Shown piece by piece: positions 1-64,000 of a DNA stretch of 64,000 nucleotides. Under the pieces are notes generated by a model that worked only from the letters and a program-made list of their open reading frames with translations, was not told where the DNA came from and made no database searches. Position 1 is the first letter of the stretch. Each line of letters starts with the position of its first letter. Both the position numbers and the translations under genes were made by a program. This DNA is from an uncultured archaeon (GTDB lineage: Archaea; Asgardarchaeota; Lokiarchaeia; Sigyniarchaeales; SOKP01), in contig CAZOYD010000005.1 in NCBI GenBank assembly GCA_964583985.1, positions 24,696 through 88,695 of the forward strand, in the 5' to 3' direction.

Positions 1-70
1 GAATAATGATAAAATCTAAATTTTATAATATCATTTCATCTTATATCAACAAATTGAAATTTAGAGATTA

Positions 71-400
71 GTGAGTTTAATGGCTAAAAAAAAGGTTAAA
101 TTAACCGAACCAGAAGAAGATGATATTCCAGAGGGAAAACAAGATGAAGATGGGGACGAAGTCATTGATTTATACGATGAAAAAGATGATTTAGACGAAG
201 ATTTGATTTATGATCTGAATGAAATCGAAGATGATATGCTGGCAGATGAAACTGAGGATGAAGAGTTTGGTTATGAAATCAGTGAAGTTGAAGCATTACT
301 TCGAAAAGCTAAATGTGTTCCTTGTCCTGGTAGTTCAAGTAAAAGGGAATGTAAAGTTCGAAATGATTTTGGATGCCCTCCTGATAAAGCAAAAAAGTAG
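71..400 (+). CDS. Hypothetical highly acidic protein with C-terminal four-Cys motif
   Basis: Asp/Glu-rich central region; ends KCVPCPGSSSKRECKVRNDFGCPPDKAKK (CxxC...C...C); GTG at 71 or ATG at 80. Confidence 0.75.
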   Translation: MSLMAKKKVKLTEPEEDDIPEGKQDEDGDEVIDLYDEKDDLDEDLIYDLNEIEDDMLADETEDEEFGYEISEVEALLRKAKCVPCPGSSSKRECKVRNDFGCPPDKAKK

Positions 401-462
401 TTATCTTGAAATAATCAACCTTTTTTTATTCTTTATTCTTTAAACATAATAAAAACATATCG

Positions 463-1482
463 GTGGTTATTTTAATCACAAAAAATTTAAAACGATGCAT
501 TTTAATTTATTTTGATCTCATTTTTAGCATGTTGATTTGGAATGTGAATCAGAATATTTTCGGGAATCCCTTTTTGCCTTGCTTCATCTTATCTACCACA
601 ACATTCTTGATTATTTATACTCCCTTCGAAATATATTGGAGTTTTGCGGATTTATGGTATGATAGGTGGGATCCCCTATCTTTAAAAGATTATGTAACAA
701 AATTTGAAAGAATTCCAGTAGAACCAGCTAGAAATAAGAAAAAAGAAATAATTGCCCTCCTTGTTTCATCAAAAAATAGAACTCTAGTTGAGAGAATTAA
801 TTGCATTATAATAATAGTCCATGGGTTTTCTGATACGAATGAATCACTTCAGAATTATTTTCTCCCTTTTGCACAACTTGGATATGTAGTCCTATCCTAT
901 GATGCTCGAGGCACCGGAAAATCAAAAAAAGTTGGGAGAAGAAGTCAATTCTTAAAAAGGATTGATGATTTTCAGAAAATCTTAAAATGGATATCAACAA
1001 ACAACGATTTAAATAAAAAGAGGATTTGTTGCGTGGGATTTAGTATTGGAGCATTGACCACATTGTGTGGCGGATTCGATAATGACAGGATCGACAAAAT
1101 AATTGCTATCTCTGCTATTTCTGACTACAGAAAAAATCTGCCTCGATTTAACATTATTGTCATGCTAAGCTATTTTTTGAAGGGTGTAAAACTTTTTCCA
1201 AATCGCGAAGAAAATAAAAAATTATCTCCATTATATCTAATAAATCAATGCAAGAAACAAGTTTCTGAAGAGAATTGGAAAATTCTATCAAATAGAGTAC
1301 TGTTAATACACAGTAGAAATGACAAGATAATTAAAATGATTAATTTCGAAGAAAATGCCGAAGCTTTAGATCTTCCAACAGAAAATAGGTTGATCATAAA
1401 CAAAGGAGGTCACACTCATAAAAAAAATGAACTAATTTTGATTGGTCGTTCATTAGAGTTCCTTGAATCTGACTCAAGATGA
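463..1482 (+). CDS. Alpha/beta-fold hydrolase with N-terminal membrane segments
   Basis: VHGFS oxyanion loop, YDARGTGKS, nucleophile elbow GFSIG, HSRND acid, GGHTH His; start uncertain. Confidence 0.85.
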   Translation: MVILITKNLKRCILIYFDLIFSMLIWNVNQNIFGNPFLPCFILSTTTFLIIYTPFEIYWSFADLWYDRWDPLSLKDYVTKFERIPVEPARNKKKEIIALLVSSKNRTLVERINCIIIIVHGFSDTNESLQNYFLPFAQLGYVVLSYDARGTGKSKKVGRRSQFLKRIDDFQKILKWISTNNDLNKKRICCVGFSIGALTTLCGGFDNDRIDKIIAISAISDYRKNLPRFNIIVMLSYFLKGVKLFPNREENKKLSPLYLINQCKKQVSEENWKILSNRVLLIHSRNDKIIKMINFEENAEALDLPTENRLIINKGGHTHKKNELILIGRSLEFLESDSR

Positions 1483-1552
1483 AGCTTTAAGTTCTTTTTG
1501 TTTGGTTTATATACTTAAATATAGAAAATTATCAAATTCAAGGTGATCTAAA

Positions 1553-1738
1553 ATGAATTATTGCCAAATTTGTAAGCAACCAATCTTAGATAAAGATTTG
1601 AGTAAAACTTATCAATTTACATTGGGGAATATGATTAATGGGAACTTTTTAGGCATGAAAAAACAATATTTCCATGTAAGATGCATGGAATTAGAGAATA
1701 ATAAGAATCCTAAAATAATTAGTATTTTAAATCATTGA
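1553..1738 (+). CDS. Small putative zinc-finger protein (CxxC...HxxC)
   Basis: YCQICKQPI...YFHVRC; SD-like AGGTGA upstream. Confidence 0.65.
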   Translation: MNYCQICKQPILDKDLSKTYQFTLGNMINGNFLGMKKQYFHVRCMELENNKNPKIISILNH

Positions 1739-3186
1739 AACCTAACAATTTTGTCCCAATTAGAAAAATTGATAATTTTTTCATAATAATTAATGATATT
1801 TGTAAATATAACACAACTTATACAAAAAAGATCAATGAAATCCTCCCGTTGTAAACCAAGCATTGCTGCGTTTGATTTTGAAAAACCAAGTCCTCTGGTA
1901 ACCTCAATCTGACCATTAAACCCACTTAAGTTTACAACGAATTCTTGTTTTTTTCCCCCATTTATATAAGAATCACGAGAAATCCTTGCTAAACCTCCTA
2001 TTGGTTGGATGATACCACTTGTATTTGCAACATAAATTCTAATATCATATGTGTGTTTTCCACCTCTCCAATTAATTAAGCAAAAATCTGCTAATTCTTG
2101 GATAGTATAAGGAAAAGGGTTTCGTTGTGGTCCAAATTTATTATAGAATTCTTTTTGACTGGTTTTTATAATTCTCCTTATATCCTCTTTTTTTTGATTT
2201 TGAGAGATAATCAAGACCCCCGCACCTCCAGAACCTCCACTTGGTTTTATGACAAATGATCTTTGTTCATTTTTAATCAAATATAATAATTTTTGAAGCA
2301 TCTCCTTTTCTGAAAAACATTTTGTGAAAATTAAGTGCTTTAGGTTAAATTCACTAAGAACGTCTTGAGAAAAAAAACTAGCTAAATATGTCAAAGATTT
2401 ATCATCTGTTATTTTAAAAACTGGATTTACTATTATGGTCTTAATTTCTCTATAATTCTTAATCACGTCGTTATTAAAATTTTTATCATTAAAACGCCTT
2501 GCGATACCATCTCCAATTAAAACATGGATTTTTTCCTCTTTCAATCTAACCCAATTATTACTATAAGAAATTAAGGAAGAGATTTGATTATAATCCGCCA
2601 CGAGAAAGATAAGTTCTGCTTTGTAATTAGGATCATAGTTGGATATATTAAAGATTTTTAAAGTAAAACCTTCCTTTTTCATTCTTTTTCTTAAATATTC
2701 AATCAAGATAACTTTTTCATGAATTAACCTGTCGTCTATAGGTAATCCAATGAGTATGAGAACTTTTTCGGTTCCTTCCTTTCTTTTTTGAATAGCCTTT
2801 TCAATTGCTTGATAATAACCTTGATAAAGCATTTCTTGTTGTTTAATAGTTAGAATTGAAAGTCCACGATGTGAACCACCATTAGTTTCCAATAGGAAAA
2901 ATTTATTGCCATTGTTATTATTACTGACCATGAAATCAATACTTCCTACATAGAAAGCATCCTGATGAGTTATAACATTTACTTTTTTATCCGTTAACTT
3001 CTTTAGCGCTTCAGATCGTACTCCATCTATGAATGAATCGTCTTGTGACTGCCTTAAATCTGCGAATGAAATTAAATTAAGACCTAAGGATTCTCCTAAT
3101 TTTATCAGTTCTAAATCTGAATCGGTAATATTCTTAGACATTAAATTTAGAAATTTGGCAAATAAATTGTCTACTAAAAAAATCAC
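1732..3186 (-). CDS. Circularly permuted ATP-grasp amide-bond ligase (CP_ATPgrasp-like)
   Basis: N-terminal GSIDFMV...FLLETNGGS (D...ExN metal motif); C-terminal VIKPSGGSGGAGV, TIQE, YDIRIYV, GGLARIS, VVNLSG; start may be ATG 3141. Confidence 0.8.
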   Translation of the reverse strand: MIFLVDNLFAKFLNLMSKNITDSDLELIKLGESLGLNLISFADLRQSQDDSFIDGVRSEALKKLTDKKVNVITHQDAFYVGSIDFMVSNNNNGNKFFLLETNGGSHRGLSILTIKQQEMLYQGYYQAIEKAIQKRKEGTEKVLILIGLPIDDRLIHEKVILIEYLRKRMKKEGFTLKIFNISNYDPNYKAELIFLVADYNQISSLISYSNNWVRLKEEKIHVLIGDGIARRFNDKNFNNDVIKNYREIKTIIVNPVFKITDDKSLTYLASFFSQDVLSEFNLKHLIFTKCFSEKEMLQKLLYLIKNEQRSFVIKPSGGSGGAGVLIISQNQKKEDIRRIIKTSQKEFYNKFGPQRNPFPYTIQELADFCLINWRGGKHTYDIRIYVANTSGIIQPIGGLARISRDSYINGGKKQEFVVNLSGFNGQIEVTRGLGFSKSNAAMLGLQREDFIDLFCISCVIFTNIINYYEKIINFSNWDKIVRFQ

Positions 3187-3294
3187 CTATCATCAAGATT
3201 GAGATATAGTGAATTTATGACATGTAAAGATATATTTTTTTGTATAATCTCCACTAAAGATTAAAAAATATTAAAAATAAGTGAACTAAGCAAT

Positions 3295-4500
3295 TTATAA
3301 GTATAAATATCCTTGATGATTACCTTTGGTGCTCAATCTCAAACTTCCAAGAATAATTTTTTTTACTTGTGCTTGCTCCTTGTAATTCAAATCTGAAAAA
3401 AATAATATGTATCTTTTTTCGAGATTTATTACAAATAGTAAACCAATTTTGATTAGTTTGGAATCTTCGGTCATTAACGAGATTATTACATAATGATAAG
3501 GCAAATTAACTAAGCTCCCAACATTTATTTCCTGTTCAACTAGCGTGTTATTTTCCATATCAAAATCCATTTTAATGAATTTAATATCCTTTAAGGGCAT
3601 AGAAATTTTTCTATAATTTTCTAAAATTTTCGCAAATTGACTTTGTCTTAAAAATCTTCTTTCTTCCTTATCCTTATCATAGAAATATTTATTCTCTTGT
3701 TTAATTAAAAATATTTTTCTCTTTTTTGATTTAGCAGCATTTTTTTCTATCTCTTTTAATTCCTCAATAGTATCATCATGAAATACAATAATAATGTCTG
3801 GATCAACAGTTTCTATGAAATAATTTTTATATACAATTCCTGCCTCAGTTTTTATCCAACCATCACTATCTATTAATATGACGTTTGTTTCTTTATGCTT
3901 TTCTAAATAAGAATCAATTAAACTATTACAAGAATGTGCAACAATGAATTTATAATTTGATTTTGGAAATGTACTCCCTATGAATATAGTATCTTCAGTT
4001 TCGACATTTTCACTTGAAATTATATAATCCTTTATTTCGCCAATATTTAGGGTTGTTGGAAGATACATCATTTGCTGCCCTAAATCTGAATCAAGATACG
4101 CTCCTTTGTATCCTGCTCTCAAAATATTATTGGCTAAATACTTTATTAAAGTCGTTTTACCACCACTTATCCCTAACACCATCACTTTTAATGGGTTTGT
4201 TTCACCTTTTTTTTTAATTTCCTCTAAAATTTTATTCTTTACGTCCTCCCATTCCTTAATGATGCTATTTTCTTCTATTTCTGACAGATTGTCCTTATTG
4301 TTAGTATAAACATCTAATTTGGACGATTCAATTGAATAGATTGGATATACATTTGCGCCTGGAACAATTATTGTATTTTTTTTTTCAATTTTGTCAGGTA
4401 CAAAAATCTTTCCGAAAACTTCTATCTTGCCCTCCACTAAAACTATTCGTGTAGGACCTTGAACCAATAATGTATGACCTTCTGAAATATTCTTTATCAT
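3295..4500 (-). CDS. clp1: Clp1/Grc3/Nol9-family polynucleotide 5'-hydroxyl kinase
   Basis: P-loop-like GISGGKTT, DSDLGQ, IDSDGW, lid ERRFLRQ; N-terminal LLVQGP...EGKIEVFG domain; ATG 4500 preferred to 4548. Confidence 0.85.
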   Translation of the reverse strand: MIKNISEGHTLLVQGPTRIVLVEGKIEVFGKIFVPDKIEKKNTIIVPGANVYPIYSIESSKLDVYTNNKDNLSEIEENSIIKEWEDVKNKILEEIKKKGETNPLKVMVLGISGGKTTLIKYLANNILRAGYKGAYLDSDLGQQMMYLPTTLNIGEIKDYIISSENVETEDTIFIGSTFPKSNYKFIVAHSCNSLIDSYLEKHKETNVILIDSDGWIKTEAGIVYKNYFIETVDPDIIIVFHDDTIEELKEIEKNAAKSKKRKIFLIKQENKYFYDKDKEERRFLRQSQFAKILENYRKISMPLKDIKFIKMDFDMENNTLVEQEINVGSLVNLPYHYVIISLMTEDSKLIKIGLLFVINLEKRYILFFSDLNYKEQAQVKKIILGSLRLSTKGNHQGYLYL

Positions 4501-4590
4501 AAATTTCTCATTTCTATTAGTATTGTTATGACCAAAACATACTCGCAATTAATGTAATTAATTAATGAAAATATACTTTATTTTTCTCTT

Positions 4591-5031
4591 TCAAATTTTA
4601 AGTTCATGAATATGAAGGATATCTTGAAATCCTAATTTTGTAAACAAAATTGTCGCTGTTTTATCTAAATTAGGAATAAGAGCTAATTTTATTGATTGGA
4701 TGTGATTTCTCTTGAAATAATCAACTGCATTTCTCATTATTAACTCTCCTATCCCATTTTTATCATCTAACACTATTAAATTCGAGACATATCCAAATTT
4801 AGATCCATTACCCGATTTCTTTATAGAGCATTGTGCAATACCTAAAACCTCCGAATTATTCTTTTCATCGAAAGCAGCTAACACTCTTGATTGGGATTCG
4901 ATAAACTTACTCTCCGTTAAATTAGTTCTCCATCTTTCTTCATTGAAATCCCTCCCTTTTACTTTGCAAAGATGTTTCATTAATGAGGTGATCTCATCTA
5001 TATCGCTTTCAGAAAATTCTCGGACAATCAT
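4591..5031 (-). CDS. GNAT-family acetyltransferase
   Basis: IVREFSESD start, YVSNLIV...NGIGELIM (motif A, shortened), LFTKLGF. Confidence 0.75.
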   Translation of the reverse strand: MIVREFSESDIDEITSLMKHLCKVKGRDFNEERWRTNLTESKFIESQSRVLAAFDEKNNSEVLGIAQCSIKKSGNGSKFGYVSNLIVLDDKNGIGELIMRNAVDYFKRNHIQSIKLALIPNLDKTATILFTKLGFQDILHIHELKI

Positions 5032-5156
5032 TATTTTATTAGCTTAATTCAAAAAACTTGTAAATAAAATTTCTTAAATATCCTTTATAATAAATGATTT
5101 TTTTTTAAGTTTTTTCAATATCTCTTGAATTGAATACTATTAAATTAGAAATATAG

Positions 5157-5714
5157 TTATTTTTTAAATTTTTGATAACAAGGAATGCACATTTTACTCT
5201 GATGATAATCAACAATTCTCGAACTCATGGTTAATTCTTTACAAACATCACATACTATAGATTCTTCTATTTGAGCTTTTGGAGGAGGATTATACTCCAC
5301 TTCTTCGATATCAAATATGTCTTCAATATTAGATTCTAATAATAATTTCACTTTCTCATCTCTTGTAACTTTCTTTTTATCAAATGACGTACTTTTTAAT
5401 GATAATCTTACACCTTTTTTTGCTTTTCTACTGAAAATTGTAAAGTTATTTTTCCCATAATCTCGATAAATTAAATTTCCTTTTCCAAAGGTTGTTCCTA
5501 ATAAAGCTTGTAAAGCATCAACACTACAATTATCATTTTCAACAATTGCTACTAATTCCTCATCAGGAGAATGTTCATATCCATTTTCAATAGCATATTT
5601 TGCAACTAATACGCCTATTACTACTCCTGGACAAATATGTCCATGGAAAATGGTTGCTTTTTTCATCAATTCGTTTATATCCATCTTATTAAACCCTTCT
5701 AAGGAGTTAATCAT
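5157..5714 (-). CDS. fmdE: FmdE/FwdE-family protein with C-terminal zinc finger
   Basis: FHGHICPG, ENDNCSVDALQ, TFGKGNL, DYGK, C-terminal CDVC...CIPC; start may be ATG 5684. Confidence 0.9.
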   Translation of the reverse strand: MINSLEGFNKMDINELMKKATIFHGHICPGVVIGVLVAKYAIENGYEHSPDEELVAIVENDNCSVDALQALLGTTFGKGNLIYRDYGKNNFTIFSRKAKKGVRLSLKSTSFDKKKVTRDEKVKLLLESNIEDIFDIEEVEYNPPPKAQIEESIVCDVCKELTMSSRIVDYHQSKMCIPCYQKFKK

Positions 5715-5748
5715 TTTCTTTAAGTATAAATCACACGTTCTAATCCAT

Positions 5749-5973
5749 TCATTTTAAATAATTATTTTTGATATCTAAATATCTCTTTTTTGTTTTCTCT
5801 GCATCTTCAGAATTATTACATTTCATGTAATTTGAATAGGCTTGGTTTAGAAGCTCCAAGGATTTCTCGTATTCTTTATTCTTAAAATGATTTTCAGATA
5901 ACTCAACAAGATAATCTCCTTTTGTTTGAAAAAATTTCATAAAGTCTTTTCCCGTATTTATCTTATTATCCAT
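5749..5973 (-). CDS. Small TPR-like helical protein
   Basis: Helical pattern HFKNKEYEKSLELLNQAYSNY. Confidence 0.55.
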   Translation of the reverse strand: MDNKINTGKDFMKFFQTKGDYLVELSENHFKNKEYEKSLELLNQAYSNYMKCNNSEDAEKTKKRYLDIKNNYLK

Positions 5974-6053
5974 GATTTCACTTATGTTAAGTTGGTAGAT
6001 CGTGATATATTATACTTATGAATATATAAAGTAATAAAATTACCTAAATTATT

Positions 6054-7493
6054 CTATTTTTTTTGTTCAGATTGTGTACGATATTCATTCATATTTATAA
6101 CTTTTCCCTTCAAACGGGATTCTTCTGCAGCGAATGCCATCAAGTGGCTTTCCAAACTCTCACGAGCATTGGTTAATGGTTGATTTTTATTCGAATCAAG
6201 TATTGCATTAATGAATTCCTCGACAAGAATAGAATCACCTCCCCCATGACCTGATGAATCTGAAGATAAATGACTTTTAAAGATTATATTCTCAGAACCA
6301 GAATAAGGATCTCGTAATAAAATCTCTTGATATGAATCACCAAATTCTCCTATTAAAGTGGATCTTGTTCCATCAATCCTTATTGTACGTCCTTCTCGAT
6401 CACTGAATCCGTGCATTGTCAAATTAGTTGTCACACCATTTTCAAATTCAATGTTCACTATTTGATGATCTACAACATTATTATCACATTTATAAACACA
6501 TCTTCCATAAAAACTTCGTTTTAGTATCATCATTTTCGCTTCATAAGAATAATCTCCCGCAATTTCTTCTGGTTGTCCAAAATACAAGGGTTCAACAGGC
6601 CAATCTTTCCAATTTACTAAAGGTTTTAAAGATTTAATTATTTTTGACAAAAAATTTAAGGTTTTTGGATGATATTTCCGCAGGTTGGAAACAAATTTAT
6701 AAAATTTTTTTTGACTTAGTTTCAAAATCTGCAATATAGGCTCAATATCAATATATATTCTTGGTGCATAATATAAACAAGTTTCTTCTATTGGACATCC
6801 TTCAACACAAAATTCAGGAGCACCTTTTGGAGCATTTTCTCGTTTAAAATGTTTTAAGCTTCCAAAGGAACTAATTTTTTTTGGATAAGATCCTACCAAC
6901 CAGAATATCAAATCTAAATCATGACAGCATTTTGCTAAAATCATGGGAGATGACTGTTCAACATTTCTCCAATTTCCTCGAACAAAACTGTGAGCCATAT
7001 GGTACCAACTAACATTTTCCCTATGAGAAATATTAATTATATCACCAAGCATACCTCGTCTAATGATATTTTGAATTGTCGAGAAGAAACCAGTGTATCT
7101 CAAAACATGACCAATTGCTAAAACATTACCCGTTTCTTCGACTTTTTTAATTATATCAATACACCCATCAAGAGTATGAGCCATTGGCTTTTCCAGCAAG
7201 ACGTCATAACCCCTTTCTAAAGCCATAATTGTTGGTTCAATGTGAAGTTGATCTTGAGTACAAATGAAAGCGACATCTGCAAACTTTTCTTTAGCAAGCA
7301 AGGTTTCCCATGTATCATAACATGATTCTGGAGGGATATCGTGTAACAATGCAAATTTCTTTAATCTTGAAGATACTGGTTCTGCTACAGCAATAAATCT
7401 CAACTTATCTTTATTTTCAAGAGAATATTGACCATAAACAGTCATTCCTCGATTTCCCGCTCCAATTAATATGGCTTTAACTGGTAGATCCAT
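6054..7493 (-). CDS. Gfo/Idh/MocA-family NAD(P)-dependent oxidoreductase
   Basis: IGAGNRG, LLEKPMA, GHVLRY, KCCHDLD, GHGGGD. Confidence 0.9.
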   Translation of the reverse strand: MDLPVKAILIGAGNRGMTVYGQYSLENKDKLRFIAVAEPVSSRLKKFALLHDIPPESCYDTWETLLAKEKFADVAFICTQDQLHIEPTIMALERGYDVLLEKPMAHTLDGCIDIIKKVEETGNVLAIGHVLRYTGFFSTIQNIIRRGMLGDIINISHRENVSWYHMAHSFVRGNWRNVEQSSPMILAKCCHDLDLIFWLVGSYPKKISSFGSLKHFKRENAPKGAPEFCVEGCPIEETCLYYAPRIYIDIEPILQILKLSQKKFYKFVSNLRKYHPKTLNFLSKIIKSLKPLVNWKDWPVEPLYFGQPEEIAGDYSYEAKMMILKRSFYGRCVYKCDNNVVDHQIVNIEFENGVTTNLTMHGFSDREGRTIRIDGTRSTLIGEFGDSYQEILLRDPYSGSENIIFKSHLSSDSSGHGGGDSILVEEFINAILDSNKNQPLTNARESLESHLMAFAAEESRLKGKVINMNEYRTQSEQKK

Positions 7494-7503
7494 ATATACC
7501 CCT

Positions 7504-8604
7504 CTATTTCAGGATAGACGGAATTATTCCTTCAATTAATAAAAAATCTACTAATGTTATGGCAGTCATGGCTTCTACCACGATAACAACTCTAGGTACT
7601 ATGCAGGGGTCATGCTTTCCTTCAATCATGAGGTTAATATTTTCTTTTGTTTTAAAATTAACAGATTGTTGAGATTTTCCGATGCTAGGTGTCGGTTTGA
7701 TAGCTACATTGAATTCTATGGGCATTCCTGTTGAAATTCCTCCTATAATTCCTCCAGAATCATTTTTTGTCGTTTTAATATTGTCATTATCGTAAATCCA
7801 TGGATCGTTATGTTTCGAACCCTTCATTAAAGTGGCATTAAATCCCGAACCAAATTCGATACCTTTTACAGAAGGAATTGAGAATATCGCCTTACTTAGA
7901 TTTGATTCAAGACTATTAAAAATCGGCCCACCTATTCCTGATGGGAAATTACGAACAATGCATCGTATAATTCCCCCTATAGAATCTTTATCTACCATTA
8001 GTGTTTTAATTCTTTCTTCCATTGTTTTTGAAAGCCCTGAATTAAGGGTTCTTACTGTGGAGTTTTCCCGTGCATCTAACAAGGTGTCTATATTTACTGA
8101 CCTGTAATCCTTATTATCAACAATATTTCCAATACTCTTTGTATAGGAGAAAACCGAGATGTTTCTTGTTTTAAGTAATTGCTTTGCTATCGCACCCGCT
8201 ATAACAAAACCTGCAGTTATCCTTCCAGAAAATCTCCCAGATCCTCTATAATCCGCAAAACCCCCATACTTTTTCAACGCAACATAATCAATATGAGATG
8301 GTCTTAGCTTGAATTGATCATATTTTGAAGAGTCAACATCTTCATTTTCAATGATAAAACATAAAGGGGCTCCTGTTGTTTTTCCATTAAATATTCCTGA
8401 TAATGGTATTGCGAAATCTCTCTCACTTCTTGGAGATGTTATATCTGATTGAGCAGGTCTTCTTTGTTCGAGTTCTTTTTGAATTAAATTTAAATCAAAA
8501 TCCAAACCAGCTGGAATACCATCAATAATAATACCAATCACTTTTCCATGACTTTCTCCAAAGGAAGTGATTATAAATTTTTGACCTAAAGAATTATCAG
8601 CCAA
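7504..8604 (-). CDS. aroC: Chorismate synthase
   Basis: SFGESHG, TTGAP, RPSHID, GSGRFSGRIT, SGGIIGGISTG, KPTPSI, GKHDPCI; TTG start. Confidence 0.97.
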   Translation of the reverse strand: MADNSLGQKFIITSFGESHGKVIGIIIDGIPAGLDFDLNLIQKELEQRRPAQSDITSPRSERDFAIPLSGIFNGKTTGAPLCFIIENEDVDSSKYDQFKLRPSHIDYVALKKYGGFADYRGSGRFSGRITAGFVIAGAIAKQLLKTRNISVFSYTKSIGNIVDNKDYRSVNIDTLLDARENSTVRTLNSGLSKTMEERIKTLMVDKDSIGGIIRCIVRNFPSGIGGPIFNSLESNLSKAIFSIPSVKGIEFGSGFNATLMKGSKHNDPWIYDNDNIKTTKNDSGGIIGGISTGMPIEFNVAIKPTPSIGKSQQSVNFKTKENINLMIEGKHDPCIVPRVVIVVEAMTAITLVDFLLIEGIIPSILK

Positions 8605-8698
8605 TCAATATCACAATAGAACTATTTGATGATTAATTAATTACTTTGATATTTTATTAATTCTTTTTTATGAATTATTAAATCTAAAAGAAGAAAAT

Positions 8699-10021
8699 AT
8701 GAACTTTACCATATACCCAACCCATCTACTTCAAGGTGAAATTAAAGCCCCCGCATCAAAAAGTTATTCTCATCGTGCTTTTTTAGTAGCTAGTTTAGCC
8801 AATGGGGAAAGTTTAATAAAAAACACTCTCGATTCTGGAGATGTCAAGATTACTTTAGATGGCTTAAGAACTTTTGGTATAAATATAGAAAAACAAGAAG
8901 AACACAATTATAAAGTCGAAAATCGAGCTAAAATATTAAAACAAAAAGAAATCCTTTTGGATTGTAAGAATTCTGGTACAAGCATACGATTTTTTAGTGC
9001 CATTGCCTTATTAATAGAGGGAGGTGTTAATATTTCTGGGGAGTTTTTTGCGAGAAATCGACCTATTCTTCCATTATTAAATTCTTTAAAAAATTTTGGA
9101 GCTATCTATAACCTTGCAAACAATATACTTCATATTGAAAGAAAAGAGGAAAAATGTGATATAATCCATATTCCGGGTCATATCAGTTCACAATTTATTT
9201 CTGCTCTCTTAATAATAAGTCCAATAATTCCTTGTGGGCATTCTAAATCCATTGAAATTAATGTCGTAACACCCTTTTCATCTTATCCTTATATAGAAAT
9301 TACACTTGACGTCCTAAAGTCTTTTGGAGTTCATGTAGAAGAAATATTAAATGAAGATAATACTGGTAAATATTATATTTCAAATTCACAAAAATTGGTG
9401 GGTACTGAATATACAATTCCCGGAGATTTTTCATCAATCGCTTTTATAATTGCTGCGGTTGTCATTTCAAGCGTCGAATCTCAAGTTATCATTAGAAATT
9501 TAGATTTTGATAAACCTCAAGGAGATAAAAAATTTATCAATATTCTCCAAAAAATGGGTGCTGAAATTGATATAAATAACGTTCAGGGTATGCTTTCTGT
9601 AAGAGGAAATTTAAATAAAAACGTTTTAAAGGGTATTAAAATTGATTGTGATGGAATTCCTGATCTTTTTCCAATTCTATGTGTAATAGGAGCGTTTGCT
9701 AAATCTAAAACGATTCTTTATAATATTTCAAGTCTTAAACATAAAGAAAGTGATAGAATTAAGGTAATGATGCGAGAATTAAAAAAAATGGGAGTAATGA
9801 TGGAATATGATGGAGAAAACATCGTAATATATCATTGTGAAAAACTTGAAGGCATTGATATAGACCACGAAAATGATCATAGAATTGCAATGGCAATTAC
9901 CATAGCAGCCTTACATGCGGTTTCAAAATCTAGAATTAAAAATGCTGAAATTTTCCAAGATTCATATCCTAATTTTATCCAAGATATGATCAAATTGGGT
10001 GCAAAATTAGAAATAGAATAA
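8699..10021 (+). CDS. aroA: 3-phosphoshikimate 1-carboxyvinyltransferase (EPSP synthase)
   Basis: SKSYSHRA, NSGTSIRF, ISSQFISALL, KESDRI, DHRIAMA, SYPNF. Confidence 0.97.
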   Translation: MNFTIYPTHLLQGEIKAPASKSYSHRAFLVASLANGESLIKNTLDSGDVKITLDGLRTFGINIEKQEEHNYKVENRAKILKQKEILLDCKNSGTSIRFFSAIALLIEGGVNISGEFFARNRPILPLLNSLKNFGAIYNLANNILHIERKEEKCDIIHIPGHISSQFISALLIISPIIPCGHSKSIEINVVTPFSSYPYIEITLDVLKSFGVHVEEILNEDNTGKYYISNSQKLVGTEYTIPGDFSSIAFIIAAVVISSVESQVIIRNLDFDKPQGDKKFINILQKMGAEIDINNVQGMLSVRGNLNKNVLKGIKIDCDGIPDLFPILCVIGAFAKSKTILYNISSLKHKESDRIKVMMRELKKMGVMMEYDGENIVIYHCEKLEGIDIDHENDHRIAMAITIAALHAVSKSRIKNAEIFQDSYPNFIQDMIKLGAKLEIE

Positions 10022-10035
10022 TTTTTACAAAGAAA

Positions 10036-10452
10036 TTATCGAAATGATTTTTGACGCCTTGCTCTAGCTTTTCTACCACCAAAATGCTTCGGTTCAGTTC
10101 TCCTTGAATCACCAGAAAGAAGAGATTCATCATATTCTCGAAATGATTTCTCAATTGTCTTTGTGCCAATAAATTTATTTATTGCCTTTGCTATTGCAAT
10201 TCGAACAGCATCAGTTTGACTCATTATTCCCCCGCCTTTCACTTTAACAGAAATATCACATTTTTCAAGTTTAGGATGGGTTATAACTTCAAATACTTCT
10301 TTTATTCTCAATCTCCCAATTTCTGGTTCGTAAATATCAAGTGGGACATTATTAATTTTAATTTGCCCTTTCGCTGGAAATTTTAAAGTAGCTCTAGCAA
10401 TAGCTGATTTTCTCTTTCCTGCAGATTGAACATACTTAGATTTTTCAGACAT
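10036..10452 (-). CDS. rps9: 30S ribosomal protein uS9
   Basis: GKRKSAIARA, VKGGG, DSRRTEPK, RQKSFR. Confidence 0.98.
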   Translation of the reverse strand: MSEKSKYVQSAGKRKSAIARATLKFPAKGQIKINNVPLDIYEPEIGRLRIKEVFEVITHPKLEKCDISVKVKGGGIMSQTDAVRIAIAKAINKFIGTKTIEKSFREYDESLLSGDSRRTEPKHFGGRKARARRQKSFR

Positions 10453-10457
10453 AATTT

Positions 10458-10928
10458 TTACGCCTCAATTTCTTTGTTGTTCCATCCAATTCGAGTACAA
10501 AGATTTTCTAATGTAATGTATTTATTATAATACGAAAGCCTACTCTTATCAGAATTTGGAATTTCATCCGATATTAATTTTTGATACCTCGATTTAAATC
10601 GGTCAGGAATATCACCAATGTAGATATGAACTCTCTTTAATGCTTCTTTACCCCTTAGTTTCTTTCTGGGGAGCATCTTTTTAATCACATTTCTCATGAA
10701 AGTATCTGGTCTTCTTGGCCAAAAAGGACCGCGACGTGGGTTAGTAGCAGTGCTTATTTCCAGTTTTTCCAAATATTTATTATGGATATTTAGCTTAGTT
10801 CCGCTTATTATTGCATATTTTGCATTTATAACAACTATTTTTTCTCCCAATAGTGCCTTTTTAGCAATTTGGCTGCAAAATCGCCCCAATATCTTATCAG
10901 TAGCATCTATTAATTGATATTCCTGCAT
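10458..10928 (-). CDS. rpl13: 50S ribosomal protein uL13
   Basis: IDATDKILGR, GPFWPRRP, KMLPRKK; conserved L18e-L13-S9 order. Confidence 0.98.
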   Translation of the reverse strand: MQEYQLIDATDKILGRFCSQIAKKALLGEKIVVINAKYAIISGTKLNIHNKYLEKLEISTATNPRRGPFWPRRPDTFMRNVIKKMLPRKKLRGKEALKRVHIYIGDIPDRFKSRYQKLISDEIPNSDKSRLSYYNKYITLENLCTRIGWNNKEIEA

Positions 10929-10945
10929 TTCTTCTCACTTACCTT

Positions 10946-11302
10946 CTAATAAAAGATTTTTATATTTTTTCCTTCAGGATTTTGTTCGAATAATTCGTTA
11001 ATTGATAATAACTTGCTTCCTGATTGCTCAATTTTCTTCTTTGCAGAATTTGAACACTCCAAACAAGCTATCGTTAATTTATGATTTAATTCACCAATAC
11101 CTAATACCTTGCCTGGAATGATAATGGTATCATTGAGATTAGTTTTCTTGTTTATCCTATAAAGATTTGCTTCTATTCTATTACTTCTTGGACTAGCTAT
11201 CTTTTTTGATACTTTTTTCCATATTCTTCTCTTAGTTTTCCAAAGTTCTCTAATTAGTTTCCTATTATAATAATTACTAGGACCTTTGCTCTGATGGCTC
11301 AT
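10946..11302 (-). CDS. rpl18e: 50S ribosomal protein eL18
   Basis: IIIPGKVLGIG, SAKKKIEQSG; gene order. Confidence 0.97.
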   Translation of the reverse strand: MSHQSKGPSNYYNRKLIRELWKTKRRIWKKVSKKIASPRSNRIEANLYRINKKTNLNDTIIIPGKVLGIGELNHKLTIACLECSNSAKKKIEQSGSKLLSINELFEQNPEGKNIKIFY

Positions 11303-11380
11303 TTTTTTTTCTCTCGTATTACGATGGTGTAATTAGTATATAAACTTAAATTTATAATATTTTAATAAATTTTGGATTGT

Positions 11381-12217
11381 TCAAGTCTCTATCTTAAGGT
11401 CCTCTAATTTAGTAATAAATTCATTAATTTTTTCATCAAATATTTCAAACGTCTTCCTAAAGAGAACATCAAAAGGTAATACTCCATCACTTTCGATCGT
11501 AATAATGTATACATTCTCTTTATCGGATACTTTAATTTTATCAGAATTGCTCTCGCAAGATTTACAAAGAGTGCAAGTTTTCCAATAATCATTCTTCAAT
11601 TTTAATCCTTTATTACTGGTTAATTCATATAGCTTCTCAGGACACATCTTAACAATTAAACTATTAACTTCTGGATCCTTCATATCCTTTTCATTAAATT
11701 CTATAACGGGATAATTTCGATAAGCAAAATTCGATAAAGCTTGCCATTTCGCGTGATCCTTAGCTTTTCCTAATATAGCATACGCCTCAATGATAACTTT
11801 ATCATTTTTATCAATTTTTACAATAGGAATCCTTGAATCAACCGGAACAATCTTAGGATCGTTTGAGATAAGATCTCCGGAATATATTTCTAAAGGAGAA
11901 TTAGTAGAATTACTTATTTCACAAGTTAATGATACTTGACATAGTGAGCAGCCATATCCTTCACATTCACATTCTTCAGGAAGTTTATATGTATCCAAGT
12001 CAGTTTTTAATGGAATTAATCCTAAACGATGCGCAATAATCTCGTCATAAAGCGGACTATCATTTTTTAAGATAATAACTTCATCGATTGCCATTACGGG
12101 GATTTCTGTTAACATAATTCTTCTGATTGCATTTATCATTTCAATAGAAACCCCTTCTACAATGAACTTGAGATTATGTTCGTCTTTATCGATTATATCA
12201 AGCTTAAGAGAACTCAT
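11381..12217 (-). CDS. rpoD: DNA-directed RNA polymerase subunit D (Rpo3)
   Basis: NAIRRIMLTEIP, DEIIAHRLGLIPL, KDHAKW, Fe-S insert CP...CTLCKSC. Confidence 0.97.
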   Translation of the reverse strand: MSSLKLDIIDKDEHNLKFIVEGVSIEMINAIRRIMLTEIPVMAIDEVIILKNDSPLYDEIIAHRLGLIPLKTDLDTYKLPEECECEGYGCSLCQVSLTCEISNSTNSPLEIYSGDLISNDPKIVPVDSRIPIVKIDKNDKVIIEAYAILGKAKDHAKWQALSNFAYRNYPVIEFNEKDMKDPEVNSLIVKMCPEKLYELTSNKGLKLKNDYWKTCTLCKSCESNSDKIKVSDKENVYIITIESDGVLPFDVLFRKTFEIFDEKINEFITKLEDLKIET

Positions 12218-12322
12218 GTTTGTTAGAAACCTAAAATATTATGCATAATAAATGAATATAATATGGAATATGCTATTTTAGATAAATTTTTCTGTTATAT
12301 CCAAAAAAATGAGGAAAAAATA

Positions 12323-13651
12323 TTAATAAAATTTCAAGTATTCATATGCTTTATTGTGTGTATCAAAACAATATTTTATTTCTTGGAAACCTTTTCGAAA
12401 ATCAATAACGTCTTCTTTTACCTTTTTTGGATCTTTCTTGTCAATCACGATCTTTTTAATCAATTCCGCAATATCAGTCATTTCACTTTTTCCCATCCCT
12501 AACCTAGTAACTTCAGAAGTTCCGATTCTCAAACCACCAGGGTTCTGATAATGTCTCCCTTCGGTAAGATCACGAGGAAGTAAGTTTCTATTCAAAATTA
12601 TATTGCTGGATTCCAATAATTTCTCGATGTCTCCACCTAATCCAATAGTTTTTTCAAGATCGGCAACATCAACCAATATTTGATGAGATTCCGTGAAACC
12701 TTTATGTTCCATTAAAACTGATAACCCTCTCTCATTAAGTGCTTGTCCAAGAGCTTTTGCATTGTCAATTACTTTCTTATGATACTCTTTTCCAAATTCA
12801 AGCATTTCGGCATAAGCAATAGCTAAGCCAGCTACATTATGCAAGTGATGATTAGATAAAAGTGCTGGAAAAGCGCTAGATCTTAGTCTCTCAACTAAAT
12901 CTTCTCTATTCGAAACCAATGTACCATGCTGAGGACCAGGTAGAGTTTTATGTGTGCTCATAGTCATTACATCTACTCCTTCTCTTAAAGGATCTTGAAA
13001 GTATCCTGACCCGATTAAACCTGCAACGTGAGCGGCATCATATCCGACATAAGCTCCCACTTCCTTGGCGACGTTACTGAGTTCTTTTACAGGATGTGGA
13101 AATAAAAACACGGATCCTCCAAATAATACCAGTTCGGGTTCAAATTCCCTAATAATTTTAGCGGATCCATCTATGTCTAAGTTCATTTCATCATTATCAA
13201 ACGCAAGATATTCAATATTTAAACCTCTTGTAGTCCCAGCAGTCCCAAAAATTTCTCGTCCACTTTTTGCGAATCGTGGACCATGAGAAATGTGTCCTCC
13301 TCGCATAATTGACATGCAACACATTTTTCCATTATTATCTGAAGTGCAAGCGTTATACATCGTTAAATTTGCTACAACTCCAGAGATTGGTCGAACATCG
13401 GCATGAATAGATTTAAAGTATTTATTCGCTAAATCCATGCATATATCCTCAATCTTATCAATATAACGACACCCTGCGTATACTCTTTCTCCGCTCCAAC
13501 CCTCTGCGTAGCGATGGCTAAAATCTGAATTACAAGCTTCATCAACTGCATGACTTGTAATGTTTTCTGAAGCAATTAATGGTATGGACTTACTAAACCA
13601 ATCGTGATGTTCCATTAAGTTCTCTCGAATTTCAGCAACAATATTCTTCAT
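12323..13651 (-). CDS. glyA: Serine hydroxymethyltransferase (archaeal type)
   Basis: LIASEN, RYAEG, GGHISH, YDAAHV, STHKTLPGPQHG (PLP Lys), GLRIGT. Confidence 0.97.
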   Translation of the reverse strand: MKNIVAEIRENLMEHHDWFSKSIPLIASENITSHAVDEACNSDFSHRYAEGWSGERVYAGCRYIDKIEDICMDLANKYFKSIHADVRPISGVVANLTMYNACTSDNNGKMCCMSIMRGGHISHGPRFAKSGREIFGTAGTTRGLNIEYLAFDNDEMNLDIDGSAKIIREFEPELVLFGGSVFLFPHPVKELSNVAKEVGAYVGYDAAHVAGLIGSGYFQDPLREGVDVMTMSTHKTLPGPQHGTLVSNREDLVERLRSSAFPALLSNHHLHNVAGLAIAYAEMLEFGKEYHKKVIDNAKALGQALNERGLSVLMEHKGFTESHQILVDVADLEKTIGLGGDIEKLLESSNIILNRNLLPRDLTEGRHYQNPGGLRIGTSEVTRLGMGKSEMTDIAELIKKIVIDKKDPKKVKEDVIDFRKGFQEIKYCFDTHNKAYEYLKFY

Positions 13652-13825
13652 TTTAATTTCATCTTTCTTAATTTGGTAAACTTGTAGAAAATTTATTATG
13701 TAATTTTAATAAATCATAATAAAAAAATAAATCGAACCAATAAATTTCATCAAATTTTAATAAGGGAGACGTTCATGTATATTAAAATAAAAATTATGAT
13801 TGATTTTGTTGAATATTGATGAAGT

Positions 13826-14116
13826 TTGCGGCAAAAAGCAATTAATTTTATATTAATATTAGGTATAGCCTTTACGAGTGTGATTATTCTTTATTGGAGA
13901 ATAACTATTGAAAGCGAAAATGATAATGCTAATCAACCCTCCATTATTACTAGTTATTATCCATTAATAAATCCTCAGATAAATGAAACAGAAATTCAAG
14001 AGTTTAATATTAGTGCTATTGATCCAGATGGTGAATATCTAACATTTGGACGGTATCTCAATGGAACTGGGGTTAGTGGGAATTTAACTTCCTTTAATTA
14101 TTCAATTTACCCATGA
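13826..14116 (+). pseudogene. Probable truncated remnant of a membrane-anchored Ig/cadherin-like surface protein
   Basis: N-terminal TM, then QPSIITSYYP...FNISAIDPDGEYLTF, stopping mid-domain; the Trp usual for this fold appears as Arg (CGG). Confidence 0.5.
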
Positions 14117-14125
14117 ATAAATTGA

Positions 14126-15052
14126 TTAATCTCTTGATTCTAAAATCAATCGAGCTTCATATAAATTCAATCGTTTTCCTGCTTTCTGCTTCTCCAAGGC
14201 AGTAGCTAATTTATCTTCTTTAAGTTTTTGGAGTTCATCATTCTTCTCTTTATTGTATTTGTATGATTTTTGAAATTTCTCAGGTTTCTTATTGCGAGTA
14301 TTCTGAACTTTCCTCTTAGATACTGTTTTCCTCTGATTCATGACCTTTAAAAATTGCTCATGATACGCATCAGCAGCTTTCTTGTTGTTAATTAATTCTT
14401 CTTCTGTTTTCTTCTTCTTTTCTTTTAGTTCATTTATTCGATCGTAGACTTCTTGGAGTTTTGAATGATAATTTTGAGATTTATTTGACCATTTGGTCAA
14501 TTGCTCATATATCTTGTTTAAATTGATTTTAACTATTTGGATTTTTCGTTCGATTTTAAAGAATTCAGAATTTTTCTGTTCTGCCAAGTAATCTTGCTTA
14601 GCTTCTGTCAATTCTCCAATTTTATCAATAATTGAGTTTTCTTCAGCAATATCCAACTTTTCAGTCTCGATAACTCTTTCTAAGTTCTCAATTTTGCGAT
14701 CAATTTGCTTGATGGACGAGAAATTATTATTAGATTTTTTATCTTTTCTGAATTCTTTCTGAAGGGCTTTCCGCTCCTCTAAGCAAGAATCAAGAATTGA
14801 TTTATACTCATTCTTTTTCTCTTTGAGTATTTTTACTTTCTCATTCCAATAGTCTCTTTTCTTTTTGTAATTTTCCTTTGATACTTTGAGCAAATTATCA
14901 ATCTCTGTATCAATCTCTTGTAAACTAGTTATAAAATCTTTTGTTTTTTTATTTAATTCATCCCTTTTCTCTCGAAAGTCCTCAATCTGTAGTTGTAATC
15001 CTTTAAATGAGTTCCTAGAAGGTTGAGATGCGCTATTATTATCTTTACTCAT
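14126..15052 (-). CDS. Archaeal long coiled-coil protein (COG1340-like)
   Basis: Heptad-rich throughout, REKRDELN, ADAYHEQF, KAGKRLNLYE. Confidence 0.8.
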   Translation of the reverse strand: MSKDNNSASQPSRNSFKGLQLQIEDFREKRDELNKKTKDFITSLQEIDTEIDNLLKVSKENYKKKRDYWNEKVKILKEKKNEYKSILDSCLEERKALQKEFRKDKKSNNNFSSIKQIDRKIENLERVIETEKLDIAEENSIIDKIGELTEAKQDYLAEQKNSEFFKIERKIQIVKINLNKIYEQLTKWSNKSQNYHSKLQEVYDRINELKEKKKKTEEELINNKKAADAYHEQFLKVMNQRKTVSKRKVQNTRNKKPEKFQKSYKYNKEKNDELQKLKEDKLATALEKQKAGKRLNLYEARLILESRD

Positions 15053-15301
15053 GAATAGAATCTTAATCGAGTAATTATAAAGAAGATTATACTAAACAAT
15101 TATATATTTCAATTTTCCATATATTTTATATTTTTTGTAATAGATATAAAAATCAAATTTTATTACTATTTAAAGACATATCTGTCAAAAATGTGAATTT
15201 TGGAAAAAATTAGAGCATGAATCTAAAATCAATCATTTTTAAAAAGTTAAAGCATTATTCTATAAATAGTAGCATTAAACTTTATTGAAAATCAATAAAT
15301 A

Positions 15302-16168
15302 ATGAGCGCTGAATTAATACAAGATAATGATCTTGTTTATTTAATCTTGGACGAACGAAGAAGATGGCTTTTACAAGTAGAAAAAGGAAAAGAATTTCAT
15401 TCAGATAGAGGCATCATTAAATTTGATGATATTATTGGAGAAACATTTGGTACGGTAGTATTTTCGCATCCACACGATACTCAAGGCTACAAATTTTATG
15501 TTTTAAAACCTTTACTCGCTGATTATGTAATATACATGGGAAGAAAAACCCAAATCATCTATCCTGAGGACGCTGGACTTATCATAATGTATTCTGGAAT
15601 TAAACCTGGTAGCAAGGTAATTGAAGCAGGATGCGGTTCTGGAGCTTTATCGTGCATATTAGGAACTTTCGTCCAACCAACTGGTCATGTTTATTCATAT
15701 GACATTAGAGAAAAAAGCTTGCGGACAGCAGAGAGAAATGTCAAAAGAGCAAATTTACAAGAAATCGTCTCAATTAAGAATGGAGATATTCTTATGGATG
15801 AATTGGCTCATGAAAATGTTGATTCTGTTATATTAGATATGCCTCAACCATGGGAGGCAATTTCTAAAGTAAAAAATTATTTAAAACTATCCGGAACTTT
15901 AGTCTCTTTTTCACCTACAATCGAGCAAGTTAAGAAAACAACATTTGCTTTGCAAAATAATGATTTCACAGAGATCTATTCCTATGAATTGATTAAAAGA
16001 GCCCTACAAGTAAAAGAAAACGCAACAAGACCTCAAGTAAGAATGATCGGTCATACAGGATATATAACTGTAGGAAGGAAGATTTTAGATCTAAAAAATC
16101 CGTATAGAGAGAGAAAACCTAAAAATTTTGAAAAAGTCTCCTTAGAAGGGATGCCTTTAAAAGAGTGA
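15302..16168 (+). CDS. trmI: tRNA (adenine57/58-N1)-methyltransferase TrmI/Gcd14
   Basis: RKTQIIYPED, EAGCGSG, LDMPQPW, FSPTIEQ, GHTGY. Confidence 0.96.
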   Translation: MSAELIQDNDLVYLILDERRRWLLQVEKGKEFHSDRGIIKFDDIIGETFGTVVFSHPHDTQGYKFYVLKPLLADYVIYMGRKTQIIYPEDAGLIIMYSGIKPGSKVIEAGCGSGALSCILGTFVQPTGHVYSYDIREKSLRTAERNVKRANLQEIVSIKNGDILMDELAHENVDSVILDMPQPWEAISKVKNYLKLSGTLVSFSPTIEQVKKTTFALQNNDFTEIYSYELIKRALQVKENATRPQVRMIGHTGYITVGRKILDLKNPYRERKPKNFEKVSLEGMPLKE

Positions 16169-16176
16169 TGGGTGAA

Positions 16177-16599
16177 TTAAAATCCTTTTAATTTGACACC
16201 TGTCTGCATTTCTTTTTTCTTTTTGTATCTCTGAGTTTTAAAAAAATTACGTCCTTTTTCTGGTAAAATTTCCATGTACTTCCTGAGAACATCTTCAACG
16301 AAGTCCCTTGTTGGCTTGTTAGCTATTTTACTTGGATTTGTTAGAAAAGATAAGATCTCTTGATCTTTTGAATCTGGAGATATTCCCAAATTCTTAATGG
16401 GTATGTGAAATGAATGAGTAAACCACCCAACAGTTTTTTCATCATGTGCAATAACACGCAAGATATTAGCATCTCCTTTTTTAATTTTAAAATCAATTAT
16501 TTTCTTGCCAGGCCTTACGATAATAGTGGCATAAAGAGGAATCTCATTCTTTGGGTCGTGTATTTTTTTTAAGAATTTTTTGAGTTTATCATCACTCAT
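16177..16599 (-). CDS. Hypothetical basic protein
   Basis: 140-aa ORF with ATG start, no recognised motif. Confidence 0.65.
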   Translation of the reverse strand: MSDDKLKKFLKKIHDPKNEIPLYATIIVRPGKKIIDFKIKKGDANILRVIAHDEKTVGWFTHSFHIPIKNLGISPDSKDQEILSFLTNPSKIANKPTRDFVEDVLRKYMEILPEKGRNFFKTQRYKKKKEMQTGVKLKGF

Positions 16600-16710
16600 G
16601 TTATTTCAGATAGTAAAGATCTTATATATTAATTGTATTAATGATTTATCTCTCAAAAAACTTTTCAAAGTAAATATCTTATTTTCTTTAATAAAAAAGA
16701 ATGATAATAT

Positions 16711-17145
16711 TTGATGTTCAAAATGACTGTTAAATTAATGACTTTTGAAATACATTCAAATCCTTTTTGCGATTTAATAGATATTACCAACCAAGTTCAA
16801 GATGCAGTTAATAATAGCGATATACTTAACGGAATCGTCAATGTTCATGTTGCTGGATCGACAGCTGCGATTTCAACAATCGAATTTGAACCCGGATTGG
16901 TTAAAAGCGATATAAAAGAATTTTTAGAAAATATCATACCATATAAACGTGAATACAAGCATCATCGGACTTGGGGTGACCATAATGGTTCAGGTCATGT
17001 CAGAAGTTTTCTTATAAAAACCTCTGAGACCTTTCCTTTTCAAAAAGGAAAGTTAATTTTAGGCAACTGGCAACAGATTATCTTCTGTGAATTTGACGAA
17101 AAGCCTCGCCGACGCACAATTTATTGCCAAATTATTGGGGAATGA
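16711..17145 (+). CDS. yjbQ: YjbQ / UPF0047 family protein
   Basis: GSTAAISTIEFEP, YKH, NGSGHVRS, LGNWQQIIFCEFD. Confidence 0.93.
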   Translation: MMFKMTVKLMTFEIHSNPFCDLIDITNQVQDAVNNSDILNGIVNVHVAGSTAAISTIEFEPGLVKSDIKEFLENIIPYKREYKHHRTWGDHNGSGHVRSFLIKTSETFPFQKGKLILGNWQQIIFCEFDEKPRRRTIYCQIIGE

Positions 17146-17148
17146 ATG

Positions 17149-17373
17149 TTATGTATTCTTTTGAATTATATTTGTAAATTCTTCAACCAATAAAGTATAT
17201 ACATCCCTACGACGCATATCATCAAATTCATCAATCATCTTTATGATCTTGGATTTTTTTTCATTTATCTCTGACTCAAATGAAGGGATTTTTCTGATGA
17301 ATTGCTCGCTCCTATTCTTTATGCTAATTTGATATTCTAAATATTGTAAAAAATTGCTATTTTTTCCTTCCAT
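17149..17373 (-). CDS. Small hypothetical protein
   Basis: 74-aa ORF, SD-like GGAAAGGT upstream. Confidence 0.5.
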   Translation of the reverse strand: MEGKNSNFLQYLEYQISIKNRSEQFIRKIPSFESEINEKKSKIIKMIDEFDDMRRRDVYTLLVEEFTNIIQKNT

Positions 17374-17589
17374 TATTTGTACCTTTCCAATTTAATTCAC
17401 TTGACGATATGAAAATAGCTGGTTAATTAAAATGGGAGTATTATTTACATGACTCGTCATTAACATTGGAATATTATCAAAAGAATACGCGTGATCTTGC
17501 TTCTAAACACGAAGAACATAAGATTAAAAATAATGAATTTTACTTGATAATAAAATATTCGAAAATAACCAAGTATCTTAAAATTTAGC

Positions 17590-18534
17590 GTGAAGTGTAT
17601 GGAAGAATTTTACAAAGTAATTATTTCTGGACTAGATAACGCAGGAAAAACGTCAATATTAACAGCGTTAGATAAAAAATATGATTTTAACAAGGAAATT
17701 GTTGCTCTAAAGCCCACCATTAGAGTGGAATATCATGCAACCCAATTTTTAAAAAATCGAATAGTTTTCTGGGATATGGGAGGACAAACTAAGTTTCGAG
17801 AGTTATACCAAAAGAAGCAAGATCTTTATTTCGCTGGGACTGATTTAATGGTATATGTAATAGATATTCAAGATGAGGACAGATTAAATACCTCCTTGGA
17901 ATATTTGGATTCCATTTTACATCATTTTATGAAAAATAAATTGGATATTCCCTTGATAATTTCCTTTCATAAGTATGATCCAGAAATAAGGGCAAAAGAG
18001 AAGACGATTAGCATAATTAATGAGTTAAAAGAACGGATTAGTGAAAAATATCCTTCTTTTAAGATTTTATTCCAACTAACATCAATCTATGATATTATTT
18101 CTATCGTCCAATTAATTTCATACGGGTTGTCTATCTTTGATGACAAATTTTATGATCTCTCAGAATTATTGGAAAATTATTTAAATGAATTTAATTGCAC
18201 TTCATTGATTGTTTTTGATAAAAATGGGATTATCATAAGTGAATACTACAGCGAATTAGTTGAACCTGAGATATACATTGAACTTATCGAATCTATTAAG
18301 GATCACCTCTTTCTCCTTAAAAGAATGTTGGAAGAATCATATGAGACTGATTATAATTTTTCTAATGTTGGAAAAAACTTGCTTTCATATCTTCACAGAA
18401 TTGAAATTGCTGATAATTCACTGTTTATCTCAGTGATTATTAAAGAATCGCTGAAAGAAGAATTTCTGGAGAAATTTTCTGATTTTCTGAATGAACTTAA
18501 AAAGTTATTAATACCGCTTTTAAGTCAAAATTAA
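17590..18534 (+). CDS. Arf/Rag-like small GTPase with C-terminal roadblock/longin-like domain (eukaryotic signature protein)
   Basis: G1 GLDNAGKTS, G2 PT, G3 WDMGGQ, G4 HKYD, G5 TSIYD; C-terminal LIVFDKNGIIISE alpha/beta domain. Confidence 0.88.
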   Translation: MKCMEEFYKVIISGLDNAGKTSILTALDKKYDFNKEIVALKPTIRVEYHATQFLKNRIVFWDMGGQTKFRELYQKKQDLYFAGTDLMVYVIDIQDEDRLNTSLEYLDSILHHFMKNKLDIPLIISFHKYDPEIRAKEKTISIINELKERISEKYPSFKILFQLTSIYDIISIVQLISYGLSIFDDKFYDLSELLENYLNEFNCTSLIVFDKNGIIISEYYSELVEPEIYIELIESIKDHLFLLKRMLEESYETDYNFSNVGKNLLSYLHRIEIADNSLFISVIIKESLKEEFLEKFSDFLNELKKLLIPLLSQN

Positions 18535-18665
18535 ATTATTCTTCTCCATTGATATATTTCTTTTTTCTCTTTTGAATACTTGATCTTAGTGAAAAATCCT
18601 AAAACCTAAAAAATAGGAAATATTATCAAATAAAAATAGAACTGAAATTTATTGCTGATACGATA

Positions 18666-19820
18666 ATGTCCGATTTTATAGTCACTCCATGGGAAGTTTC
18701 TGGAGAGGTAGATTATGATCAACTGATAAAAGAATTTGGAATAGAGCCAATTGATGATCAGTTATTGCTTAATTTGAAGAAAGTGACGAATGAGCTTCAT
18801 CCCTTTCTAACGAGAAAAATTTTTTTTGCTCATCGAGATTTAAATTGGATATTAGATGAGTATCAAAAAGGAAATCCCTTCTATCTATATACGGGGAGGG
18901 GTCCATCTGGAAATGTCCATTTAGGTCATGTCATGCCTTGGATATTTACAAAGTGGCTTCAAGATAAATTTGATGTGGAACTATGGTTTCAACTAACAGA
19001 CGATGAGAAATTTTTATTTAACCAATCGCTTTCAATGGAAGATGCTTATAAATTTTCATATGATAACGCTTTAGATATCATTGCTTTGGGATTTGATCCT
19101 AAAAGGACTTTTATCTTTTCAGATATTGATCTCGCGGGAACTCTCTATAAAAATGCCTTAAAAATTTCGAAGAAAATTACCTTTTCTACCATAAAAGCTA
19201 CTTTTGGATTTGATAATAGTGCTAATATTGGTCAAATTTTTTATACCAGTATTCAAACTGTCCCAGCTATAATCAAGAGCATAATTGAAAATAAAAATGT
19301 TCCTTGTGTGATTCCTCACGCTGTTGATCAAGATCCTCATTTTCGGTTATCAAGAGACGTTTTACCAAAATTAGGTTATTACAAACCAGCTTCCATACAA
19401 TGTATCTTTCTGCCAAGTCTTCAACAAGGAGGAAAAATGTCTGCTTCTATGGAACATACCGCGATTTTCACAAAAGATACACCCGATATTGTTAAGAAAA
19501 AAGTAAATAATGCCTTTACAGGTGGTCAAGCAAGTGCAAAAATTCAAAGAGAATTAGGAGGAAATCCTTCAATATGTTCGGTTTACAAGTATCATTTTAT
19601 GCTTTTCACTTTAGATGATGATGAAATCAAAAAAATTCAAACAAGATGCGTTGGTGGAGATCTTTTATGTGGGGAGTGTAAATCTAACCTTATCCAAAAG
19701 ATAAATGGCTTTCTCAAAAAACACCAAGAACAAAGAGAAAAAGCAAAAGATGTATTAGATGATTATTTACTCAATGAGAAGATTGATTTAAGATCAATGA
19801 TAAATGAAAAGATTAAATAA
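18666..19820 (+). CDS. trpS: Tryptophanyl-tRNA synthetase (archaeal/eukaryotic type)
   Basis: VTPWEV, YTGRGPS, HLGH, DQDPHFR, KMSAS. Confidence 0.97.
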   Translation: MSDFIVTPWEVSGEVDYDQLIKEFGIEPIDDQLLLNLKKVTNELHPFLTRKIFFAHRDLNWILDEYQKGNPFYLYTGRGPSGNVHLGHVMPWIFTKWLQDKFDVELWFQLTDDEKFLFNQSLSMEDAYKFSYDNALDIIALGFDPKRTFIFSDIDLAGTLYKNALKISKKITFSTIKATFGFDNSANIGQIFYTSIQTVPAIIKSIIENKNVPCVIPHAVDQDPHFRLSRDVLPKLGYYKPASIQCIFLPSLQQGGKMSASMEHTAIFTKDTPDIVKKKVNNAFTGGQASAKIQRELGGNPSICSVYKYHFMLFTLDDDEIKKIQTRCVGGDLLCGECKSNLIQKINGFLKKHQEQREKAKDVLDDYLLNEKIDLRSMINEKIK

Positions 19821-20001
19821 TTTTAAGAAATATTGGAATATTCATTTTTCAAAGAAAGATTTAAAGCATACACAAGAATATTGAACTTTTTCAATACTTA
19901 ATAATAATACTTATTATTTTTTCACGAAAATGGGTAGACTTTAAATATTTTTCAAAATATAATATATTGTTATTTTGCGATTAGCACTCAAGGGTTAAAT
20001 A

Positions 20002-20517
20002 ATGGTACCTACAAATCCAAATCAAAAAAAAAATGTGAAGAAGGAAAAATTACTTGATAAAATTGATAGAAACATTATAAGAATTCTGCAGAAAAATGCT
20101 AAAACTTCCTATAGAGAAATTCAAGAAAAGTTAGGCATATCGATTGGTACAATCCATAATAGAATCACTAAACTCGAGGAGAGCCAAATCATTGAAGGAT
20201 ATACCATTAATCTTAACAACATAAAACTTGGATATAAATTCACCTTTCTCATTCGAGTTCAAATTGATGGTAAGCATACTTCAGAAATTTTGGAAGGATT
20301 TAAAGAAAAACCCGAGGTTTGCTCGATTTTTCACACAACCGGTGAGCAATCTGCAGCGTTAATTTGCAGATTTAAAGAACCTGAAAATGTTCACGATTTT
20401 ATCAGATCTATCAATGAAGAACAATGGGTTACCAAGACTACATCTAACATGGTTTTAAAGGAATATAAGAACACTTCCTCGATAAAACTTCCTAAAGAAC
20501 CTACTGAGGAAGTTTAG
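20002..20517 (+). CDS. Lrp/AsnC-family transcriptional regulator
   Basis: LDKIDRNIIRILQKNAKTSYREI HTH; TTGE RAM motif. Confidence 0.93.
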   Translation: MVPTNPNQKKNVKKEKLLDKIDRNIIRILQKNAKTSYREIQEKLGISIGTIHNRITKLEESQIIEGYTINLNNIKLGYKFTFLIRVQIDGKHTSEILEGFKEKPEVCSIFHTTGEQSAALICRFKEPENVHDFIRSINEEQWVTKTTSNMVLKEYKNTSSIKLPKEPTEEV

Positions 20518-20754
20518 TCATTTCTTTTTGATCTTGATCAAATAATCTTCTCCTTCTGATTTAAATTCGAGCACTTCATGCCCCTGAGATTCTACAAATC
20601 TTTTGATATTTTCACCCGCTTCGCTGAAATCCCCTTTTACCTCAAGAATTTCTCCACAATCCATTGAATTGAGCATTTTTTTTGTTTGAGCTACTGGTAA
20701 GGGACAGACAAGATCCGAACAATCTAAAATTTTTGATCTGGTTATTATATCCAC
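20518..20754 (-). CDS. tusA: TusA/SirA-family sulfur carrier
   Basis: LDCSDLVCPLP (CPxP), GEILEV; GTG start. Confidence 0.92.
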   Translation of the reverse strand: MDIITRSKILDCSDLVCPLPVAQTKKMLNSMDCGEILEVKGDFSEAGENIKRFVESQGHEVLEFKSEGEDYLIKIKKK

Positions 20755-20764
20755 CTCTTTAAAA

Positions 20765-21124
20765 TCAGCAAAATATTACATTATCCGCACTTACACACAT
20801 CTCTAAAAATCCACTCATCGTGGTCTTGGCACATCCAGGCAATAATTCCTCATCTAACATTCCTCTTGCTTTCATGCAAACTCCACAAACAAGTACTTTT
20901 GCCCCTTCATCGATTACATCCATTAACCATTTTCCTACATTATCATAGCTCTTTGGGTCTTGTCCTTTTTTTCCAACCCAAATACCATCTTCTACTAAAA
21001 AAATATTGACTTTATGCCCCTCTAATAAAGCAGTATAGGCAAATCTAAGTAAAGTATAAGGTCTTTCTTTTGTATACTGACCTGAACCGATTGCAATTGT
21101 AAAAACTTTCTTTTTCTCAGACAA
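20765..21124 (-). CDS. DsrE/TusD-family sulfur relay protein
   Basis: IFLVEDGIW, VCGVCMKARG; TTG start at 21124 with GAGG upstream preferred to 21175. Confidence 0.88.
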   Translation of the reverse strand: MSEKKKVFTIAIGSGQYTKERPYTLLRFAYTALLEGHKVNIFLVEDGIWVGKKGQDPKSYDNVGKWLMDVIDEGAKVLVCGVCMKARGMLDEELLPGCAKTTMSGFLEMCVSADNVIFC

Positions 21125-21191
21125 TTTAATTCTAATCCTCTTAAAAGTATCTAATAAATACTTTAATTTTAGCACATATTAATTTTTTCGT

Positions 21192-21237
21192 ATAGATTTA
21201 TTAAAATTATCGATAAATTAAAAAATGTTTAATCTAT
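21192..21237. promoter_or_regulatory. Candidate LysR operator in divergent dsrE/lysR promoter
   Basis: ATAGATT (21192) and AATCTAT (21231) inverted repeat around palindrome TTATCGATAA (21207-21216). Confidence 0.45.
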
Positions 21238-21251
21238 TCATCACTTAAGCA

Positions 21252-22142
21252 ATGAATATCGAATTTTTGAGGACTTTTATATTTCTTGCAGAGGATAAAA
21301 GTTTTTCTAAACTTGCTAAAAGATTAAAAATATCTCAGAGCACATTATCTCATCGAATTTCACAAATAGAAAGTGAATTTGGAGGGACTAAATTTATCAA
21401 TAGAACTACTCGAAAGTTTGAATTAACTGAGGACGGTTCTATCTTCCTTGAATATGCCAAGGCAATTATTGAATTATATGATAGAGGTAAGAAAAAATTA
21501 GTAAAATACAGTGATTCTGTCGCTGAAAATATTACCATTTCAGCTTCAACGCTTCCAGGGTCACATATTTTGCCAAAATATGTTGCTCAATTTAGAGAAC
21601 AATATCCTAATTCTAATTTTAAAATAATAATTAATAATTCTGAGGAATCTTTAGAATTAATTACAAAAAATCAAGTAGATTTTGCAGGTATTGGGAGTTT
21701 TATGGAATATACAAGAGAGAATTTTGATATAATAAAAATTGGAGAAGAACATTTAAAATTTGTTTGTTCCCCTAATCATAACCTCGTAACAAAGAATCAA
21801 CCAATCCCCTTTAAAGAATTGATAAAATTTCCGTTTATAAGTCGAGAGAAGGGATCCGGAACTCGTGAAACTTTTGAACATGATTTTCTCGAGCACCATA
21901 AGTTAGATATCAAATTAGTCATGGATAATAATGATTCGATCATATCTGCAATTAATGAATCCGATTATATCTCTGTTCTTAGTGAAACAATAGCACAAAA
22001 AGCCGTCAATGCTAAACTTATTACATTCTTAGAAATTGAAGAATATCCAAGTATTGCTTCTCGAGATATTTATTTTATCAAACCTAAAGAAAAGGAACTT
22101 TCAATTTTAAAGAAAAAATTCTGGGAAACCTTAATAAAATAA
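21252..22142 (+). CDS. LysR-family regulator (CysL / selenium-metabolism-associated type)
   Basis: SFSKLAKRLKISQSTLSHRISQIE HTH, ASTLPG, SREKGSGTR. Confidence 0.92.
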   Translation: MNIEFLRTFIFLAEDKSFSKLAKRLKISQSTLSHRISQIESEFGGTKFINRTTRKFELTEDGSIFLEYAKAIIELYDRGKKKLVKYSDSVAENITISASTLPGSHILPKYVAQFREQYPNSNFKIIINNSEESLELITKNQVDFAGIGSFMEYTRENFDIIKIGEEHLKFVCSPNHNLVTKNQPIPFKELIKFPFISREKGSGTRETFEHDFLEHHKLDIKLVMDNNDSIISAINESDYISVLSETIAQKAVNAKLITFLEIEEYPSIASRDIYFIKPKEKELSILKKKFWETLIK

Positions 22143-22143
22143 C

Positions 22144-22545
22144 TTAATCTTTCTTTTTAAAATCTAAAGATATCGAATTTATACAATATCTTTTACCCGT
22201 TGGTTTCGGTCCATCGGGAAATACATGACCCAAATGACCACCACATTTTTTGCATAAAACTTCTGTTCTACGCATTCCAAGGCTCTTATCGGTTTTGGTT
22301 TCTATTTTATTTTCATCTACAGGGGCATAAAAACTTGGCCAACCACATCCTGATTCGAATTTAGTTTCAGAGTCGAATAAAGGTGCTCCACAACCGGCAC
22401 AATAGTATTTACCTTTCTCATGATTATCCCAATACTTTCCTGTAAATGGTCGTTCAGTACTTTTTTCACGCAATACTTCATATTGTTCTTTTGTTAACTT
22501 TTTACACCAATCCTCATCATTAATTTGCTTTTCAGTTTCGTTCAT
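22144..22545 (-). CDS. msrB: Peptide-methionine (R)-S-oxide reductase MsrB
   Basis: [37 protein letters not shown]; ATG 22545 preferred. Confidence 0.97.
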
Positions 22546-22752
22546 AATACAACTTAATAGAAAATAGTACAATTAACCGTTCGGATTATAATTAATAAGG
22601 AGAAAAAAGTTTTTCCTACCTTTTTAAATTAAAATCCGAAAATACTTGTATTTTTTATTATTTCGATTGTTATACACAATCTAACATGTCTTTTTTTAAA
22701 GATCCCCAAATCATAAAATTCTTAAAATCCAGAAAATTAATGAATTTATAAT

Positions 22753-22768
22753 AAAAAAAAAAAAAAAA
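22753..22768. repeat. A16 homopolymer upstream of the thermosome gene
   Basis: 16 consecutive A. Confidence 0.8.
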
Positions 22769-22793
22769 TTATGAGAAATATAGGTGAAAATTA

Positions 22794-24365
22794 ATGTCTG
22801 TTCCAATATTGATATTGAAAGAAGGAACTGAGGAAACAAAGGAAAAAGAAGCACGAATGCAAAATATTAATGCAATGATGGCAATAACAGAGACTGTAAG
22901 ATCAACACTCGGACCAAAAGGAATGAACAAAATGCTTGTTGATGGAACTGGCGAGGTCACTATTACAAATGATGGCGCTGAAATTTTAAAAACCTTGAGT
23001 ATTGAAAACGTGGCAGCAAATATGATGGTAAACATTGCAAAATCAATTGATGAAGACATAGGAGATGGTACAACATCTGCCGTTATTTTTTCGGCTCAAT
23101 TATTAGCAAATGCTTTGGAATTAATCGAACAAGAAATTCATCCTAAACCCATTACACATGGATTTCATTTAGCTGCTATAAAAGCTCTTTCCATTGTGGA
23201 TGAAATCGCTGAAACTATTTCTGCCGATGACGAAGAAACCTTGAAAAAAGTCGCCATAACAGCAATGAATTCCAAAGACGTGATGGGATTAAAAGATTTT
23301 TTTGCGGATATTGCTTTAAAAGCAGTAAATCTCATAAAAGAAGATGGTAATACTTTTTCTAAAGTTGGAAACGTAAAAATTGTCAAGGCTCCCGGAAAAT
23401 CACTCAAGGATACAGAATTGATCGAGGGGGTCTATATTGAAAAAGAAAAAGTAAATGCAATGATGCCTGACGTGATTAAAAATGCTAAAATCGCGGTTAT
23501 TAGGAAGAAATTAGATGTGTCTAAAACAGAGATTTCTGGAGAAATTCGCATTACTAATCCTAATGATATTCAGAGATTCTTAGATCAAGAAGAAAAAATA
23601 TTGCATGATTACCTTAAAGTCTTTAAAGACATTGGAGTAAACATGATTGTCAATAACAAGGACATTTCGGATAAGTTTGGAGCATTTTTAGCTAGAGAGG
23701 GAATTGCAGCGATCAAAAGTTTGGGAGATAATGATATGAAAGCAGTTTCTCAAGCTACTGGTGCCAAAGTAGTTGATGATATCATGTCTTTATCTGAAAG
23801 TGAATTAGGTTATGCTGAAAGCATTAAGTTCCAAAAAATTGACAAGAATGAATACACGGAATTCACGGGATGCAAGAACCCCAAATCAGTTTCAATATTA
23901 CTGAAAGGAGGTTTAGATAAAATATTAAGTACCACAGAAGTAACCTTACATGATGTTTTATCTGTTATTGCAAAAGTAATCGATACTAAGAAGGTTGTTG
24001 CTGGAGGGGGCGCCATATATATCGAATTAGCTAAACATTTAAGAGAGTATGCCAATGAGATTAGTGGCAAGGAACAATTAGCAATTATTGCATTTGCTCT
24101 CGCTCTTGAAGAAATTCCTATGACTTTGATCAGAAACGCTGGTTTAGATGAGATTGAAAACATGACTGAATTACGAGCAGCTCATAAATCTGCCAAAGAT
24201 AAATGGGTTGGCATTGATACCATAACCAATTCCATTGGTAACAATTATGATAAAGGCATCATAGAACCAGCAGCTTTAATCAATCATGTGATTAAATCTG
24301 GAAGTGGATTAGCAAATCTGATTTTACGCGTCGATAGAATTATAAACGCTAAGGGTAGTAAATAA
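22794..24365 (+). CDS. ths: Thermosome (group II chaperonin) subunit
   Basis: STLGPKGM, ITNDGA, GDGTTS, VAGGGA, LRVDRII; SD AGGTGA. Confidence 0.96.
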   Translation: MSVPILILKEGTEETKEKEARMQNINAMMAITETVRSTLGPKGMNKMLVDGTGEVTITNDGAEILKTLSIENVAANMMVNIAKSIDEDIGDGTTSAVIFSAQLLANALELIEQEIHPKPITHGFHLAAIKALSIVDEIAETISADDEETLKKVAITAMNSKDVMGLKDFFADIALKAVNLIKEDGNTFSKVGNVKIVKAPGKSLKDTELIEGVYIEKEKVNAMMPDVIKNAKIAVIRKKLDVSKTEISGEIRITNPNDIQRFLDQEEKILHDYLKVFKDIGVNMIVNNKDISDKFGAFLAREGIAAIKSLGDNDMKAVSQATGAKVVDDIMSLSESELGYAESIKFQKIDKNEYTEFTGCKNPKSVSILLKGGLDKILSTTEVTLHDVLSVIAKVIDTKKVVAGGGAIYIELAKHLREYANEISGKEQLAIIAFALALEEIPMTLIRNAGLDEIENMTELRAAHKSAKDKWVGIDTITNSIGNNYDKGIIEPAALINHVIKSGSGLANLILRVDRIINAKGSK

Positions 24366-24370
24366 AGAGT

Positions 24371-24394
24371 CTTTTTTATTATTTCTTTTTTTTA
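24371..24394 (+). terminator. Oligo-T archaeal terminator after thermosome gene
   Basis: T-tracts directly after the stop codon. Confidence 0.5.
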
Positions 24395-24535
24395 TTCTTA
24401 CCTTAAATTTCCGCTAATTAGTCTCATTTTTTCCCAATTTTTTCCCTCCTTGAGATAAGAAAAGCATTTAAATTGGTTAACCTCTTCTATTCATTATCTC
24501 AATTACTACCCAATGCTATTTAGCAGCTGATTTTA

Positions 24536-26443
24536 ATGGATTATCAAAAGGAATTTAATGATTATATTGTTAAAGGAATACTTACAGAACAAGACTTTGA
24601 GAAATTAAACGCGCTAAATAATGATCATGTCTGTCGAATCATTCATCAATTTGTAGATTTGTGTAATCCCAGTAAACTTACTGTTATCTCTGATTCTGAA
24701 AAAGACATAGTTTATGTAAGAAAAAAAGCAATTGAATTACATGAAGAATCCAAGTTAAATTTAAATGGACACACAGTCCATTTTGATGGATTTATAACAA
24801 TGTCCAATCATGATCAAGCAAGAGATATAGGAAATACAAAGATTTTAATTCCTAAGGGAGGATATAAACCACCCGCATTAAACACCGTTGATAGAGAGGA
24901 AGGTTTAAAAGAAATCTTGAAAATCATGGAGGGTTGCATGAAAGGGAAAGAGTGTATTATTAGGTTTTTCTGTCTTGGTCCAAAAAATTCGAAATTTTCT
25001 ATACTCGCTCTTCAACTCACAGATTCATTATACGTGGCCCATTCAGAGGATTTATTGTATCGCGCGGGGTATGAAGAATTCAAAAAATTAAATAATTCAG
25101 AAAATTTTTTTTATTTCATCCATTCAGCAGGAGAATTAATGGGGAATCCTCCTGTTACGAAAAATCTAAAAGATCGAAGGGTATACATCGATTTAAAGGA
25201 ATATAGAGTTCTCTCCGTTAATAATCAATATGCCGGTAATAGTTTGGGCTTAAAAAAATTAGCCCTCAGATTGGCTATTCACAAAGCAAATAATGAAAAT
25301 TGGTTGACAGAACATTACTTCATAATGGGAATATGCCCAAAAGGTAAAAACCGAGTAACCTATTTTACAGGTGCTTTCCCGAGTGCATGCGGAAAAACGT
25401 CTACGGCAATGTTACCCGGTCAACAAATAATTGGTGATGATATTGCTTATTTACGTTCTTGGGAAGATGGATTTGCTCATGCTGCCAATATTGAACAAGG
25501 TATCTTTGGAATTATAAAAGATGTAAATCCAATTGATGATCCTGTAATATATGAAGCTCTTACTACCCCACGAGAAACTATTTTTTCCAACATCCTAATT
25601 AAAGATGGAAATTCATATTGGTTAGGTATGGGTAAAAATATCCCTAAGGAAGGTTTGAACTATTCTGGTAGTTGGTATGAAAATAAAAAAGATGAAAACG
25701 GAATCTTAATTCCATTCGCTCATCCTAATGCGAGATATACTATAAGACTCAGTGAATTATCTAATACTGACCATAGACTTGACGATCCAGAAGGAGTTCC
25801 ACTGCATGGTATACTTTATGGGGGAAGAGATTCAGATACTATGCCTCCAATATTAGAAAGTTTAAGTTGGGAACATGGAATCTTTCTGGGAGCGACAATA
25901 GAATCTGAAACTACATCTGCCACTATCGGAACTGAAGGAGTGAGAAAATCGAACCCAATGGCTAATCTTGATTTCTTAGTAGTACCTTTAGGAAAATATC
26001 TAGAAAATCATGAAAATTTTGGTAGGAAATTAAAATTTTGCCCTAAAGTGTTTTCTACCAACTATTTTCTGAAAAATCAAGCTGGAAAGTACTTGAATGA
26101 CATACTTGATAAAAAAATATGGATAATATGGGCTGAAGGGAGGACTCAAGGTGATTTTGAAGCAATACAAACACCAATTGGATACATCCCCTTATATAAA
26201 GATTTAAAGTATTTATTTGAACTTGAATTAGGAAAATCTTATTCAGAATCAAATTATATTGAGCAATTTTCAATTAGAATAAAAAATATATTAGCAAAAC
26301 TGGAAAGGATGGAACAAATGTTCAATGCTGAAAAAGATATTCCAAAATTTATATGGACTCTTCTAAACAAGCAGAAATTCGATTTACTCCATTTGATGAA
26401 TGTTAAGGGGAAAGATGTTATATCTCCAAACGATTTTATTTAA
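24536..26443 (+). CDS. pckG: Phosphoenolpyruvate carboxykinase (GTP)
   Basis: DQAR, YAGNSLGLKK, AFPSACGKTS, IGDDIA, HPNARY, YGGRD. Confidence 0.96.
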   Translation: MDYQKEFNDYIVKGILTEQDFEKLNALNNDHVCRIIHQFVDLCNPSKLTVISDSEKDIVYVRKKAIELHEESKLNLNGHTVHFDGFITMSNHDQARDIGNTKILIPKGGYKPPALNTVDREEGLKEILKIMEGCMKGKECIIRFFCLGPKNSKFSILALQLTDSLYVAHSEDLLYRAGYEEFKKLNNSENFFYFIHSAGELMGNPPVTKNLKDRRVYIDLKEYRVLSVNNQYAGNSLGLKKLALRLAIHKANNENWLTEHYFIMGICPKGKNRVTYFTGAFPSACGKTSTAMLPGQQIIGDDIAYLRSWEDGFAHAANIEQGIFGIIKDVNPIDDPVIYEALTTPRETIFSNILIKDGNSYWLGMGKNIPKEGLNYSGSWYENKKDENGILIPFAHPNARYTIRLSELSNTDHRLDDPEGVPLHGILYGGRDSDTMPPILESLSWEHGIFLGATIESETTSATIGTEGVRKSNPMANLDFLVVPLGKYLENHENFGRKLKFCPKVFSTNYFLKNQAGKYLNDILDKKIWIIWAEGRTQGDFEAIQTPIGYIPLYKDLKYLFELELGKSYSESNYIEQFSIRIKNILAKLERMEQMFNAEKDIPKFIWTLLNKQKFDLLHLMNVKGKDVISPNDFI

Positions 26444-26469
26444 AATTGAATATTTTTTCGTTCTATTTT

Positions 26470-27150
26470 TCACATCAAGAGTTTCATGCCTTCACGAACT
26501 TTGTATGTTTGATTGAAGCGATCAACATCGATGAATCTCTTGATTTCTAAATTATTTAGTAGATCCCGCATCTCAATCTTATCCTTGTTCAATTCCTTTG
26601 CTAATCCCTCTATATCTGATTCATGAGTACGTAACACCTTAAGTAAAGAAGAATAATTTTCATAAATTTGGTTTACAATATATTTTAATACTTCATTTAG
26701 ATTTTCACCGTTTCTAGTAATAGTTGGAAAGATAACTGCATCTGGTGGCAAATAGTTTTGTGAACGGACAACTTCTGGATGCCTAGCTCCCGCGATATCT
26801 TGTTTATTAGCTAAGTACACAATAGGGGTTTCAGGCATTAGAAGTTTCCTTATGGCATTAAGAATTATGATTCCATCTTCATCCTTTTCAGGGTGAGCTG
26901 CATCAAACATAAAAATGATCCCATCAGTACCTTGTACTATAACGTCTCTCATTACCTTGAATCTTAATAAACCTGGTGTTCCAAATAGAAACACATCAAA
27001 TCCATTCAATTTAACGATCCCTAAGTCCATACCCACCGTGTAATAATTATTATCTCTCGCTTTTGCTTCGACATTGAGAGCCTTTTCATCAAAATAACTA
27101 ATGAACGTTGATTTACCACATCTCAGTGGACCACAAACGCATATCTTAAT
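26470..27150 (-). CDS. MglA-like small GTPase with C-terminal winged HTH; probable ATT start
   Basis: Frame extends 38 codons upstream of the track ORF: IKICVCGPLRCGKST (G1), TVGMDLG (G2), LFGTPGL (G3), ANKQD (G4); in-frame TGA at 27157-27159; AGGTGA SD 6 nt before ATT at 27150. Confidence 0.85.
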   Translation of the reverse strand: MKICVCGPLRCGKSTFISYFDEKALNVEAKARDNNYYTVGMDLGIVKLNGFDVFLFGTPGLLRFKVMRDVIVQGTDGIIFMFDAAHPEKDEDGIIILNAIRKLLMPETPIVYLANKQDIAGARHPEVVRSQNYLPPDAVIFPTITRNGENLNEVLKYIVNQIYENYSSLLKVLRTHESDIEGLAKELNKDKIEMRDLLNNLEIKRFIDVDRFNQTYKVREGMKLLM

Positions 27151-27638
27151 CCTAATTCACCTTTCTACTAAAATTTTGTCGGATTCTATTAGTGTTTCGT
27201 ATATTGTTATGTTTTTATTAAATTCTTTTATTTTTAATTCGTTTAATATTCAGATAATATGAATCATTAACGCAAGATAATTTTAATCTAATGTGTAATC
27301 GGTGCTAATTCTTTATATCCCCGTGTTTATAAAAGAATGACCGATGTCGACGAAAAAATTATTCGTTTTTGTATATAAAATAAATTATTCTACATTTATA
27401 AATTTGCTCCTATCTTCAAATTGTCGGATTGTCATAGGAAAAAATCGAATTTCCTTAATTAATTTTGGTTATTTTTCTTGGGCAAAAAGGGAATTTTAAG
27501 ATCTAATTTCCTTAGATAAAATTAAGAATATTAAAAAAAAATAATGATATAAATTCTTTTTTATATACTATTTAGTCATCCTAATTTTTAAGCGAAAAGG
27601 CTTTTAAAATTGATTATAACTGAAACAGTCATTTTTTT

Positions 27639-27725
27639 CGTAATAATATGATCAAATACCGCGAAAAATTGATCAAATGACGTAAAAAATTGTTAAATTC
27701 GTACATTATATGTAATCTTTAAATA
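27639..27725 (+). promoter_or_regulatory. Phased ~21-bp repeats and TATA box of the hdr-met operon
   Basis: TGATCAAATACCGCGAAAAAT (27649) / TGATCAAATGACGTAAAAAAT (27670) / TGTTAAATTCGTA (27691), then TTTAAATA at 27718. Confidence 0.5.
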
Positions 27726-27862
27726 TGAAATAGTCATTAATACTCATTATAAAGATATATCTTACTGAAATTAACGATATCTTTTTTTTTTGATCGTTAA
27801 TTCATAAGCAATGTTGTAATTTAGTAAGATAAAAATAAAAAACAAACCAAAACTGAAGAAAA

Positions 27863-30800
27863 ATGCCAAATAGTAATATTATGGTAATAGGAGCAGGTAT
27901 ATCGGGAATAGAAACTTCTCTTACATTGGCTGATCAAGGATATAGAGTAATTCTAGTTGAGAAAACGTCCTCCGTAGGAGGTAGGATGGCACAACTAGAC
28001 AAAACTTTTCCGACATTAGATTGTTCCATATGTATATTAGCTCCCAAGATGGTCGAATCCTCGAGACATCCAAATATCGAACTAATTCCATATTCAGAAG
28101 TCCAAGAAGTTACAGGAGAGCCTGGGAATTTTGAAGTTAAGATTCTAAAAAAGGCTAAATACGTTAATTGGGACATCTGTACTGGATGTGGAGCTTGTTC
28201 TGAAAAATGCCCGATGAAAAAAATTCCTTCTGAATTTGAGGAGAAAATGGGAAATCGAACAGCAATTTATATACCATTCCCGCAAGCAGTACCACGAAAA
28301 GCAGTAATTGATGCAGAAAAATGCCTTTATTTAACGAAAGGTGCTTGTCAATTATGTGAAAAAGAGTGCGAAGCTGGTGCGATTAATTGGGAAATGAAGG
28401 ATGAAGTTGTGGGGTATAATGTAGCATCTATTGTTGTAGCAACTGGATTTGATCTACTAGATCCAGTAGTATTAGATAGATATCATTATGGTGAATATTC
28501 AAACGTCATAACTGCCATGCAATATGAGAGACTTTTAAGTGCTTCTGGTCCTACTGAAGGTGAATTGATTCGTCCTTCGGATAAAAAACACGTACACAAT
28601 GTGGCATTTATTAGTTGCGTAGGTTCCAGGAATGAAGATTTGTGTTCTTATTGTTCTAAATTTTGTTGCATGTATCAGACAAAAGAAGGCGTGGTAACCA
28701 GAGAACACTCCCCAGATACTAACGTGACAATATTTTTTAATGATATAAGGGTAATTGGAAAAAATCAAGAAGAATTCATTGAGCGAGCTAAAAATGAATA
28801 TGGGTTAATATATTATAGAGGAATTCCAGGTGATATTCGTGAAAACACTAAAAATCATAATTTATTTGTCAAACATGCAAATCTAGATACTGGAGATGTA
28901 GAAACTAGTGAATTTGACTTAGTAGTGCTAGCTAATGCGGTCACTCCCAGAAATGATGCTGGAAAATTAGCCAATATTTTAGGCATTGAACAGAACGAAT
29001 TTGGATTCTTTAAAACCAACGCCTCTACCGAGGATCTTCGATCTACAAGAGATGGAATTTACGTTACTGGTTCATGCCAATCACCTGATGATATTGCTAA
29101 TTCAGTTGCAAAAGCAGGTGCTGCTGCTGCTCTTGCAGCTACTCATGCCGTACCTCTAAGTGCTGAAGAAAGGGAAATTTCCCTACCACCATTAATACCT
29201 GTTAAAGCAGGAGATAAACCTAGAATTGGAGTGTTCATTTGTCGATGTGGAGTTAACATTGCTGGCTACATGGATGTCCCAAGCCTAGTAGATTATGCGG
29301 AAAAATTGCCAAATGTTGTGTTTTCTATGGAAAATAAGTATAGTTGCTCACAATTAACTCAGGATATTATTAAAGAAAAAATCAAAGAATTAAACTTAAA
29401 TCGAGTTGTTGTGGCAGCTTGCACGCCAAGAACTCATGAACCCTTATTCCAAAAAACAATCAGAGAAGCAGGATTAAACGAATATTTATTTAATTTCGTG
29501 AGCATTCGTGAATTAGATTCTTGGGTTCACATGCATGATAATCCAAGAGCTACTGATAAAGCTAAGGATTTAATTAGAATGGGAGTTGCTCGTGTAGCTG
29601 CTCAAAAAGCAGAATATAAAATCAAAGGTAAAGTTATACCCGAAGCTTTAGTGGTGGGTGGTGGTGTTGCTGGGATAAGTGCTGCAATAGAAATTGCTAA
29701 AAAAGGTTTTAAAGTTCATCTCGTTGAGAAAGAAGATAGATTAGGTGGTCAATTGAATTTAATATATAAAATTAATTTTGATAAAATTGATTCTAAACAA
29801 TTTTTGGAAGATCTACTTCAAGAATTCAATGGTATGAAAAACATCACTTCTTATTTAGGCTCTGAAATAGTTGAAATCAAGGGATCAATCGGTGACTTCA
29901 TCGTAAAGATCAAGAATAAGAAGGATAAACGTGATAATTTGAACGTGGGGGTAATAATAATAGCAACAGGAGCTTATGAATATAAACCAATTGATTGGTA
30001 TGATTATGGAAAGAATAAAAACATAATGACTCAACTCGAGTTATCCGAGAAACTTAAAAATGATGAACTCAAAGATGGGGAAACACTTGTTTTTATTCAT
30101 TGTGTAGGCTCAAGACAACCTGAAGGAGCTAATGGCGTAACTTATTGCTCTTTAATTTGTTGTTCGGAATCAATTCGACATGCCTTATATGTTAAGGAGA
30201 AATATCCGAATTCTAACATATATGTTTTATATCGAGATATTCGAGTTGGAACATACGAAGAACCTTATTACTGGAAAGCCCGTGAAGATGTCAACTATAT
30301 AAGATTCAATGAATATCCTGTTCTTGAAAATAAAGATGGTAAATTAAATATCGATGTTAAAGATATTCTAACTCAAACGGATCTTACGATTAGTGCTGAT
30401 AAAATAGTTTTATCGACGCCATTAATACCCTATGACACCAAGGCATTAGCTGAGCAAATTAAATGCGCTAGAGATCAAAATGGATTTTTCTTAGAAGCTC
30501 ACGTTAAACTTAGACCCGTGGATTTTGCAACAGATGGAATCTATTTAGCAGGAACTTGTCATGGGCCTAAAGGGATAGCTGATTCCATATCTCAAGCGAG
30601 AGGTGCCGCAGCACATGCATTAATTCCTCTTATTTCTGGAGAAGTCGAGAATGAACCCTTAGTTTCAGTTGTAGATCCCTCTTTATGCATAGCATGTCAA
30701 AAATGTGAAGAAGTCTGCAATTTTGGAGCTATTGGTGTAAATTTTGATAATGAAATATTGGTTTCTGAATCAAACCCATTGTTATGTAAGGGTTGTGGAG

Positions 30801-31348
30801 ATTGCTCAGCCGCTTGTCCTACTGGTGCAATCACAATGAGACATTTTTCAGATGATCAAATTTATCCAATGATAAAAGAAGCTACACGGGGTGAATTCTT
30901 AGACGAACGTCCACGTATCGTAGCTTTTTTATGCAATTGGTGTAGTTACGCTGGTGCTGACACTTGCGGAGTGAGTCGATTCCAGTACCCAACTAACGTT
31001 AGACCTATTCGAGTAATGTGTACAGGTAGAATTCCCAAAAGCTTTATTCTACAAGCATTTTTGGAAGGAGCCGATGGAGTACTTATAGGAGGATGCCATA
31101 TTGGAGATTGTCATTACTTGGAAGGAAATTATGACATGCTGCGACGATTTAATGAAGTTCAAGAACTCCTTGAAAAGGTTGGAATCAATCCAAAACGATA
31201 TCATTTAGAATGGGTTTCTGCAAGTGAAGGAAAAAAGTTCTCACAAGTTGTTACTCAATTTGTGAATCAAGTTAAAGAATTAGGTCCGATTCCTAAAACT
31301 GGCGATAAAATTGAACCCAAAAAAGAAAAAGCAAAGGAGGGAGCATAA
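27863..31348 (+). CDS. hdrA: HdrA-like flavoprotein with two FAD modules, fused C-terminally to MvhD
   Basis: IGAGISG + DKTFPTLDCSIC + inserted 2x[4Fe-4S]; internal RIGVFICRCG HdrA N-domain; second VVGGGVAG module; C-terminal ferredoxin; MvhD FLCNWCSYAGAD, RVMCTGR, GCHIGDCHY. Confidence 0.95.
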   Translation: MPNSNIMVIGAGISGIETSLTLADQGYRVILVEKTSSVGGRMAQLDKTFPTLDCSICILAPKMVESSRHPNIELIPYSEVQEVTGEPGNFEVKILKKAKYVNWDICTGCGACSEKCPMKKIPSEFEEKMGNRTAIYIPFPQAVPRKAVIDAEKCLYLTKGACQLCEKECEAGAINWEMKDEVVGYNVASIVVATGFDLLDPVVLDRYHYGEYSNVITAMQYERLLSASGPTEGELIRPSDKKHVHNVAFISCVGSRNEDLCSYCSKFCCMYQTKEGVVTREHSPDTNVTIFFNDIRVIGKNQEEFIERAKNEYGLIYYRGIPGDIRENTKNHNLFVKHANLDTGDVETSEFDLVVLANAVTPRNDAGKLANILGIEQNEFGFFKTNASTEDLRSTRDGIYVTGSCQSPDDIANSVAKAGAAAALAATHAVPLSAEEREISLPPLIPVKAGDKPRIGVFICRCGVNIAGYMDVPSLVDYAEKLPNVVFSMENKYSCSQLTQDIIKEKIKELNLNRVVVAACTPRTHEPLFQKTIREAGLNEYLFNFVSIRELDSWVHMHDNPRATDKAKDLIRMGVARVAAQKAEYKIKGKVIPEALVVGGGVAGISAAIEIAKKGFKVHLVEKEDRLGGQLNLIYKINFDKIDSKQFLEDLLQEFNGMKNITSYLGSEIVEIKGSIGDFIVKIKNKKDKRDNLNVGVIIIATGAYEYKPIDWYDYGKNKNIMTQLELSEKLKNDELKDGETLVFIHCVGSRQPEGANGVTYCSLICCSESIRHALYVKEKYPNSNIYVLYRDIRVGTYEEPYYWKAREDVNYIRFNEYPVLENKDGKLNIDVKDILTQTDLTISADKIVLSTPLIPYDTKALAEQIKCARDQNGFFLEAHVKLRPVDFATDGIYLAGTCHGPKGIADSISQARGAAAHALIPLISGEVENEPLVSVVDPSLCIACQKCEEVCNFGAIGVNFDNEILVSESNPLLCKGCGDCSAACPTGAITMRHFSDDQIYPMIKEATRGEFLDERPRIVAFLCNWCSYAGADTCGVSRFQYPTNVRPIRVMCTGRIPKSFILQAFLEGADGVLIGGCHIGDCHYLEGNYDMLRRFNEVQELLEKVGINPKRYHLEWVSASEGKKFSQVVTQFVNQVKELGPIPKTGDKIEPKKEKAKEGA

Positions 31349-31351
31349 AAA

Positions 31352-31882
31352 ATGACTCAAATGCTAAAAAAAAATACATCAGATCTAGACACCAATTTTC
31401 GCTATGAAATTAGTGAAAAAGTAGGAGCAAAATCCCTGTTAAAATGTATACAGTGTGGGGTTTGTTCCTCTGGATGTACGGTCACTGAATATGTGGACAT
31501 GCAACCCCATCGAGTCGTTGCCTCATGTCTCTTGGGGTTAAAGGAAGAAGTGCTTTCAAGTCAAGCGATCTGGACTTGCTCTTTATGCCATAGATGTACT
31601 GAAAGATGTCCTAAAAACGTGGATTATTCTTTTATCTTAGCTCTTCTGCGAAATATGGCAGTAAAAAGAGGTACGGTTCCTAAAGAATATTCAGGCACCG
31701 TAGTAACGATCTACAATAATGGATTTGTAGTTCCTTATACTGGTGGATTAAAAGACAACATTGATAGAAGAAGAAATAAAATGGGATTACCCCAGATTGT
31801 ACCACCTAATTTAGAAGAAATTAGATTCATTATTGAAGAAACTGGATTAGGTGAACTAGCAAAAAAAAAGGAGGATGAATAA
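31352..31882 (+). CDS. hdrC: Heterodisulfide reductase subunit C
   Basis: CIQCGVCSSGC, WTCSLCHRCTERCP. Confidence 0.93.
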   Translation: MTQMLKKNTSDLDTNFRYEISEKVGAKSLLKCIQCGVCSSGCTVTEYVDMQPHRVVASCLLGLKEEVLSSQAIWTCSLCHRCTERCPKNVDYSFILALLRNMAVKRGTVPKEYSGTVVTIYNNGFVVPYTGGLKDNIDRRRNKMGLPQIVPPNLEEIRFIIEETGLGELAKKKEDE

Positions 31883-31884
31883 AT

Positions 31885-32772
31885 ATGGAGAAATCATATG
31901 CCTTTTTTCCAGGATGTAGCATACCCTTGAAATCACCTCATTTAGAGAAAGCATTTCGGGATGTTGCAAGAATTTTAGGCTTAAAATTGACAGAAATGGA
32001 AGGTGTGAGTTGCTGTCCAGAACCAGTATCATTACAATCTCTGAACATGGATACGTGGGTGGCATTAGGAGCAAGAAATCTTGCGATTGCAGAAAAAATG
32101 GGTATGGACATTCTAACGATTTGTTCTGGTTGTTTTGAAACCTTGAAAACTGTTAGTGTTCTCTTAGCTGAAGACAAGGAATATCTTAAAAAAATAAATC
32201 AAATCTTGAAAAAAATCAATTATTCGTATTCTGGTAAAGTAAAAGTATATCATTTTGTCGAAATATTTAGTCAACCTGAATGGTTAGACAAAATAAAGAG
32301 TTCAATAGTGAGACCATTAGATGATATGATCATTGCCGTACATTACGGTTGCCATTTGATTCGACCAAGTAAAATAATGCAATTTGATCACCCAGAGAAA
32401 CCTGAAAAAATCGATATAATCCTTCAAACTTTAGGAGCAAGAACCATTGAATATGCTAATAAATTAGAATGTTGTGGCTTTTGTGCCCGTTTACAAGAGG
32501 AAATTGGTGATAAATTAGTAGAAGACAAAATGACAGAACTATGCGGACTTGAAGAAGAAGTCGACACTTTAATAGCAGTGTGTCCGGCTTGTACAACCCA
32601 ATATGATCGGAAAGAGAAACTTGCGGCTCGTAAAACTGGTAAAACATTAGATATTCCCGTACTATATTTAGCGGAAATAATGGCAATAGCATTAGGTGTA
32701 AATTTAGAAGATCTTAGTTTGAATAATAGATCTGTCAAACCAAATAAGTTAATTGAAAAATTAACAACCTAA
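31885..32772 (+). CDS. hdrB: Heterodisulfide reductase subunit B (two CCG domains)
   Basis: FPGC, SCCP, CSGC, HYGCH, ECCG, CPAC. Confidence 0.95.
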   Translation: MEKSYAFFPGCSIPLKSPHLEKAFRDVARILGLKLTEMEGVSCCPEPVSLQSLNMDTWVALGARNLAIAEKMGMDILTICSGCFETLKTVSVLLAEDKEYLKKINQILKKINYSYSGKVKVYHFVEIFSQPEWLDKIKSSIVRPLDDMIIAVHYGCHLIRPSKIMQFDHPEKPEKIDIILQTLGARTIEYANKLECCGFCARLQEEIGDKLVEDKMTELCGLEEEVDTLIAVCPACTTQYDRKEKLAARKTGKTLDIPVLYLAEIMAIALGVNLEDLSLNNRSVKPNKLIEKLTT

Positions 32773-32852
32773 ATATGAGATTTTTTCTCTCAAATAATTT
32801 AAAATTAAATTTAAGAAAAAAGTGAGAATTAGTAATTTGGAGATAAACGAAA

Positions 32853-33548
32853 ATGATTATTACCGAATTAAAAGATATTGTAGAAATTTATGATATGGTA
32901 AAAGATTACAAAAAAATATTAATCGCAGGATGCGATGGTTGCTGTCAACCTCCAAGATCTCTCAATGAAGCAAAATTTCTTGGGCAAATGTTAGAATTAA
33001 AAGCACGTACCGAAGGAAAGGATCTTACTTGGAAAGCTGTAACTGTTTTAAGACAATGTGATGACAGAATTGCATCTACTACCATCCGACCATTTGTAGA
33101 AGATTATGAAGCTATAGTTAGTTTATCATGTGGTCTTGGAGTTGTAATGTTAAATAAAGTATTTCCAAAGATTTTAACATTTCCCGCTCAGAATAGCATG
33201 TTTGGTGGAGTACAAAATAATGGTGAGAATAGTTTCATTGAATATTGTGAAGAATGTGGCGAATGCATTATTGGAGAAACAGGTGGCGTATGTCCGCGTG
33301 CCGGATGTGCGAAACATCTGAGTAATGGTCCCTGTGGTGGTATGGTTGACGGGATGTGTGAAGTTGGAGGATATACAATTCCATGTGCGTGGGTTCGTAT
33401 TTGGGAAAGATTAAAGGAGTTCAATAGGCTCGATCTATTTAAAAAATATAGACCGCCACGAGACTATCGAAAATCTACCAGTCCCAGCTATTTAACTATT
33501 TATAAAGATTATACAAATGAAGAAGTCAAAGAGGAGGCGAAAGAATAA
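32853..33548 (+). CDS. metV: MetV (Zn/Fe-S subunit of methylene-THF reductase, MTHFR_C)
   Basis: GCDGCC, RQCD, SCGLG, CEECGEC, GGVCP, CAKHLSNGPCGG, CEV, CAW. Confidence 0.92.
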   Translation: MIITELKDIVEIYDMVKDYKKILIAGCDGCCQPPRSLNEAKFLGQMLELKARTEGKDLTWKAVTVLRQCDDRIASTTIRPFVEDYEAIVSLSCGLGVVMLNKVFPKILTFPAQNSMFGGVQNNGENSFIEYCEECGECIIGETGGVCPRAGCAKHLSNGPCGGMVDGMCEVGGYTIPCAWVRIWERLKEFNRLDLFKKYRPPRDYRKSTSPSYLTIYKDYTNEEVKEEAKE

Positions 33549-34502
33549 ATGGCAAGAAGACCAGCTTATAGTAATTTATGTAAAGCAATTGAAGCAGGAC
33601 ATTTTGTGTTTACTGGTGAACTTGAACCTAAAAAAATCTTGGATCTTAGCGAGATTATCTATTCTGCAAAAGAAATGAAAAAAACTGGAAGAATAGTAGC
33701 AGCTAACGTCACCGATGGTCCACAAGGCGATGCTTACATGTCATCATTAGTTCCAAGCTATAAAATTCAAGAAGAAGCAGGTATTGAGGCAGTTTGGCAA
33801 GTAACTATTCGTGACCGAAATCGGGTTGCTCTTTTTGGAGACGTAGTGGCAGGAGCTGTCTTAGGATTGAAGAATATTTTAACACTTACAGGAGATCATA
33901 CTGCTCTTGGAGATCATAAACGTGCTCGACCTGTCTATGATATTGATAGTACTCAATTTGCAGAAATGCTTTCAATGATGATAGATGAAGGAACTGACTA
34001 TGAAGGAAATGAAATCCAAGGGGGCAAGATAGAAATGAATTTTGGCTGTGTTGCTAACCCTAATAGTAACCCGCGGGAACCTGAAATTTTAAAAGTTGGA
34101 CGAAAAGTCGAACAAGGGGTCGATTTTATTCAAACCCAGACCGCATTTGATATTGATCAAGCGAAAGAGTTTCTCAAAGAATTAGAACAATTTAATGTTC
34201 CAGTACTACTCGGAGTATTTCCACTAAAATCTTACGGTATAGCATGGTATTTTGATGCTAATATACCTGGAGTGAGTGTTCCAAAAGATCTTCTCAAAGC
34301 ACTTAAAAAAGCAGAGAAAGATAACAAGGGTAATAAACAGGGTAAATATGATGCATTGGATAAGATTAATATTGAATTTTTCGCCCCATTTATCAGAGAA
34401 ATCAAAAAAACAACGAAAGCTGCTGGCATACATTGCATGGCTGTTGAATATGAAAGACTCTTTGACCCATTATTGAAAGAATATCCGAAATACGTAAATT
34501 AA
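33549..34502 (+). CDS. metF: Methylenetetrahydrofolate reductase MetF (MetV-associated type)
   Basis: TGELEP, ANVTD, QVTIRDRNR, LTGDH, FIQTQ, GIHCM. Confidence 0.93.
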   Translation: MARRPAYSNLCKAIEAGHFVFTGELEPKKILDLSEIIYSAKEMKKTGRIVAANVTDGPQGDAYMSSLVPSYKIQEEAGIEAVWQVTIRDRNRVALFGDVVAGAVLGLKNILTLTGDHTALGDHKRARPVYDIDSTQFAEMLSMMIDEGTDYEGNEIQGGKIEMNFGCVANPNSNPREPEILKVGRKVEQGVDFIQTQTAFDIDQAKEFLKELEQFNVPVLLGVFPLKSYGIAWYFDANIPGVSVPKDLLKALKKAEKDNKGNKQGKYDALDKINIEFFAPFIREIKKTTKAAGIHCMAVEYERLFDPLLKEYPKYVN

Positions 34503-34585
34503 CCAAAAATCAGAAATAATGTATTTTTTATTTAAAATTTAAATTTTTTTTATATATTTGTAAGAAAAACGGTAGGTAGAAAAAA

Positions 34586-35032
34586 ATGAAAAATATGGAT
34601 GAGAAAGATAAAAGAATATTAGAAATGCTTATAGAAGATTCTAGAAGACCATATCGTGAAGTTGCAGACGACGTTGGCTTATCTGAATCAACTGTAAGAA
34701 AACGAGTTTTAAAACTCCAAGAGGAAGGAGTAATCGAGAAATTTACAATAAAAATCTGCCGTGAAGAAGAAAGATGTATTATCGCTTTCCTTACCTTAAT
34801 TCCAAGAAATGAGTCTGAAATGAAAGATTTATTGCGTGAAACGCAAATTATTCCTCAGTGTGAGGAAGTATACTTTCTTGCAGGTCAATGTGGAGTATTA
34901 GTGAAGGTTAATATCCCGGAAATAACGGAACTGGACGCTTTAATAGAAAATTTCAGGGGAAGAAGCGATGTAAAAAGTGTTGAAAGGGTATGCGTGGTAT
35001 TAAAACCTATTAAGACAAAGTTAAAAGATTAA
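34586..35032 (+). CDS. Lrp/AsnC-family transcriptional regulator
   Basis: MDEKDKRILEMLIEDSRRPYREVA...SESTVRKRV. Confidence 0.92.
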   Translation: MKNMDEKDKRILEMLIEDSRRPYREVADDVGLSESTVRKRVLKLQEEGVIEKFTIKICREEERCIIAFLTLIPRNESEMKDLLRETQIIPQCEEVYFLAGQCGVLVKVNIPEITELDALIENFRGRSDVKSVERVCVVLKPIKTKLKD

Positions 35033-35174
35033 CCTCACAATTTTCGGAACAAATTTTCGAGATTTTAGATATTCGGTACTGGTTTTATGATGAAAAGTCA
35101 AGTTTTTATATCGATTTAAATTTTATAATTCTATTCAAGATTATTATGCTAACTTAATTAATGGGCTTAAAATA

Positions 35175-36149
35175 ATGGAAACTGCTATTAGACTTGAAAA
35201 TGTCGTAAAAATCTTTTACAATAAAAAGAATAAAAAGTTTCCCGAACAGAAGAGAGAAATCTTTGCTTTAGGAGGAGTCTCTTTTGAAGTCAATAAGGGA
35301 GAAATTTTTGGGTTGTTGGGGCCAAACGGTGCTGGAAAAACTACGACCATAAGATGTATTGCAGGTATCCTTCAATTAAATTCGGGCAAAATTTACATAA
35401 ATAATCAAGAGTTAAATAGATCTACAGCGCATAAATTTCGAAAAAATTTAGGATTTCTGACAGAAAATCATGGAAACTATGAAAATTTAACCCTTCATGA
35501 TAATCTCCAATTTTTTGGTAGTTTTTATACTTTAGATAATCTTGAAGAAAGAATTGATGCTACTTTGAAGCAAATGGGATTGCTTGAACGGAAAGATATG
35601 AAGGCTGGTAAACTTTCTAAAGGACAAAAACAAAGATTAGCTATCGCTCGAACTATCCTTCATGATCCTGAAATCTTATTTTTTGACGAGCCTACAGCAG
35701 GATTAGACCCTTCAGCATCGGTTCATGTGAGAAATCTCATATTAGAATTAAAACGAGAGGATCGAACGATATTCATTAATAGTCATAATTTAGAAGAGGT
35801 GCAAAAGGTTTGCGATCGAGTAGCTATTTTGGATTTGGGAAAGATTAAGAGAATTGGGGAACCTAGCGAGTTAGGTAAGGATTTATGGGACACTCAAGAA
35901 CTAAAGTGTTCATTAAAGGATCCAATCTCCTCTGAAATTAGTGCAACATTATCCAAATTAGATTACATAAAAAGATATAAGATTGAAGATAAAAATATAA
36001 TCATGTACTCTGATAATATAGATGAAGTAACTCCAAGGATCGTCAAAGAATTAGTAAGATTGGATGCTAACATATTAGAAGTGAGAAGAACCGTGCATTC
36101 TCTTGAGGACATTTATCTAAAACTAATGGGGGAAGAACAACCAAGGTGA
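35175..36149 (+). CDS. ABC-2 exporter ATP-binding protein
   Basis: GPNGAGKTT, LSKGQKQR, FFDEPT, SH. Confidence 0.95.
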   Translation: METAIRLENVVKIFYNKKNKKFPEQKREIFALGGVSFEVNKGEIFGLLGPNGAGKTTTIRCIAGILQLNSGKIYINNQELNRSTAHKFRKNLGFLTENHGNYENLTLHDNLQFFGSFYTLDNLEERIDATLKQMGLLERKDMKAGKLSKGQKQRLAIARTILHDPEILFFDEPTAGLDPSASVHVRNLILELKREDRTIFINSHNLEEVQKVCDRVAILDLGKIKRIGEPSELGKDLWDTQELKCSLKDPISSEISATLSKLDYIKRYKIEDKNIIMYSDNIDEVTPRIVKELVRLDANILEVRRTVHSLEDIYLKLMGEEQPR

Positions 36150-36967
36150 ACGTGTTGGATTATAAAAATAGTATAAGGATATTCAAGAAAGATTGGAAGA
36201 CTTCTGTCAGACGTAAGGAAATTCTGGCTATAATGAGCATTTTTCCGGTGATTTTTACAATTCTTCTTCCTATTGTAATGTTAATTGGAATAATAGTAGA
36301 CCCAAATGCTTTTTTAAGCTCGTTTGGTGACCCTACTTTATTGAGAACCATTTTACAAATCCCTCCTCATTATAATGACGCGTTAGCTGGGGCTATTGTG
36401 GTAATTAGAATGATTGTATTACCATTGTTTCTATTTATACCCGGAATGATGCCAATAGTTATCTCATCCGATTCTTTTGCTGGGGAAAAAGAAAGAAAAA
36501 CAATGGAAGGAGTACTCCTTTTACCCATAACCAAGACAGAATTAATACTTGGAAAAGTCTTAGCATCGTTCATACCATCAATGGTTATTTCCTTAGTATG
36601 TTTTTTAACCCTAGGAGTAATCGTCAATATGATGCTATTATCATATTTAGATGGTATAATTCTGTTTTTCTCTGATATCCCAATTATGCTAGTAGGATTC
36701 ATCTTGGCTCCTTTTTGGGCTCTGTTAAACATTCAAATTAGCGTTATAATTAGTTCTCGAGCTAAAGATATGAAAAGTGCTCAAAGTATCAGTGGAGCTT
36801 TGGTTACACCCGTGTTAGGAATAATGTTAGTTCAAATCTTTAATCCTGCGTTTTTAACAATCAGTACTGTTTTATTATTCACAGGTTTCATAGTATCATT
36901 ATGGCTACTCTTTATCTATCTCAGTAATAAGTTATTAGATCCTGAAAAATTGATTTTAATGCTATAA
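36146..36967 (+). CDS. ABC-2 exporter permease
   Basis: Six TM segments, SDSFAGEKERKTME, GKVL; 4-nt overlap with the ATPase gene. Confidence 0.92.
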   Translation: MNVLDYKNSIRIFKKDWKTSVRRKEILAIMSIFPVIFTILLPIVMLIGIIVDPNAFLSSFGDPTLLRTILQIPPHYNDALAGAIVVIRMIVLPLFLFIPGMMPIVISSDSFAGEKERKTMEGVLLLPITKTELILGKVLASFIPSMVISLVCFLTLGVIVNMMLLSYLDGIILFFSDIPIMLVGFILAPFWALLNIQISVIISSRAKDMKSAQSISGALVTPVLGIMLVQIFNPAFLTISTVLLFTGFIVSLWLLFIYLSNKLLDPEKLILML

Positions 36968-37025
36968 TCATTTATTATCTTATTTCCGTTGACTATTTGT
37001 TTATTATCAAACAATATTTAGAAAA

Positions 37026-38051
37026 TCAAATCTGATGGAAATAATATTTACCATTTCTCTCTATTCTTTCCACTTTTCCAAGATGTTCCAAATAGATTAA
37101 ATGTCCGAGTACTTCACTCATTGCCATGTATGAATTAATCTCATCTAATTCAGTTCCAAAATGAATTTGAGAGATGTTAAAAGGCGTGAGTGATTTATCT
37201 TGTAGAATAGCTAAAATTTCAGTCAGGCGATTCTCATGATGCTCTTTAATTTCTTGAATTCTTTTATGGGGGTCATAGATTATATCTTGATGAGCGGGAA
37301 AAATTACCTTTGGATTTAAATTCTCTATTTTTTCCAAGGATTTTAGGTAATGATCAAGGATATTATCAAAATGATGATCTTCAAATTCATTTCTGAGAGC
37401 TGAACTTATAACAAAATTGCCAATGTGAGGAGTTATCCTAGATAAGATATGATCTCCAGAAAATAAATACCCATTCCTTTTATTGAAAATGCAAATGTGG
37501 TCAAAACTATGACCTGGAGTCCATATTATCTTTAAATCATTTAATATCATATCTCCATCGTGAATCAATTGATCTGGTTTTTGATACTGTATTGATTTAG
37601 GCCATAAGGTAAGAAATTCAACCACGCGTTTACCTTGCTCTTCTGAAATTCCATATTTTACCATCAAATTAGCAACTTTTATCGCTTCTTCCTGGTATTC
37701 ATCTGCTTTGGACTCATCTGTTTCCCATCTTAAAATTCGATGAGTAATGTCATGCATTATAAGTTTTAAATCTGGATTTTTTCTTTTCAATTTTCTGATC
37801 AATCCGATATGATCGGTATGGATGTGAGTGATGATACAATAATCAACATCAGAGATGCTATAACCTTGCTCTTCCAAGGTGGAAAAAAATACCTTACCCC
37901 AATTTCCCATATTCAAACCGGAATCAATAAGCACCGTTTTTCTATTCACGTCAAATAAATAAGTACAAACGAATCTAACAGCGAATGGAACATCTATTTT
38001 GATCCTTACAATCTCATTTATTTTTGAGATTTCTGACTTGAATTTTAACAA
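37026..38051 (-). CDS. Metallo-beta-lactamase fold hydrolase with C-terminal winged helix
   Basis: THIHTDHIG, TPGHS, FSGDH, FPAH; TTG start. Confidence 0.92.
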   Translation of the reverse strand: MLKFKSEISKINEIVRIKIDVPFAVRFVCTYLFDVNRKTVLIDSGLNMGNWGKVFFSTLEEQGYSISDVDYCIITHIHTDHIGLIRKLKRKNPDLKLIMHDITHRILRWETDESKADEYQEEAIKVANLMVKYGISEEQGKRVVEFLTLWPKSIQYQKPDQLIHDGDMILNDLKIIWTPGHSFDHICIFNKRNGYLFSGDHILSRITPHIGNFVISSALRNEFEDHHFDNILDHYLKSLEKIENLNPKVIFPAHQDIIYDPHKRIQEIKEHHENRLTEILAILQDKSLTPFNISQIHFGTELDEINSYMAMSEVLGHLIYLEHLGKVERIERNGKYYFHQI

Positions 38052-38104
38052 ATTATTAACGTTATGTTATTTTATTCGATAGTTAGGAAAAAAATGAAAG
38101 AGAT

Positions 38105-38809
38105 TTAATCTTTAAGGCCATAATACATAAACCAAAAACTAATTAGATAACCAATCCTTACGAAAATAACCATCAATCCTGGAGCTGTTAATCCTTCTAG
38201 TAATCCAAAAACGCAGAAAAAGATTGCACCCAACGAAAGCAAGAATAATTTTTTTTTCACTACTCCTGTTGATTGAAAAGCTTTTATTAAAAAGCCAAAT
38301 CCAAGTAATATAATTACACTGAGTAGAAATATAGCCATAAGGATTCCTGCTATAGAAATAATAATTACATTATAATCAATTAAGAGCTCTCCTGGGATTA
38401 CGGGATAATCAAAGTTAAATGCAGCAAATGGGTCCATAAAGATGACTATATAAAAAAATATACTTAATACTGCAAACAATGAGATTATAACCCATTTTAA
38501 TTTAGGTACCAACAATTTTGAGCCAATATATATCGCAGTAATAATTGCTGGTGCTAACCAAATATAACTTAAGATTCCAACTAATCCATTAGTATTATCT
38601 ATGTTAATTCCTGAAATGAGCACAGTTAAAAAATCTAAAAATACACCTAAAAACGCTAAACCTGCAAACAGATTTGCTAAACCTAAAGCAATTAGGATTT
38701 TAGCATTTGTTTTTTTAGATTTGTACATGAAAAAAAATCCAAATATGATTCCAAAAATTACCACTCCAGATGCCGTAAGACCATCTATCCATCCGATTAA
38801 ACTAAGCAT
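38105..38809 (-). CDS. Stand-alone seven-TM membrane protein
   Basis: Seven hydrophobic segments with basic cytoplasmic loops (KSKKTNAK, VKKK). Confidence 0.8.
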   Translation of the reverse strand: MLSLIGWIDGLTASGVVIFGIIFGFFFMYKSKKTNAKILIALGLANLFAGLAFLGVFLDFLTVLISGINIDNTNGLVGILSYIWLAPAIITAIYIGSKLLVPKLKWVIISLFAVLSIFFYIVIFMDPFAAFNFDYPVIPGELLIDYNVIIISIAGILMAIFLLSVIILLGFGFLIKAFQSTGVVKKKLFLLSLGAIFFCVFGLLEGLTAPGLMVIFVRIGYLISFWFMYYGLKD

Positions 38810-38921
38810 TTTTAATTTTTACCCCAAAAATTGATACTAAAGTCTAATTTAACAGAAATATAAAAAATACCAAATATAAATGTTTACACAAAATAAGAAG
38901 GAGGAAAAAAAAATAATTCTG

Positions 38922-39701
38922 TTATTGTCTTGTTTTTTTCTGAAAAATTAAAATTCCGATTAATATAAAACCAATTGTAAAAGCAAGAGTGATTAGAACT
39001 CCACCCCATAACGGAATTGCCGTTAATTCTGCCGTAACACCAATCATTGAACTGCTATAAAGATTATCAAACAAACCATTACCTAAAACAGTAACTTGCA
39101 GAAATATTTGCTTTGCCCAAAAGGGAGGCGTGAAAAAGACAATTGGACTTTCAAATGGGAATAATGCACCAGAAAGAAACATCATTGGTAAGTAGTAGAA
39201 TAAAGCTATTGCGTTAGCTATATCTGGAGTTTTTGAGATGCTTGCAATTATTATTCCAATCCCTACCGAAGAAATGCCGAACAAAAGTGCAACTAAAAAT
39301 CCTATTAATAGTTCAAGGATACCTATGACGGGAATTTGTAGAATTATATACCCCAGTATGAAAATAATAACGATTTGTAGTGCATTTACTATAGTCTCTG
39401 ACAATAGGGCTCCAAGGAAGATGTTTTGTCTTCCAGTAGGCATTGTATCTAAACGTTCGAGCATTCCAGAAGTCTTGTTTACTGAAAATGCTATTGCAGC
39501 ACTTGGAGTTCCTGCTGCTGTGGTGTAAATCACCATTCCTGGAAAGCTGTATTTAAAAATATCTGCTCCTAAGAAGAAATAAAATAATAAAGTAAACATT
39601 ATCGGAAATCCAAGAGAAAAAAATAGATATTGCCACTGTCTTATCTTATATTTCAAGTTCATTATGCAAATGATTATTGCTTTATTTTCGGTTAATATCA
39701 T
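38922..39701 (-). CDS. ABC-2 exporter permease
   Basis: FPIMF, GMLERLDTMP, MFLSGALFP. Confidence 0.9.
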   Translation of the reverse strand: MILTENKAIIICIMNLKYKIRQWQYLFFSLGFPIMFTLLFYFFLGADIFKYSFPGMVIYTTAAGTPSAAIAFSVNKTSGMLERLDTMPTGRQNIFLGALLSETIVNALQIVIIFILGYIILQIPVIGILELLIGFLVALLFGISSVGIGIIIASISKTPDIANAIALFYYLPMMFLSGALFPFESPIVFFTPPFWAKQIFLQVTVLGNGLFDNLYSSSMIGVTAELTAIPLWGGVLITLAFTIGFILIGILIFQKKTRQ

Positions 39702-40669
39702 TTATCTCTTAACCTCCTACCAGTTAAATTTAAAAATACATCCTCTAGTGAATTTTGACGGAACTTCATGTTTTCTACTTCCTCTAAATTTTCTATGATT
39801 AAACTTAAAATAGTCTCTAAGTTCCTCAATCCTCCTTGAAATGCGATAAAAAGCTTTCTTTTTCCAATTGCTTTACAATCTGCAATAAATGATAAATTTT
39901 TCACGGTGACTTGTTTTAGCAAGAGTTCCATTTCCTCTTCTTTAAATGTAATGATCTCTAAAACGTTATCACTCCCAAATTTCTCTTTCAATTCCATTGG
40001 AGTACCTTGAGCAATGAGTTTTCCTTGATCTATAATTGCTATATGATCACTTAATGAATCTGCTTCTATCATGTCATGAGTCATTAGTATAATAGTAATA
40101 TCTTTTTGTTTCAAATCGCCTATGAAATCCCATACTAACCTACGTGCTTGAGGATCAAGCCCAGCAGTCGGTTCATCAAGAAAAAGAATTTTTGGTTCAT
40201 GCACTAAAGACATTGCTAAATTTAATCTTCGCTTCATGCCTCCAGAGAACTTTTTTGCCCACATCTGTTTTCCTGCAATCCCAAATTTCTCTAATAGTTC
40301 GCTTGCTTTTAAATGCGCTTCCTCTTTGGGAATTCCATTCATTCTAGCAACAAATTCAACATTTTCTTCTGCTGTCAAGACATCATAAATTACGACATCT
40401 TGAGGACAAACACCGATTATTTTTACAATATCTTCTTTCTGCGTCTTTATGCTATAACTCCCAATCTTAGCATCTCCACTCGTTGGCGTTAAAATTGTTG
40501 TTAACATTTTAACTAAAGTCGTTTTTCCTGCACCATTAGGTCCTAAAATACTAAACAATTCTCCCCTTGGTATCTCTAATGAGATCCCATCAACAGCTTT
40601 AATTTCTTTAAAGTGTTTTTTAAGATTGATTATTTCAATTATATTCGTTTCTTGTATTAAATCACTCAA
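39698..40669 (-). CDS. ABC-2 exporter ATP-binding protein (DrrA-like)
   Basis: GPNGAGKTT, FSGGMKRR, LDEPT, TH, SLEDVFLNLTGR. Confidence 0.95.
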   Translation of the reverse strand: MSDLIQETNIIEIINLKKHFKEIKAVDGISLEIPRGELFSILGPNGAGKTTLVKMLTTILTPTSGDAKIGSYSIKTQKEDIVKIIGVCPQDVVIYDVLTAEENVEFVARMNGIPKEEAHLKASELLEKFGIAGKQMWAKKFSGGMKRRLNLAMSLVHEPKILFLDEPTAGLDPQARRLVWDFIGDLKQKDITIILMTHDMIEADSLSDHIAIIDQGKLIAQGTPMELKEKFGSDNVLEIITFKEEEMELLLKQVTVKNLSFIADCKAIGKRKLFIAFQGGLRNLETILSLIIENLEEVENMKFRQNSLEDVFLNLTGRRLRDK

Positions 40670-40733
40670 AATGATTCAACTGAATCTTATAGTTTAGTTA
40701 ATAATAATTAGAATTGCTGTTAATATATTTAAA

Positions 40734-41036
40734 TTATTTAGAGACTGATTTTTTCTCATCAGAATCTTCACCCTTTTCAAAAAATAAACTTTTTTTTATG
40801 CCAAATTCCAGATCTCTCATTTTTTTCTTGATCTCGACAGGGTTATAATCCTTTTTTAATAAATCTATTATGGTATCCTTAAGACTCTCTAAATTATCTA
40901 TTGCACATTTATAAAAAATACTATCTTCATTCATGCTCATGCTTAAAATCTCAAATAATCCATTTAGTGCATCCCTAATCTTTTCATAGTACTCCCAAGC
41001 TTTCTCTAAATCCGAGGATTCATCCAATTCTGGCAT
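40734..41036 (-). CDS. Hypothetical helical protein
   Basis: ATG 41036 (MPELDE) preferred; amphipathic helices. Confidence 0.65.
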   Translation of the reverse strand: MPELDESSDLEKAWEYYEKIRDALNGLFEILSMSMNEDSIFYKCAIDNLESLKDTIIDLLKKDYNPVEIKKKMRDLEFGIKKSLFFEKGEDSDEKKSVSK

Positions 41037-41237
41037 GATTATTGTAATGTAAAATTCAAAATATAAGTTTTGATCACACATCTTAAGACTTCATATAGGA
41101 ATTTATTTTTCTCTGAGTTAGTCATAAACGTTGGATATCATCTCTATGTTATTTTGATTAAATTTCTTTAATCCTAGATTGATGTTAAAATTCTAAATTC
41201 ATAGAGTACAAAAAGAAGCAAGAATAAAAATAATAGT

Positions 41238-41579
41238 TTATTCTTTTAAGAGTTTTTTCAACTCGAGAGATAAATCCTTAGCATCTTTTTCTGAGCTCTG
41301 TAAAAGCTTTAAAGTTTCTTTAGCATTTACCCTTAAAGAGCCATGGAGTAACTTTTCAAACCCAATTCGCGTGTTTAATCTCTCAGTTTTCTGAAGATGA
41401 AATATAACTCTCCCTAACTCATCTTTTAATTTACCACCTGATTCTAAACATATATTTAGTAAAGAAGGGGCTAATTCTTCTATACTCTCTAAACTAATGT
41501 GGGTCGTTAAAGAATATACCTCTCTCATTTGTTCATCTGAAAGGCTCAGGACTTTTTCTTGAAGGTCTAATATTTCCAT
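41238..41579 (-). CDS. Hypothetical helical protein
   Basis: 113-aa ORF, SD-like GGATGTGA upstream. Confidence 0.7.
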   Translation of the reverse strand: MEILDLQEKVLSLSDEQMREVYSLTTHISLESIEELAPSLLNICLESGGKLKDELGRVIFHLQKTERLNTRIGFEKLLHGSLRVNAKETLKLLQSSEKDAKDLSLELKKLLKE

Positions 41580-41680
41580 TTTTTTTAATCACATCCAATA
41601 TTTTGATTTTATTATGCTTTTTATTATTAACATAAGTAAGAATAATTGGATATATAAAGCTATTGGGATTAAAATTTTTA

Positions 41681-41790
41681 CGGATTTGCCGAGTTTGGGT
41701 GAATTAATTAGAATTCAAACTATTTGGGATTTTATAATACGAAATCTGGAATTCATCATTCCTTGGGGGATTCAATTCCCAAAAACGAGA
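41681..41790 (+). ncRNA. Candidate structured intergenic RNA
   Basis: TATATAAA at 41651 followed by four consecutive hairpins in a G-enriched intergenic stretch. Confidence 0.3.
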
Positions 41791-42156
41791 TTATAAATTA
41801 TTGACTTGTTGAACCACAATAAAAAATACTCTTTTTATGACCTTTTTCAGTAAATCTTTATCAAAATAGTGCGAAAAAAGTCAAGCATATGCTAAAAAAA
41901 GTGTGATTTTTTTGATCAAGAATTCTCAATTATATTGTTTTTATTACCATTTTCATAAATTTCTAGAAATTATTTTTCGAATTTGATTAAAATGGTTTAT
42001 TTCGGTCATTTTGCACTATTCTTTTATTAAAAATCTTCATTGTTTAGAAAAAATGAAAAAAATAAGTTCTCAGAGCTTGTTCTATATTAATTCCATCATG
42101 ATTTCTGAACCGTTTTTGATACGTAAAATTTCATAATGATCAATTTCTGACATGCA

Positions 42157-42636
42157 TTATGTTTTTCTTTTTCTCTCGCGTTTTAAAATCTCGAATAATT
42201 CAATAATTATGCCGAAACTCGCAAATGTATCCATGTATGCAAGATTTAAAGATCCCATTATGCCCGATTGCAGAATTTCTACCCCTTTTTTTTCAAATAT
42301 CTGAATATAACGATTGAAATTATCAACAAACACGCCTATGTGATGTAATCCTTCCCGTCCTTCTTCTAAGAACTCTTTATAAATACTATCTCCGCTAACC
42401 CATTGTATTAATTCAATTTGAGTATCTAATGTTCTAGCAAATCCAGTGATAAGATGAGTTTCAACTTCTTTTCCGCGATATATAAATTTTTGATTGGGTG
42501 CTTCCGATAAAGTAATTTTTATTCCATAAATTTGTTCCATTATTTTCGCTTGTGCTTCTACATCTTTAAAAACATATCCTAATTGATTTATTTTAAAATT
42601 TCCAAATTCTATTGTATTGTTTAATGACATCTTCAA
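42157..42636 (-). CDS. VOC-family protein (methylmalonyl-CoA epimerase / glyoxalase-like)
   Basis: NQLGYVF, QIELIQ, EGLHHIG, IIELFE. Confidence 0.88.
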   Translation of the reverse strand: MKMSLNNTIEFGNFKINQLGYVFKDVEAQAKIMEQIYGIKITLSEAPNQKFIYRGKEVETHLITGFARTLDTQIELIQWVSGDSIYKEFLEEGREGLHHIGVFVDNFNRYIQIFEKKGVEILQSGIMGSLNLAYMDTFASFGIIIELFEILKRERKRKT

Positions 42637-42823
42637 ACAACTGAATAATAGTTGATTATAATATTTTTATCGAGTTAAAATATAATTCTTTGTAATTTTC
42701 GTGATAAAATCACCTTCTCTCTTATTTTTTGTCTTTCAATCTTTCATTAACAATTTAAACAACAAGTTCTTTAATAGATATTATATACAACTCACATTTA
42801 CTATTAAAAGGTTAGAATGCAAC

Positions 42824-44311
42824 ATGGAAAATGATATAAAAAAAGAACTAAACAAGGTTATAAAGAAGGAGCGAGTTCAAGGTAAATTAATAAGATACAT
42901 GAATAAATGGGGTAAATTATTTTTATACCTCCTTCCATTGATTTTAGTCGTGATGGCTATTTTAACGTTATTTAAGTATGCTTTGCTAGATGCAACATTG
43001 ACAATCGTTTTCATTGTTATACTTGTGGCGTATGGAATCAACTCGATAATTCTAATTCTTGGAGCTATGAAAACTGAAAAGAGTCTAAAGATGAGACTTA
43101 ATTTTGAACGGAGAAGAGGAAGACCAATAGATAGTTTAGATGGATTTGATTTGCTATTTAGTAGTGTAAAAAGGGTAACTAATCTATTAAAGGTAATTGG
43201 CCTGATATCCATAATATCATTAATTTTATTTCTCCTAATGGTTCTTGAACCTAGTTTTGCTGATATAGGATTCGCGGCTATTGGGTTTGCTTTAATTGGA
43301 TTCGGTTTAGCATTATTAGTAAGAAGTTTGAATTTAAACATCCACGACGTGAACGGTCTTCAAGATTTTTACAAACCAACGACTCATCAAATCTTTTTGG
43401 ATAACTTTTTTGCGGAAGTTTTTTCTGATCATCTCGACCCCGTGACATATTTAAAATGGGATGAGTATTTAACAGGGATTAACAAGTTATTAAATCCACG
43501 TTTCATCCAAAAAGTCAAAGACCAAGAAGCTGATGAGTTACCAATTACGTTTGCAATGGAGTCAATTTTATTTCTGTATTACCTACGATATCAGAAAGTT
43601 ATCAACGCAGATCAATTTGCTCAAGAATTGAAAGAGATATTCGATATTGAATCAATCGAATACGATATTGAGAAAGGTTTATTGATTGAAGGTTCATGGT
43701 ATTTCTCGACAAAAGATATTTACAAACTATTTGAATATATCAAGAAGTACAATCCCGGATTTTTCAGCATTATCGACAGATTGCAACTCGAACTCGCAGA
43801 TAATATTCAACGTCTTTCAAATGATCCCATTTACATGGATTCCAGCGCGCAAGAATACACATATCTAAATAGTGAACTTAATATAATGGTATTTTTATAT
43901 AACAATGCTGTTGAAAATCGGAAATATAAAGTTAAAGTGGTTGCTCCAGGATTTGATCCACATGAAGTAATACTTGATATTGACGTGGAAGGAAGAGGTA
44001 CGTTTTTAATTCCGGATGAACCAGTTCCTTTAATTTCAAAAGGATCAAATGATATAGTAGGAATATTATCTTCAATGTTGGAAAATGGGGATACTATCTG
44101 GTTAACTTTAGAACCAAGAGAAGTCGGAGAACAAACCATTCAAATTTTCCTAATGGATGAAGATGGGACTATAATCGAAGGAAAAACGCGTGCAATCAAA
44201 ATAACTAAAAATATAAAGGATTATTTCAAGAAATTAACTTCGGTTGGCTCTCTTCTCGGGGGACTTGCAGTTCCAATAGCAAGAATGCTTCCATATCTAC
44301 TAAATCTATAA
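42824..44311 (+). CDS. Hypothetical membrane protein: four N-terminal TM, soluble helical region, beta-sandwich, C-terminal hydrophobic tail
   Basis: Hydrophobicity pattern; beta-rich ELNIMVFLYN...IWLTLEP...TIQIFL; ATG 42824 preferred. Confidence 0.75.
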   Translation: MENDIKKELNKVIKKERVQGKLIRYMNKWGKLFLYLLPLILVVMAILTLFKYALLDATLTIVFIVILVAYGINSIILILGAMKTEKSLKMRLNFERRRGRPIDSLDGFDLLFSSVKRVTNLLKVIGLISIISLILFLLMVLEPSFADIGFAAIGFALIGFGLALLVRSLNLNIHDVNGLQDFYKPTTHQIFLDNFFAEVFSDHLDPVTYLKWDEYLTGINKLLNPRFIQKVKDQEADELPITFAMESILFLYYLRYQKVINADQFAQELKEIFDIESIEYDIEKGLLIEGSWYFSTKDIYKLFEYIKKYNPGFFSIIDRLQLELADNIQRLSNDPIYMDSSAQEYTYLNSELNIMVFLYNNAVENRKYKVKVVAPGFDPHEVILDIDVEGRGTFLIPDEPVPLISKGSNDIVGILSSMLENGDTIWLTLEPREVGEQTIQIFLMDEDGTIIEGKTRAIKITKNIKDYFKKLTSVGSLLGGLAVPIARMLPYLLNL

Positions 44312-44551
44312 ATACATTAATAATTTTTATTTTAATTTTTATTATGATAATTTATTTTATGTGGCTTTAATAAGCGCATAGAAGACAATTATGAGTTTAG
44401 CATTTAAAGATTCATAAATTGGGAGATTATCTGGAGTTGTTTAATCTTTAACTTTTCTTCCACGGGGATAAAAAGTAAATTATTAGACACAACAAACAAG
44501 TTTAAATGGATTCAATGATATCATTATATTAGAAAAAAAACATGAGTTTCT

Positions 44552-44854
44552 ATGCATAGAACATGGCATAAGAGAGTACCAATTCAAAGTCATAAAAACC
44601 TTGTCCCATTATTAAAATGTTTAACCGAATGTGATAAAGGACAAGAACTTGAAGTTGTGAACGTGGAAGCAGGCTATCATGCAAAAAGGAGATTAGCTCA
44701 ACTTGGATTATTTCCTGGTACGAAAATAATAAAGAAACAATCTGCACCATGGAATGGTCCCGTGGAAATAATAGTTAGGGGCACATCATTAGTGATCGGT
44801 CGAGGATTAGCCGCTAAAATCATGGTTTTATGCAAGGATCATTGTTCCATCTAA
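44552..44854 (+). CDS. feoA: Ferrous iron transport protein A
   Basis: RRLAQLGLFPG, APWNGPV, IGRGLA; directly upstream of feoB. Confidence 0.93.
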   Translation: MHRTWHKRVPIQSHKNLVPLLKCLTECDKGQELEVVNVEAGYHAKRRLAQLGLFPGTKIIKKQSAPWNGPVEIIVRGTSLVIGRGLAAKIMVLCKDHCSI

Positions 44855-44899
44855 TTTTTAAAATGATTTTAATATTTTATATACTCATAGGGAATAATA

Positions 44900-46924
44900 A
44901 TGAGTTGTCATGATCCAAAAAGGAATAAATCAAATGAAAAGGGAGAAAATGTAATAAACATTGCTCTTGCTGGAAACCCAAACGTGGGAAAATCAGTCAT
45001 TTTTAACCAGTTGACGGGGTTATCTCAAACTATAGGAAATTGGCCGGGAAAAACTGTTGAAAGAATGGAAGGATACTTGGAATTTTTAGGATATCATTTC
45101 AACTTGGTCGATCTACCCGGAATTTATTCCCTATCAACTTTCACCTTGGAAGAAATTGTTTCTCGAGAATACATCGTATCTGAAGAAGTAGATCTTATTA
45201 TTAACGTCATTGATGCAACAAATTTGGAAAGGAATCTTTTTCTAACTTTTCAATTATTAGAATTGAAAATCCCCATTATTTTAGCCTTTAATCAGATGGA
45301 TATCTTAAGGAAGAGAAATAGGGACTTAGATATAATTAAAATAAAAGAGTTATTTAAATGTCCCGTAGTTCCTGTAGTTGCAGTTCATGGCGTGGGAGTT
45401 CATGAACTATTAGAAGAAGCCATTCTTTTAATAAAAAACGGATATGTTTGTAACCTCCCTCCTGAAGTAACTTCCTATGGAAGAGAAATAGAGAATATAC
45501 TAAACTTGTTGAATAAGGAACTAACTTCAATATCAAATTTTAAAGAAAAATCTCCTTATCCTGCAAGATTTCTTGCGATTAAATTATTAGAAAATGATGA
45601 AGAAATCTTAAAGTTTGTAGAAAGTAATTTGGGATTATCACTTGAAAGTATGAAAATAGAACAATATAGAAAGGAATTAGAAGATTTACATGGGGAAGAC
45701 ATCAATACCATCATATCTTCTGAGATTTATAATAACATTTTTCATATAACTGAAAAAATCCTAATCAATGAACCTAATGAAATGCGACGGAAAAATTTGG
45801 CTGATGTAATTGACCACCTAACCACCCATTCAATTTGGGGATACGTTATTCTGATTTTAGTTCTTTTGGGGATATATATTTTTACATTTACTATTGGAGA
45901 CTTCTTAGGCGGGCTCATTGATGAAATTTATTTAGTTTGGACGAGTCAAGTTTATCTAAGATTTCCAGCGGATAATCTTTTAGTTCAAATATTATGGAAT
46001 GGAGGAATGGGGGGATTTATGGGCGCAATATCAGGAGTATTAGTATACGTAATTCCATTTTTTATGACGATCGAAATACTACAAGATTCGGGTTATCTTC
46101 CTCGTGCTGCATTTATGATGGATAAGATAATGCATGCATTGGGTGTACATGGAAAAACCGTGATCACGATGGTTTTAGGATTTGGTTGCAACGTTCCTGC
46201 TTGTGCCGGTTGTAGAATCATGGAAACACAAAGAGAGAAAAAAATTTCTATTGCTTTAACATCTCTAATCCCTTGTGCCGCCGTAATGACTGTAGTGATG
46301 GGATTAGTTGGAAGATATGTGGGGTTAGAATGGGTATTAGTGCTCTTTATTATCAATTTTGGAGCAATATACATAGTTGGACGGATTTTAAATAAGACAA
46401 TGCCTGGGGAGTGCACTGAATTAATAATGGAAATGCATGCATATAGGGCTCCCAATTATAAAGTCATCCTTAAGCAAACGTGGATCCGTTCCAAAGAATT
46501 CATCTTTAGAGCACTTCCCATAATTATTATCCTTGGAGTAGTCTTGGAAGTGTTGTTTCTTTTTAACATCTTGGAACCAGTAAATTTCATTTTATCCCCA
46601 ATAACATCTTTTTGGCTTGGTTTACCAGTTGTAACGGGGATCTTTTTAATTTACGGAATTTTGAGAAAAGAATTGACATTGGTTTTACTAGCATTATTTG
46701 CGGAAAATATAGGATTAACCATCACGCAATTACTCACTCCGTTTCAGATGATAACTTTCAGCCTAGTTACAATGCTTTACATTCCTTGTTTTGCGACAAT
46801 CATTATCATTGCCAGAGAAACCAGTTGGAAATATGCAATTCAGATTTCATTAATAGAAATAGGTTTGGCGTTATTGATTGGTGGAATAGTAAACTTTAGC
46901 TTCATGCTATTGACAATTTTCTAA
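44900..46924 (+). CDS. feoB: Ferrous iron transport protein B
   Basis: GNPNVGKS, GNWPGKTV, DLPG, DSGYLPR, GFGCNVP, LYIPC. Confidence 0.97.
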   Translation: MSCHDPKRNKSNEKGENVINIALAGNPNVGKSVIFNQLTGLSQTIGNWPGKTVERMEGYLEFLGYHFNLVDLPGIYSLSTFTLEEIVSREYIVSEEVDLIINVIDATNLERNLFLTFQLLELKIPIILAFNQMDILRKRNRDLDIIKIKELFKCPVVPVVAVHGVGVHELLEEAILLIKNGYVCNLPPEVTSYGREIENILNLLNKELTSISNFKEKSPYPARFLAIKLLENDEEILKFVESNLGLSLESMKIEQYRKELEDLHGEDINTIISSEIYNNIFHITEKILINEPNEMRRKNLADVIDHLTTHSIWGYVILILVLLGIYIFTFTIGDFLGGLIDEIYLVWTSQVYLRFPADNLLVQILWNGGMGGFMGAISGVLVYVIPFFMTIEILQDSGYLPRAAFMMDKIMHALGVHGKTVITMVLGFGCNVPACAGCRIMETQREKKISIALTSLIPCAAVMTVVMGLVGRYVGLEWVLVLFIINFGAIYIVGRILNKTMPGECTELIMEMHAYRAPNYKVILKQTWIRSKEFIFRALPIIIILGVVLEVLFLFNILEPVNFILSPITSFWLGLPVVTGIFLIYGILRKELTLVLLALFAENIGLTITQLLTPFQMITFSLVTMLYIPCFATIIIIARETSWKYAIQISLIEIGLALLIGGIVNFSFMLLTIF

Positions 46925-47045
46925 GTAAATAATATAAATTGACAACTCTATTCTAATTCAAAATGAACTAATGAAAATTGAACTACCAAGAAAGTAGCTA
47001 ATTTTTTTTAGAAGATTTTTATAAAAAACAGTTTTCAAGATAAAA

Positions 47046-48659
47046 ATGAGGAATTCAAATTGTTATATTATATCCATTCTAATTGTTTTAATTTTTTTTA
47101 ATTATGCATGCGTTTTTATTGGACCTCAAAATAATTCGAGCATTAATATTTCGCAAGATTCATCGCAGCCAATTGTAGGATTTTCGGCAAACACCTTGCT
47201 TTCTACGAATGACATTAATTATGCTCACCACGTTGAGGTATCGATGGTAATTGCGGATAATGGAGATCTTTTTGCTGGTTGGAAAAACGCTGAAACTCAT
47301 TATGGCGGAGGTATTCGAGTAAGTATCGTACGTTCTCAAGATAATGGTCGCACGTGGAGTAATCCCTATGATATGCCCATGTTTGGAGGTCTAAACACTG
47401 GGCAGTCAGATCCTTGGCTATATTGGTTCAACGGTACACTATATTATGCTTACTTGGAATATGATACCAGATATCTCAATAATCCTCTTGGAGGATACAT
47501 GAGTCAGATTACTATTGCAAAAAGCACTGATTATGGACAAACATGGTTGCCTGTTCAAGCAACTAATAGTACTTATTTTGCAGACAAAGAAACTATTGTA
47601 GTAGGAAATAATAATACTGTTTATTTAGTATATGATGATGTCAATACAATAGACGAGAATGGAACTGCAACGGTTCGCATGAGTCGTTCGACAGATGGGG
47701 GTGAAACATATAGGGAAATATCTGTTTTAGGGGAAAATTTTTCTTATATCGGACCGTATGTTACCCTAAATAGTTCTGGTGATCCTCATGTAGCGTGGAG
47801 TTGGATTCCAGAGCATGGGGGTAGCCTAGTATTTTCTAAGAGTATTGATGAAGGATTAACATTTACAGCTCCAGCCATGATCTCTTTAGATGGAAGTCAT
47901 GCGGGATATGGGACTGGTAAAACAACACTACCTTTGATTAAGTTCGATCAATCTAATAGACTTTATTTGGTATGGGCGGATGAGGCTAGTTCAAATTGGG
48001 ATGTGTGGTTGCGATATTCTGATAATTTTGGGGAAAGTTGGAGTGACCGTATTTTAGTTAATCCTTCAGTTTCGGGTAATCAATGGAATCCAGATGTAGT
48101 AATTGATTTGAATGGAACCCTTCATATTGTCTATTATAGTGAAACAGGGGGGTCTTATCGACCTTATTATAGAACCCTTCATTTTATAGGAGCGGATAGA
48201 GCAATCCCCATTTATTCAGATCAAGTTGTTATCGCTGATAGAGACACCTCCAGCTCCTTTTATAGACCAGGAGAGTATTTTGCGATTCGACTTGATCATG
48301 ATCAGATACCTCATGTTGCTTGGTCAGATGGGAGAAATAACGAACTTGATATTTATTATGCATATGGTCTCACCGAATTACCGTTTTTCACACCCGAGAT
48401 GATAACGATCATTGTAATTACATCCCTTGTTGCATTTGCCTCCCTCGTCTTTATAATCATCAGAAGGAATTACAAAATCCCACATCAAAAAGAACAATTG
48501 AAAATGTATAGAAAAACTTATCCATATTATTGTGATAACTGTAAGAATTTTTCATCCATCATTCGGTATTGTGAACATTGTGGAGAAAAAGTATTTATTA
48601 GATCTGCAAAAAGAGTAGACTATAAGAATCATTTAATTTCAGGTGAAAAGATTAATTAA
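47046..48659 (+). CDS. Type I membrane protein: BNR/Asp-box beta-propeller, TM, cytoplasmic zinc ribbon
   Basis: N-terminal signal; Asp boxes SQDNGRTW, STDYGQTW, STDGGETY, SIDEGLTF, SDNFGESW; TM near residues 452-472; YCDNC...YCEHC. Confidence 0.85.
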   Translation: MRNSNCYIISILIVLIFFNYACVFIGPQNNSSINISQDSSQPIVGFSANTLLSTNDINYAHHVEVSMVIADNGDLFAGWKNAETHYGGGIRVSIVRSQDNGRTWSNPYDMPMFGGLNTGQSDPWLYWFNGTLYYAYLEYDTRYLNNPLGGYMSQITIAKSTDYGQTWLPVQATNSTYFADKETIVVGNNNTVYLVYDDVNTIDENGTATVRMSRSTDGGETYREISVLGENFSYIGPYVTLNSSGDPHVAWSWIPEHGGSLVFSKSIDEGLTFTAPAMISLDGSHAGYGTGKTTLPLIKFDQSNRLYLVWADEASSNWDVWLRYSDNFGESWSDRILVNPSVSGNQWNPDVVIDLNGTLHIVYYSETGGSYRPYYRTLHFIGADRAIPIYSDQVVIADRDTSSSFYRPGEYFAIRLDHDQIPHVAWSDGRNNELDIYYAYGLTELPFFTPEMITIIVITSLVAFASLVFIIIRRNYKIPHQKEQLKMYRKTYPYYCDNCKNFSSIIRYCEHCGEKVFIRSAKRVDYKNHLISGEKIN

Positions 48660-48983
48660 GTGACCTCTTTTTATTCTATTCTTTTTATTGATTATTTAAA
48701 TATCGTAAATCAGACAAAAATCTTTTTATTTTCAAATAAATTTCCTCAAATCCTTGTTTTTATAGGCACAAATACTGAATTTATGGGGAAAACAATTCAT
48801 CCAAGAAAAATTTCTCATTAACCAAAACATGCATATTACCTTCTTTTTTCAAACATTTGACAAAGAATTTTGTCCTTTTGTTCATGATATTTGTTAATGA
48901 TATTTTCAAAATTAATAATTAACCTTTAATGCATCGATCAATTAAATTACTCAACATAATTAATTAAATTCAAACCTAAAAAA

Positions 48984-49649
48984 ATGACGATAATCACAAC
49001 AAAAAAGCCCTTTGAAGAGATATTAACTGCAATTAAGGATGTAAAAAGAATAACTATTGTTTCTTGTGCGAGTTGTGCTGCCATGTGCCAGACTGGAGGA
49101 ACTGAAGGTGCCAAGGAAATGGCGGAGAAATTAGAAGCTGAAGGTTATGAGATCTCTACTGTAATTGTACCCGAGGAAGTATGTGACAACCGAGTTATGA
49201 AAAAAGATTTTCGTAAAATCGAAGAACAACTTCAACATACTGATGCTATCCTTACTCTAAGTTGTGGACTTGGAGTTGCAAGCATTACAGAAGTTCTCTC
49301 AAATAAATTTCCTCTAATTCCTGTTTTTGTTGGAACAAATACCGAATTTATGGGTATGACTGAAAGGATCGGAAGATTTTACATGCGATGTCGGGGTTGC
49401 GGCAATTGTCTGTTGAATGAAACTGGAGGAATTTGTCCCATTACAACATGTGCCAAATCTTTAATGAATGGACCTTGTGGAGGAATGGTTGATGGCAAGT
49501 GCGAAGTAGGAAATTATGAAAGAGATTGCGGGTGGGTATTAATATATAAACGCTTGAAAGAACTTGGAAGATTAGATCTGTTTTCAAAGTTACGTGACTC
49601 TGTAGATTGGAGTGAAAGTGGTCACCAAAGAGAAGTTGTATGGAGGTAG
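48984..49649 (+). CDS. metV: MetV paralog 2
   Basis: SCASCAAMCQTGG, VCD, SCGLG, CRGCGNC, GGICP, CAKSLMNGPCGG, CGW. Confidence 0.93.
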   Translation: MTIITTKKPFEEILTAIKDVKRITIVSCASCAAMCQTGGTEGAKEMAEKLEAEGYEISTVIVPEEVCDNRVMKKDFRKIEEQLQHTDAILTLSCGLGVASITEVLSNKFPLIPVFVGTNTEFMGMTERIGRFYMRCRGCGNCLLNETGGICPITTCAKSLMNGPCGGMVDGKCEVGNYERDCGWVLIYKRLKELGRLDLFSKLRDSVDWSESGHQREVVWR

Positions 49650-49656
49650 AAAAAAC

Positions 49657-50586
49657 ATGACTGAGAAAAAGATATTTTCCAAATTAGGAGAAAAACTTGC
49701 CAGTGGTGAATTCATATTAACAGGAGAGCTTGAACCAGAGAAAACGACAGATTTAAGCCATACGATTCACGAAGCGAAAGAGATGGCTCCATATGTGGTT
49801 GCCGCAAATATGACCGATAGTCCTTTAGGAATCGTAACAATTAATAGCATGGCTGCTACCCATATAATTCAGCGTGAATCAGGGTTGGAATGCATTTGGC
49901 AGTTGACAGTTAGGGATGTGAATAAATTAGGTATTGCTGGTATGTTGATGGGAGCTCATGCTTTAGGTATAAGAAATATCCTCTCACTCACGGGAGATCA
50001 TACCGCTTTAGGAGATATGCCAGAAAGTAAACCAGTTTTTGATTTAGATTCCGCGACTTTAGTTAAGTTAGTACGAGAGATGGTTGATAAGGGGTCAATA
50101 AATGGACATGAAATAGAGGCTCCACCTACATTACATGTTGGTGCTGCTGCAAATCCTAATGCCAATCCAATGGAGGCAGAAATCCTTAAAATTGGGCGAA
50201 AAGCTGAGGCTGGGGCTGAATTCATTCAAACTCAAGTTGTATATGATTTAGATAAGACTATTGAATTTTTATCAGCTATTAAAAAGTATAAAGTACCCGT
50301 TTTATTAGGGATATTCCCAATGAAGAGCTATGGTATAGCAAAAGGTTTTGATGAGTTTGTTCCAGGCGTGAGTGTACCTAAAGAGATATTAGCACGTTGG
50401 AAATCTATTAAAAAGGATTTTTCTGATAAGAAAATGCAAAATGAAGCCTACGATCAAGCCAATTATGAATTTTTCAAGCCTTTCATTTCTGAACTCAAAC
50501 AGAAGAAACTCTTGGCAGGAGTTCACTGCATGGCGGTCCATTATCCCAGAATATTTCCCAAATTACGAGAAGTTGTTTTTAATTAA
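49657..50586 (+). CDS. metF: MetF paralog 2
   Basis: TGELEP, ANMTD, QLTVRD, LTGDH, FIQTQ, GVHCM; ATG 49657 with GGAGGT SD. Confidence 0.93.
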   Translation: MTEKKIFSKLGEKLASGEFILTGELEPEKTTDLSHTIHEAKEMAPYVVAANMTDSPLGIVTINSMAATHIIQRESGLECIWQLTVRDVNKLGIAGMLMGAHALGIRNILSLTGDHTALGDMPESKPVFDLDSATLVKLVREMVDKGSINGHEIEAPPTLHVGAAANPNANPMEAEILKIGRKAEAGAEFIQTQVVYDLDKTIEFLSAIKKYKVPVLLGIFPMKSYGIAKGFDEFVPGVSVPKEILARWKSIKKDFSDKKMQNEAYDQANYEFFKPFISELKQKKLLAGVHCMAVHYPRIFPKLREVVFN

Positions 50587-50799
50587 AAAAAGAGAATAAA
50601 TGGCAAGTTGTATAATTTATTCTCATTTTATTTTATTTATTTTTGTCCTGATTCGAAATTATATGAGGAACGACTTTTTTTATTTATGGATTAAATTTTA
50701 CTTTTGGTTATTATAATCTATAAAATCTAAATTTATATTTCGTTAAAAGATCAGATATATAAAGATAGAAATTTAACATGTATAGGTAAGGGAATTCAC

Positions 50800-51933
50800 A
50801 TGACATATAATAATATTGAAATGGAGCTTTTTAAACACGGATTCGAAAAATCTCCAAATTCGCGAGTTCTTGCAGAATATCGAAATGAAGATGTAGCCAT
50901 ACTTCGAGTCAATAAGGCATTTATGGATTATTATGGATACCAAGAAGATGAAGTCATTGGGAAGAATCCACGGATATTAAATTCTAAGAAGATGGATGAT
51001 GAGTATTTCCAGAATATGTGGGCATCAATATTAGACCCCAAAATTGGGTTTTGGAGAGAGGAAATAATAAATAAGAAGAAGAATGGAGAATTCATTAACG
51101 TTATTCTGACAATTAGTACAATTTTTGACGAAAAGGAAGCGCCGAAGTACTTTACGGCTTACCATGTAGATATAACCCGCCAAAAAAACGCGGAAAAAAA
51201 ATTGAGAGAAGCAGAATTAAAGTCTAAAAAAGCATATAAACAAGTAGACTTTTATAAGGATATTTTTGCACATGACATGAATAATGTATTACAGATTATA
51301 CTTTCATCAGCAGAACTAACATCGCTCTATTTGGATTCACCTGAAAAATTATCTACAATTAAAGGATTGACTAAATCCATTTTAGATCAAGTATCTAGAG
51401 GAAAGAAACTAATTGAAACTGTTCAAAAGCTTTCAAAAGTCGAAAATTCTAAACAAGAACTCAAAAAAATGATGATAGATCCCGTTTTAGATGAATCAAT
51501 CGAATTTATTAGCCACAATATTCAAAATAAGAAAGTGAATGTTCAAGTCGACCTTCATGAAAATCATTTAGTAGTAAATGCCAATGATCTGTTAAGAGAT
51601 GTATTTGAAAATTTGCTTTATAATGGTGTGATACATAATGACAATGAAGATGTGGAGATTTCAGTGAAAATTTCCAACATAAAGAAAAAATTAAAATCGT
51701 TCATTAAAATGGAGTTCAGTGATAATGGGTTGGGTATTGAAGATGAAAGAAAAGAAGCAATCTTTGAAAAAAGCGCAATTATTAATAAAGGGGGTCTTAG
51801 CATGGGATTAGGTCTATCTTTAGTCAAGAAAATCTTGGAGACTTATAATGGAACTATCTGGATTGAAGATAAAGTTCCTGGAGATCATACAAAAGGGAGC
51901 AATTTTATTTTATTACTTCCAGAAGCTAAATAA
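50800..51933 (+). CDS. PAS-domain sensor histidine kinase
   Basis: PAS VNKAF...GY...VIGKNPRIL, H-box FAHDMNN, N-box NLLYNG, DNGLGI, GLGLS. Confidence 0.93.
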   Translation: MTYNNIEMELFKHGFEKSPNSRVLAEYRNEDVAILRVNKAFMDYYGYQEDEVIGKNPRILNSKKMDDEYFQNMWASILDPKIGFWREEIINKKKNGEFINVILTISTIFDEKEAPKYFTAYHVDITRQKNAEKKLREAELKSKKAYKQVDFYKDIFAHDMNNVLQIILSSAELTSLYLDSPEKLSTIKGLTKSILDQVSRGKKLIETVQKLSKVENSKQELKKMMIDPVLDESIEFISHNIQNKKVNVQVDLHENHLVVNANDLLRDVFENLLYNGVIHNDNEDVEISVKISNIKKKLKSFIKMEFSDNGLGIEDERKEAIFEKSAIINKGGLSMGLGLSLVKKILETYNGTIWIEDKVPGDHTKGSNFILLLPEAK

Positions 51934-51987
51934 AACTTTTAAATCATTACTATAAACTTTTTATGTTATATTTATTCCTTTGAAAGT

Positions 51988-53514
51988 ATGGAAACATATG
52001 ATTTGGTTGTTATTGGTTCTGGAGCTGGGTTAAATGTTCTTAAATACGGTCTTCAAATGGGATTAAAATGTGCTCTAGTTGAAGATACAAAAATCGGAGC
52101 TACTTGTCTGACTCGGGGGTGCATTCCTTCAAAAGTGCTAGTACATCCTGCGGATTTGATAAGAGAAGCGGAGCATGCAAGCAAGGTAGGAATAAAATTT
52201 AGAGTGGAAAAAATTGATTGGAACTTGATTGCAAAAAGGATGTGGAGTCAAATAGATGAGAATATTGTTATAGAAGAGAGTTTATCTCACGTTGAAAATT
52301 TAATGCTTTTTAAAGGAAACGGTGAGTTTGTAGGAGAATACGAGATGCAGGTGAAATCTATAGAATCCGGAAAGATTATAGGGCACTTTAAAGGAGACAA
52401 ATACGTGATAGCTTCTGGAGCTCGATCTTTTATACCCCCCATACAAGGTTTAAAAGAAATAGAGTATATTACAAATGAAAATTTCTTTGGAGATAAATTT
52501 CCAGAAAAACCTTGGGAAAGTTTGATCATTATAGGAGGTGGGGTGATTGCAGCTGAATTTGCCCATATTTTTTCAGCTTTTGGCACAAAAGTGACTATTG
52601 TAGAGATGTTACCCCGATTAGTCATGACAGAAGAACCTGAAATAAGCACATTTTTAGAACGCAATTTAAAGAAATACATGGCTGTTCTGGTTAATCATAA
52701 AGCGATAAAAGTAAGTTCAAACAAAAAAGAAAAGCAAGTTACTGTTCAAGATGTTAATAGCGGGGAAAAGAAGGATTTAAAAGCAGAAGAAATATTGGTT
52801 GCAACAGGACGGCAATCTAATGCTGATAAATTAAAAGTAAAGAATACAGGAGTAGAAACCGATAAGCATGGGTGGATCATCACTTCAAAATACTTAGAAA
52901 CTTCAAAACCAAATATTTGGTGTTTTGGGGATGCTAATGGACTTTACCAATTTAGACATAAGGCGAATTATGAATCTGATCTCTGTGCTAATAACATTTT
53001 TGGTCCTGAGAGCGAAAAAAGGGAAGTTGATTATTCGGTTGTACCTTGGGCAATCTTTACATCGCCTCAAATTGGTCATGTGGGCATGACTCAAGAAGAA
53101 GCAATCAGCAAAGGATATGAGATATTCGTCGCTGTCAAAAATTATTCTACAGTAGCGAAAGGTTTTGCGATGGGTTATAATGAAGATGACATTGATGATG
53201 GGTTTGTCAAATTAATCATAGACAAATCATATAAATTATTAGGGGCACACGTGGTTGGTCCTCATGCAGCATTACTTGTCCAACCATTTGTCTATTTAAT
53301 GAATGCTGGTTATACATGTGATTCGCCAGAATTTCCGGCAAGAACAGGACCTCATAAGTTAGGTAGATCATGCCCAGAAGCGGGATCTTTTATGCCTGTA
53401 TATAAATCAATGGTGATACATCCTTCTCTCAATGAAGTAGCAGGTTGGGCTATTGGGAACATGCAACCCGTAAACATTATAATGAAAAATCATGAACATC
53501 ATCATGGGGAATAA
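51988..53514 (+). CDS. Pyridine nucleotide-disulfide oxidoreductase (dihydrolipoamide dehydrogenase / mycothione reductase-like)
   Basis: IGSGAG, GATCLTRGCIPSK, IGGGVIAAE, FGD, HPSLNE. Confidence 0.9.
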   Translation: METYDLVVIGSGAGLNVLKYGLQMGLKCALVEDTKIGATCLTRGCIPSKVLVHPADLIREAEHASKVGIKFRVEKIDWNLIAKRMWSQIDENIVIEESLSHVENLMLFKGNGEFVGEYEMQVKSIESGKIIGHFKGDKYVIASGARSFIPPIQGLKEIEYITNENFFGDKFPEKPWESLIIIGGGVIAAEFAHIFSAFGTKVTIVEMLPRLVMTEEPEISTFLERNLKKYMAVLVNHKAIKVSSNKKEKQVTVQDVNSGEKKDLKAEEILVATGRQSNADKLKVKNTGVETDKHGWIITSKYLETSKPNIWCFGDANGLYQFRHKANYESDLCANNIFGPESEKREVDYSVVPWAIFTSPQIGHVGMTQEEAISKGYEIFVAVKNYSTVAKGFAMGYNEDDIDDGFVKLIIDKSYKLLGAHVVGPHAALLVQPFVYLMNAGYTCDSPEFPARTGPHKLGRSCPEAGSFMPVYKSMVIHPSLNEVAGWAIGNMQPVNIIMKNHEHHHGE

Positions 53515-53543
53515 TTCTTTTTTTATATTAATTTCAATTTTAA

Positions 53544-55526
53544 TTGTCAGATTTGAATGAAAACTTCAAATATTTTGATTCTTTCAACAATCTTAGAATA
53601 ATGAATTTGAAGAAAAACATTATAGGTCAAGTTTATACTCCTGATTATATGGCAGATTTTATGGTTCAAAACATTAAAAATCAATATTTGACCATTCATG
53701 ATAACCTTGATCACGTTGAAGTTCTTGAACCTTGCGCTGGAGAAGGAATATTCCTTAGAACTCTCTTACATAGAGGATTTAAAAATATAACAGCATATGA
53801 ATTAGATCCCAATCTAATTAAGAGTCTTTCAGAACATTTTCCAAACATAAAATTCAATTTTTCAAATTTTTTAGGATCAGATCCTTATGAGAAATATGAC
53901 ATTATCATTGGAAATCCTCCTTATTTAGGTCAGAATTATAATGCTGATCTTTTTCATGAGCTCGTAATGGAATTTCCAATTTGTCGGAAATACTTCGTAG
54001 GAAATATGGATCTATTTTATTATTTTATCCATCTTGGAATTTTAAAATTAAAACCTGGTGGACTTTTATCTTATATAACTACTAATTATTGGTTAACTAA
54101 ATCTAATAAAACTGGAATAAAATCTCTCAAGCCTCATATTGCCAACGATTGTTATATTTTACAATACATTGATTTATCGCAATTAAAGATATTTAAAGAT
54201 GCCCTGGGGCAAGAGAATTGCATATTTATCCTTCAAAAAAAGAACATGCAAGAAAAAGAAAATTACATTGACAGATCAATTCAGGTCATTCAAGTTAAAA
54301 AAACTATAGAACCTTTAGCATTATATAATCAATATTGTAAGAGTATATTTTCTAATATATTGAAGAATTACCCCACTAACTCATTCATACAATATACTTC
54401 TGCTATAACAAATAATGGTTTAGGGAAATATGATAATTGGAATTTGCTTTATCCAAGAGAAGTGGAAGAAATTATTACTCAAATAGAGAATTATTGTAAG
54501 AAAAACGAAAAAATAACCTTTTTAGGAGACTTTTTCACCATAAGAAATGGATTGATATTAATTAAAGATGATATATTTATTTTAAAAGAAAATAGGCAGA
54601 TATTGATTGAGAAAAATGATATACTAATAAAAATTAATAACCAATTCATCAGACTTAACTCGCTTGAGAAAAAACGATTAAAAAAAATCTATAAAAGTCG
54701 GTCCATTATACCTTATGGGTATCTTTCTTATGAACTCGAAGGTTATGTAATCTATTTTAATAAATTTGAATTTAAAGAATTGGAAAATAGAGATACAGAG
54801 AGTCAAATATCAAGAATTTATCCCAATTTAACTAAATATTTGAAACAATTTGAAAAAGAATTAACCGAAATATTAAAAAATGCAAATGAAAATCCAAAAA
54901 ACATTTACTATCCTCGTCGAGGAAGTCATATAAAGCAAGAAAAAGGCCGTGTTTTAATTGATTTGGAACCATTATATGATAAAAGCCCCAAGATCTTTTT
55001 CAAATTTATCTCTCAAGAAAACATATTTGGATATACTAAGGATCAATACTATGCCACTTCAGATACTTATTTTTTATGGCCCAAAAAACCTGCTGAATTT
55101 TCATGTTTATTTCTAATTGCGTATTTAAATTCCAACGTTGTACGATTCATTTCTAAATCAAGAGGTTTATCAATGAAAAGGAGTAAAACTAATATTGAAA
55201 AAAGAATCCCCATACCGATCTTTAGTGAATTCAAATCCAAGGATAAAGATTCCATCATTGAATTAATTGAAATATTAGCAAAACTTCTTGTAATCCTAAC
55301 AAATCGAAATGATGCTCATGATGTCCAAGATATATTGGATGAATTAGAATTCAGTTCTTATATAAATAGTCCAGGGAATAATTTTTTTAAAGAAAAGAAT
55401 GAGAAATCAACAGATATTATTAGCAAAGGAGACATTAAATCATTAGTTGACAATCTATTTTGCAAACTCTTTGATTTAGATGGAAAAAGATTAGATTATT
55501 TAATGAGGGAATACTACCATGACTAA
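53544..55526 (+). CDS. Orphan adenine DNA methyltransferase (gamma class, Eco57I/TaqI-like)
   Basis: GQVYTP, LEPCAGEGIF, IIGNPPY, DLFYYF, C-terminal AYLNS. Confidence 0.88.
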   Translation: MSDLNENFKYFDSFNNLRIMNLKKNIIGQVYTPDYMADFMVQNIKNQYLTIHDNLDHVEVLEPCAGEGIFLRTLLHRGFKNITAYELDPNLIKSLSEHFPNIKFNFSNFLGSDPYEKYDIIIGNPPYLGQNYNADLFHELVMEFPICRKYFVGNMDLFYYFIHLGILKLKPGGLLSYITTNYWLTKSNKTGIKSLKPHIANDCYILQYIDLSQLKIFKDALGQENCIFILQKKNMQEKENYIDRSIQVIQVKKTIEPLALYNQYCKSIFSNILKNYPTNSFIQYTSAITNNGLGKYDNWNLLYPREVEEIITQIENYCKKNEKITFLGDFFTIRNGLILIKDDIFILKENRQILIEKNDILIKINNQFIRLNSLEKKRLKKIYKSRSIIPYGYLSYELEGYVIYFNKFEFKELENRDTESQISRIYPNLTKYLKQFEKELTEILKNANENPKNIYYPRRGSHIKQEKGRVLIDLEPLYDKSPKIFFKFISQENIFGYTKDQYYATSDTYFLWPKKPAEFSCLFLIAYLNSNVVRFISKSRGLSMKRSKTNIEKRIPIPIFSEFKSKDKDSIIELIEILAKLLVILTNRNDAHDVQDILDELEFSSYINSPGNNFFKEKNEKSTDIISKGDIKSLVDNLFCKLFDLDGKRLDYLMREYYHD

Positions 55527-55561
55527 TTAGAAAAACCAAATTTTCATGACCTCATAGTTAA

Positions 55562-56614
55562 ATGATAGAGTTTCCTAAATTCGATGATGTTGGGAGTTTT
55601 CCTTTACCCGATTATATCGATATTGACAAGTTCAAGCAATTTTACTGGGCGGGATACAAGGGAATATTAAATAATGCCGATATATTTGAGAACCGGGGGA
55701 TTTATAATTATTTTATTCACCCCTTTCTTCAATCTTTTCAATTAAAATTGAATGCTGGAGTAGAAATCATAAATTATCCCCAACTCATGGACATGTATAC
55801 TCAATTTCTAAAACCCCTTGAAGATTATGAAAAAGAACCTTCTTTAATTGATCCCCAAAAAGCTATTATTCCCGAACTATTTATCTTAGAATCTTTTACG
55901 AAAGATTATTTTGAAAGAACGGGAAATGCTCTAGAAATTAAAGTATGCATTACAGGACCTATAGAATTGTATATTAAAAAGTATGGGTTTACTGTATATC
56001 CCGATATTGTATTCAATTTTGCAAAATCCCTCAATTCCTTTCTTAAAAAATCCATAAAAAATTCTAAATACTTGCAAACTTCCGTTATCTCTATTGATGA
56101 ACCTTCATTTGGATATGTCGACATATTTAATATTGAAGACGATGCCTTGATTAAGGCATTTGATAAAACAGTGGAGGGAATAGATGCGGATATTCAAATA
56201 CATCTTCACACATTAAAAAAAAATGATGTTCCAATTCAATCAAAAAACATTGACGTGCTAACTTGCGAATATGCTTCTGATCATTCAAATGTTATCCCAA
56301 AAAAGGATTTGGATCATTATGATAAATATATTAGAGTTGGTATCACCAGAACCAATATCAATAGCATAATGGCCGAAAAATTGGATGCGGGGATATTATA
56401 TGATGAACTTAAAACATATGAGGGAACATTGAGTTTAATTGATTCTAAAGAATTCATCAAAAAAAATCTTCTTTTCGCAATAAATCATTATGAAGATCGC
56501 TTGAAATATATCGGACCTGATTGTGGATTAAAAGGATGGAATCCTCCACAAGTTGCGTATGAATTATTACGAAGAACCTATCAAGTTATCAAGGAAGTTA
56601 AAAATAATATTTAA
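55562..56614 (+). CDS. Core (single-barrel) methionine synthase, MesC-like
   Basis: DDVGSFPLP, NYPQ, CITGP, IDEPS, IHLH, E, GPDCGL. Confidence 0.8.
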   Translation: MIEFPKFDDVGSFPLPDYIDIDKFKQFYWAGYKGILNNADIFENRGIYNYFIHPFLQSFQLKLNAGVEIINYPQLMDMYTQFLKPLEDYEKEPSLIDPQKAIIPELFILESFTKDYFERTGNALEIKVCITGPIELYIKKYGFTVYPDIVFNFAKSLNSFLKKSIKNSKYLQTSVISIDEPSFGYVDIFNIEDDALIKAFDKTVEGIDADIQIHLHTLKKNDVPIQSKNIDVLTCEYASDHSNVIPKKDLDHYDKYIRVGITRTNINSIMAEKLDAGILYDELKTYEGTLSLIDSKEFIKKNLLFAINHYEDRLKYIGPDCGLKGWNPPQVAYELLRRTYQVIKEVKNNI

Positions 56615-56632
56615 AGTATTTTTAGTTATCTG

Positions 56633-57373
56633 ATGTCAATTACAATCTTTTTTGATGATGGAGGAGTTTTAAATGATAATAGAATTCGCGGGAAGCAATG
56701 GAAAAAATTAGTTGGGGAATATTATTATTCAAGATTTGGGGGCGCCCCAGAGATTTGGGGGGAAGCAAATCATAAGCTAATTACTGCTTTTTTTAGCGAT
56801 TTCAAGGGAGAGAAACGAAGAAAATTTAAAAATTATGAAGATTTTTATACAGATTTTAAGAAAAAGATGGTACTTGGGATGTTTAAAGAAGCTGGAAAGA
56901 ATCTTCCTAAAAATATCGACCTTATCGAAGTTTTTAATTCAACTAACCAATTTGTTATACCAAAAATTCGATCTGCCATACCCGGAATAATAGAGAGCAT
57001 AAAAGAACTAAGCTCAAATGGTTTTTCCCTTTGTACTGCAGCTGGGGCTGTATCAATTGAAATGAAGATGTACTTGGAAGGAATGGGCATTATCCAATAC
57101 TTTAAAAAGGTTTATGGGCCTGATTTAATTAACAAGTGGAAATCTAATCAAGATTATTATAGCACTATTTTTAAAAACCTTAATATAAATCCACGAACTG
57201 CGATAATTATTGATGATCAACCCCGATTTCTCGAAGCAGCCCTCCAAGCAGGGGCTAATGTCATTCAATCGTGTATAACCGGGGAATTTGAACCTCAATA
57301 TCAATTTTATGTAACAAATATGGAGAAACTTCCCCAAATTATCAATGATTTATTGAAATTTCATAATCTATAG
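56633..57373 (+). CDS. HAD-superfamily hydrolase
   Basis: FFDDGGVL motif I, K, IIDD motif IV. Confidence 0.85.
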   Translation: MSITIFFDDGGVLNDNRIRGKQWKKLVGEYYYSRFGGAPEIWGEANHKLITAFFSDFKGEKRRKFKNYEDFYTDFKKKMVLGMFKEAGKNLPKNIDLIEVFNSTNQFVIPKIRSAIPGIIESIKELSSNGFSLCTAAGAVSIEMKMYLEGMGIIQYFKKVYGPDLINKWKSNQDYYSTIFKNLNINPRTAIIIDDQPRFLEAALQAGANVIQSCITGEFEPQYQFYVTNMEKLPQIINDLLKFHNL

Positions 57374-58146
57374 AATTCAGGATGACGATCTTCAAATATG
57401 TTGTTATATAGATTCAATTGTTTATTTCTAGCTTTATTAATATCAATTTCTACAATTGCTACATCAGCATCATAATTTTGTGCTGAAGAGAGAATTTCTC
57501 CATTAATTGACGTAATTTGACTCCCTCCTGTAAAAAAAAAGTCATCCTCCCCCCTTTGTTCTCTTCCAATTCTATTGGATGTTATAGCATATACTCTATT
57601 GACCAAACAATGAGTTTGCATGGCTTTTTGACAATAAGGGAGGACCAAATTACTAGGATGAGCAATGATGTCTGCCCTTTCTAATGCTAATGTACGAATT
57701 GTTTCAGGAAAAAACCAATCAAAACAGATCATTACTCCTATATTCACTTCATTCACTTTGAAAACTTCTGGATATTTATTTCCGGGCAAAAACCACTTTT
57801 TTTCTTTGTTATAAAGATGTATTTTTCGATAAATTCCTATAAGTTTCTTATCATAAACTACCATTGCAGAATTATAAAAATTCTCTCCATCTTTTTCAGC
57901 AAATCCCCCAATTAATATAGCACCTGTTTTTTGGGATAAACTTTTCAAAAAATTTAAAGTTGGACCATCTATCTCTTCTGATAATAATTTTACTTCGTTC
58001 TTTGATGCAAAAGTATATCCCGTGGCAAATAATTCAGGAAGCACGAGTAAATCTGCTTTTACTTCATTTAATAATCCTTTTACTTGTTTAAAATTTTGTA
58101 CTTTCTCACCAAACAAGGGATTGGTTTGTACATAACCAATTTTCAA
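57361..58146 (-). CDS. Carbon-nitrogen hydrolase (nitrilase family)
   Basis: LPELF, YRKIHL, MICFDW catalytic triad; TTG start with AGGTGA SD. Confidence 0.93.
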   Translation of the reverse strand: MKIGYVQTNPLFGEKVQNFKQVKGLLNEVKADLLVLPELFATGYTFASKNEVKLLSEEIDGPTLNFLKSLSQKTGAILIGGFAEKDGENFYNSAMVVYDKKLIGIYRKIHLYNKEKKWFLPGNKYPEVFKVNEVNIGVMICFDWFFPETIRTLALERADIIAHPSNLVLPYCQKAMQTHCLVNRVYAITSNRIGREQRGEDDFFFTGGSQITSINGEILSSAQNYDADVAIVEIDINKARNKQLNLYNNIFEDRHPEFYRL

Positions 58147-58397
58147 CGATCATTCACCTATCAATTCATTCTTATAAATATAAATCGAATTACTCGTTAA
58201 AAAACATTTTTTAAATATGATTAAATTTACAATTATAACAATCAGTAATTTGATGTTTATCAGAATTAATTACAAGAGATTTTGATTTGGGCACCAATTC
58301 ATACTTCTTAAGTAAGATTTTAATAAATCAAACAATCATCTTCGAGTTTCTTTCTCTTATTGATTAAAATCGATACATTTTTATAGGTGAATAAATA

Positions 58398-58420
58398 TTT
58401 ATCAAGTAGAGATTGACAAA
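58398..58420. promoter_or_regulatory. Candidate heat-shock repressor operator
   Basis: TTTATCAA-N7-TTGACAAA (7/8 inverted repeat) just downstream of TTTTTATA near 58378. Confidence 0.5.
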
Positions 58421-58437
58421 AAAAGTATTACAAAATT

Positions 58438-59082
58438 GTGATAATAATGACGGATGATGATTTTGACGATTATGAGGACTTTTATGCGGATATTATGGAC
58501 AAATTTAAGAAATATTTTAAAATAGATCCCAATTTATCTGATATAGATTTCTTTTTTATACCCGAACCAATGAATTCTGAATTTGATTCCCAGAACCCAA
58601 ATATAAAAGGATTCAAGGTCTCGTATCATTTTGAATCTGGAATGGATAAACCTGAAATTCGAATTGAAGGTGATATCGATAAAAAAGAGATTGCTGAATA
58701 TTTAAAAGGGATAAAAATGCAGCAAAATCCTCGATTTAAAATTATGAGAAAGGATCAAAATCAACCAAAAGAAATTGATGCTAGCGAGTTTTTTTTAACG
58801 CCTTGTATAGAAGAAGAGGAAAAGTGTTCTCTTGAACCTTACTCAGAAATTAATTATCGTGAGGATTGCGTGGAAATTATTCTAGAAGTTCCAGGCGTTG
58901 AAAAAGGTCATTTAATTTTAAGTATAAGCAATGATGGACTAAAATTAAAGATCATTGCTAAAAATGCAATTCGTAATTTTGAAAAAGAAATCGAATTACC
59001 ATTTATATCTACTTTAGATGGACATTTAATAGATATTAACAATGGGATAGCTTCAATCATCGTTAAAAAGGAGAGTCTATAA
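58438..59082 (+). CDS. hsp20: Archaeal Hsp20-like small heat-shock protein
   Basis: GFKVSY...KPEIRIEG N-domain; alpha-crystallin ILEVPGVEK, EIELP, NNGIASI. Confidence 0.8.
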   Translation: MIIMTDDDFDDYEDFYADIMDKFKKYFKIDPNLSDIDFFFIPEPMNSEFDSQNPNIKGFKVSYHFESGMDKPEIRIEGDIDKKEIAEYLKGIKMQQNPRFKIMRKDQNQPKEIDASEFFLTPCIEEEEKCSLEPYSEINYREDCVEIILEVPGVEKGHLILSISNDGLKLKIIAKNAIRNFEKEIELPFISTLDGHLIDINNGIASIIVKKESL

Positions 59083-59145
59083 TTAAATGATTATTTTTAA
59101 TCGAATTTTAATAAATTAGAAAGAATATTATGAATATTTTAGAGC

Positions 59146-61500
59146 GTGAGAAAAAAGATGAGTGGTATCATAGAAGGATATAGAGGAGAAAAGAACCAGT
59201 TAAAAGTTAAAGATGCATTTAAAGAAGATGTAGGTCGAGGGATAGTAAGATTAGACCCAGAAGTGGTGCAAAAATTAAAGCTTAAGACTGGAGACGTCAT
59301 AGAAATATCACATCCTTTATCAGAAAAAAAAACAGCAGCATTATTATATCCTGGTAAAAATGAGGATAAAAGTAGCGGTACTATTCGCATAGATCCTTCG
59401 TTACGGCGTAATTTGAGTGCTTCTTTAGATGATATAGTTGAAATACGAAAAATTGATGCCGCTTTAGCTGATAAAATTATATTTGCAGGATTAAAGGAGG
59501 CAATTTTTACGAGGAAATCTCAACAATTAGCCAGAACCTTGGAAAATCGGATAGTGACTAAAGGTGATATCCTGAGTTTCTATGCAAGTGCAAATAAGAG
59601 AGTTGATCTCGTTGTTATTGATTATATTCCTAGAACAAAAGCTGTTAGAATCCATTTAGACACTGAAATTATAATTAGTGAAAAAAGTCATAGAGAAATT
59701 ATTGAATTAGAAAAATCTCGTGTATCATATGAGGATATTGGTGGTTTAGAAGATGAAATTCAAAAAATTAGGGAAATGATTGAATTACCCATTCGACACC
59801 CAGAAATATTTAAAAGAATTGGAATAGATCCCCCCAAAGGAGTTTTATTACATGGTCCGCCGGGGACAGGTAAAACTTTATTAGCACGTGCTGTAGCATA
59901 TGAAACTGAAGCACATTTCATCACAATTAGCGGACCGGAGATAATGAGCAAATTTTATGGTCAAAGTGAGCAAAATTTAAGAAAAATTTTTGATGAGGCA
60001 AGAGAAAAAGCACCCTCTATCATATTTATTGATGAATTGGATTCAATTGCCCCAAAAAGAGGAGAAGTAACGGGTGAAGTGGAAAGAAGAGTTGTAGCTC
60101 AGTTATTATCACTAATGGATGGATTAGAGGGAAGAGGAAAGATAATAGTAATTGGAGCAACCAACAGAGTTAATGATATTGATCCTGCTTTGCGTCGACC
60201 TGGTCGTTTCGATCGTGAAATCGAAATTGGAGTTCCTGATACTGATGGGCGATATGAAATACTTCAAATTCATACCCGAGGAATGCCAATTTATGAAGAT
60301 GTAGATCTACATACCATCGCTGAAAGAACTCATGGATTTGTTGGTGCTGATGTGGAAGCCTTAGCAAAAGAAGCAGCAATGCTAGCGATAAGAAAAATCC
60401 TGCCAAAAATTGATTTAGATAAACCCATTCCAAATGAAATATTATCTAATATTCAAATTAATATGGATAATTTTCTTGACTCCTTGAATAGTATCGAACC
60501 TTCAGCCTTGAGAGAAGTTCTTATCCAACAACCAACAGAAACTTGGGATGATGTAGGGGGACTTGAAGATGCTAAAATGCAATTGCGTGAAGTTATTGAA
60601 TGGCCCTTGAAATATCCAGAATTATATTCTCATTTAGATTCTAAACCACCGAATGGTATTTTATTGTACGGTCCACCCGGTACAGGAAAAACTTTATTAG
60701 CAAAAGCTTTAGCTCACGAAACTGATATTAATTTTATATCCGTTAAGGGACCTGAATTTCTTTCAAAATGGGTTGGTGAAAGCGAAAAAGCCGTGCGAGA
60801 AACATTTAGAAAAGCGCGTTCTGCTGCACCTTGCATTATATTTTTCGATGAAATAGATGCTATTGCTGGGCACAGGGGAAGATTTGCTGGTTCCGAAGTA
60901 ACTGAACAAGTAGTTTCTCAATTACTTACTGAAATGGATGGTTTAGAAGGATTAAAAGATGTTATTTTACTTGCCGCTACGAATAGACCCGATATGTTAG
61001 ATCCTGCTTTATTAAGGTCTGGACGATTTGGAAGGCATATTGAAATAACAATGCCAGATTTAATCACGAGAAAAGAAATTTTTAAAATTCACTTGAAAAA
61101 CAAGCCGTTAGACGGTGATGTTAACTTAGATCAATTATCAGAGAGTTTAGATGGCTATACAGGTGCTGATATTCAAGCAATTTGTGAAGAGGCAACATTA
61201 TTAACAATTAGAGAAGCCATAAAAAATGTTGATCTCAAAAAAATAGAAATTTTAAAAATCACTGGACAAATTGAATTGTTAGAGAGTGATAAAATCAGAA
61301 TGCCTAAATCTAGCGAAGAAGCAGAATCTATGGCGGCTCAAATTAAAGATCTAGAACAAAAAATTACTCAATTAAATGAAGAAATGGTCAAGAATGTAAA
61401 GATCACCAAAATGGAATTTACCAATGCAATCGAAAAAGTACTGAAAGGTGCCGATATAGCTAAGAAAGCTGAAAAAGGCTTGGAAGAAATGTATAGATAA
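59146..61500 (+). CDS. cdc48: CDC48/VCP/VAT AAA+ ATPase
   Basis: N-domain [10 protein letters not shown], two AAA modules [23 protein letters not shown] / RSGRFGR; C-terminal MYR. Confidence 0.97.
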
Positions 61501-61521
61501 AATTAGGAGGAACAAGATTAT

Positions 61522-62343
61522 ATGGAAATAGAAGATGAAAGATCAGATCAACAATTAATTGATTTAGATTCATTATTAATAATATTAGGTAATCCAACAA
61601 GAAGAAGTATATTATCAAAATTAGCAAAAGTCCCCCATACTGGTCCAGAAATTGCAGACGATTTGGGAATATCAAGACAAGCGATTCATAGCCAGCTAAA
61701 GTTACTTACTGATTCAGGACTTATCGAAGGACCGCCTGAAGGTTCAAGAGGTGGAACTTTTCGTATAAAAAGCAATATTTCTGTCAGAATTGAAATCTCA
61801 CCTCAATATTATAACATAAAATATAGTGCAAAACCTGCATTTAATGATTCGAATGAAATCGATTTTCAAAATATGAATTGTTCAACAACCTATTCTAAAA
61901 TTAAAACTGTAGATGATAAAATCAAATTTTTAGGGGATCAAATCCTTCAAATCGAACAAGAGATTTCCAGCTTAGATAAAGAAAGAAAAGATTTCTTGCT
62001 TCAAAAACAATGCATTCTTCAAGAGATTAGGAAATTGATGCAAGGTCAATATAAAAAAAAACTGGAAAAAAAATTGAAGGTTCGTTATAATTCAATTAAA
62101 GATAAGAGTTTAAATGATTTATTCAATCTCTCAGAAGAAATCATTTTTACTATGTTTTATAATCCACAGCGTTATAAAAATCGAGTTGACATAAACAAAC
62201 TATTAGAGGATTTATTTTTCTCGGATATGGATTCCTATCAACGAGATCAACGATTTGGGTCAATCAGGTCTCTACTAACCGATATGTCGAGCCTAATGGG
62301 TTTTTTAAGAGAAGTTGATGAAGATTGGTTTTTTGATTTCTAA
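61522..62343 (+). CDS. ArsR-like wHTH plus coiled-coil regulator (Phr/HSR1-type heat-shock regulator)
   Basis: ILGNPTRRSIL, EIADDLGISRQAIHSQLKLL, SVRIEISP, coiled coil; next to hsp20-cdc48. Confidence 0.8.
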   Translation: MEIEDERSDQQLIDLDSLLIILGNPTRRSILSKLAKVPHTGPEIADDLGISRQAIHSQLKLLTDSGLIEGPPEGSRGGTFRIKSNISVRIEISPQYYNIKYSAKPAFNDSNEIDFQNMNCSTTYSKIKTVDDKIKFLGDQILQIEQEISSLDKERKDFLLQKQCILQEIRKLMQGQYKKKLEKKLKVRYNSIKDKSLNDLFNLSEEIIFTMFYNPQRYKNRVDINKLLEDLFFSDMDSYQRDQRFGSIRSLLTDMSSLMGFLREVDEDWFFDF

Positions 62344-62375
62344 TTAAGAAACCTAATATTGATTAGAGGTTTAAA

Positions 62376-62876
62376 ATGAATTTAATCGAGTTAAAGGAAG
62401 AAATACCCAAAATCTTTGAACGGGTTAAGAAAGATGTAAAAAAAGTTTTTGGTCGTCATAGAACTGGCTTGAGTTTAGGTTTGGCAGAGATGGGGATGGT
62501 ACAAGGAGGATTTATCGGAGGCATGCATTTTGCTCCAGGTACTGAAATAATAATGAATACTTCTCCATTACGAATTATTTTAGAGACCCAATCTTATGAA
62601 ATCGTATGGGCATATACCTATCACATCCTTCTCCATGAATATATTCATTCATTAGGAGTCATTGATGAGGAACAATGCAGATTTTTGACACTTAAACTTA
62701 CTAAAGCGGTTTTTAGTGAATCAGACCATCCTGCAATTACTTTAGCTGAAAATGGTATTGGAGCTTTTATACCAAATTTAAAACTTAGATATATTCCTCC
62801 AAATCAAAAACCAGATGGCATTGTCATAGAATATATCGCAGAGTTTGAGAAGGAAAGTTATGACTATTATTCTTGA
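62376..62876 (+). CDS. Small HExxH zinc metallopeptidase
   Basis: ILLHEYIHSLGVIDE. Confidence 0.8.
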   Translation: MNLIELKEEIPKIFERVKKDVKKVFGRHRTGLSLGLAEMGMVQGGFIGGMHFAPGTEIIMNTSPLRIILETQSYEIVWAYTYHILLHEYIHSLGVIDEEQCRFLTLKLTKAVFSESDHPAITLAENGIGAFIPNLKLRYIPPNQKPDGIVIEYIAEFEKESYDYYS

Positions 62877-62950
62877 TATGAATTAATCTTTTATTTTTTA
62901 GACATTATCATTAATTATACAACATTATTTTATATCTATTAGAAAGATAA

Positions 62951-64000
62951 TTAAACACGTGGTCGATAAATATCTCTAAAACTTCAAAGCAGGATACTAA
63001 TAAGGATGATCTGGACCAAGGAATAGAAAAAAATTTTAACGCTGTAGAAGATCAATTAATTCTACAATGGAAATTTAAAGAAATAGATAAAAAACTTGTT
63101 TATGATATAAAAAAATGTATTGGATGTAGTTTATGCAAGGATGTTTGCCCAGTAGATGCAATTGAGCTAGGACCAATTCCAGAAATTGCTCAGAATATGC
63201 TAAACGATTCTAATCCTAAACTTTTAATTGATCATGATAAATGTTGCTATTGCATGCTTTGTGCGATTGTTTGCCCTAACGATGCATTCCATGAAAACAT
63301 TACCCCAGAAGGAGAAATAGACCTACAACAGTACCCTTCAATCAATAATTTTTATAGAATTGACAAAAAAGATTGTATTGAAGATACTAATAATGAAACT
63401 TGTAAGCTATGCTTGAGTGTCAGGGATAGAAATCATGTAAAGGATTATTTTATGATAGAAAAGAATTGTCCAACTAAGTGTTTTCATATCGATAGTCCAA
63501 TCGAAGGAGAAGTGATTATTAAAAAAAACATGCTACATAAATGTACTCCTGAAAATTGTAAAGCTTGCATTAACATCTGCCCCGTTCAATCCTTCTTTAT
63601 CCCAGAGACTGCAGAGGATGTAGTGAAATTTGGAAAAATAGCTTGTAATGAGGATCAATGTTTTTACTGTGGCGCATGTGAAAATAGCTGTCCAGACGAT
63701 CTAATAATGGTTAATCGAAAAAACATCAAAATTGTTGATCCTAAAAAAATCGGTAATTACCCTTGGAAGGAAGGCTGGATAAAAAATATTAAGGAAATCC
63801 TCAAGTTAAATATCATTAAAGGAAAAGAACAAATAAATATTCCAATCATCGAACAAGAGGTTAAAAAAACCACAGAAAAGATACTAGAAAAGATACCTCA
63901 ACTCACTACAGAAGACAAAGAACAACTAAATGAATTAAATAATAAAATCCAGAAATTTTTGAAATCATCAAAAATCCGATATTGGATGAAAGATAAAAAA
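62951..64000 (+). CDS. FwdF-like polyferredoxin, 3'-truncated by the window end; not in the ORF track; start codon unresolved
   Basis: Open frame after TAA at 62948-62950: CIGCSLCKDVCP, CCYCMLCAIVCP, CKLC...CP, CKACINICP, CFYCGACENSCP. Confidence 0.85.

What the first reader, a model, noticed from the sequence alone, without database searches (positions are those of the whole stretch)
27863..35032. Archaeal HdrA::MvhD-HdrC-HdrB-MetV-MetF operon: candidate electron-bifurcating methylene-folate/pterin reductase complex
Seen: six co-oriented genes with gaps of 3, 2, 80, 0 and 83 nt; MvhD is fused to HdrA and no mvhAG hydrogenase or formate dehydrogenase genes lie in the operon. Known: in methanogens MvhD connects HdrABC to its electron donor, and in the acetogen Moorella thermoacetica a MetFV-HdrABC-MvhD complex has been proposed as a bifurcating methylene-THF reductase; archaea classically use F420-dependent Mer for this step. 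Inference: this Asgard archaeon wires MetVF directly into Hdr through MvhD, coupling the methyl/methylene step to ferredoxin and, because the HdrB CCG cysteines are intact, to a thiol/disulfide pair. I cannot confirm whether it has been described in Asgard archaea.
Basis: partly seen in the sequence, partly recalled or inferred. Interest (0 to 1): 0.8.

Follow-up and report, generated by a model that had tools for sequence, protein, structure and literature searches.

The report
Asgard Hdr-linked methylene-pterin reductase operon
A sediment-dwelling Asgard archaeon keeps the enzyme for one carbon-reduction step next to an electron-splitting flavoprotein, and natural gene swaps among relatives point to the small piece that probably plugs the two together; it is an archaeal variant of an enzyme type already proposed in acetate-making bacteria.

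Summary
Observation confirmed; the sixth gene is an Lrp regulator. HdrA is a doubled HdrA fused to MvhD. Only its first flavin module has the bifurcation residues (E222/K274) and the inserted ferredoxin, and there is no NAD(P)H module. The order is kept in 58 of 77 close Lokiarchaeial loci and recurs in another order of the class and in two more distant Asgard families. New evidence: in relatives, the C-terminal ferredoxin + MvhD piece stays with metVF while the HdrA body is replaced (by a paralog, AU tests; once by a GltD/NfnB-type body) and hdrCB drop out. So MetVF probably docks on MvhD, the hydrogenase site (ESMFold2 0.52 vs control 0.00, weak). The family has Mch, Mtd and ACS but no canonical Mer (0/67) or Fhs (0/55), which favours methylene-H4MPT as substrate. 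The operon is not the sole Mer substitute: a second metVF lies 14 kb downstream, one genus lost the operon, and other Asgard carry it beside Mer. The kind is known (Moorella, Sporomusa, Syntrophoarchaeum), and this scan noted the operon before in other genomes. Verdict: new variant of a known kind.

The parts
27718..27725 (+). TATA-like box 145 nt upstream of hdrA; probable operon promoter
   Evidence: Sequence. A TATA-like box was found in 25 of 30 homologous leaders, 144-163 nt upstream in the 13 printed. Function inferred.
27863..31348 (+). hdrA::mvhD, a doubled HdrA fused to MvhD (1161 aa)
27863..29167 (+). HdrA module 1: FAD/TrxR domain with inserted 2x[4Fe-4S] ferredoxin, Cys57 (= Cys197), E222/K274 (= E356/K409); no N-terminal FeS domain; predicted bifurcating half
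   Evidence: Numbering counted on the 5ODC/8RVU alignments; these residues are invariant in 58/58 homologs
29207..30652 (+). HdrA module 2: N-terminal FeS domain plus a TrxR domain lacking the inserted ferredoxin, the Cys197 motif and E/K (S728, R772); predicted non-bifurcating half of an intramolecular pseudo-dimer
   Evidence: S728 in 58/58, R772 in 56/58
30653..31285 (+). C-terminal ferredoxin + MvhD [2Fe-2S]: the part that stays with metVF when the HdrA body is swapped; proposed MetV docking site
   Evidence: Sliding identity, trees and AU tests, weak complex prediction
31352..31882 (+). hdrC (2x[4Fe-4S])
31885..32772 (+). hdrB: ten CCG Cys + His kept; CoB-binding basic residues kept (K16/R202/R242); Gly-rich CoM loop shortened and carrying an invariant extra Cys200
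   Evidence: residue roles from PMC13261682
32853..33548 (+). metV (copy 1), 13 Cys, FeS/Zn subunit
   Evidence: PF12225; Cys conservation
33549..34502 (+). metF (copy 1), flavin methylene-pterin reductase of the uncultured-archaeal type
   Evidence: PF02219; tree
34586..35032 (+). Lrp/AsnC-family regulator that travels with metVF1
   Evidence: follows metF in 73 loci; role inferred
48984..50586 (+). second, standalone metV2-metF2 pair (41% and 47% identical to copy 1); a paralog outside the operon

Best explanation
The operon encodes an Hdr-type MetVF reductase complex. MetVF docks through MetV on the C-terminal ferredoxin-MvhD end of HdrA, the site where a hydrogenase or formate dehydrogenase docks in methanogens. 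The two HdrA modules fold as an asymmetric intramolecular dimer: module 1 holds the bifurcating FAD and the ferredoxin arm, and HdrCB form the high-potential disulfide arm. The most likely C1 substrate is methylene-/methyl-H4MPT, so the complex serves the Mer step of the archaeal Wood-Ljungdahl methyl branch. Proposed reaction, reversible and close to equilibrium: 2 methyl-H4MPT + X-S-S-X + oxidised ferredoxin = 2 methylene-H4MPT + 2 X-SH + reduced ferredoxin. It would run as bifurcation when acetyl units are oxidised and as confurcation in acetogenesis. Shown: genes, domains, residues, synteny, chimeras and pathway inventory. Inferred: docking (about 0.75), H4MPT substrate (about 0.65), true bifurcation with an unknown disulfide (about 0.55). 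Direction unknown.
For: (1) The link survives five gene orders: A::D-C-B-V-F in this family and in G278 of another order; A::D-V-F (L112, G277); V-A::D-C-B (G089); V-F-A::D-C-B-mer-mer (G064); and the chimeric type B. (2) Type-B HdrA is chimeric. Residues 1 to about 930 match paralogs of another Hdr operon; holding this body with the window type is rejected (p-AU 0.00017). Its C-terminal ferredoxin groups with the window type (support 95; grouping with the paralogs rejected, p-AU 4.5e-6), as does its MvhD (support 98; the alternative is not formally rejected, p 0.07). G008 has a GltD/NfnB-type body on the same ferredoxin-MvhD end, in the same chromosomal slot. (3) ESMFold2 of ferredoxin-MvhD with MetV: weak support, 0.52 vs best control 0.00. 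The mark was reached by 58 of 80 solved and 2 of 110 mismatched pairs, but at 0.60 or under by only 7 of the 80 solved and by both mismatches; runs agree in at least 94% of contacts, partner pLDDT at least 82. No MetV relative was found in the PDB, so this is unlikely to be recall of a like complex. (4) E356/K409, the inserted ferredoxin and Cys197 are invariant in module 1. (5) Family inventory: Mer above cut-off 0/67, Fhs 0/55, Mch in all 29 tested, Mtd 49/54, ACS beta 48/54, CofE present; no AcsE-like pterin-binding protein found in the own genome. (6) mer lies next to the operon in G064 and G277. (7) With MetVF at MvhD, bifurcation is near equilibrium for H4MPT (-15 to +27 kJ) and uphill for H4F (+31 to +74 kJ) (the H4MPT value of -320 mV and the -281 mV disulfide value are from memory).
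Against: The standalone MetVF2 occurs in nearly all family members and could do the Mer step. Genus g13 cleanly lost the operon yet keeps Mch, ACS and metVF2, with Mtd in 1 of 4. FolD- and FolP-like genes are present, so H4F exists as an alternative substrate. Operon carriers in other lineages have Mer, so the operon did not arise as a Mer replacement. hdrCB can be lost from adjacency (L112, G008, G277). The HdrB CoM loop is remodelled, and comA and mcrA were not found. Part of the co-travel of MvhD with metV could be plain linkage. In Sporomusa, MetVF and Hdr did not co-purify, and the authors' model also allows MetVF downstream of HdrCB (PMC9430772).
Confidence: 0.5

Rival explanations
1. 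Acetogen-like topology or substrate: an external donor (a hydrogenase acting in trans, an FrhB-type F420H2 module, or NADH) feeds MvhD/HdrA, and MetVF is the high-potential acceptor, reducing methylene-H4F, possibly reached through HdrCB.
For: This is the model for Moorella and Sporomusa (PMC9430772, PMC5861303). The genome has FolD, FolP and two NiFe hydrogenase clusters. In the window order, metV follows hdrB.
Against: hdrCB, not MvhD, is what drops out next to metV. No Fhs or AcsE was found for an H4F methyl branch. The hydrogenases sit in clusters with their own Hdr genes. HdrA has no GltD domain.
Confidence: 0.2
2. Non-bifurcating wire: HdrA/MvhD only relays ferredoxin electrons to MetVF. 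HdrB, with the extra Cys200 next to its proximal cluster, is an electron buffer or acts on a protein disulfide in a separate reaction.
For: MetVF enzymes accept reduced ferredoxin directly (PMC8515935). The G008 variant does without the bifurcating body and HdrBC, which shows that the ferredoxin-MvhD end can be kept on an unrelated flavoprotein. The HdrB loop is remodelled.
Against: E222/K274 and all HdrB cluster ligands and basic substrate residues are conserved. The type-B chimera brought in a body with its own hdrCB upstream.
Confidence: 0.17
3. Co-regulation only: metVF1 is transcribed from its own promoter in the 80-nt gap and works with free ferredoxin, and the Hdr module serves another partner.
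For: The gap is conserved at 61-126 nt and has a T5 run in 65/66 loci, against 44% of comparable gaps in this genome, which is compatible with a terminator. The genome has about 14 HdrA paralogs.
Against: In type-B loci the mvhD-metV gap is only 18-40 nt. The link persists through five gene orders and two body swaps. Interface prediction passes weakly.
Confidence: 0.1

Closest known systems
Hdr-type (type IV / 6S) methylene-THF reductase HdrCBA-MvhD-MetVF of Moorella thermoacetica (Mock 2014, as described in PMC9430772, PMC5861303, PMC8515935)
   Same: Same six components in one cluster; doubled HdrA; proposed bifurcation.
   Different: Moorella HdrA has an NADH-binding GltD insert, E/K in both TrxR domains and a separate MvhD, and acts on H4F. 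Here there is no NAD(P)H module, MvhD is fused, E/K occur only in module 1, the order differs, and the host has an H4MPT branch.
Sporomusa ovata HdrCBA-MvhD-MetVF (Kremp 2022, PMC9430772)
   Same: Two TrxR domains, only the first with E/K; no GltD insert; pull-down evidence for MvhD/Hdr contact with MetF.
   Different: S. ovata HdrA lacks the inserted ferredoxin domain, which is present and invariant here. It is membrane- and quinone-linked and bacterial.
Ca. Syntrophoarchaeum MetFV-HdrA-MvhD cluster and ANME-1-type MetF (Chadwick 2022, PMC9012536)
   Same: Archaeal; MetF of the uncultured-archaeal clade that includes Asgard sequences; Mer missing; H4MPT use and Hdr coupling already proposed. 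A locus of this kind was retrieved: metV-metF-hdrA-frhB-hdrA-hdrA-mvhD.
   Different: There the HdrA genes are separate and an FrhB gene is included. Here a single doubled HdrA::MvhD lies with hdrCB in the operon.
Methanogen HdrABC-MvhADG (PDB 5ODC, 8RVU)
   Same: All domains, E356/K409, Cys197, HdrB cluster ligands and CoB-binding basic residues have counterparts.
   Different: No MvhAG in the operon, asymmetric single-chain HdrA, altered CoM loop, and no mcrA or comA found.
Fused heterodimeric HdrA3/HdrA4 of ANME (PMC9012536)
   Same: Complementary loss of Cys197 and of the N-terminal FeS domain between two fused modules.
   Different: The order is reversed here: the first module has Cys197 and the second has the N-terminal domain.

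Membership tests
Hdr-type (type IV) MTHFR | metV, metF, hdrA, hdrB, hdrC and mvhD in one gene cluster | tested here: met
Hdr-type (type IV) MTHFR | MetV with conserved FeS/Zn cysteines, adjacent to MetF | tested here: met
   PF12225; 12 Cys columns invariant in a 74-sequence alignment
Hdr-type (type IV) MTHFR | NAD(P)H-binding GltD insert in HdrA (Moorella form; absent in Sporomusa too) | tested here: not met
   No Fer4_20 in the window HdrA; present in the G008 variant
Hdr-type (type IV) MTHFR | Physical complex of MetVF with Hdr/MvhD | tested here: inconclusive
   Weak pass, 0.52 vs 0.00; chimera phylogeny is indirect
Hdr-type (type IV) MTHFR | One transcription unit | not testable with these tools
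   No reads could be laid on the locus; gap analysis is ambiguous
Hdr-type (type IV) MTHFR | Substrate methylene-H4F | not testable with these tools
   Genome context favours H4MPT but FolD/FolP are present
Bifurcating HdrABC (methanogen type) | E356 and K409 at the FAD | tested here: met
   Module 1 E222/K274 in 58/58; module 2 has S/R
Bifurcating HdrABC (methanogen type) | Inserted ferredoxin domain and Cys197 | tested here: met
   Eight Cys plus Cys57 invariant in 58/58
Bifurcating HdrABC (methanogen type) | HdrB with two CCG non-cubane cluster sites | tested here: met
   Ten Cys plus His conserved in 69 homologs
Bifurcating HdrABC (methanogen type) | CoM-S-S-CoB binding site and host CoM/CoB cycle | tested here: inconclusive
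   R14/R201/R240 kept as K16/R202/R242; G46 and G198 replaced and extra Cys200; comA and mcrA not found, ComDE-like pair below cut-off
HdrABC-MvhADG hydrogenase complex | mvhA/mvhG partner in the operon | tested here: not met
   hydrogenases lie on C16 and C43 with other Hdr genes
MetF as Mer substitute (ANME-1/Syntrophoarchaeum type) | H4MPT branch present, canonical Mer and Fhs absent | tested here: met
   Mer 0/67, Fhs 0/55, Mch 29/29, Mtd 49/54 in the family
MetF as Mer substitute (ANME-1/Syntrophoarchaeum type) | This copy is the one that replaces Mer | tested here: inconclusive
   Genus g13 lost it but keeps Mch, ACS and metVF2; other lineages carry it with Mer

The most novel reading that the evidence does not exclude
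An ancient, Asgard-wide enzyme in which methyl-H4MPT itself is the hydride donor of Hdr-type electron bifurcation. MetVF replaces the hydrogenase on a dedicated, transplantable ferredoxin-MvhD plug, and HdrB turns over a disulfide other than CoM-S-S-CoB, using its extra cysteine. It would close the missing Mer step of Loki-3 archaea with built-in ferredoxin coupling. In lineages that also have Mer, the two enzymes could together convert F420H2 into reduced ferredoxin through the pterin pool.
Probability: 0.3. Interest if true: 0.75.

Novelty: new variant of a known kind. Interest (0 to 1): 0.55.

Why it matters
Two open points become testable. First, Loki-3 archaea are reported to have an H4MPT Wood-Ljungdahl pathway that lacks canonical mer (Yin 2021, PMC8027215), and Lokiarchaeal Hdr was expressed without detectable MvhADG (Orsi preprint 10.1101/826495). 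This operon is a concrete candidate for both gaps. Second, the wiring of Hdr-type MetVF complexes is unresolved even in Moorella and Sporomusa. The natural chimeras here point to a 216-residue ferredoxin-MvhD fragment as the MetVF adaptor, which is small enough to express and assay. If the complex bifurcates from methyl-H4MPT, it changes the energy budgets drawn for abundant sediment Asgard archaea. The concept itself is already in the literature for bacteria and for Syntrophoarchaeum, which limits the surprise.

Tried and rejected
RNA evidence: no RNA holder was listed for the locus, so co-transcription was not tested. A conserved hairpin after hdrB was rejected (median z +0.28 over 66 loci). 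The sigma-70/terminator scan gave chance-level counts and does not suit archaea. The hypothesis that the operon arose as the replacement after Mer loss was rejected, because G064, G277 and G278 carry both. The hypothesis that it is the only Mer substitute is weakened by genus g13 and by metVF2. The best Mer-like protein of the genome scores 144 bits against a cut-off of 349 and matches generic F420-dependent LLM families; it is not excluded as a distant Mer. The homolog search with MetF1 returned only close relatives, so no bacterial reference sequences entered the trees; the MetF tree is midpoint-rooted and says nothing on donor or direction of transfer. The module-1 tree did not finish. Residue-level prediction of H4F versus H4MPT specificity was not attempted, for lack of a characterised H4MPT-using MetF. 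Paper searches found no description of this operon in Asgard archaea; the library lacks most subscription papers, and Mock 2014 was read only through citing papers.
Full report
OBSERVATION. The six ORFs and the gaps of 3, 2, 80, 0 and 83 nt are as stated. They encode HdrA::MvhD (1161 aa), HdrC, HdrB, MetV, MetF and an Lrp/AsnC regulator. No hydrogenase or formate dehydrogenase gene is in the cluster. A TATA-like box lies 145 nt upstream of hdrA and recurs in 25 of 30 homologous leaders.

HOST. The closest loci come from MAGs titled Promethearchaeota or Promethearchaeia, including Loki_b31 at 89% MetF identity. I take the family to be the Loki-3 group; this is an inference from these titles and from the shared lack of mer. 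The genome has about 14 HdrA paralogs, five other HdrB genes and several free MvhD genes, with both NiFe hydrogenases in their own Hdr clusters.

ANATOMY OF HdrA. Against solved methanogen HdrA, the protein is two HdrA modules in one chain. Module 1 (aa 1-435) has the FAD domain, the inserted ferredoxin and Cys57, which corresponds to Cys197. It also has E222 and K274, which correspond to E356 and K409 of 5ODC, the residues used as a bifurcation signature (PMC9430772). Module 2 has the N-terminal FeS domain and a second FAD motif, but no inserted ferredoxin, no Cys197 motif, and S728/R772 in place of E/K. The C-terminal ferredoxin and MvhD follow. The module-1 residues and S728 are invariant in 58 homologs. 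This complementary loss is the pattern that Chadwick et al. interpret as a self-contained heterodimer (PMC9012536), here in reversed order. There is no GltD-type NAD(P)H domain, unlike in Moorella.

HdrB. All ten CCG cysteines and the His ligand are conserved in 69 homologs. The CoB-binding R14, R201 and R240 of 5ODR (PMC13261682) map to K16, R202 and R242, which are conserved. The glycine-rich loop that binds the CoM sulfonate is two residues shorter and carries an invariant extra Cys200. That cysteine is shared with the metV-linked HdrB of G036, G089 and G278, but not with G064 or with the four paralogs of this genome that were aligned. comA and mcrA were not found, and a ComDE-like pair scores below cut-off. 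The catalytic clusters are intact, but the disulfide is unknown and need not be CoM-S-S-CoB.

SYNTENY. Of 77 close loci, 58 have the full order, 7 have it up to a contig end, 9 have metV directly behind an MvhD-ending gene, and 3 are cut off. The ferredoxin-MvhD end was found in 96 of 116 family genomes, almost always as a single match. The same order occurs in G278, from another order of the class, and A::D-V-F occurs in G277. Two more distant Asgard families have metV-hdrA::mvhD-hdrC-hdrB (G089) and metV-metF-hdrA::mvhD-hdrC-hdrB-mer-mer (G064). Their HdrA bodies group with the window type (support 98). The link is therefore old within Asgard or has spread among them; these genomes are kin, and no direction is claimed.

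THE CONSTANT PART IS FERREDOXIN-MvhD-metVF. In type-B genomes (genera g1, g12, g16) the HdrA in front of metV is a chimera. Over residues 1 to about 930 it is mostly 45-87% identical in sliding windows to paralogs from another Hdr operon and 27-73% to the window protein, and the relation flips after about residue 935. Trees agree. For the module-2 body, type B groups with the paralogs (support 98), and one clade with type A is rejected (p-AU 0.00017). For the C-terminal ferredoxin, types A and B group together (95), and type B with the paralogs is rejected (p-AU 4.5e-6). For MvhD, A and B group together (98); the alternative is not formally rejected (p 0.07). G008 has a third body of GltD/NfnB type on the same ferredoxin-MvhD end, without hdrCB, at the same chromosomal position. 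L112 has the window-type HdrA with hdrCB missing from the cluster. hdrCB lie closer to metV than MvhD does in the window order, yet they are the part that is lost, so linkage alone does not easily explain the pattern; it may still contribute. ESMFold2 gave weak support for a ferredoxin-MvhD:MetV complex: 0.52 against a best control of 0.00, contacts agreeing in at least 94%, partner pLDDT at least 82. The mark was reached by 58 of 80 solved and 2 of 110 mismatched pairs, but at 0.60 or under by only 7 of the 80 solved and by both mismatches. No MetV relative was found in the PDB.

WHICH PTERIN. In the family, canonical Mer was not found in 67 genomes searched and Fhs not in 55. Mch was found in all 29 tested, Mtd in 49/54, the ACS beta subunit in 48/54 and CofE in all tested. 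The own genome has no AcsE-like protein among its pterin-binding hits. This matches the report that Loki-3 MAGs lack typical mer (PMC8027215). MetF1 and MetF2 are both 45-51% identical to most other Asgard and to euryarchaeal sequences of the type Chadwick et al. suggest use H4MPT. Against a simple replacement story: FolD and FolP are present; genus g13 lost the whole operon cleanly but keeps Mch, ACS and metVF2, with Mtd in 1 of 4; and G064, G277 and G278 have the operon together with Mer. In two of these, mer is a close neighbour, which favours the same C1 pool.

MECHANISM. In methanogens electrons enter at MvhD, pass the C-terminal ferredoxin and split at the FAD to HdrBC and to ferredoxin (PMC9012536). 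Placing MetVF at that entry makes methyl-pterin the donor. With -320 mV for H4MPT (from memory), -140 or -281 mV for the disulfide and -420 or -500 mV for ferredoxin, the reaction lies between -15 and +27 kJ. With H4F at -200 mV it lies between +31 and +74 kJ, feasible only as confurcation (-200, -140 and -420 mV from PMC5861303, -500 mV from PMC8515935, -281 mV from memory). My best reading is a reversible methylene-H4MPT reductase coupled to ferredoxin and an unknown disulfide (confidence 0.5). Rivals: the acetogen-like wiring or H4F substrate (0.2), a non-bifurcating wire (0.17), and co-regulation only (0.1). The 80-nt gap is unresolved. It has a T run in 65 of 66 loci against 44% background, but type-B gaps are only 18-40 nt.

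COMPARISON AND NOVELTY. It works like the Hdr-type MTHFR of Moorella and Sporomusa and meets the gene-content definition. It lacks the Moorella NADH module, keeps the inserted ferredoxin that Sporomusa lacks, fuses MvhD and sits in an H4MPT host. Archaeal MetFV-HdrA-MvhD clusters and the H4MPT coupling idea are published for Ca. Syntrophoarchaeum, and I retrieved such a locus. I found no paper on the Asgard operon. Earlier notes of this scan record it in other genomes. The additions here are the chimera evidence for the adaptor, the reach beyond the family, the HdrB loop change and the limits set by g13 and by Mer co-occurrence. Verdict: real, new variant of a known kind, interest 0.55.

Noticed in passing
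window 48984-50586: Second metV-metF pair without Hdr genes, kept in nearly all family genomes, including those that lost the operon; in genus g14 it lies close upstream of the operon on the opposite strand.
   Followed up: partly
L173:7344-10076 (G008; same gene as L051:4344-7076): A 910-aa GltD/NfnB-type flavoprotein fused to the same ferredoxin-MvhD end, directly before metVF: a probable NAD(P)H-linked version of the reductase without the bifurcating HdrA body.
   Followed up: partly
L062, L063, L061, L071, L172 (other Asgard families): Canonical mer lies within a few kb of metVF in several Asgard lineages, so both reductases are clustered in the same genomes.
   Followed up: partly
G000 contig C2:75084-87985: Glycine-cleavage-like genes (read by eye as T, H, P1, P2) lie between mch and mtd, which hints at an H4MPT-linked glycine cleavage system in a genome without Fhs.
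   Followed up: no
window 27649-27700: Two 21-nt direct repeats at 21-bp spacing (81% identical) just upstream of the TATA box; a GATC-type motif recurs near -68 in about a third of homologs or more; possible Lrp operator.
   Followed up: partly
window 27745-27865: The roughly 120-nt leader folds into a long hairpin around a T10 run (z -2.2); the leader length is conserved but the sequence is not, and the structure was not tested in homologs.
   Followed up: partly
window 55562-56614: Short archaeal-type methionine synthase-like gene (PRK06052, below cut-off) 5 kb downstream of metVF2; a possible anabolic link.
   Followed up: no
window 26470-27156 (- strand): Small GTPase-winged-helix gene divergent from the operon. 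The called ORF lacks the P-loop, and homologs are 220-230 aa, so the true start is further upstream.
   Followed up: no
G000 contigs C1:8791-25338, C11:2669-15298, C13:36611-49820: Very large Hdr repertoire, with several more doubled HdrA genes (about 1000 aa), free mvhD and FrhB-like neighbours.
   Followed up: partly
L191, L192, L193 (other orders of the class): Arrays of several HdrA and HdrA::MvhD genes in a row without metVF nearby, so a fused MvhD alone does not imply a MetVF link.
   Followed up: no
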